Shown piece after piece: positions 1-32,000 of a DNA stretch of 32,000 bases (position 1 is the first letter of the stretch; every line of letters starts with the position of its first letter). The notes under the pieces are model-generated. The model was not told the DNA's origin. It worked only from the letters and a program-made list of their open reading frames with translations, and did not search any database. Made by a program: the position numbers and the translations under genes. This DNA comes from an uncultured Planctomycetia bacterium (lineage in GTDB: Bacteria; Omnitrophota; Gorgyraeia; Duberdicusellales; 4484-171). Where the stretch lies: contig CAZHYN010000013.1 of assembly GCA_964536865.1 (NCBI GenBank), forward strand, positions 14,513 through 46,512. Reading direction: 5' to 3'.

Positions 1-18
1 AAGAGAGATCACAGTAAA

Positions 19-1380
19 ATGAAAAGAATCATCTTTTTCCTCTCTTTCTTTTTCATTCTTTCCCTCTTCCTTTTATTTCTCTTTTTTTCATTTTATCAGT
101 CAAATATTTTTCAAGAAAGTATAGCTAACTTAGAAGAAGGGTTAAAAAGAGTTAGCTACCTTTTTGTGGAATCTAAATTATTTAATAAAAAATTAAAGGG
201 AGATAATGAAAAGCTTTCTCAGGAGTTGAAAAAGTTAAGTGAAGAGAATACTTCCTTAAAAGAGCATATAGAAGAGTTAGACGAACGTATCACTACCCTT
301 AAAGATACTAATAGAGAGCTAATTAGAAAAGTTAAAGAGTTGACTGAAGAAAACAGACGTTTAAAAGAAGCTTTAGCTAAGTTGAAAGCTCAGTTACCTA
401 AAGTATCCTTTAAGAAAGGAGAGAAAGTTTGTCCTGGTTTGGGAGGAGTGAGTTTAGATCCTAAAGAGAGAAAATATATTGAGTTCATTATTCAGAGTAT
501 CTACAAGGAGTTAGATTCTTTAGGGACCAATGTGAATAGATTAGCTCAAGATGCTTCATCCTATAAGAACAAATTCTTAAGAAAAGATGGGGAACTTAAA
601 AAGAAGATTGAAGAAATTGAAAGTCTTCATAAGGAGCTTCAGCATTTTAGAGAGGAGAATATGGAGATGTTAGCTAAGCTGGGCACTTTAGAAAAAGAAA
701 AGCAAAAGTATGTGGAAAAGATAAATTTACTTAGTAAGGAAAATCAAAATTTGAAAGATAATTTAAACAGCTTTAAGAAAGAAAAAGAGGTAATGATGTC
801 CTACATAGAGGATTTGAAAAAGAGAAGTACTTTTACAAAGTCGGAGAGGAAGAATTTAGAGAAGACTATAAATGACTTAAAGAGTGAACTCCAGCTTAAG
901 ATAGAGCATATAAAATCTCTGGAAAGAGAAATTGTTCAATTGAAGGAGGATTATCAAAGGACTATTAATCAGCATGAGATAGCTAAGGGGAAAATAGAAG
1001 AAGTAGAGAGAGAAATGGAGAGAAGAGCGGACAGGATACTAAAACTGGAGAATGAATTGAGAAGTAAGGAGGTATCCATAAAGGAATTAAATAGCAAACT
1101 AAAGAGACAGTTAAAGGAATTAGCTAGTTTAAGAGAATCTGTAGTAAAAGTTAGATTAGAAAATGCTTCTCTCTATAAGGAATTGGAGGCTAAAGAAGCA
1201 GCTTTTAATTCTTTAAAAAAACAGTTAGAAAAAATAGGTCAGTTAAGTACACAGTTTAGAGAGCAAGTTAACAAAGTTTCACAGTTATTTACCTCTCCAG
1301 AGGAAAGTCAAAAGGAGGAAGAACCTGGCGAGAAAAAGATAGAGGTGGAGATAGAATCTATAGAAAGTAAAGAGAAGTAA
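19..1380 (+). CDS. membrane-anchored coiled-coil protein, function unknown
   Basis: 453-aa ORF with ATG start. N-terminal hydrophobic helix (IIFFLSFFFILSLFLLFLFF) followed by about 400 aa of Lys/Glu/Leu-rich heptad-like sequence. First gene of the string leading into pilB. Confidence 0.6.
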   Translation: MKRIIFFLSFFFILSLFLLFLFFSFYQSNIFQESIANLEEGLKRVSYLFVESKLFNKKLKGDNEKLSQELKKLSEENTSLKEHIEELDERITTLKDTNRELIRKVKELTEENRRLKEALAKLKAQLPKVSFKKGEKVCPGLGGVSLDPKERKYIEFIIQSIYKELDSLGTNVNRLAQDASSYKNKFLRKDGELKKKIEEIESLHKELQHFREENMEMLAKLGTLEKEKQKYVEKINLLSKENQNLKDNLNSFKKEKEVMMSYIEDLKKRSTFTKSERKNLEKTINDLKSELQLKIEHIKSLEREIVQLKEDYQRTINQHEIAKGKIEEVEREMERRADRILKLENELRSKEVSIKELNSKLKRQLKELASLRESVVKVRLENASLYKELEAKEAAFNSLKKQLEKIGQLSTQFREQVNKVSQLFTSPEESQKEEEPGEKKIEVEIESIESKEK

Positions 1381-1389
1381 GTATTAAGT

Positions 1390-2109
1390 ATGAAGAGGAG
1401 AACTACTGATTGTTTTTATTTTGTTATTCGTAGGATTATTGAGTTTTTGGTCTTAGGGATGTTTCTTTTGTTGTTATTTGGAATTCTCTGTGAGAGAGGG
1501 GTGTACTGTAAAGAAGATAATGATAGCATGGCGATTGCTAATACCTACTACTTAAAAGGTAAAGAGTTTCTTCTTAAAGGAGAGTATCAGAAGGCTGACG
1601 AAGCTTTTAAGAAAGCGGAGAAGATTTTAAATAAAAAATCTTCTAAAAAAAAGGAAAGGCTCTCTCTAAGAAAGTCGGATTCCAAAAGAAGGAAGATTTC
1701 TTCTAAGATATCACCCTCTAATTTAGAGGCAGAGAGAAGGAAGATAGAGACTATTCTGGAGGCAGCAAAACAAGCTTACTTTGAAGGGAATTTAGAGTTA
1801 GCTTTAAGGCTGTATACCAGAGTGTTAAGAAAGTATCCTACCGATGCTGATCTTTACTACAATTTAGGAGTTATTTATCTAAAAAAAGCGGATTACCTTA
1901 GTGCTGCTGAGGAATTTAAAAGAGCAATTCTTTTAGATCCTAGCGATGCTGATGCTTACTATAATTTAGGAGTGATCTATGAGAATTTTCTCAATGATAA
2001 GGAAAAGGCTATTAGTCACTACCAGAGTTATTTGAAATTGTGCACTTCTGAAGAAGAAAAGAGGGAGATTAAAAGATGGATAGAGAGGCTTAGAAGGGAA
2101 GGACGATGA
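1390..2109 (+). CDS. TPR repeat protein with N-terminal hydrophobic segment
   Basis: 239-aa ORF. Repeated TPR signatures (ADLYYNLGVIYLKKADYLSAAEEFKRAILLDPSDADAYYNLGVIYE), an N-terminal TM/signal-like segment and an ATGA overlap with pilB. Confidence 0.7.
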   Translation: MKRRTTDCFYFVIRRIIEFLVLGMFLLLLFGILCERGVYCKEDNDSMAIANTYYLKGKEFLLKGEYQKADEAFKKAEKILNKKSSKKKERLSLRKSDSKRRKISSKISPSNLEAERRKIETILEAAKQAYFEGNLELALRLYTRVLRKYPTDADLYYNLGVIYLKKADYLSAAEEFKRAILLDPSDADAYYNLGVIYENFLNDKEKAISHYQSYLKLCTSEEEKREIKRWIERLRREGR

Positions 2110-3923
2110 ATGACGAGGAGTTAAAAGATATTCTTTTGCAAGCGAATTTACTCACTCCTCAGGATATTGAGAGGGCAATTGAGGAGACTAAAAAGCTTAA
2201 GCGCCCTCTAGAACAGGTAATTTTGGATATGCGCCTTTTAGACAGAGAAGTTCTTTACAGAACCATAGCTCAAAAACTAGAAGTAGAGTATAAAAAAATA
2301 GATAATTTAACTGTTCCTAAAGAGCTGTTAAGAATATATCCTGAAGATTTAGCCCGTTCTACTAAGTCTGTACCTTTGTTTATAAAAGAAGGGACTCTTC
2401 ATGTTGCTTTAGCTAATCCACAAGATTTTACTTTAACTGATCAGATTCAGTTATTTACCAACTATCCTCTCTTTGTGTATCTCTCTTCCCCTCAGGAGAT
2501 TGAAGAAGCTATTAACCGTATTTATCGTGAAGAGAAAGAGGAGATACTTTTTACTGATTTAGAAACACCTCCTACGGTGAGCCCTAAAAAAGAAGAGGAG
2601 AGTAAGCCTTTAAGTGAGACTACCTCTATCATAAAGGTGGTAGATTTACTTATCACTCAAGCAGTAAGAGACAGAGCTAGTGATATTCATATTGAGCCAG
2701 AGGAAAGTGTTACTAGGATAAGATTTAGAATAGATGGAATTCTTCACGAAGTACCTCCTCCTCCTAAAGAGTGGGAATCAGCTATAATTTCTCGGATAAA
2801 AGTCTTAGCAGGGATGGATATTGCAGAGTCCCGTTCTCCTCAGGATGGTCATTTTCAGGCCACTATAGATGATAAACTTATTGATTTCCGTGTTTCTACC
2901 TTACCTACTATCCATGGGGAAAATGTAGTATTAAGGCTGTTGGATACTGCTTCCGTAGCTATAGGTTTGGAAAAGTTAGGGTTTACCACCCCTCAAGACT
3001 TAAAGAAGTATGAAGAGCTAATTACCAAACCTTATGGAATAATTCTTTCTACAGGTCCTACAGGATGTGGTAAGACTACCACTTTATACTCTGCTTTAAT
3101 GAGAATAAATACCATGGATAAAAATATTATTACTTTAGAAGATCCTGTGGAGTATCGTTTAGGTTTAATAAGGCAGGTTCAGGTTAATCCTAAAGCAGGA
3201 ATTACCTTTGCTAATGGTTTGAGAGCAATCCTTCGTCAGGACCCCGATGTAATAATGGTAGGAGAGATAAGAGATTTAGAGACTGCACGAATGGCTGTTC
3301 AAGCAGCGTTAACAGGACATCTAGTATTTTCTACCCTTCATACTAACGATGCTCCCAGTGCAGTCGCTCGCCTGATAGATATGGGAGTAGAGGACTTTTT
3401 GGTTGCTGCGTCTTTAATAGGAGTTATGGCTCAGAGACTGGTGAGGGTTATCTGTCTTAAGTGCAAAGAAGCGTATAAACCCTCACCTACCATACTTAAG
3501 AAGTGGCGGATAGAAAAAGAAGATGTGGAAGTTTACCGAGCTGAAGGGTGTCCGGAGTGCAAAGGAACTGGTTACCGAGGTAGAACAGGAATATTTGAAC
3601 TAATGGTGGTTGATGATGAAATAAAAGAGATGATTAATCAGGGAGCTTCCACAGTAGCTTTAAGAAAAAAAGCTCAAGAGAAAGGAATGCGTCTTCTTTG
3701 GGAAGATGGGAGAGAAAAAGTTTTGAGAGGGATCACTACCTTTGAGGAAGTAGCTAGGGTTTGTGAGGAACAAATCGAAGTTAAACCTGCAAAGATAGAA
3801 GTAAAGCCTTACTTAGGAAAAGAAATAGAAGTAAAAAGAGCTACTGTTAGAGAGGTGAAAATTGACCCTAAGGCTTTAGAAGAGTACCGTGCCCGTATTG
3901 CTCGCTGGATGAAGAATGAGTAA
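2106..3923 (+). CDS. pilB: type IV pilus assembly / T2SS ATPase (GspE/PilB family)
   Basis: 605 aa. N-terminal T2SSE_N-type domain, Walker A GPTGCGKTT, Asp box VGEIRD, His box TGHLVFSTLHTN and tetracysteine CLKC...CPEC. Followed by pilC. Carries a 53-aa C-terminal tail beyond the usual family end. Confidence 0.9.
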   Translation: MNDEELKDILLQANLLTPQDIERAIEETKKLKRPLEQVILDMRLLDREVLYRTIAQKLEVEYKKIDNLTVPKELLRIYPEDLARSTKSVPLFIKEGTLHVALANPQDFTLTDQIQLFTNYPLFVYLSSPQEIEEAINRIYREEKEEILFTDLETPPTVSPKKEEESKPLSETTSIIKVVDLLITQAVRDRASDIHIEPEESVTRIRFRIDGILHEVPPPPKEWESAIISRIKVLAGMDIAESRSPQDGHFQATIDDKLIDFRVSTLPTIHGENVVLRLLDTASVAIGLEKLGFTTPQDLKKYEELITKPYGIILSTGPTGCGKTTTLYSALMRINTMDKNIITLEDPVEYRLGLIRQVQVNPKAGITFANGLRAILRQDPDVIMVGEIRDLETARMAVQAALTGHLVFSTLHTNDAPSAVARLIDMGVEDFLVAASLIGVMAQRLVRVICLKCKEAYKPSPTILKKWRIEKEDVEVYRAEGCPECKGTGYRGRTGIFELMVVDDEIKEMINQGASTVALRKKAQEKGMRLLWEDGREKVLRGITTFEEVARVCEEQIEVKPAKIEVKPYLGKEIEVKRATVREVKIDPKALEEYRARIARWMKNE

Positions 3924-3948
3924 AGTTAACTTTTTGTTAGTTTAAGCT

Positions 3949-5211
3949 ATGGGTATCTATATCTATAAAGCAGTTGATGCCAAAGGTAAGATAGTAAAGG
4001 GAAAGATCGAAGCACCTACAGAGACTGATGTTTCTATCCAATTAGCTAAGCTAGGGTATATTCCTATAAGTATAGGATTTAAGGGAGAAAAAGCTCCTCC
4101 TTTAAGAGAACGGTTATTTAAAAAAAGATTTCGTAGAACTTCTTCTCATGCTTTAGTAGTATTTACTCGGCAATTTGCTACTATGGTGAAGGCAGCGGTT
4201 CCCATTGTTGAGGGGTTAAAGGTACTGGCTGAGCAAGCCGAGGATGATAATTTAAAAGAAGCTCTTTTCAGAGTAATTGAAGATATAGAGGAGGGAAAGA
4301 AGCTATCCGAAGCCTTAACAAAACATCCCGGAGTATTTAGCCAGCTCTACGTTAATACTGTGGTAGCAGGGGAGGTAGGAGGAGTGTTAGATAAAGTTCT
4401 TTTAAGGTTAGCAAATGTTTTAGAGGAAGAACAAGAGATAAAAATGAATATGAAATCTGCACTAAGATACCCTATAATAGTAATGGTAGCTCTCATTATT
4501 GCTGTAATTATTCTCTCTGTAAGAGTGGTACCTACTTTTGCTAAAGTTTATTCTAGGATGAATATAAGCTTACCTCTTCCTACTCGGATAATGATTCTTA
4601 TGAGTAATTTTTTTCTCGGCCCCTGGAGAGACAGTTCTAACTTTTTGTTAAAAATTCTATGGTTTATGATTCTTCTTGGTATAGCTGTAGGGGCATTTTT
4701 ATCTTTTAAATTATTCATAACTACTCCTGGAGGAAGACGTTGGTGGGATAATGCTAAATTTAGAATGTATATATTTGGGAAAATCTATAAAAAAATAACT
4801 ATGCTTAGGTTTGCTTCAATGCTCAATGTGCTTTATCAGGCAGGACTTCCCATTCTTAATATTCTGGATGTTGTAAAAATCACTATTGGGAACGTGGTGT
4901 TAGCTAAAGAGTTGGATAATGTAAAAAGGTTTGTAGCTGATGGTAAAGGAATTTCTGGAGGTCTTTTAGGTAGCAAATTATTTCCCCCACTAGTTTCTTA
5001 TATGGTCTCTGTAGGAGAAAAGGCAGGGGCATTATCTACTATGCTTGATTCTCTATGTGAGTACTATTCCTTAGAAGTAAGAACTTCTCTAAAAAACTTA
5101 ACCTCTTTGATTGAGCCTATTATGACTTTAGTTTTAGGGGTAGTGATAGGAGGAATGGCTTTAGCGATATTCCTGCCTATGTGGAATTTGATTTCTATTA
5201 TCCGAAGATAA
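3949..5211 (+). CDS. pilC: type IV pilus / T2SS inner-membrane platform protein (GspF/PilC family)
   Basis: 420 aa with two T2SSF-like halves, hydrophobic segments in the expected positions and a typical C-terminal end (GMALAIFLPMWNLISII). Adjacent to pilB. Confidence 0.9.
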   Translation: MGIYIYKAVDAKGKIVKGKIEAPTETDVSIQLAKLGYIPISIGFKGEKAPPLRERLFKKRFRRTSSHALVVFTRQFATMVKAAVPIVEGLKVLAEQAEDDNLKEALFRVIEDIEEGKKLSEALTKHPGVFSQLYVNTVVAGEVGGVLDKVLLRLANVLEEEQEIKMNMKSALRYPIIVMVALIIAVIILSVRVVPTFAKVYSRMNISLPLPTRIMILMSNFFLGPWRDSSNFLLKILWFMILLGIAVGAFLSFKLFITTPGGRRWWDNAKFRMYIFGKIYKKITMLRFASMLNVLYQAGLPILNILDVVKITIGNVVLAKELDNVKRFVADGKGISGGLLGSKLFPPLVSYMVSVGEKAGALSTMLDSLCEYYSLEVRTSLKNLTSLIEPIMTLVLGVVIGGMALAIFLPMWNLISIIRR

Positions 5212-6021
5212 GTGATTTTTGGTTTTTTAATAGGAATAGTTATTCTAATAATTTATATTATTATCTCTTCCTGGTGGTGGAGAAGAAAATTACATTTTTA
5301 TGTTAAAAAATCTCGAGAAGAGGAAGCTAGACTCATTCATCTAGAGAAAATGGCCTCTTTAGGAACTTTAGCTGCTGGAGTAGCTCATGAGATTAATAAT
5401 CCTTTGACCTTTCTTCTTACTAATCTAGGACTCCTTTCTCACTATATAAAAGAGGAGAAGAGAGTCAAAGAAGAGTTACAAAAAGAAATAAGTGTAATTT
5501 TAGATGAGTGTAACGAAGGAGTGAATAGAATAAAGAGGATTGTTCAAGATCTGCTTTCTTTTTCTCACCGCTCACGAGGTAAAAAAGTTTCTACAAACAT
5601 CAATGAGTTGCTGGATGTAAGTATAAGAATTCTATGGAATGAGATAAAGTATAAGGTTGATATAGTAAAAAATTATGAAGCAGTAACTCCTCTTCGGATA
5701 GATCCTAATCAACTAAGTCAAGTATTTTTAAATATAATCATCAACGCTACTCATGCAGTAAAGAATAAAGGGACAATTTTTCTTTCTACCCAAGAGAATG
5801 AGAAGGAATTTATCATTAAGGTTTCTGATACAGGAGAAGGAATTCCTAAAGAAGTTCTTCCCAAGATTTTTGAACCTTTCTTTACTACTAAGGGAGGTAC
5901 GGGTTTAGGACTCTATGTAAGCAAAAATATTGTGGAGAATATGGGGGGTAGGATAGAAGTAGAAACTCAATTGGGAGAGGGTAGTACATTCACTATTTTT
6001 CTGCCTAAAGTTAAAAAATAA
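5212..6021 (+). CDS. sensor histidine kinase (one TM helix, no obvious sensor domain)
   Basis: H-box AHEINNPL, N-box NIIINATHA, G1 DTGEGI and G2 GGTGLGL. GTG start directly abuts the pilC stop codon. Confidence 0.85.
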   Translation: MIFGFLIGIVILIIYIIISSWWWRRKLHFYVKKSREEEARLIHLEKMASLGTLAAGVAHEINNPLTFLLTNLGLLSHYIKEEKRVKEELQKEISVILDECNEGVNRIKRIVQDLLSFSHRSRGKKVSTNINELLDVSIRILWNEIKYKVDIVKNYEAVTPLRIDPNQLSQVFLNIIINATHAVKNKGTIFLSTQENEKEFIIKVSDTGEGIPKEVLPKIFEPFFTTKGGTGLGLYVSKNIVENMGGRIEVETQLGEGSTFTIFLPKVKK

Positions 6022-6042
6022 TTTCTTTAAGAGAAAAGTGCT

Positions 6043-6396
6043 ATGGGAGTAGAGAAAAGAAAGTATCCTAGGGTTAAGGTTAAGTTTTCCGTAGAGTATA
6101 GGGGGAAGAATGTTTGGCAAAACGCTGAGATTGACAATATCTCCAGAGGGGGGATGTTTATTGTTACGGAGAAGATAGAGCCACCAGGAACAAATATAGA
6201 GCTTATTTTTGAACTAGGAGAAAGTAAGAGGAAGATCCAAGCTCAAGGAGTAGTGGTGTGGACACGTACTCAATCTCAGCACAATCATGAAGGTAGGCTT
6301 CTCCCTCAGGGTATGGGAGTCCAATTCACCAAAATTTTCCCTGGAGAAGCAGAAAATTTTTTGGCTGATTTAATAGAGAAGTGGAGAGATGGATAA
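6043..6396 (+). CDS. PilZ domain protein (c-di-GMP receptor type)
   Basis: 117 aa with both canonical PilZ motifs: RKYPR (RxxxR) and NISRGG ((D/N)xSxxG). Confidence 0.85.
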   Translation: MGVEKRKYPRVKVKFSVEYRGKNVWQNAEIDNISRGGMFIVTEKIEPPGTNIELIFELGESKRKIQAQGVVVWTRTQSQHNHEGRLLPQGMGVQFTKIFPGEAENFLADLIEKWRDG

Positions 6397-6961
6397 ACAT
6401 ACTATTCTCGTTGTAGATGATGAGCCTAATATAGTTTCTTCCCTAAAGAGGGTTCTTGCCTCCGAGGATAGAGAGATTTTATCTGCCTATAGTGCTGAAG
6501 AGGCTTGGAGGCTTCTTCAAGAGAAGGGAGAAGTAGAGGTAATTATTTGTGATAATAAATTACCGGGAGCCTCTGGCGTAGAATTCCTTTCCAAAGTAAA
6601 AACTGCTCATCCCCACACAGTAAGAATTCTTATTACTGGTTATCCTGATTTGACCAGTGTTGCAGAGGCAATAGATAAGGCAGGCATCTGGCGGTACCTC
6701 TTAAAGCCTGTAGAGATAGAGGAGTTAAAAACTTTAGTAAACCAGGCTTTTGGTTACTATAGGATTTTAAAAGAAAATCAAATTCTTTTTGATATCGTTT
6801 GTCAACAAGCGGAGTGGCTTAAGGTATTAAGAGAAAAGTATCCTGAGATTGTGTCCCGGGAAGTAGAAGAAGGGAAGATAATTGATATAGAATGGAGAGA
6901 AGCTTCTGACACAGTTAGAAAATTCATAGAAAAGTACTACCTTCACAAAAAAGGAGAATGA
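6389..6961 (+). CDS. response regulator, receiver domain plus short C-terminal extension without a recognisable output domain
   Basis: VVDDEPN acidic pocket, phospho-acceptor context IICDNKLPG, ILITG and LLKP. The C-terminal region of about 70 aa is unassigned. 8-nt overlap with the PilZ gene. Confidence 0.85.
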   Translation: MDKHTILVVDDEPNIVSSLKRVLASEDREILSAYSAEEAWRLLQEKGEVEVIICDNKLPGASGVEFLSKVKTAHPHTVRILITGYPDLTSVAEAIDKAGIWRYLLKPVEIEELKTLVNQAFGYYRILKENQILFDIVCQQAEWLKVLREKYPEIVSREVEEGKIIDIEWREASDTVRKFIEKYYLHKKGE

Positions 6962-7770
6962 AAGAGTTAGAAAAAAGATTGGTAAAAGAAGGATGGGTTA
7001 CCTCTGCTCAACTTATAAAAGCTAAGGAAGAGCAGAAGAAAAAAAAGAAGAAATCCTTATTCTCTGTTTTAGTAACTTTGGGATATCTAAGTGAAGAGGA
7101 TATTTACCTATTCTTTGCTCAGAGTGCTCAGATACCTTTTGTAAGGCCAGGCGATTATCTTTCAGATGAAGAACTTTTTAATCTTTTTTCCGAAGACTTC
7201 TATCGGGAGCATCTTTTTGTTCCTCTCTTTAGAATAGGAAATACTCTTTACATTGGGACTGCTAATCCCCTGGATACAGAGTTTATGGATACCTTAAGGA
7301 AGCATACTAATTTAGATATCTTTCCTCTATTTGCCTCTCCTTCTTCTATCTTAGAGGCAATAAATCGTGTATTTGGGCCAGAGAAAGTATACTTACAGTT
7401 AGAGGAGTTAGTTAGTTTCTCTCCTTCATTAAGTATACTACCCTTAGGAAGAGAATCTGAAAGGATAGTGATAAATACACCTGTAGAGTTTAAAGTTATT
7501 GACAAGAGGATAACTTTAGCATCTTCTCAATATCTAAAGGGAACTGCTTTGAATATTTCTCAAAGTGGTAAGGGGGTAGGGATAAGGACTTTTCTTTTTC
7601 TTCCTTCTGGAGCAAAGATTCTTCTAAAGTTTCCTTCATTCGATCCTAATTGTGAATTAGAAGCAGAGATAACCCACTGCAGAATGGAACAAGGTTATTA
7701 TTTCTTAGGAGTGAAATTTCTCCAAACAAGAAAAGATTTATTAAGATATTTATTGGAAGAAAAAAAATAA
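6958..7770 (+). CDS. T2SSE_N (GspE/MshE N-terminal-like) domain fused to a C-terminal PilZ domain
   Basis: The N-terminal ~140 aa resemble the pilB N-domain (LGYLSEEDIYLFFAQSAQIPFV...LYIGTANPLD...ILEAINRVFG). The C-terminal half has RESER (RxxxR) and NISQSG (NxSxxG). ATGA overlap with the response regulator. Confidence 0.75.
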   Translation: MKELEKRLVKEGWVTSAQLIKAKEEQKKKKKKSLFSVLVTLGYLSEEDIYLFFAQSAQIPFVRPGDYLSDEELFNLFSEDFYREHLFVPLFRIGNTLYIGTANPLDTEFMDTLRKHTNLDIFPLFASPSSILEAINRVFGPEKVYLQLEELVSFSPSLSILPLGRESERIVINTPVEFKVIDKRITLASSQYLKGTALNISQSGKGVGIRTFLFLPSGAKILLKFPSFDPNCELEAEITHCRMEQGYYFLGVKFLQTRKDLLRYLLEEKK

Positions 7771-7812
7771 TTTTCATAACTCTCTGATATTAAAGAGATA
7801 ATGAAAGCGGAG

Positions 7813-7842
7813 TTGACAGAGCAGAATTTTATATGTTATACT
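7813..7842 (+). promoter_or_regulatory. candidate sigma70-type promoter for the riboswitch transcript
   Basis: TTGACA (7813-7818), 18-nt spacer, TATACT (7837-7842), about 40 nt upstream of the aptamer closing helix. Confidence 0.4.
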
Positions 7843-7882
7843 TAAATTGAAGCTCTTTATATTAAGGATTTATACTTTTATT

Positions 7883-8068
7883 ATACTACTCGACAAAGGC
7901 AAACTCGTGGTAACACGAGGGCGCAAAGCCGTGCGTCCCGCTCTTTCTAAGACCCAGATTAACAGGGGTTTGAAGTTAAAGTGCATAAGGGATGCAGAGG
8001 CAGGTAAACTGCAGGATTTAACTAGAAATATGAAAAGGGCGGGATAGGCAGGTTGCCGAAAGTAGTAT
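7883..8068 (+). promoter_or_regulatory. c-di-GMP-I (GEMM-I)-like riboswitch aptamer with an enlarged second arm
   Basis: 7895-7930 reads AAAGGCAAAC-UCGUG-GUAA-CACGA-GGGCGCAAAGCC, the GEMM-I core with a GNRA-capped hairpin. 8041-8059 reads GGGAUAGGCAGGUUGCCGA, which matches the 3' junction of known GEMM-I RNAs. An 8-bp closing helix joins 7883-7890 and 8061-8068. Confidence 0.7.
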
Positions 8069-8081
8069 TTATTTTTTATTT

Positions 8082-8125
8082 AAGCCGAACTACTTTAGCC
8101 TTTAGGAGAGTAGTTCGGCTTTTTT
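8082..8125 (+). terminator. rho-independent terminator (riboswitch expression platform)
   Basis: Perfect 13-bp stem AAGCCGAACUACU (8082-8094) / AGUAGUUCGGCUU (8109-8121), extendable by 2 bp. It runs straight into UUUUUUGUU. Confidence 0.8.
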
Positions 8126-8146
8126 GTTCTCCGAGAGATAAAAAAC

Positions 8147-8175
8147 TTGACTTACTCTTAAAAAGCTGATATTCT
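8147..8175 (+). promoter_or_regulatory. possible second promoter directly upstream of the pilin gene
   Basis: TTGACT (8147-8152), 17-nt spacer, TATTCT (8170-8175). The -10 element is weak. Confidence 0.3.
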
Positions 8176-8199
8176 TAATAAAGAAAGGAGGTGAGTAAG

Positions 8200-8559
8200 A
8201 TGCGCAGAGGTTTTACTCTTATTGAATTAATTATGATTATCGTTATCATTGGTATTTTAGCAGCTATTGCTATCCCTAAATTTATTGACTTAAGAACTGA
8301 TGCCCAAAAGGCTTCTTGTTTTGGTAGTGCTGCAGCAATTCAAACTGCTCTTTCTAACTATTATGCCCGCCAGGCTATAAAAGGAAGCCCTGGTTTTCCT
8401 AGCACCTTACATGATACATCCTTTACTAGTGAGTATTTCACTGAAGCTACTCTTCCTGATCATCCCAAAGGATGGGATTGGGATACCTATTATAGCAGTA
8501 ATACCGGGGCTCTTCATACTGGTAAAGGGGCAGATAGCGGAGCCTGTACAAACTTTTAA
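8200..8559 (+). CDS. type IV pilin / pseudopilin with prepilin N-terminal cleavage-methylation motif
   Basis: MRRG/FTLIELIMIIVIIGILAAIAIPKF class-III signal with Glu at +5. GGAGG (8187-8191) lies 8 nt before the ATG at 8200, so I prefer 8200 to the GTG at 8191 in the ORF track. Confidence 0.9.
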   Translation: MRRGFTLIELIMIIVIIGILAAIAIPKFIDLRTDAQKASCFGSAAAIQTALSNYYARQAIKGSPGFPSTLHDTSFTSEYFTEATLPDHPKGWDWDTYYSSNTGALHTGKGADSGACTNF

Positions 8560-8580
8560 TAGCTGAGTTCCTAAGACTAC

Positions 8581-8612
8581 ATAAACCCCGCTTTTTTAAA
8601 AGCGGGGTTTAT
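8581..8612. terminator. bidirectional intrinsic terminator between convergent genes
   Basis: AUAAACCCCGC (8581-8591) / GCGGGGUUUAU (8602-8612) with T-rich and A-rich flanks. It overlaps the last codons of the minus-strand GT-C gene. Confidence 0.75.
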
Positions 8613-10488
8613 TATTTTTATCTCTAAGAATAAGCTTACTTAAGGAGAGGGCAGGCCTAAATTGAGGGTTAAGACTAATTGTTTTTTCTAGCTCCTTTAA
8701 AAAGAGTGGATTCTTCAATTTCATATAAACCAATGCCAGAGCATAATGAGAATAATACCAGTCAGGTTTAATTTCTATAGATTTCTGGTAAAGCTGTTGG
8801 GCTTTGTGTAAATCTCCCTTTTTCTCATAAATTTTTCCCCATAGAAAGTAAGAGTAGAATTCAAAAGGGTTTATTTCTATAGCTTTTTTTATATATCTTT
8901 CTGCCATAGTTAGCTTATTTTCCTCTATATAGATTCGTGCTAACGCTTGGTAAGCTCGTTCACTGTAAGGATTTAATTTTAGAGCTTTGTTTAAATAATA
9001 AAGAGCCTTCTCTTTATCGTTCTTTTTTTCGTAAAGAGTGGCTAAGTTAGTATAGATCTGATATACTCTTGCTTGGTTAGGTTCTAGTTTTAAAGCTTCA
9101 CTTAAATATTTTATTGCCTCATCATATTTTCCTTCCATGAAGTAAGTACCTGCTAAATTAACATATATTCCCGCCTTCCAATCTATATCTTTGGTAGAGA
9201 TAGTCAGAGCCTTAAAAAATATTTTCCTTGCCTTTTTTAAATACCCCTTCTCTTTATAACTTACCCCTAAATTTAGCCAGTTTCCTATATGTTGGGGCTC
9301 TTTTTCTGTGCCTTTTCTCCACACTAAGGTAGGATAGTTAAGTTGACAATTTCTTTCCACAGTGAATATAGATAGAATGAAGATTACTCCTAATGCAGGA
9401 TACAAAAAGTATCTTTTGTTTTTTATATAAAAATTTTTAAAAACCTCCATCAGAATTATGTATATACCTATACTGGGAAGATAAAAGTGGTGTTCCATAG
9501 CAGGTACTTTTAAGGTCGCATAAAACTTCGGAAGAAGCATTAAGAGATACCAAAAAACCCCTAAACTTAAAAGATATATTCTTTTTCTTAAGAGTAGAAG
9601 AGTAAATACAAGAATAATTATTCCCATCAAAGGAAAAAAACCTTGAGGTTGAAGAATAGAATTTAGCTGAGGGTAATAATGCAGGAAATTAAGATTATCG
9701 GGAAATAAAAATAATCTCAGATAGAAAAAGCTTACCCAACTTTGAATAAGAATATTAGAAAGCGGACTCCTTAATCCTCCAGGAGTAATTCCCTTAAAGA
9801 AGGCTTTTTTGTAAAGAAAATAGAGGAGAGAAATAGTGATGAGAGAAAATAAAAGAAAAATATTCTTCTTCTCTTTAAAAGTGAATTTAAGACTCCTATA
9901 TTGATAAAGAAGGTAGTGGCCTCCTATCAAAAGCGGAAAACATAGCCCTGTTTCCTTAGTTAGCAGAGAAAATACATACAGTAAACAACTTAAAGCATAT
10001 CTTTTCTTTAAATAAAGTAAGAATCCCCCCAAAATAAAAAAAGTTACCATCAAATCCGACCTACTAGATATGTAACTGACCGCTTCGGTATTTATAGGGT
10101 GAACTAAAAACAAAAGGATTATAAGAAAGGCTAAGGTTTTGGGGGTATCTTTTTTTAGAGAAGTTAATAAAAAGTAGAGAAGAGTAGCATTTAAGAAGTG
10201 AAGAAGAACATTTATGATGCGGTACCCCACAGGGTTAAGACCTCCACCCCAATAATTAAAAGCAAAACTAAGCATAAGAAGAGGTCTACACATTCCTTTG
10301 GGGATGGGGTAGCTGGTAACATATCCTTTAAAAAACAGAGGGAAGTATTTTGGATTTTTTATGAAAGTATTTTCTTCTATCATATAGTAGTCATCGAAGA
10401 TAAAGGGAGCATTAAGAGCACTGCTATAGGTAAGAAGAGAGATAACTACTAAAGAAAGTATTACAAGATAATCAATTTTACTTTTCAC
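8596..10488 (-). CDS. GT-C fold glycosyltransferase, TMTC/PMT_2-like multi-pass membrane domain plus C-terminal TPR domain (paralog A)
   Basis: 630 aa. N-terminal loop motif PFIFDDYYMI (the FxFDD acidic motif of PMT/TMTC-type GT-C enzymes), about 10 hydrophobic helices, then about 230 aa of TPR repeats. 11-nt overlap with the upstream paralog. Confidence 0.8.
   Translation of the reverse strand: MKSKIDYLVILSLVVISLLTYSSALNAPFIFDDYYMIEENTFIKNPKYFPLFFKGYVTSYPIPKGMCRPLLMLSFAFNYWGGGLNPVGYRIINVLLHFLNATLLYFLLTSLKKDTPKTLAFLIILLFLVHPINTEAVSYISSRSDLMVTFFILGGFLLYLKKRYALSCLLYVFSLLTKETGLCFPLLIGGHYLLYQYRSLKFTFKEKKNIFLLFSLITISLLYFLYKKAFFKGITPGGLRSPLSNILIQSWVSFFYLRLFLFPDNLNFLHYYPQLNSILQPQGFFPLMGIIILVFTLLLLRKRIYLLSLGVFWYLLMLLPKFYATLKVPAMEHHFYLPSIGIYIILMEVFKNFYIKNKRYFLYPALGVIFILSIFTVERNCQLNYPTLVWRKGTEKEPQHIGNWLNLGVSYKEKGYLKKARKIFFKALTISTKDIDWKAGIYVNLAGTYFMEGKYDEAIKYLSEALKLEPNQARVYQIYTNLATLYEKKNDKEKALYYLNKALKLNPYSERAYQALARIYIEENKLTMAERYIKKAIEINPFEFYSYFLWGKIYEKKGDLHKAQQLYQKSIEIKPDWYYSHYALALVYMKLKNPLFLKELEKTISLNPQFRPALSLSKLILRDKNNKPRF
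9925..10365. repeat. 441-bp direct repeat, copy 1 (inside paralog A)
   Basis: Base-by-base comparison with 11900-12340 (offset 1975) shows no mismatch. Flanks diverge immediately (9924 c vs 11899 a; 10366 a vs 12341 g). Confidence 0.95.
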
Positions 10489-12457
10489 TTTTTCTGAGGT
10501 TATCCTCTATTATCTTCAGAAATTCGTTATCTACTCTAAACCCTAAAGATTTAGCAATCAAAGCATACTTTCTTGCCAAATCCCATCGGGGAGGAATTAA
10601 AGAAGCATAAACTACAGCTAAGTCATTATAAGCAGGGGCAAAACTAGGGTCAATGCTAATTACTTTTTTAAATTCGGAGAGTGCTCTGCCATCTCCTATT
10701 CTTGCATAAAGAGTACCTAAATAGTAATGAGAATTCCGATGCTTGGGATTAAAGTATATTGATTTTTTGTACATCTCTATTGCTTTTTTATAGTTGTTTT
10801 TCTCTTGAAAGATTTGTGCTAAACCATAATAGCCTCCATAGTAAGTAGGATTTATCTGAATTGCTTTTTTAAACATTTCTTTTGCTTTAAAAAGATTTCC
10901 TTCCTTAAGGTAAAAGAAGGCTAAGTTACATCCAGCTTCCACAGAGGCAGGGTAGAGCTGTAGTTCTCTAAGCCAGGCTTCCTCAGCCTTCTTTTTCTTA
11001 CCCATTTTTGAATAAATGATCCCTAATAAATTATAACTACCCATAGGCGGAATTTTCACTGATTTGGTAGCATCGTTTATTAACTTTAACGCTTTTTCGT
11101 ATTTTCTCTGTTTTATGTAGATGTGCGCTAAATTGCCTCTAGCATTAACTATACTCTCTATCCTATCTGCAGTATTTATTGCTTTTATAAATTCTTTTTC
11201 TGCTTGGAATGTGGCTCCCATCTTTAGATACACCAGTCCTAACTGATTAAGAATGGTTGCTGATTTAGGGTTTCTCTGTGCAGAGATTTTCCAGAAAACT
11301 AAGGGATTTCTGTATTCATAGCTTCTAATTAGAGTAAAAGATGCCAAGATAGAGATAATTCCTATAACGAAATAGGTAAAGTACTTGGTATACTTTAGAT
11401 AGATTCTTCTTAAGATACTTATCAAAACTATATAGATGCCTATACTAGAAAGATAAAAATGGTGCTCCATAGCAGGGAAGCTAAGCCGGGCATAAAATTT
11501 GGGAAGCAAACCTATAAGCAGCCAGCTTAATCCGATACTTATTAAGAAGTTCTTCTTAATAAAGAGGAGAGCTAAGATAATTAAACCTACTATTCCTAAG
11601 GTTGAGAATAATACAGGGAAATGAAAAAGAGAACCAAACTCCGGAAGATAGTGAATGATATTTAAGGAATGAGGGAGAACGAGTAATTTAAAGTAAAGAA
11701 GAGTTACTACCGACTGAAGAAGAATGTTTTGGTAGTAAGAACGAGGTATCCTTGCAGGAGTGGAGGAAAAGACCTTCGATTTATAGATGAGATACAGTAA
11801 AGTAATTAAAACTATTCCTATGTAGACAAACTTTCTTTTCCCTATATCTTTTTTAGAAAGAGGATAGTCTTTTATAAAGTAGATAAACTCATAGCTTAAT
11901 ATCAAAAGCGGAAAACATAGCCCTGTTTCCTTAGTTAGCAGAGAAAATACATACAGTAAACAACTTAAAGCATATCTTTTCTTTAAATAAAGTAAGAATC
12001 CCCCCAAAATAAAAAAAGTTACCATCAAATCCGACCTACTAGATATGTAACTGACCGCTTCGGTATTTATAGGGTGAACTAAAAACAAAAGGATTATAAG
12101 AAAGGCTAAGGTTTTGGGGGTATCTTTTTTTAGAGAAGTTAATAAAAAGTAGAGAAGAGTAGCATTTAAGAAGTGAAGAAGAACATTTATGATGCGGTAC
12201 CCCACAGGGTTAAGACCTCCACCCCAATAATTAAAAGCAAAACTAAGCATAAGAAGAGGTCTACACATTCCTTTGGGGATGGGGTAGCTGGTAACATATC
12301 CTTTAAAAAACAGAGGGAAGTATTTTGGATTTTTTATGAAGGTGTTATTTACAATCATATGGTTGTCATCAAATAGGAAAGATCCATTTAAGGAAGGTAG
12401 GTATATAAGAAAAGATAGACTTGCAAAAATAATTATAAAGATTTTCTCTATTTTCAT
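10478..12457 (-). CDS. GT-C fold glycosyltransferase, TMTC/PMT_2-like membrane domain plus C-terminal TPR domain (paralog B)
   Basis: 659 aa with motif SFLFDDNHMI and the same architecture as paralog A. Residues ~40-186 are identical to paralog A and the rest is clearly diverged. Confidence 0.8.
   Translation of the reverse strand: MKIEKIFIIIFASLSFLIYLPSLNGSFLFDDNHMIVNNTFIKNPKYFPLFFKGYVTSYPIPKGMCRPLLMLSFAFNYWGGGLNPVGYRIINVLLHFLNATLLYFLLTSLKKDTPKTLAFLIILLFLVHPINTEAVSYISSRSDLMVTFFILGGFLLYLKKRYALSCLLYVFSLLTKETGLCFPLLILSYEFIYFIKDYPLSKKDIGKRKFVYIGIVLITLLYLIYKSKVFSSTPARIPRSYYQNILLQSVVTLLYFKLLVLPHSLNIIHYLPEFGSLFHFPVLFSTLGIVGLIILALLFIKKNFLISIGLSWLLIGLLPKFYARLSFPAMEHHFYLSSIGIYIVLISILRRIYLKYTKYFTYFVIGIISILASFTLIRSYEYRNPLVFWKISAQRNPKSATILNQLGLVYLKMGATFQAEKEFIKAINTADRIESIVNARGNLAHIYIKQRKYEKALKLINDATKSVKIPPMGSYNLLGIIYSKMGKKKKAEEAWLRELQLYPASVEAGCNLAFFYLKEGNLFKAKEMFKKAIQINPTYYGGYYGLAQIFQEKNNYKKAIEMYKKSIYFNPKHRNSHYYLGTLYARIGDGRALSEFKKVISIDPSFAPAYNDLAVVYASLIPPRWDLARKYALIAKSLGFRVDNEFLKIIEDNLRKSEK
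11900..12340. repeat. 441-bp direct repeat, copy 2 (inside paralog B)
   Basis: Identical to 9925-10365. Confidence 0.95.
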
Positions 12458-12580
12458 AAACTTACTTTAAAATTATATCATATACTTTCTGTAATTTATA
12501 ATAAAATCAGAGAAAGAAGATACCGAATAGAGAAGAATAAAATACTTGTCAAAATTTAAAAAGATTTTATTATAAAATTG

Positions 12581-13441
12581 ATGGGAGTAACAGTCATTTT
12601 GCCTGCTTATAACGAAGCTAAGAATCTGGAAGAGCTCTTACCGAAAGTTTTTCAAGTCTTAAGTGGGAATAATGTAGAGATTATTGTTGTAGATGATGCT
12701 TCCCAAGATAATACTTCCGAAGTAGCTGAAAAATACGGAGCCAAAGTAATAAGAAATCCTTATAATATGGGAAACGGAGCAAGTATAAAAAGAGGAATAA
12801 GAGAGGCAAAAAATGAGATATTAGTTTTAATGGATGCCGATGGTCAGCATCCTCCAGAGGAGATCCCTAAACTACTTAAAGATTTGAATAGTTTTGATAT
12901 GGTGATAGGGGCACGTTTAAATACTCCTCAAGTGTGGTGGCGCTATTTTGCTAATAAAATGTATAACTTTTTAGCTTCCTATGTGAGTGGGATAAGAATA
13001 AAGGATTTAACTTCGGGATTTAGGGGAGTTAAGAAGAGCAGAGTAGTTAAATTTTTATACCTTTTACCAAATACCTTTTCTTATCCTTCTACTTTAACTT
13101 TATCTTTTATAAAAGCTGCCTATCCGATAAAATTTGTCCCTATTAGAGTTTTGCCAAGAAGAGAAGGGAGAAGCAAAATCAATCTCTTAAGTGATGGATT
13201 AAGGTTTTTTATTATTATTGTACGTATTGCTGTCTTTTTTTCTCCCTTAAAAGTATTTTTACCAATAGCTTTGTTTTTCTTTCTCTGTGGGTTTTTCTAT
13301 TACCTCTACACGTTTTTGAGTTTCCACCGTTTTACAAACATGAGTGCGGTGCTTCTTACAACCTCGGTGATAATTTTTATGTTAGGCTTAGTATCAGAAC
13401 AGATAGCGAATTTGAGGATGGAAAAAATAGATGATAGATAA
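12581..13441 (+). CDS. GT2 family polyprenyl-phosphate sugar synthase-like glycosyltransferase (Dpm1/GtrB/ArnC type) with C-terminal TM helices
   Basis: VILPAYNEAKNLEELL, VVDDASQDNT and DADGQHPPEE motifs, plus two C-terminal hydrophobic helices. ATG at 12581 is preferred over TTG at 12578. No Shine-Dalgarno is visible, and a TTGTCA...TTATAA promoter-like pair ends about 5 nt upstream. Confidence 0.85.
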   Translation: MGVTVILPAYNEAKNLEELLPKVFQVLSGNNVEIIVVDDASQDNTSEVAEKYGAKVIRNPYNMGNGASIKRGIREAKNEILVLMDADGQHPPEEIPKLLKDLNSFDMVIGARLNTPQVWWRYFANKMYNFLASYVSGIRIKDLTSGFRGVKKSRVVKFLYLLPNTFSYPSTLTLSFIKAAYPIKFVPIRVLPRREGRSKINLLSDGLRFFIIIVRIAVFFSPLKVFLPIALFFFLCGFFYYLYTFLSFHRFTNMSAVLLTTSVIIFMLGLVSEQIANLRMEKIDDR

Positions 13442-13498
13442 GAACCCTCTCTATTCTTTTCTTATGTTTCTACAGAAGGATATCTTCTCTCAATCCTT

Positions 13499-14572
13499 AT
13501 GAGTAAGAAAAGGATGTTAATAATTTCTCTCTCCGGAATAGGAAATACTCTGTTAGCTTTACCATTTTTAACCTCATTAAAAGATAACTTCTCCTCTGCT
13601 CAAATAGATTTGGTGTGTTTAACCCAAGGCATAGTCGAGTTATTAAGCCCCAGGGGCCTTATAGATAACTTTTATGTATTTTCTAGAAACATAGTCAAAG
13701 TTTTATTTATGATTCTTAGATTAAGAAGAAATAAATATCTTTATTCATTTACTATATTTCCTTCCAACAAGTGGCAATTTGATTTAGTGGCATTTATGAT
13801 AGGAGCAAGGTATAGGGTCACTCATTGTTATAAGTATAGGAGCAAGATAAACTTAAGTTTTCTTCAAAACATAAGAATTAAGGCAGAGGAAACTCTTCAT
13901 GATGTCGAGCAAAATCTAAATTTTTTGAAGATTTTCAATATCAATTCTAGCCAAAGGGAGGTAGAACTATTTTTAGATGATAGAGAGTTAGCTTTTGCTG
14001 AAGATTTTCTTAAAAATAAAGGGTTACAGGAAGCATTCTTAGTTGGTATTCACCCGGGAGGAGGGGGGCGATTAAGTAAAAAATGGCAGGGAAGGTTTAA
14101 AAGGTGGCCAGTGAGCTATTTCTCTAAACTCTGTGATAGGCTAATAGAGCAAAAGGGAACTAAGATCTTAATATTTGGGGGAAGAGAGGAGAGTGAAATC
14201 AAGAAGGAGGTGAAAAGAATAGCTAGTCACAAAGAGAGCCTTTTTATCATTGAGGAACTATCTTTAAGGAGAGTTTCTGCACTCATTAAAAAATGTAAAT
14301 TATTTATTTCTAATGATACTGCTTTAATGCATATCAGTGCTGCCTTAGGTGTTTCTACACTAGGTATTTTTGGTCCTACTAACTGGCGAAGAACCGCTCC
14401 TTATTCTAATTCCGGTTATTATATTTCTTCAGATATTCCTTGTTCTCCCTGTTTAAAATATCCCTTTTTTTCTAGTAGCAGTAAGATCAAATGTAATAAA
14501 GGAGTAAAATGTTTGAAGGAAATTACTGTAGAAAAAGTTATGGATAAATTAAAAGAGTTGAATTTGATATGA
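13499..14572 (+). CDS. glycosyltransferase family 9 (heptosyltransferase-like)
   Basis: N-terminal LIISLSGIGNTLLALPF and C-terminal ISNDTALMHISAALGVSTLGIFGPTN, both typical GT9 signatures. Confidence 0.85.
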   Translation: MSKKRMLIISLSGIGNTLLALPFLTSLKDNFSSAQIDLVCLTQGIVELLSPRGLIDNFYVFSRNIVKVLFMILRLRRNKYLYSFTIFPSNKWQFDLVAFMIGARYRVTHCYKYRSKINLSFLQNIRIKAEETLHDVEQNLNFLKIFNINSSQREVELFLDDRELAFAEDFLKNKGLQEAFLVGIHPGGGGRLSKKWQGRFKRWPVSYFSKLCDRLIEQKGTKILIFGGREESEIKKEVKRIASHKESLFIIEELSLRRVSALIKKCKLFISNDTALMHISAALGVSTLGIFGPTNWRRTAPYSNSGYYISSDIPCSPCLKYPFFSSSSKIKCNKGVKCLKEITVEKVMDKLKELNLI

Positions 14573-14659
14573 GATTTTTCCTTACGAAAATATTTTTAAA
14601 AGTATAGTAAACAGAAACACTCTTTTTATTTGGAGGAGGAGATAATAGAATAAATACCA

Positions 14660-15757
14660 ATGATAAAAGTCTTAGGGATATCTAGAGAGTTTCCTCCTTA
14701 TGATAAAGGAGGAGAGGGGAGAGTATTAGAATATCTGGCTAAGTATTCAAAAAAGTTTGAGGTAGATTTAACAGTAGTTACTGGTTATCCTTTCCTAAAA
14801 AGCTATAAAGAAAGTTATAATGGTATCCAAGTCTACCGTGTTCCTATGATAGGTGATAATTTCTTGACCAAAATTCCGACATTCGCTTATTTTCTCTGGC
14901 AAATTTTAAAAAATATTCAAGATAAATTCGATCTTATCTATAGTATTTCTGTACCAATATTTGGAAAATTAAAAAAACCACTGATAGCTCATTTCCAAAA
15001 TACTAGATACGGAGAGTATATAGCCTGCAGGATGATAAAGAAGAAGATTTATGCCTTTTTAAATAAGATATACATTCCTTTTAATAAGATTCTTCTAAAG
15101 AAAGCTGATGGAGTATTTGTTCTTTCCAGAAATATGATTGAAGAAATTAAAGCCATGAAAGATTGTGAAGGAAAAGAAGTTGTTGTAATTCCCAATGGAG
15201 TTGATACGGAGCTCTTTAAGCCATCTGGGGAGAGAAGATTTACCTCTCAAGAAAAGAAAGTTCTCTACGTAGGTAGGTTAGACGTGAGAAAAGGTATAAG
15301 TACTCTTTTTTATGCTCTTAAGGAGGTAACAAAGAGAGTAAAAGTAAAGTTGTTAATTGCAGGAGAGGGTAGGGAGAAAATTAGGTTAACCGCTTTAGCT
15401 AAAGCTTTATCCCTGCCAGTTGAATTTTTAGGGAAGATAACTTATCATGATTTGCCTCAAATTTATGAGAGGGCAGATTTATTTGTTTTACCATCCTTAT
15501 ATGAGCCCTTTGGTATGGTGGCTTTAGAGGCAATGGCGTGTGGGACACCTACCGTTGTCTCCACGGCTTGTCCTATTGAGAGGGTACCTAAATTTAAAAA
15601 AGGAAGTGCGAAGGATCTTGCCGACTTACTTTTAAGTATACTTTCTTCAGAGGAAAAGTTAGTTGAGATTTCTCACCAATGTAGGGAAATAGCAAAAAGA
15701 TACGATTGGGAAAACATTATTTCTAAAATTGTCACTTTCTTTAGGAAATTTGTTTAG
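14660..15757 (+). CDS. glycosyltransferase family 4 (GT-B, RfaG-like)
   Basis: Has the E-x7-E type C-terminal motif region LPSLYEPFGMVALEAMACGTPTV. 365 aa. Confidence 0.85.
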   Translation: MIKVLGISREFPPYDKGGEGRVLEYLAKYSKKFEVDLTVVTGYPFLKSYKESYNGIQVYRVPMIGDNFLTKIPTFAYFLWQILKNIQDKFDLIYSISVPIFGKLKKPLIAHFQNTRYGEYIACRMIKKKIYAFLNKIYIPFNKILLKKADGVFVLSRNMIEEIKAMKDCEGKEVVVIPNGVDTELFKPSGERRFTSQEKKVLYVGRLDVRKGISTLFYALKEVTKRVKVKLLIAGEGREKIRLTALAKALSLPVEFLGKITYHDLPQIYERADLFVLPSLYEPFGMVALEAMACGTPTVVSTACPIERVPKFKKGSAKDLADLLLSILSSEEKLVEISHQCREIAKRYDWENIISKIVTFFRKFV

Positions 15758-15765
15758 AGATAAAG

Positions 15766-16416
15766 ATGAATTATAGACAAGCCTTAGAGGATTCAGCAAA
15801 AATAGAGAGGAACATTCTCAGCCAGTATGAGGAGTTTAAAAAAATAATCTTAGAGAATGTAAGAGGTAAGTGTTTAGAAATTGGTTGTGGTGATGGTTTA
15901 ACAACCGAGTTTTTAAAGAGATATACCTCTAGCCTAATTTCTCTTGATCTCTCATATAGAAGAATCAAGATAGCAAAAAAAGTAAATCCAGAGATACCGT
16001 TTACCCTTTCTGACGCTAGAAACCTCCCCTTTAAAGATGAATTCTTTGATAGTGTATGTGCATTTGAAGTAATAGAGCATCTACCTTCTTACTTCGATCA
16101 TCATAAATTTTTAAAAGAAGTGAGGAGAGTTTTAAAGAAGGGGGGAGTATTTATTGTATCCACACCTAACAGACTTGTATTTAGAATTTATTGTAGATTA
16201 CTAGGAGAGAAACATACTACCCATTTTTCTGAGCTTACCTACTTCCAGTTTCGAAAGATACTTAGAGAGTACTTTACCCCAGTTAAGCTCTATGGCCAGT
16301 TTGGCTGGCTATCTCTTTTTTATAAGTTGCCCCCTGTGAAGCTGATTCATTTTCTCTTGAGTAAGCTAACTTTTCTCTGTAAAGGATTATTAGGGGTGTG
16401 TGTAAAACTAACCTAG
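15766..16416 (+). CDS. class I SAM-dependent methyltransferase
   Basis: Motif I LEIGCGDG, post-I acidic residue (LDLS) and motif II/III context (DSVCAFEVIEHL, GGVFIVSTPN). Confidence 0.8.
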   Translation: MNYRQALEDSAKIERNILSQYEEFKKIILENVRGKCLEIGCGDGLTTEFLKRYTSSLISLDLSYRRIKIAKKVNPEIPFTLSDARNLPFKDEFFDSVCAFEVIEHLPSYFDHHKFLKEVRRVLKKGGVFIVSTPNRLVFRIYCRLLGEKHTTHFSELTYFQFRKILREYFTPVKLYGQFGWLSLFYKLPPVKLIHFLLSKLTFLCKGLLGVCVKLT

Positions 16417-16417
16417 A

Positions 16418-17209
16418 ATGGAAATAATTTTTATACCCATAATCCTTCTCTTGATGTCCTCTTTGGGAGCAGTAAATTTTTATCTCTTCGTAGGGAGGCA
16501 GGTGAGCATAAAAGAATCATTTAAACTAGTGACTTCAGCATTAGCGCTTAATAAGCTTCTTTTTACTGGTTCAGGATATCTAGTTTCAAGTTTCTTCTCT
16601 CGAAGTAAAAATTTACCTTTTTATAAGACCCTGACCGTTTTTGCATTTCTAGAATTTATGGGCAATTCTTTGTGGTTAATTTTAGGTATTTATTTTGGCG
16701 CCAAGTTAGCTATAAGGGTGCCCTTAGCTCTTATAATAATATTGATTATCTTTGGTATCACCTTTCTATTTAAAAGACATAAATTTATTCTATTCTTTAA
16801 AAATATTTTGCAATACTTTAAGGAAGTGGGTGCTAGGATTTTTCTTATCCTCCCCTTTACGATTACCAATGTATTTTTAGTAGTTCTTTATTATTTTTTT
16901 CTTTTTCGTTTCTTTTCTTTCCATACGGGAATTCCCTCTATTTTAAAAATTGTTTCTGTTTCTTTTACTATAGGGTACCTATCTCCTGCTCCTTCAGGTA
17001 TTGGCTTCAAAGATACGGGATTGGTATTACTTCTGGTAAGAGAAGGGATCGATCTTCCTGGAGCTTTATCTATTGCTATATGGGATAGATTGATTACCAC
17101 TTTTTTCTGGATATCATTAGGAGGAGTGGTGGGTTTTAATTTGATTAAAGAAGTGATGAAGGAGAAATTTAAGATAAAACTAAAGAGTAAAGAAAGTAAG
17201 AATTTATAA
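16418..17209 (+). CDS. multi-pass membrane protein, flippase-like / LPG-synthase-TM (UPF0104)-like
   Basis: 263 aa with about 7 hydrophobic helices. Its position after glycosyltransferases and general composition fit the family, but there is no catalytic motif, so the family call is tentative. Confidence 0.45.
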   Translation: MEIIFIPIILLLMSSLGAVNFYLFVGRQVSIKESFKLVTSALALNKLLFTGSGYLVSSFFSRSKNLPFYKTLTVFAFLEFMGNSLWLILGIYFGAKLAIRVPLALIIILIIFGITFLFKRHKFILFFKNILQYFKEVGARIFLILPFTITNVFLVVLYYFFLFRFFSFHTGIPSILKIVSVSFTIGYLSPAPSGIGFKDTGLVLLLVREGIDLPGALSIAIWDRLITTFFWISLGGVVGFNLIKEVMKEKFKIKLKSKESKNL

Positions 17210-17307
17210 ATTCTCTTTTTACTTGTAATACAATGTTTATAGATTAAAGTTGATAATAATGCACAAGAAAAGTAAAATAAAAGGCTACAGGAGCTTTGTG
17301 TTGAGAG

Positions 17308-17886
17308 ATGTTTACAGGAATTGTTAAAGATATAGGAAGAGTAAAAAAGATTGTAAAGAGGGTAAACTTATGGAGGGTAGGAATTAACTGTCTGAGACTC
17401 TATAAAGAAAGTTCTTTATCTGATAGTATCTCTGTAAATGGGGTATGTCTTACCTTGACTGAAAAAAAACAAGACTTGCTTTTCTTTGATATAATAAAGT
17501 CTACTCTGGAGAATACTAATTTAAAAAGATTAAAGATCGGCTCTTACGTTAATATTGAGCTCTCTTTGAAAGTAGGTGAGAGAGTAGGTGGACACTTCGT
17601 TTTAGGTCACGTGGATTGTGAGTCGAAAATAAAGAGCATAAAGCACAAAAGAGATTTTTATACTTTTGAAATTGAGCTTCCTAAAAGATTTAAAAACCTA
17701 ATTACAGAGAAAGGTTCAATTGCTGTTGAGGGAATTAGTTTAACCCTTCAAGAAATAAATCCTACATCTTTTGCTATTGACGTAATTCCCTATACCTTTG
17801 CACATACCAATTTAAAATATAAGAAAGTAGGAGACTGGGTTAATTTAGAATTTGACTACCTTCTTAAATCAACTATTAATAGGTAA
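17308..17886 (+). CDS. ribE: riboflavin synthase alpha chain
   Basis: MFTGIV start. Two lumazine-binding repeats (SVNGVCLT and GHFVLGHVD in repeat 1; AVEGISLT in repeat 2). 192 aa. Confidence 0.9.
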   Translation: MFTGIVKDIGRVKKIVKRVNLWRVGINCLRLYKESSLSDSISVNGVCLTLTEKKQDLLFFDIIKSTLENTNLKRLKIGSYVNIELSLKVGERVGGHFVLGHVDCESKIKSIKHKRDFYTFEIELPKRFKNLITEKGSIAVEGISLTLQEINPTSFAIDVIPYTFAHTNLKYKKVGDWVNLEFDYLLKSTINR

Positions 17887-17891
17887 TTTTT

Positions 17892-17968
17892 CGGGGCGTA
17901 GCTCAGGTGGTTTTAAGAGCACTTGGTTCGGGACCAAGAGGTCAGCAGTTCAAATCTGCTCGCCCCGA
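17892..17968 (+). tRNA. tRNA-Pro (CGG)
   Basis: Acceptor CGGGGCG/CGCCCCG, anticodon arm CTTGG-TTCGGGA-CCAAG and T-arm AGCAG-TTCAAAT-CTGCT. CCA is not encoded. Confidence 0.9.
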
Positions 17969-18085
17969 TCTTAATTTAATGAGAGAGTAGATATAAAAAT
18001 CAAGAGTTCTCCAAACTCAGCTTTTTGTCTTAAAGAAAACTTGAGTTGACATTTGAGATATGAAAGTGAAATAGATTAACTCTTA

Positions 18086-18114
18086 TTGAAAGAAGTTGAC
18101 TTTTATGGTATAAA
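18086..18114 (+). promoter_or_regulatory. candidate promoter for ssrA
   Basis: TTGAAA (18086-18091), 17-nt spacer, TATAAA (18109-18114), about 20 nt upstream of the mature tmRNA 5' end. Confidence 0.35.
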
Positions 18115-18133
18115 TATATTGCTCTTAGAAAAT

Positions 18134-18495
18134 GGGGGTGAAAGGGCCTCGACTCAATAAGCAGGGAAGGAGTTGCATGCCAGCGGGTAGACCAGCTGTT
18201 TAAGAGGTCTACACCAAATAAAGGCAACAAGCTATGCCTCTACTCCTGCTTACGCAGTTTGTTAAGCAGGGCTCTTAATCCTGTTTGTCTCTGACGGGAT
18301 TAAGGGTTCGGTAAGAGAGACTAGAGGTAGATTCTTAACCTTGGGGATTTACCTCGAAAAATCAACAAGGTTGCTTTCTAACAGATCCTGTCTCTCGGAG
18401 CTGTTAGAGAAAAGATCAAAAGAGAGACTAAGCATGTAGTAGGCTCCTCTTTTAGCTTATTGAGGACGCGGGTTCGATTCCCGCCACCTCCACCA
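18134..18495 (+). ncRNA. ssrA: tmRNA (transfer-messenger RNA)
   Basis: The 5' GGGGGUG pairs with the 3' CACCUCC-ACCA, giving a G3:U wobble (Ala identity). T-arm GGACGCGGGUUCGAUUCCCGCC, conserved ACUAAGCAUGUAG, encoded CCA. Likely tag frame GCA 18224 to UAA 18263-18265, with the stop inside hairpin CUGCUUA/UAAGCAG. Confidence 0.9.
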
Positions 18496-18598
18496 TTATC
18501 TCTTATTTTCTTTTGTTCCTTCCTGATACAATTTTTCTGCTAAGATCTAGTAAATATAGAATTTGGCAAAGAAAGAGTTCTTTTATATAATAATTTAT

Positions 18599-18850
18599 AT
18601 GCCTATATATCTTTATCGTGTTGATAAAGGGGAGAAAGGGTGTAAATTATGTAAGATAGGATTGGAGGTTCTTCAGAAAGTAGGAGAAAAACCTCTTAAA
18701 AGATGTCCTAAATGTGGAAGTAAGCTTAGAAAAGTATTTTCTACCTTTTCTTTGGGTTTTTCCAAAACAGGGTTGGAAAGAAGAGCAAAGGAAGCAGGGT
18801 TTCATAAGTTAAAGCGAGTAGATAAGGGAAAGTATGAGAAGCTATATTAG
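18599..18850 (+). CDS. FmdB-family zinc-ribbon protein (CxxC...CxxC)
   Basis: MPIYLYR start typical of the family, with CKLC and CPKC pairs. ATG at 18599 is preferred over the upstream TTG at 18563. Confidence 0.75.
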   Translation: MPIYLYRVDKGEKGCKLCKIGLEVLQKVGEKPLKRCPKCGSKLRKVFSTFSLGFSKTGLERRAKEAGFHKLKRVDKGKYEKLY

Positions 18851-18861
18851 AGACCACTAAG

Positions 18862-19284
18862 TTGTATAGAAAATTATCTACTTATCTTCTTGAGATTAAT
18901 AATAAGACAGAGAAGGAAATAAATATTGGAAGACTGGGGAAGATAGAGTTTAAAAAGGGAACCTATCTCTATGTTGGTTCAGCAAAGAAAGGTTTAGTCT
19001 CTCGTCTAAGGAGACATCTATCTAGAAAGAAAAGATTATTCTGGCATATAGATTACTTTCTAAATGAGAAGGAAGTATCTGTAGAGAAGATTTGGCTTAC
19101 TTATTTAGATGAGTGTCTTACATCAAAACTTATCTCTGAAAGTGTAGAAGTAGTAAAAGGATTTGGCTCTTCCGATTGTCAATGTTTAGGACATCTTTTC
19201 TACTTAGGAAGAAGTAAAATAAGGAAAAACCTAAAAGACAAACTTAAACTAGAGTCAGTGGGAAAAAGGGATTTGGTTGCTTAG
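18862..19284 (+). CDS. DUF123 / GIY-YIG superfamily nuclease-like protein
   Basis: GTYLYVGSAKKGLVSRLRRH...FWHIDYF matches the DUF123 signature (GxYxYvGSA...RH...HWHIDYL). TTG start, so the start is uncertain. Confidence 0.7.
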   Translation: MYRKLSTYLLEINNKTEKEINIGRLGKIEFKKGTYLYVGSAKKGLVSRLRRHLSRKKRLFWHIDYFLNEKEVSVEKIWLTYLDECLTSKLISESVEVVKGFGSSDCQCLGHLFYLGRSKIRKNLKDKLKLESVGKRDLVA

Positions 19285-19412
19285 AAAAAATTTGAAGAAA
19301 AATTATTCGGATAGCTTAAATTATGGTACAATTATAGTCTCTATTTTGTGTAGGTTTACTTAGTAACTTAGTAAAGGTAAAGTTTAGTAAGTTTATATTT
19401 AATGTAGGAAGA

Positions 19413-19769
19413 ATGATAGAAAGAAGAAAATATCGAAGAGCGAGAGATGGAGCACGAGTTATCTTCAAAATTTTAAATAAGAAGGGGGAGATAGAACTTG
19501 ATACTATCGACGTTGGAGCAGGAGGGATGTGCATTCCTTTAAAAGAAAGAGTTAACCCCAACACTCTCATAGAGATAGGATTAATCCTTCCCGGAGAAAA
19601 GAAACCTTTTTACGTATTTGCTGAAGTTAGATGGCAGGCAAGATTACCTAAAAGAGATGATAGAGGTAATTTATATTTTCCTACTGGGGTAATGTTTCTA
19701 AAAATGAATAAAGATGAGAGAAAAAAACTCATCCAGCATATCTACCATTCTACTAGAGAAAAAGAGTAG
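19413..19769 (+). CDS. PilZ domain protein with variant second motif
   Basis: RRKYRR (RxxxR) is present. The second motif reads DVGAGG (DxGxxG) instead of (D/N)xSxxG. The overall layout parallels the 6043 PilZ (ARVIFKI.../...GGMCIPL). Confidence 0.7.
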   Translation: MIERRKYRRARDGARVIFKILNKKGEIELDTIDVGAGGMCIPLKERVNPNTLIEIGLILPGEKKPFYVFAEVRWQARLPKRDDRGNLYFPTGVMFLKMNKDERKKLIQHIYHSTREKE

Positions 19770-19786
19770 CCGAATCTGTTAGCTCT

Positions 19787-20719
19787 ATGAGTTACCTTTA
19801 CGGTCCAGTGTACTCACGAAGATTAGGGCTTTCTTTAGGAGTTGATCCATTCTCCAGGAAAGTATGTAGCTTCGATTGCGTTTACTGTCAGTTAGGCCCC
19901 ACCCCTAGAAAAACCGTAGTTAGAAGAGGAGGAATTGATTTACAGAAAGTAAGAGAAGAGTTAGAGAATATTTTGAAGAGTAAAACAAAAATAGATTATA
20001 TTACTATCTCTGGATCAGGGGAACCAACTCTCATTAAAAATCTAGATAAACTAATAAGACTGATAGGGAAGATTTGTAAGTATAAATATCCTATTTGTGT
20101 AATAACTAATTCTTCTCTTCTCTATAGAGAAGATGTAAGAAATCAATTAAGAGATGCAGATTTAGTGATTCCCTCTTTAGATGCTCCTAATCAAGAAATT
20201 TTTCAAAAGATTAACAGACCCCATCCTCTAGTTACGTTAGATAAGATAGTTAAGGGACTTATAGAGTTTAGGAAGGAATATAGAGGGAAGATATGGTTAG
20301 AGATTATGTTAGTTAAAGGAATTAATGATAAAGAGAATTTTGCTTACCAATTTAAGAGAATAATTCCTGAGATTGATCCTGATAGAGTGCAAATTAATAT
20401 CCCTATAAGAGCTATTCCTTACCTTAAGAAAAGTTTACTCCCTTCTCCCAAGGTTATATATCAGTTTAAGAAAATTCTAGGGAAAAATTGTCAGGTTGTT
20501 AGCTTCAGAAAAGTTAAAGTTAAAAAGATAAGGACTTTTATAGATAAGAATCTAGTATTTGCCTCTTTAAAAAGAAGGCCTCAAAGTATTGAGGAGTTGA
20601 GTGTATCTTTAGGAGCAGAATCAGAAGTGATTGAAAAATGTGTTAGAAGTCTCCTAAAAGATAAAAAAGTAAGAGAAGTTATGAGAGGGAATAGAAGATA
20701 TTTAATGATTAAAAGATGA
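19787..20719 (+). CDS. radical SAM protein (small COG0731-like type), substrate unknown
   Basis: CSFDCVYC (Cx3Cx2C) near the N-terminus, a GSGEPTL glycine-rich SAM motif and a C-terminal wHTH-like tail. Confidence 0.8.
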   Translation: MSYLYGPVYSRRLGLSLGVDPFSRKVCSFDCVYCQLGPTPRKTVVRRGGIDLQKVREELENILKSKTKIDYITISGSGEPTLIKNLDKLIRLIGKICKYKYPICVITNSSLLYREDVRNQLRDADLVIPSLDAPNQEIFQKINRPHPLVTLDKIVKGLIEFRKEYRGKIWLEIMLVKGINDKENFAYQFKRIIPEIDPDRVQINIPIRAIPYLKKSLLPSPKVIYQFKKILGKNCQVVSFRKVKVKKIRTFIDKNLVFASLKRRPQSIEELSVSLGAESEVIEKCVRSLLKDKKVREVMRGNRRYLMIKR

Positions 20720-21371
20720 TAAGAGAGAATGTAGAAAGGATACTAAGACAAATACCCTCTTATGTAGAGGTGGTAGTAGCAACGAAAAAAGAATTCCCTC
20801 CGAGATTTTAGAGGCTATCACTGCAGGAATAAAGATAATAGGGGAAAATTATGTTCAGGAGGCAGAGAAAAAGATAGAAGTAATAGGTAACAAGAATGTG
20901 GATTGGCACCTTATTGGTCATCTTCAGAAAAATAAAGTGAAAAAAGCGGTGAGACTATTTGATATGATACAGACTTTGGATTCTATAGAGTTAGCACAAC
21001 TTCTAGATAAGGAGTGTAAAAGGATAGGAAAAATTATGCCTGTTCTAATTGAAATAAATATTGCTAAGGAGTCTGCCAAAGCTGGTATATTTCCCGATGA
21101 TTTGGATAATCTTGTTAAGGAGATTTTACCGTTAGAGAATTTAAAGGTGATGGGCCTTATGACTATGGGGCCATCAGTTGAACACCCCCATCAGTTAAGG
21201 CCTTACTTTAGAGAGATAAAGAAGTTGTTTGATGGTATCAAAGAAGAGTATCCTGCTCTTTCCGATTTTAAATATCTTTCTATGGGTATGAGTTCTAGTT
21301 TCAAGGTAGCGATAGAGGAAGGAGCAAACATGATAAGGTTGGGTACAGTTATTTTTGGTCCTCGGGAGTGA
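20716..21371 (+). pseudogene. yggS: YggS-family PLP-homeostasis protein, interrupted by a 1-nt frameshift at an A6 tract
   Basis: Frame A (ATG 20716) gives MIRENVERILRQIPSYVEVVVATKK, then a stop at 20809-20811. The frame offset by -1 continues as (K)RIPSEILEAITAGIKIIGENYVQE...WHLIGHLQKNK...GMSSSF...RLGTVIFG through to 21371. The switch maps to AAAAAA at 20785-20790. Confidence 0.8.
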
Positions 21372-22078
21372 TGAGATTAAGGGTTCTGTTTGACAAAGAA
21401 GTTATGAATCAAAGTTTTGAAGGGGGTTGGGGTGTTTCTTATCTTGTAGATGATGATCTTCTTTTCGATACGGGAGAAAAGTTTTCCTATATTGAGAAGA
21501 ATAGTAAACTAATGGGTATAGATTTAATGGGGATAACCAAGGTAGTTATTTCTCATCAACATTGGGATCACACCCAGGGATTAGATGGTTTTTTGGAGAT
21601 AAATAAAGACATTACCGTTTATGTGTGCGCCCACTCTAGCAAAGATTTTAAGGATCGTATTCTAAAACGGAAAGCGAAGTTAGTAGAAGTGAAAGATGTA
21701 GTTAGCATAAAAGAAGGGATATACTCCAGTGGGGAGTGTCTTGCTTCTTATAAAGGAAAAGGGATTGCTGAACAAAGTTTGATAATTGATAGAGGCAAGG
21801 ATTTAGTTTTACTCTGTGGATGTGCTCACTTTGGTTTGCTAAATATTATAGAAAAAGTAAGGAAGAGTTTCAATAAAGATATATATTGTTTAATAGGAGG
21901 ATTTCATCTTATGGATAAAGAGAAAAGGTTTATTGAGTATATAGTTAGGGAATGTAGAAAAACAGTAAAGAAGATAGCACCTTCTCACTGTACAGGATTT
22001 CTTGCTGTTTCTTTATTTCGGGAGGTTTTTAAGGGGGATTTCTTGGAGATAAAAGTAGGTAAAGAGATAGAATTTTAA
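21368..22078 (+). CDS. MBL-fold metallo-hydrolase (COG1237-like)
   Basis: HQHWDH (HxHxDH) metal motif, plus downstream H/D/C ligand candidates (CGCAHFG, GGFHL, PSHCTG). The start is GTG 21368 or ATG 21371, overlapping the yggS stop. Confidence 0.75.
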   Translation: MMRLRVLFDKEVMNQSFEGGWGVSYLVDDDLLFDTGEKFSYIEKNSKLMGIDLMGITKVVISHQHWDHTQGLDGFLEINKDITVYVCAHSSKDFKDRILKRKAKLVEVKDVVSIKEGIYSSGECLASYKGKGIAEQSLIIDRGKDLVLLCGCAHFGLLNIIEKVRKSFNKDIYCLIGGFHLMDKEKRFIEYIVRECRKTVKKIAPSHCTGFLAVSLFREVFKGDFLEIKVGKEIEF

Positions 22079-22166
22079 AGATATGGAGATTGTTTTTCAT
22101 TCTCTAAAGCAGGCTTTAATAATTCATCTTTTCTGTTCTCTTAACTATTTTTACCATATGTATTTA

Positions 22167-22198
22167 GTTTCTATCTTTAAAAGTTTCTATCTTTAAAA
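22167..22198. repeat. perfect 16-bp tandem duplication (GTTTCTATCTTTAAAA x2)
   Basis: 22167-22182 equals 22183-22198, read directly. It lies in the 223-bp intergenic region upstream of mpg. Confidence 0.9.
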
Positions 22199-22349
22199 AG
22201 AGAACTATCTTATTCATCAAGGAGGCAAGTTATTCCTTGGAAGGTTATTATATCTGAATCTATGAGCTTGAAAGGCTAAAAAATCTATTTTTAAGTCGAT
22301 TGTGTTAGAAGATTTGAGAGATTTTAAAATTAGTCTCTTAAGGAAACGT

Positions 22350-22931
22350 ATGCGAACAAAACATTTCTTTCTTAATCAGGCTCCTTACGTTGCTTACCAT
22401 CTTTTGGGTGATTACATAGTAGTTGCTAAAGGGAGAAAGAATTTAGTAGGGAGAATTGTAGAGACAGAAGCCTACCTGGGTGTAGAGGATGATGCTTCTC
22501 ATGCTTTTGGCGGCAAAATCACTTCTAGAAATAAATTTCTCTACCAAGAAGGGGGTATAATTTATGTATATTTAATTTATGGAAAATTTTGGTGTTTTAA
22601 CGTGGTAGTTTCAAGAAAAGGGGATCCCCAAGCAGTGTTTATTAGAGCTATCCAGCCTCTTAGGGGGGTAGAGATTATGAGGAAGAACAGAGGAGGAAGA
22701 GATCAGAGAGAGCTCACTAACGGCCCGGGGCGATGGACACAAGCCTTGGGTATTGATGGAAGATTATTAGGCAGAAGTATTACCTCTACAGACTTTTTTA
22801 TTTCCACAGGCCTCTATAAAGGATTTTCTGTAGTAAGAACGAAGAGAATAGGAGTTGATTATGCTGTTCGTTGTAAGGATCTTCCTTTGAGATACTATAT
22901 TAAAAATAATCTCTTTGTTTCAGTGAAATAG
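22350..22931 (+). CDS. mpg: DNA-3-methyladenine glycosylase (Mpg/AAG family)
   Basis: IVETEAYLGVEDDASHAF...ITSRN...GGIIYVYLIYG...NGPGR signature. ATG at 22350 with an AAGGAAA upstream is preferred over the GTG at 22302. Confidence 0.85.
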   Translation: MRTKHFFLNQAPYVAYHLLGDYIVVAKGRKNLVGRIVETEAYLGVEDDASHAFGGKITSRNKFLYQEGGIIYVYLIYGKFWCFNVVVSRKGDPQAVFIRAIQPLRGVEIMRKNRGGRDQRELTNGPGRWTQALGIDGRLLGRSITSTDFFISTGLYKGFSVVRTKRIGVDYAVRCKDLPLRYYIKNNLFVSVK

Positions 22932-22932
22932 T

Positions 22933-24246
22933 TTAGGTAGTAAACCCCGAACCCCGCCCTTTCCTTGAAAGGGTGGGGTTCGGGGTAAATTTCTTGTTGA
23001 GTTCTCGTACGTAGTTCTTCATTTGGTAGAAATCTCTAAATTTATCTTCGAAGAAGATAAATATAGAATTATTGTGGAGAAGGGGTTCTTTCAACTTCTC
23101 CTGATATAGCTTAAATAGATCCGTTCCGGGTACAGGAGAGTATTCTGCCAGAGAAACTTTTGCCCCTAAAGAATGTAGAAAATCGATTTCTTTCTTAAGC
23201 TCTTCTAAATTTTGGTTAGGATAGCCTAGAAGAAGGTATACACTGAATTCCCCTTCTTTAAATCCTCCCTTTTTTAAAAAATCTATTCCTTTAACTACTT
23301 CTTCAGTAGTTACTTTGTCCCCCCACATTTTTTGTAAATTTCTGTTAAGCGTTTCTAAGCCAAAGTGGATATTAACGAATCCCAATTTCTTTAAAAGGTA
23401 AGCAATTTCTTCATCAAGGAATCTAAAATGGAGGGCGTTGGGAGTGTGAAAATTTGCTTTAATCTTTAGAGTTTCTAATTTTCTTAATAAACTTTTCACT
23501 TTATCTTTAGAATAAAGAAAAGCATCATCATAGAGAACAAAATTTCTTATACCTTTACTGTAATGGTAGGAGATAAATTCAATAATTTTTTCCTCTGGTA
23601 GCCGTAAGAATCCATCAAATAATTTCTTTATGGCACAATAGCTGCAGTTGAACGGACATCCCCATGAGGTTCTTACTACTACATAATCTAGATGAGAGTA
23701 GAAGTGTTCGTAATCAGGGAGAGTGAAGTAAAATTCTTTAAAGTCAAAAGGGACATTTAATAATTCAAAGAAAGTTTGTAAATCTTGATTCTTAAATATA
23801 TAATCGCAAGAAATGTTAGCTTTGGCATGGTGATACATTAAAGTGGGATAAATCCCTCCAAGAATTATTTTTGTAGAGAATCGCTCTCTAATAATTTCTA
23901 CTAACTGACGTATTCCCCAGTACCAATAAGTCATAGAGGATGTGAGGAGAATAAACTTAGGGTTCTGATGGGGGAGTAGCTTAAGGAATTCTTGGGGAGT
24001 AATCCCATACCTTTTGAAATAACGAGGTACTGAATTTAAGAGTGGCGGCTTAGAGACAATTTCAGAATAGTATTTGCCTCTTCCAAAATTGTCTACAGTT
24101 GTTTTTTTCTCTAAACAGTCTAAGTATGTTATTCCTACTCCTTTATTCTTAAGGTAGGTTAAAATTACCAAAAATCCGTAAGGTTTGAGCCAAAAGTCGT
24201 AGGCAGCGAAATCGTAAATCCAGGGATTTATTGCTAAGATTTGCAT
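22933..24246 (-). CDS. B12-binding-domain radical SAM protein, substrate unknown
   Basis: 437 aa. The N-terminal ~150 aa are Rossmann-like, as in the cobalamin-binding domain class, followed by SWGCPFNCSYC (Cx3Cx2C). Confidence 0.75.
   Translation of the reverse strand: MQILAINPWIYDFAAYDFWLKPYGFLVILTYLKNKGVGITYLDCLEKKTTVDNFGRGKYYSEIVSKPPLLNSVPRYFKRYGITPQEFLKLLPHQNPKFILLTSSMTYWYWGIRQLVEIIRERFSTKIILGGIYPTLMYHHAKANISCDYIFKNQDLQTFFELLNVPFDFKEFYFTLPDYEHFYSHLDYVVVRTSWGCPFNCSYCAIKKLFDGFLRLPEEKIIEFISYHYSKGIRNFVLYDDAFLYSKDKVKSLLRKLETLKIKANFHTPNALHFRFLDEEIAYLLKKLGFVNIHFGLETLNRNLQKMWGDKVTTEEVVKGIDFLKKGGFKEGEFSVYLLLGYPNQNLEELKKEIDFLHSLGAKVSLAEYSPVPGTDLFKLYQEKLKEPLLHNNSIFIFFEDKFRDFYQMKNYVRELNKKFTPNPTLSRKGRGSGFTT
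22944..22986. terminator. bidirectional intrinsic terminator between mpg and the minus-strand radical SAM gene
   Basis: 19-bp stem ACCCCGAACCCCGCCCUUU / AAAGGGUGGGGUUCGGGGU (one G:U pair) with loop CCUUG. It overlaps the last codons of the minus-strand ORF. Confidence 0.8.
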
Positions 24247-24315
24247 TACTAGTCAGTATTTTATTATAATTTTATCACCAAGGCAATCATCCCTTATGAT
24301 ATAATAGAAAGTAAA

Positions 24316-25302
24316 ATGGTAGAGGAGACTTTCCTAAAGGCTTTATCCCGACATCAACTCTTAAGATCAAGAGATAAAGTTATCTTGGGAGTTTCGGGGG
24401 GGCCAGATTCGGTATGTATGCTTTATCTTTTCTCTCAGATAAGAGATAAGTTCAAACTTAAATTACTGTGTGCACATTTTAATCACTGTTTGAGAGAAGA
24501 AGCAAAGAGTGAAGAGGAGTTTGTGGAAAAGATATGTAACCAATGGAAGATAGATTTTGTGAGTGAGAAAAAAGATGTTAAGAAATTTTTTAATGGAAAC
24601 TCTTTAGAACAGACTGCTCGAAATCTAAGATTCGATTTCTTTTTAAAGTGTGCAAGGAGATATAAATTTAAAAAGTTAGCATTGGCTCATAACAAAGATG
24701 ATGTAATAGAAACTATTCTTATGAGAATAATAAGAGGAGCAGCCCTTAAGGGTTTAAGGGGGATATCGCCGAAAACAAAATTTAAAAATATTATTATAGT
24801 GAGACCACTTATTGAGATAAGAAAAAAAGAAATTTTAGATTGGCTGAAGAAAAAAAATATCCCTTACCGAGTAGATAGAAGTAACTTTGAAGATAAGTTT
24901 TTCAGGAACAAAATAAGGTTGAAACTTCTTCCTATTTTAGAAGAGTTTAACCCCAATATAGTTAATGTGCTCTTTACCTTGGCAAAAGCTACCTCTTTAG
25001 ATTACGAGTTTATTTATTCCTTTACTAAAGAACAGTTTGCTCATCTAAAAAAACAGAGAGGGAAAGGATATATAAGGCTAAATATAGATGAGATAAAAAA
25101 ACTTCCTGAGTCTATAATAGTTAATCTCTTGCGATTAGCGGTAGAGGAAGTTAAAGGAGATACTAGGAGATTAACATTCAGGCATTTTGAGCAAGCTCTA
25201 GAGTTAATTCACAGGAAGGATTCCTATGGGAGTTTGGATTTACCACTCTTGGAGGTGAAAAAAGAGGATAGATGGCTTACAATCAAGTCCTTGCTTTTTT
25301 GA
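24316..25302 (+). CDS. tilS: tRNA(Ile)-lysidine synthetase
   Basis: PP-loop GVSGGPDS, plus NHCLR and LAHNKDD motifs. 328 aa. Confidence 0.9.
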   Translation: MVEETFLKALSRHQLLRSRDKVILGVSGGPDSVCMLYLFSQIRDKFKLKLLCAHFNHCLREEAKSEEEFVEKICNQWKIDFVSEKKDVKKFFNGNSLEQTARNLRFDFFLKCARRYKFKKLALAHNKDDVIETILMRIIRGAALKGLRGISPKTKFKNIIIVRPLIEIRKKEILDWLKKKNIPYRVDRSNFEDKFFRNKIRLKLLPILEEFNPNIVNVLFTLAKATSLDYEFIYSFTKEQFAHLKKQRGKGYIRLNIDEIKKLPESIIVNLLRLAVEEVKGDTRRLTFRHFEQALELIHRKDSYGSLDLPLLEVKKEDRWLTIKSLLF

Positions 25303-25326
25303 AAGTATAAATTATAATGAATAGGT

Positions 25327-27201
25327 ATGAATAACCGAAGCGGTAAAGATAAGAGACCTTCTTCTGAATTCAAATTTATGAAGGGGATAATTCTCTGGCT
25401 CCTTTTATTTTTAGGATTAATGTGGCTTTTTAGTTCCCTCCTTCCAAACTTTATGGGAACGGTAGAAAAGTTGAACTATAACGAGTTCTATTATCTTTTA
25501 GAGAATAATTTAAAAGAATCTAATATAGAATGGGTTAAGAAGACCGATAACTTGATTCAAGGACAATTTACCTCACGGAGGGGAGGGAAGAGATTCTATG
25601 TTTATGTTCCTCAGGAAGACAAAGAGCTTATTAAGTTGCTTAAGAGGAATGTTAAAAAATTTGAGATAGAACCTCCCAAGACTATTTGGGCGAATCTTTT
25701 TTACTCTTTAGGACCGATGATTTTGATTATTCTGTTCCTTTGGTACTTTGCCTACCGAGGTTCTCAAATAGGCTCTCGAGTATGGTCATTTGGGAGAGCA
25801 AGGACTCATATGATTGAAAAGGGAAAGACGCCTAAAGTTACTTTCCGGGATGTGGCAGGAATAGACGAAGCTAAAGAAGAGTTAGGAGAGGTAATTGAGT
25901 TTTTAAAAGACCCTAAGAGATTTCAAAGACTAGGAGGGAGGATTCCTAAAGGAGTTATCCTAGTAGGTCCTCCGGGCTGTGGGAAGACTTTATTAGCTAA
26001 GGCTGTAGCGGGAGAAGCAGATGTACCTTTTTTTAGTATAAGTGGCTCTGATTTTGTTGAACTCTTTGTAGGGGTAGGAGCAAGTAGGGTACGTGATCTT
26101 TTCGACCAGGCCAAAAAAGCAGCTAAATTAGGAGGAAGAGGAGCAATTATTTTTATTGACGAAATAGATGCTGTAGGGAGGCAGCGCTTTGCAGGAATTG
26201 GAGGAGGGCATGATGAAAGAGAGCAAACATTAAATCAGTTACTAGTTGAGATGGATGGATTTCAGACCGAAGAGGGAATTATCGTGTTAGCAGCTACCAA
26301 CCGTCCCGATGTTTTAGATCCTGCTTTACTTAGACCAGGAAGATTTGATAGGCACATTGTTATTGATGCTCCAGATATAAAAGGAAGAGAAGAGATATTG
26401 AGAGTGCATACCCGAAAGATAAAATTAGCCAGCGATGTAGATCTAAATGTGCTTGCTAAACAAACTCCAGGATTCTCTGGTGCAGATTTAGAGAACCTTT
26501 GTAATGAAGCAGCCCTTTTAGCAGCAAGGAAGGGGAAAGAGGCAGTGGAAATGGAGGAGCTGCAGGAAGCAATAGAAAGAGTGGTAGCTGGTCCTCAAAG
26601 AAAGAGTAAGGTAATTTCTAAAAAAGAGAAAGAGATCATTGCCTATCATGAGGCAGGACATGCTCTCCTTTCCTTATACCTTCCTGGGGTAGATCCTCTT
26701 CATAAGGTTTCCATTGTGCCTAGGGGGGTGAGTGCTTTAGGGTATACTATGCAGTTACCTTCTCAAGACAGGTACATTTTGACAAAGTCAGAACTTCTGG
26801 ACAGAATATGTGTTTTGTTAGGGGGAAGGGCTTCTGAGGAGTTAATTTTAAAAGATATTACTAGTGGTGCACAGAATGATTTAGAGATGGCTACAAAGCT
26901 TGCTCGGAGGATGGTTACGGAGCTGGGGATGAGTTCCAAACTGGGCCATCTTACCTTAGGGAAAAAAGAAGGATCGGTATTCTTAGGTAGAGATCTCATA
27001 GAGCGGAAAGATTACTCTGATGAGACAGCAAGATTAATAGACCAGGAGGTCAAGAAAATCGTTGATGAGGCCTACGATAAGGCCAAGAGAATAATAGGAG
27101 AACATTTAGACAAACTTAAGCTTTTAGCAACTAAACTCTTAGAAAAAGAGGTATTAGATTCTCAGGAAGTAAAGGAAATTGTAGGATTTGAGAATGCCTA
27201 A
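25327..27201 (+). CDS. ftsH: ATP-dependent zinc metalloprotease FtsH
   Basis: Two N-terminal TM segments, Walker A GPPGCGKT, Walker [12 protein letters not shown] region [19 protein letters not shown] and HEAGHA zinc site. Confidence 0.95.
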
Positions 27202-27207
27202 TTTTAG

Positions 27208-28419
27208 ATGAGAGTAATTCCTATAGATGTAAAGAACTTAACTCATGCTTATAAGATTATGGATTCCTTAGGTGTAGACAGAGAAGGTATAAAGATAATG
27301 GCTCCTAAAGGCATCTTTAGAGTTTTTAAGATCGAAGGGATAGATTCAGTAGGTGCCAATATAGTAAAGCAACATCTCCTTTCCTTAGGGGCTGAAGCAA
27401 GTTTGCCTCGAGGAGCGTTAACTAAGAAGATTTCTACAGAGATGATTATCTTTGCCACTCTTTCTCAGCTTAAAAGAGTCATTCCTAAACTAAAAAGACA
27501 AGGATTTGGTCTAAAAGAATTAGGAGAAAAATTAGCTACTCTTGTTAAGGAGAAGAAAAATCACTTATTGGTAGCTAGAGATAAAAAAGTGCTCATTAAA
27601 AAACCTATAGTTTGTGGAATTATAAATCTTACTCCTGATTCTTTCAGTGGAGATGGGATTTTTAAAGAATCTTTATACTCTTCCACTAAAACTAAGTATA
27701 TAGTCTTAAAAAAGGTAGAGGCAATGGTAAAAAATGGAGCAAAAATGATTGATGTGGGAGGAGAATCTAGCCGTCCCTTCTCCCAAAGAATAAGTCCAGA
27801 GGAGGAGGTAAAGAGAGTAATTCCTTACTTTAAAGAGATAAGAAAGCGATTTCCTTCAATTTTACTTTCTATTGATACTTACAAGTATAGAGTTGCTAAG
27901 GAAGCAGTTAACGAAGGTGCAGATATCATAAATGATATTACTGCTTTAAGAGATTCTCCTCAGATTCTCTCTTTGGTTAAAAAGTATAGATTAGGATGCA
28001 TTTTAATGCATATGAAGGGTACACCTCAAACTATGCAGATTAGACCTTTCTATAAAGATGTAGTTAGAGAGATTATAAGTTTTCTAGAAGAACGAGTAGA
28101 TTTCTGTTTGGAGAAAGGAGTAGAGAAGACTCAACTCCTGATAGACCCCGGGATAGGATTTGGTAAACGTCTCCAGGACAATATCGAGATTCTTGCTCGG
28201 TTAAGAGAATTTAAAACTTTAGGGTTACCTATTTTCTTAGGAGTTTTCCGAAAGTCCTTTATTGGTCAGATTCTGAATCTTCCTGTAGAAGAAAGGTTAA
28301 TCGGTAGTGTAGCAGCAGTAATCTGGGCTATTCTTAAAGGAGCCAATATTTTAAGAGTTCATGATGTAAAAGAAACCTATCAGGCTCTCAAAATTATTGA
28401 GAGGTTGGCAAGAAACTAA
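27208..28419 (+). CDS. folP: dihydropteroate synthase with a ~130-aa N-terminal extension
   Basis: The pterin-binding domain starts near IVCGIINLTPDSFSGDG. It also has DVGGESSRP, INDITA, DPGIGFGK and RVHDV motifs. The N-terminal 130 aa are unassigned. Confidence 0.85.
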   Translation: MRVIPIDVKNLTHAYKIMDSLGVDREGIKIMAPKGIFRVFKIEGIDSVGANIVKQHLLSLGAEASLPRGALTKKISTEMIIFATLSQLKRVIPKLKRQGFGLKELGEKLATLVKEKKNHLLVARDKKVLIKKPIVCGIINLTPDSFSGDGIFKESLYSSTKTKYIVLKKVEAMVKNGAKMIDVGGESSRPFSQRISPEEEVKRVIPYFKEIRKRFPSILLSIDTYKYRVAKEAVNEGADIINDITALRDSPQILSLVKKYRLGCILMHMKGTPQTMQIRPFYKDVVREIISFLEERVDFCLEKGVEKTQLLIDPGIGFGKRLQDNIEILARLREFKTLGLPIFLGVFRKSFIGQILNLPVEERLIGSVAAVIWAILKGANILRVHDVKETYQALKIIERLARN

Positions 28420-29180
28420 TGGAATTACTAGCTAAGTTATTAAATTGGAAAGCAATAATAGAGGTTTTAATTTTATGGTTTGTTATCTACCGAATATTCT
28501 TATTCCTAAAAGGAACAAAGGCAGTTTATCTTCTAAGAGGTATAGTTATCTTAGTCATTTCTTTCTTTATATTTCAAAGGTTAGGGTTTCATGTGCTAAG
28601 CTGGTTATTAACTAAATTTTTTGCTTTCTTTTTACTCTTAGTAGTAATTATTTTTCAGCCTGAGTTGAGAGAGGGGCTTATCCGTTTAGGGAAGAGACAT
28701 TTTTTTCCTTTGGAATTAGGGAAGGAGGAAATCGAGAAAGCAATTAAGGAGATTGTTACTGCAGTAGGGAATATGGCAAAAAGAAAAATAGGAGCACTTA
28801 TAGCTATCAAAAGAGAAATAGGACTTAGAAATATAGTGGAGACAGGAGTAATTCTAAATGCTCAGATAAGTAGTGAGCTTTTAGAGAATATATTTTATCC
28901 CTTAGCACCTCTTCATGATGGAGGAGTAGTGATAGATGGAAATTTAATAGTGAGTGCTGCCTGTCTTTTTCCTATTTCTGATAATCCTAATCTGGAGAAA
29001 ACCTTAGGGATGCGTCATAGAGCAGCTGTAGGACTTTCTGAACATTCCGATGCTGTTGTGGTAACAGTTTCTGAAGAAAGTGGGGCGATATCCTTAGCTA
29101 TAAATGGTCAGCTCACCAGAAATCTTTCTGGAGAGGAGTTGTTTACTATTCTTAAGGGGCAGTTGAGGAAAGAAAAATGA
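28419..29180 (+). CDS. cdaA: diadenylate cyclase (c-di-AMP synthase), membrane-anchored CdaA type
   Basis: Three N-terminal TM helices followed by a DAC domain: GALIAI, LHDGGVVI, GMRHRAAVGLSEHSDAVVVTVSEESG. Confidence 0.9.
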   Translation: MELLAKLLNWKAIIEVLILWFVIYRIFLFLKGTKAVYLLRGIVILVISFFIFQRLGFHVLSWLLTKFFAFFLLLVVIIFQPELREGLIRLGKRHFFPLELGKEEIEKAIKEIVTAVGNMAKRKIGALIAIKREIGLRNIVETGVILNAQISSELLENIFYPLAPLHDGGVVIDGNLIVSAACLFPISDNPNLEKTLGMRHRAAVGLSEHSDAVVVTVSEESGAISLAINGQLTRNLSGEELFTILKGQLRKEK

Positions 29181-29311
29181 AAGTAAAGATAAAATTAAAT
29201 TTTAGGACTTTCCTGATTCATAATTTCTGGTTAAAGATAATCTCTTTCATCATAGCTGTCATTACTTGGCTTTATGTTAATGGAGAAATTATGCGAGGAA
29301 TAAGAATATGA
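29177..29311 (+). CDS. 44-codon small membrane ORF resembling only the N-terminal anchor of CdaR/YbbR
   Basis: MKVKIKLNFRTFLIHNFWLKIISFIIAVITWLYVNGEIMRGIRI. ATGA overlaps at both ends (with cdaA and pdxJ). The NxxLKxxSxxxAxxxWxYV pattern is like the YbbR-domain protein N-terminus. It is below the ORF-track size cut-off. Confidence 0.5.
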   Translation: MKVKIKLNFRTFLIHNFWLKIISFIIAVITWLYVNGEIMRGIRI

Positions 29312-30039
29312 AGTTAGGAGTTAACATAGATCATATTGCTACCTTAAGAGAAGCAAGAAAAACTATTTATCCTGATCCAGTTGTAGGAGCGTTATTAGCA
29401 GAGCATGCAGGATGTGATTCTATAGTAGCTCACTTAAGAGAGGATAGGCGTCACATAAAAGAAAGAGACATTATCCTCATTCGCAGAGCAGTTGGTATAC
29501 CATTTAATCTGGAAATGTCTACTAATAAAGAGATTGTTGCTTTCGCCTGTAATCTAAAACCACATAAAGCTACTCTTGTTCCGGAAAGAAGGAAAGAGCT
29601 AACTACCGAAGGAGGCTTGGATTTAATTACTTACTATAGTAAAGTTAAGAAAGTAGTGGATAAGTTAAAAAGAGAAGGTATCGAAGTAAGTATTTTTATC
29701 GACCCTTCAAAATCACAGATAGATAGAGCAAAACGTTTAGGAGTGGAAGTTATAGAGTTTAATACAGGAAGGTACTCCGAGAGTAAAAGTAAGAAAGAAA
29801 GAAAAAGTCGTCTTACTAAAGTTAAGGAAGCCGCTAAGTATGCTAAAAGAGAAGGTTTCTTCGTTGCTGGAGGCCACGGCTTAAATTATGAGAATGTAGG
29901 AGAGATAGCTAGGATAAGAGAAATTGAGGAGTTAAATATTGGTCATGCCATAATCTCACGAGGGATATTTGTAGGATTGGTATCTGCGGTAGAAGAGATG
30001 ATTAAGGTTATTAGAAGGAATAGGCGATTAAAAACTTAA
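29308..30039 (+). CDS. pdxJ: pyridoxine 5'-phosphate synthase
   Basis: LGVNIDHIATLREAR start, HLREDRRH, the ATLVPE region, EFNTG and GHGLNY. Confidence 0.9.
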   Translation: MKLGVNIDHIATLREARKTIYPDPVVGALLAEHAGCDSIVAHLREDRRHIKERDIILIRRAVGIPFNLEMSTNKEIVAFACNLKPHKATLVPERRKELTTEGGLDLITYYSKVKKVVDKLKREGIEVSIFIDPSKSQIDRAKRLGVEVIEFNTGRYSESKSKKERKSRLTKVKEAAKYAKREGFFVAGGHGLNYENVGEIARIREIEELNIGHAIISRGIFVGLVSAVEEMIKVIRRNRRLKT

Positions 30040-30043
30040 AGAA

Positions 30044-30397
30044 ATGGTAATAGGGGTAGGAATAGATATAGTAAAGATAGAGAAGTTAAAACAGGCAGTA
30101 CAAAAATGGGGGCCTCTTTTCTTGAGCAGGATTTTTAACTCTCAGGAGTTGGAGAATATTCAGGAAGGTAAGATTTACTATCAGCGTTTAGCAGCAAGGT
30201 TTGCAGCTAAGGAGGCGATAATAAAGGCACTCTCTAAAAATTACCCTTTAGTTCTGAAAGACATTCTTATCCTCAATAGAAAGAATGGAGCTCCTTACTG
30301 TGAGGTAAAGAAAAAAATTGATTTAGATATTTTTCTCTCTATAGCTCACATAGAGGACTATGCGGTTGCCTGTGCAGTTGCTCAGAAGAAAATCTGA
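30044..30397 (+). CDS. acpS: holo-[acyl-carrier-protein] synthase
   Basis: IGVGIDIVKIEK start, FAAKEAIIKAL and SIAHIEDYAVA. 117 aa. Confidence 0.9.
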   Translation: MVIGVGIDIVKIEKLKQAVQKWGPLFLSRIFNSQELENIQEGKIYYQRLAARFAAKEAIIKALSKNYPLVLKDILILNRKNGAPYCEVKKKIDLDIFLSIAHIEDYAVACAVAQKKI

Positions 30398-31208
30398 TAG
30401 CCATAAAGGGGACTATGGGCATTTGCTTATCATAGGAGGATCTCCTGGACTTACAGGAGCGGTGTGTTTGGCAGCACAGGCCGCTTTAAGGATTGGTGCA
30501 GGATTAGTCACAGTAGGTATTCCTGAGTCATTAAATCTAATCTTTGAGATTAAGCTAACTGAAGTGATGAGTTTACCTCTTCCCGAGACATCCTCCCATG
30601 CTATCTCTTTTAAGTCCTTTAATAAGATAAAAGAGTTTACTACCAGGATTGATGCTTTGGTTATTGGAGTAGGGGCTGCTCAAGCCCCCTCCACTAAGAG
30701 ACTGATTCTTAAGGTAATTGAGGAGATAGATAAGCCTAAGGTAGTTGATGCCGATGGGATAAATGCTTTAGCCGGTGATTTAAAAGTCTTAGAGAAAAGG
30801 CTAAATGATCTAGTTCTTACTCCGCATCTAGGAGAATTTTCTCGTTTAATTAAGAGAGATATTGATTTTATAAGAAGTAATAGAAAACACCTTGCTAAGG
30901 AATTTGCTCTTCGGTATAATTTAATCCTTGTGTTAAAAGGGAGTAGAACCTTAGTTACCGATGGACATAGGCTCTTTGAGAATACTACGGGAAACCCAGG
31001 GATGGCTACTGCTGGAATGGGTGATGTACTTACAGGAATAATTGGAGGGTTGGTAGTTCAGGGGTTAAATCTTTTTGAAGCAGCCAAGATAGGAGTTTAC
31101 CTTCATGGTTTAGCAGGAGACTATGCTGCTAAAGAGAAAACACAGCTTTCCTTGATTGCTTCCTATGTGATTGAGTATCTGCCTAGGGCAATAAAGGAGA
31201 GTAGCTAA
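30360..31208 (+). CDS. nnrD: ADP-dependent NAD(P)H-hydrate dehydratase (YjeF C-terminal domain only)
   Basis: SHKGDYGHLLIIGGS, LTPHLGEF, LKGSRTLV and GMATAGMGDVLTG. The start is uncertain: the ATG at 30360 lies 38 nt inside acpS. Confidence 0.85.
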   Translation: MRLPVQLLRRKSDSHKGDYGHLLIIGGSPGLTGAVCLAAQAALRIGAGLVTVGIPESLNLIFEIKLTEVMSLPLPETSSHAISFKSFNKIKEFTTRIDALVIGVGAAQAPSTKRLILKVIEEIDKPKVVDADGINALAGDLKVLEKRLNDLVLTPHLGEFSRLIKRDIDFIRSNRKHLAKEFALRYNLILVLKGSRTLVTDGHRLFENTTGNPGMATAGMGDVLTGIIGGLVVQGLNLFEAAKIGVYLHGLAGDYAAKEKTQLSLIASYVIEYLPRAIKESS

Positions 31209-31217
31209 AATATCTCT

Positions 31218-31289
31218 GCCCAGGTAGCTCAACGGTAGAGCAGGGGTTTTGTAAACCTCAGGTTGGAGGTTCGAATCCTCTCCTGGGCT
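31218..31289 (+). tRNA. tRNA-Thr (UGU)
   Basis: Acceptor GCCCAGG/CCTGGGC, anticodon arm GGGGT-TTTGTAA-ACCTC and T-arm GGAGG-TTCGAAT-CCTCT. CCA is not encoded. Confidence 0.9.
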
Positions 31290-31298
31290 TAAAAGTTA

Positions 31299-31383
31299 AT
31301 TACAGATTACAGATTACAAATTACAAATTACAAATTACAGATTACAGATTAATCTGAAATTTGTAATTGGTCAATTTGTAATT
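31299..31383. repeat. heptanucleotide microsatellite (ATTACAR x7) followed by two inverted TTTGTAAT copies, forming a long AT-rich hairpin
   Basis: Units at 31299, 31306, 31313, 31320, 31327, 31334 and 31341 read G,G,A,A,A,G,G at position 7. Palindrome CAGATTAATCTG at 31345-31356. Inverted copies at 31358-31369 and 31374-31383, and a T6 run at 31386-31391. Confidence 0.9.
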
Positions 31384-31391
31384 AATTTTTT

Positions 31392-31474
31392 GGGCAGGTT
31401 CCCGAGTGGACAAAGGGGGCAGACTGTAAATCTGCTGCGCTTGCGCTTCGGAGGTTCGAATCCTCCCCTGCCCA
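31392..31474 (+). tRNA. tRNA-Tyr (GUA), long variable arm
   Basis: Acceptor GGGCAGG/CCTGCCC, anticodon arm GCAGA-CTGTAAA-TCTGC, variable stem GCGC-TT-GCGC and T-arm GGAGG-TTCGAAT-CCTCC. CCA is not encoded. Confidence 0.9.
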
Positions 31475-31652
31475 ATACATCATAGGGGTTCTCCCCCTCT
31501 TGACGCCACACCTCAAAGTGGATTTGAAGAGGAAAAATTTCGGTGTGGCTGTCACCCCGAAGTAGTTATCGGGGAAGTAAATTTTTTCTTCTTTGAAGTT
31601 ATTTCAGAGTATCAATGAGATAAAAGTATAAATATTGAAGAAAGATAGGGAT

Positions 31653-31862
31653 ATGAAATTTATAAGAATAGCAACGGTGAGTAAAGTCGCTCAATTAGCG
31701 ATAGTAAAATCACTTCTTGAGAGTGCAAAAATTCCTTATTATGTAACTAACGAATATTTTAGTACCCTTTATGGAGGAGCAGATGGATTAACAAAGATGG
31801 ATGTACTTGTAAATGAAGAAGATTTAGAAGAGGCCAGAAATATATTAAAGGATTTTTTATGA
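31653..31862 (+). CDS. small DUF2007-like protein (putative signal-transducing protein fold)
   Basis: MKFIRIATVSKVAQLAIVKSLLESAKIPYYV...VLVNEEDLEEARNILKDF resembles the DUF2007 pattern (hydrophobic start, ...A..I...LE..GI......., V.V...D...A...L). ATG at 31653 is preferred over TTG at 31635. Confidence 0.6.
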   Translation: MKFIRIATVSKVAQLAIVKSLLESAKIPYYVTNEYFSTLYGGADGLTKMDVLVNEEDLEEARNILKDFL

Positions 31863-31901
31863 ATAAAACTCGAGGCGGAAGTTCGATATCCGATTTTGTT
31901 T

Positions 31902-31972
31902 GCGGGCGTAGTTCAGTGGTAGAACGCAAGCTTCCCAAGCTTGTCATGGCGGTTCGATTCCGCTCGCCCGCT
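31902..31972 (+). tRNA. tRNA-Gly (CCC)
   Basis: Acceptor GCGGGCG/CGCCCGC, anticodon arm CAAGC-TTCCCAA-GCTTG and T-arm GGCGG-TTCGATT-CCGCT. Discriminator U. CCA is not encoded. Confidence 0.9.
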
Positions 31973-32000
31973 TTGTTAAGCTTATTATTCAATGCTTAAG

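Follow-up and report, generated by a model that had tools for sequence, protein, structure and literature searches.

A class I c-di-GMP riboswitch aptamer with a lineage-specific insertion upstream of a type IV pilin gene in Omnitrophota

Results

Organization of the locus

The stretch of DNA analysed here, referred to below as the window, comprises 32,000 nucleotides (32 kb), and all coordinates are positions within it. The region of interest belongs to a pilus locus in which Pfam recognizes, on the upstream side, genes for a MshEN-type ATPase, a T2SSF platform protein, and PilZ and MshEN-PilZ proteins, the gene directly upstream (6958-7770) coding for a MshEN-PilZ protein. The initial annotation had counted three PilZ domains in this neighbourhood; according to Pfam, the upstream genes contain two, along with two MshEN domains. 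The pilin gene that it had placed downstream is borne out by the Pfam match, and JGI annotates homologues of it as MSHA pilin MshA. Between the two lies the 186-nt element described in the following, flanked by two predicted promoters and followed by a terminator (Table 1).

Table 1. Coordinates of the features found between the upstream promoter and the end of the pilin gene.
Feature	Coordinates	Strand	Basis and remarks
Predicted riboswitch promoter, TTGACA-18 nt-TATACT, with TG	7813..7842	+	Predicted start ~7849; 11/12 match to consensus
P1, 5' strand, AUACUACUCG	7883..7892	+	Pairs with 8057-8068, alternatively with the terminator 3' strand 8108-8114; MFE folds
Junction ACAAAG	7893..7898	+	G7898 equivalent to Vc2 G20, ligand contact; CM alignments
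First hairpin (P1a; P2 of Vc2)	7899..7924	+	CM alignment
A7925	7925..7925	+	Equivalent to Vc2 A47
Second hairpin (P1b; P3 of Vc2)	7927..8054	+	CM alignment, folds, covariation at two pairs
Lineage-specific insertion, ~97 nt, P1b apex	7942..8038	+	96-nt insert state; absent in L001/L012/L030
G8055, C8056 (equivalent to C92), then P1 3' strand	8055..8068	+	CM alignment, folds
Intrinsic terminator	8082..8125	+	15-bp stem 8082-8096/8107-8121, loop 8097-8106, U-tract 8120-8125; MFE fold
Second promoter-like element, TTGACT-17 nt-TATTCT, extended -10 TG	8147..8175	+	Between terminator and pilin gene; promoter scan
Ribosome-binding site of pilin gene, AAAGGAGGUGA	8184..8194	+	Invariant in four lineages
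Type IV (MshA-like) pilin gene, MRRGFTLIELI...	8200..8559	+	Pfam N_methyl
Hairpin terminator after pilin gene, shared with convergent TPR gene	8581..8612	+	Terminator scan

Aptamer identity and architecture

Positions 7883-8068 of the plus strand hold a complete class I c-di-GMP riboswitch aptamer (GEMM-I) upstream of the type IV pilin gene, in agreement with the identity first proposed for this region. When the whole 32-kb window is scanned with Rfam at gathering thresholds, RF01051 (c-di-GMP-I) matches 7888-7966 with 37.1 bits against a threshold of 35, this being the score of a mis-aligned match; RF01051 and RF03167 (c-di-GMP-I-GGC) form one clan, and clan competition hides the RF01051 score for the correct alignment. 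Only the 5' half of that alignment is convincing, namely the junction, the first hairpin and CGCAAAGCC; the 3' half is spurious and borrowed from 7950-7966, a wrong choice caused by the insertion at the P1b apex. A sensitive scan of 7800-8200 aligns all 80 positions of RF03167 to 7889-8061 (58.7 bits, E 1.8e-13), which is 0.3 bits below the gathering threshold of 59 for this family; in this alignment the second hairpin takes up 96 inserted nt in its apical loop. Folding energy by itself also gives the 186-nt element the GEMM-I architecture (-64.2 kcal/mol; z = -5.4 versus shuffles), and the agreement far exceeds what chance would produce. The aptamer is an ordinary member of a well-known family, for whose detection the Rfam gathering threshold suffices; only the insertion of ~90 nt in a peripheral loop and the terminator and second conserved promoter behind it set it apart.

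The two stretches on which the motif was originally recognized, 7895-7930, reading AAAGGCAAAC-UCGUG-GUAA-CACGA-GGGCGCAAAGCC, and 8041-8059, reading GGGAUAGGCAGGUUGCCGA, are found where they had been described, together with the 8-bp closing helix (7883-7890/8061-8068), which appears in the MFE folds as well. In the first hairpin, G7899-C7924 and C7900-G7923 are followed by a 6-bp stem (7904-7909/7914-7919) capped by the GUAA tetraloop at 7910-7913. The second hairpin is built from 7927-7930/8051-8054, 7932-7934/8048-8050 and 7935-7946/8034-8045, with a bulge formed by A8046-G8047, while the 3' strand of P1 consists of C8057-G8058, a bulge of A8059-A8060 and 8061-8068 (AGUAGUAU). The GUAA tetraloop is invariant in the five lineages that carry the riboswitch (see below), and conserved tandem C-G pairs exist in P1b; in the manner of GNRA-helix docking, the loop may dock on these pairs, which could act as a helical receptor in place of an 11-nt receptor.

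Alignment to the models shows that all three equivalents of the Vc2 ligand contacts are canonical: G7898 (G20), A7925 (A47) and C8056 (C92). The initial annotation had proposed counterparts for all three; the identities of the residues were right, and two of the assignments were off by one, the G20 equivalent being the unpaired G that precedes the paired G7899-C7900, and the A47 equivalent being the A that comes directly after CGC instead of the central one. G20, A47 and C92 are the named ligand contacts of the class I aptamer (PMC4744006, PMC11218506), A47 intercalating between the two guanines, and the interhelical C44-G83 pair is universally conserved (PMC4744006). According to the model positions, an equivalent of the latter is present too, formed by C7922 (the C of GGC before GC) and G8047 (in the AG bulge).

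Related loci and covariation

For the MshEN-PilZ protein encoded directly upstream, the protein collection searched yields only 16 homologues, and the loci retrieved with an alignment of them belong to Candidatus Omnitrophota MAGs, a few of which carry a Planctomycetia label. The loci were screened with Rfam scans and with a covariance model (R1) built in this analysis, and the riboswitch proved to be common to four further lineages, referred to here as L001 (with L012 and L030), L020, L003 and L042 (with L041). L001 and its two companions are the closest, with a flanking protein 89-90% identical to that of the window. Orthologues, which are free of the insertion, score 68, 65.7 and 59.0 bits with RF03167.

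In every lineage with the riboswitch the next gene codes for a homologous MshA-like type IV pilin, which starts M(L/F)R(R/K)..GFTLIELIMVIVIIGILAAIAIP. In L003, a distance of 1.9 kb separates the MshEN-PilZ gene from the module, which is still directly upstream of the pilin gene; the linkage is therefore one of riboswitch to pilin. Lineages with pilins 71-75% identical gave no riboswitch in the Rfam and CM scans, and there the pilin gene begins 40-65 nt after the upstream gene. It should be noted that L002 and L013 hold a divergent GEMM-like element, in which extra hairpins replace the first hairpin and the downstream gene is not a pilin.

Covariation in homologous loci, which had been put forward initially as a check, was analysed over the five lineages and supports two hairpins closed by P1. 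Of all cells in the 30 proposed pairs, 94% are standard pairs, versus 28-46% in controls in which the 3' partners were shifted by 1-3 columns. Compensatory double-sided changes occur in 7 of the 30 pairs (13 cells), and none of 500 shuffles matches the covariation score. The first-hairpin stem has compensatory double changes in four of its six pairs, also in a four-sequence MAFFT alignment, while the core of P1 (CUAC/GUAG plus CG/CG) is invariant in all five lineages. Such invariance of P1 next to a freely covarying P1a is expected if P1 must match the terminator.

Expression platform

The aptamer is followed, 14 nt after P1, by an intrinsic terminator with a U6 tract and a local folding energy of -23.9 kcal/mol, whose stem and U-run are kept, with substitutions, in five of five lineages. 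A simple terminator scan missed it, the 10-nt loop exceeding the limit of 8 nt, and folding shows the hairpin. In L020 the 3' strand of the terminator is duplicated. Upstream, the -35 and -10 boxes of the predicted riboswitch promoter are conserved in the window, L001, L020 and L003; the scan did not call this promoter in L042, where TTGACT...TATATC is seen by eye only. Neither the terminator nor the strand-swap design discussed next, nor the second promoter, had been mentioned in the initial annotation.

The terminator repeats the strands of P1, ACUACU occurring at 7885-7890 and 8089-8094, and AGUAGU at 8061-8066 and 8109-8114. Two alternative helices can be drawn from these repeats, 8059-8066:8089-8096 (8 bp) and 7885-7891:8108-8114 (7 bp), and a third, 7895-7900:8098-8103, joins AAAGGC (including the G20 equivalent) to GCCUUU of the terminator loop in the window and in L001. 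For transcripts ending at 8106-8116, the swapped (antiterminator) fold is predicted to be 3.2-6.7 kcal/mol stabler than any fold with P1, and the corresponding predictions for the snapshots tested in L001, L020 and L003 give 2.5-10.3 kcal/mol, all these energies excluding tertiary structure and ligand. In the full-length RNA the MFE structure holds P1 and the terminator together, even without ligand, so that the antiterminator would be only a kinetic intermediate. Across the five lineages, the duplex of the 5' segment of the aptamer with the loop and 3' strand of the terminator is predicted at -20.3, -20.3, -9.1/-11.4, -8.8 and -11.9 kcal/mol; the duplex of the 3' strand of P1 with the 5' strand of the terminator is good in three lineages, whereas L003 (-2.8 kcal/mol) and L042 (-2.6 kcal/mol) have a weak one.

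Both elements of a terminating expression platform, a terminator and an alternative pairing exclusive with P1, are thus present in the folds, which were computed independently of ligand. Since the terminator strands repeat those of P1 (ACUAC/GUAG), allowing partners to be swapped, we infer with moderate confidence that c-di-GMP turns the switch OFF. Without ligand, the strands of P1 would exchange partners with those of the terminator through the three alternative helices, the terminator would be blocked, and transcription would read on into the pilin gene. Binding of c-di-GMP would lock P1, the terminator would form, and a terminated RNA of ~275 nt would be released.

A predicted second promoter before the pilin gene

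The interval from the terminator to the pilin gene holds a second promoter-like element. It is found also in L003, L020 and L042, its -35, TG and -10 are invariant in alignment A5, and it is conserved in all five lineages despite a protein identity of ~50% for the neighbouring gene. As with the riboswitch promoter, it was identified purely as a consensus match. Transcription of the pilin gene probably has two sources, this promoter, which is independent of the riboswitch, and read-through starting at the upstream one. The second promoter would bypass the terminator, leaving the riboswitch to modulate only the share of pilin transcription that starts upstream; a promoter predicted downstream of the terminator implies that the riboswitch controls the pilin gene only partly.

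Overall, the locus is best explained as a pilin leader made of a GEMM-I aptamer with its own promoter, a terminator-based OFF switch and a bypass promoter, a reading to which we assign a probability of about 0.7. The same parts could be arranged in another way, in which the aptamer is real and its main product is a stand-alone terminated RNA, acting as a small RNA that responds to c-di-GMP or else as a sponge for the ligand, the pilin gene being driven essentially by the second promoter. The strong terminator directly after the aptamer and the conservation of the second promoter in five lineages would fit such an arrangement, and there is a precedent in V. cholerae, where most transcripts containing Vc2 stop short of tfoY and downstream promoters give tfoY mRNA independent of Vc2 (10.1101/617340). 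Against it, the riboswitch module always travels with the pilin gene, as cis control predicts, a termination switch acting in cis needs just such strand-swap complementarity of aptamer and terminator, and no target in trans is known, all of which makes a stand-alone RNA unlikely as the main product.

The insertion at the P1b apex

Some 100 nt at 7941-8040 replace the apex GAUAUUAUAUC of L001, L012 and L030, a net gain of 90 nt over the closest relative. The initial annotation was silent on the ~100 nt that separate the two halves of the aptamer and that correspond to this insertion. It extends the P1b helix by 12 perfect pairs (7935-7946/8034-8045) and then branches, in the predicted fold, into several hairpins; folded alone, it reaches -35.1 kcal/mol (z = -3.9). 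A search for other copies, meant to test for a mobile repeat, found none in the window or in the 30 loci L001-L030, and PLSDB gave no plasmid match. A second known RNA inside the insertion was searched for with a sensitive Rfam scan of 7800-8200, which returned only noise (Termite-leu, 13 bits; Lysine, 9.5 bits).

In independent Logan assemblies of this organism, the contigs stop at 7924 and resume at 8031, there including the last 10 nt of the insertion (L028). These 10 nt confirm the 3' junction as genuine; the breaks are a hint of heterogeneity in the population or of low coverage.

The insertion occupies a peripheral position and probably leaves ligand binding unaffected. The crystal construct of Vc2 is said to have had its P3 apex replaced by a U1A-binding loop, which is consistent with this apex tolerating foreign sequence. 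A more active part for the insertion, as a functional add-on (a platform for binding proteins or RNA, or a further sensor), and/or the use of the promoter-aptamer-terminator unit to make a stand-alone c-di-GMP-responsive small RNA, is a speculation that we rate as quite improbable.

Ligand class and remaining alternatives

Concerning the ligand, RF03167, a model that the initial annotation had not named, outscores the other Rfam models in the window and in all orthologues, and of four orthologue scores three are at or above its gathering threshold, as would be the case if the element were a c-di-GMP-I-GGC member; a cGAMP-sensing GEMM-Ib member would likewise have a ligand other than c-di-GMP. 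We regard either assignment as very unlikely. The GGC variant class reportedly stems from the 2017 variant-riboswitch survey of the Breaker laboratory, and its name is taken here, from the two Rfam consensus lines, to stand for G20/G47/C92. The conserved-core lines of the two models differ at one position, CGCGAAgCc in RF03167 versus CGCAAAgCc in RF01051, which is the A47 position, and the window (CGCAAAGCC, A7925) as well as all five lineages have A after CGC. The element resembles RF03167 in aligning over the full length, P1 included, and differs from it at this one base; as the variant-defining G is absent from the window and all orthologues, membership of the GGC variant was rejected. The higher score of RF03167 probably arises because this model includes P1 and accommodates the insertion, while RF01051 mis-aligns the 3' half. 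For the cGAMP-sensing variants, an A in place of G at position 20 is typical (PMC9481103, PMC7266159), and membership of the c-AMP-GMP class (GEMM-Ib) was rejected given that position 20 is a G here (G7898). The preference for c-di-GMP over cGAMP suggested in the initial annotation is in line with the identities of G7898, A7925 and C8056, and c-di-GMP as the predicted ligand is supported by the covariance models, the diagnostic nucleotides, the covariation among orthologues and the gene context.

The insertion and the second promoter could also be read as signs of a riboswitch in decay, disrupted by ~90 nt of extra sequence and bypassed in transcription. The closest relative is without the insertion, the Logan contigs break beside it and hint at heterogeneity, and functional silence has been reported for the class I switch Bc1 (PMC11218506). 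Nevertheless, the aptamer core is identical to that of L001 save for G8055 (A in L001), even though the flanks diverge; the insertion prolongs P1b with perfect pairs and sits at a hairpin apex, away from the ligand pocket; and the promoter, the terminator and the strand-swap motifs are all intact, which leaves an inactive element highly improbable.

Finally, that the region encodes a 66-aa protein and resembles the RNA by accident can be practically dismissed: an open frame with a TTG start does run through 7847-8047, but it was rejected as a gene, and the initial judgement that it is non-coding upheld, since a 1-nt indel in L001, the closest relative, shifts the frame into stops, no Pfam family matches the product, no gene with such a product is on record, and no ribosome-binding site precedes the TTG. 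The lineage-specific insertion accounts for 30 of its codons, the substitutions in the stem are paired and non-synonymous (VVTR versus TVMW), and the apparent conservation of the peptide LLDKGKL..GRK coincides with the invariant aptamer core.

Discussion

The riboswitch places a predicted RNA-level receptor of c-di-GMP in a pilus locus that already encodes MshEN and PilZ protein receptors for the same messenger. In the literature searched for the phylum, this riboswitch is not described. These bacteria are uncultured and poorly understood, and the locus offers a testable handle on the regulation of surface pili among them. It also shows how easily such aptamers may be mis-annotated, a peripheral insertion being responsible both for the wrong boundaries of the RF01051 match (7888-7966) and for a full-length match 0.3 bits below threshold. 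The window and L001, near-identical aptamers with and without an insertion of ~90 nt, provide a natural test of how far the P3 apex can be altered.

Comparison with known c-di-GMP riboswitches

Three features deserve a note, the strand-swap platform, the bypass promoter and the insertion, yet each has precedents in kind. The closest structural reference is Vc2 of V. cholerae (RF01051), with which the aptamer shares the three helices, the core formed by GGCAAAC, a GNRA hairpin and CGCAAAGCC, the G20/A47/C92 contacts and the C44-G83 pair, and, as with RF01051 switches generally, the association with pilus and motility genes. It differs from Vc2 in the branched insertion of ~97 nt at the P1b apex, in its GUAA tetraloop where Vc2 has GAAA, and in the host phylum, Omnitrophota.

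The architecture as a whole resembles the tfoY leader, in which Vc2 acts as a class I OFF switch among promoters that include the aptamer or bypass it (P3/P4), with abundant short aptamer RNAs (10.1101/617340), the bypass promoter lying downstream of the aptamer as it is predicted to do here. The two differ in their platforms: termination is not how Vc2 acts in vitro (10.1101/617340), whereas a canonical terminator follows the aptamer in the window.

On this point there is a parallel in C. difficile, whose class I switches are uniformly terminator-based OFF switches (PMC6366702). There, as in Cd1 upstream of flgB, an aptamer is joined to a terminator and the ligand induces termination, and the same polarity is predicted for the switch described here; those of C. 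difficile govern flagellar and other genes, and the present one a pilin gene. The C. difficile pilin gene pilA1 is itself under a class II ON switch, and a review warns that polarity is not transferable between species (PMC6366702); an OFF switch on a pilin gene, as we infer for Omnitrophota, would be the opposite of the pilA1 arrangement.

Bc1, a class I switch of Bacillus thuringiensis, likewise has a long leader with terminators before its gene, two in that case, to which the duplicated terminator 3' strand of L020 may be compared, and combines opposing effects on transcription and translation with little response in vivo (PMC11218506).

Extent of the riboswitch and related elements

At its gathering threshold Rfam places the c-di-GMP-I riboswitch at window 7888-7966, with a wrong 3' boundary, which is a pitfall for annotation. 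The correct full-length match is that of RF03167 (c-di-GMP-I-GGC) at 7889-8061, which falls 0.3 bits under the threshold of this family because of the lineage-specific insertion. The insertion is flanked by breaks in Logan contigs assembled independently from this organism, which end at 7924 and start at 8031, possibly because alleles that have the insertion coexist with alleles that lack it, or because coverage drops.

A divergent GEMM-I-like element was also observed in the related locus L002 (3973-4125), the same being present in L013. It lies downstream of the MshEN-PilZ orthologue gene and retains ACGGCAAAC...GUAA...GCAAAG...UUGCCAAA, with two extra hairpins (~66 nt) separating the first hairpin from GCAAAG, and scores only 26.6 bits with RF03167 and 17.3 bits with R1, the covariance model built here. 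Downstream of it come a terminator and, rather than a pilin, a repeat protein rich in alanine and glutamine that carries a signal peptide.

Genomic neighbourhood

The riboswitch is preceded by a pilus module with many c-di-GMP receptors (see table); a search of the protein collection found only 16 homologues of its MshEN-PilZ fusion protein. Related lineages (L035, L037, L040 and L042) carry one conserved 66-67-aa ORF in place of the kinase-PilZ-regulator trio, and in L033, L035 and L037 a TPR protein is likewise found downstream of the pilin.

Pilus module, TPR genes and RNA genes of the window
Feature	Position	Strand	Remarks
T2SSE ATPase	within 2106-7770		MshEN domain
T2SSF protein	within 2106-7770
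Histidine kinase	within 2106-7770
PilZ	within 2106-7770		stand-alone
Response regulator	within 2106-7770		70-aa C-terminus unassigned
MshEN-PilZ fusion protein	within 2106-7770
Two large paralogous TPR proteins	8596-12457	-	630 and 659 aa; convergent with pilin gene
tmRNA	18134-18495		RF00023, 167.8 bits
tRNA genes (4)	17892-17968, 31218-31289, 31392-31474, 31902-31972

Terminator of a related riboswitch

In L020, a related locus carrying the riboswitch, the terminator 3' strand and its U-run occur twice, at 2264 and 2343 (~80 nt apart), as GAGGAGUUCGGUCUUUUUUU and GAGUAGUUCGGUUUUUUUUU, the 5' strand pairing better with the second copy than with the first. The repeat could be either a duplication or a tandem or alternative terminator, the latter reading recalling the dual terminator of Bc1, the class I switch of Bacillus thuringiensis.
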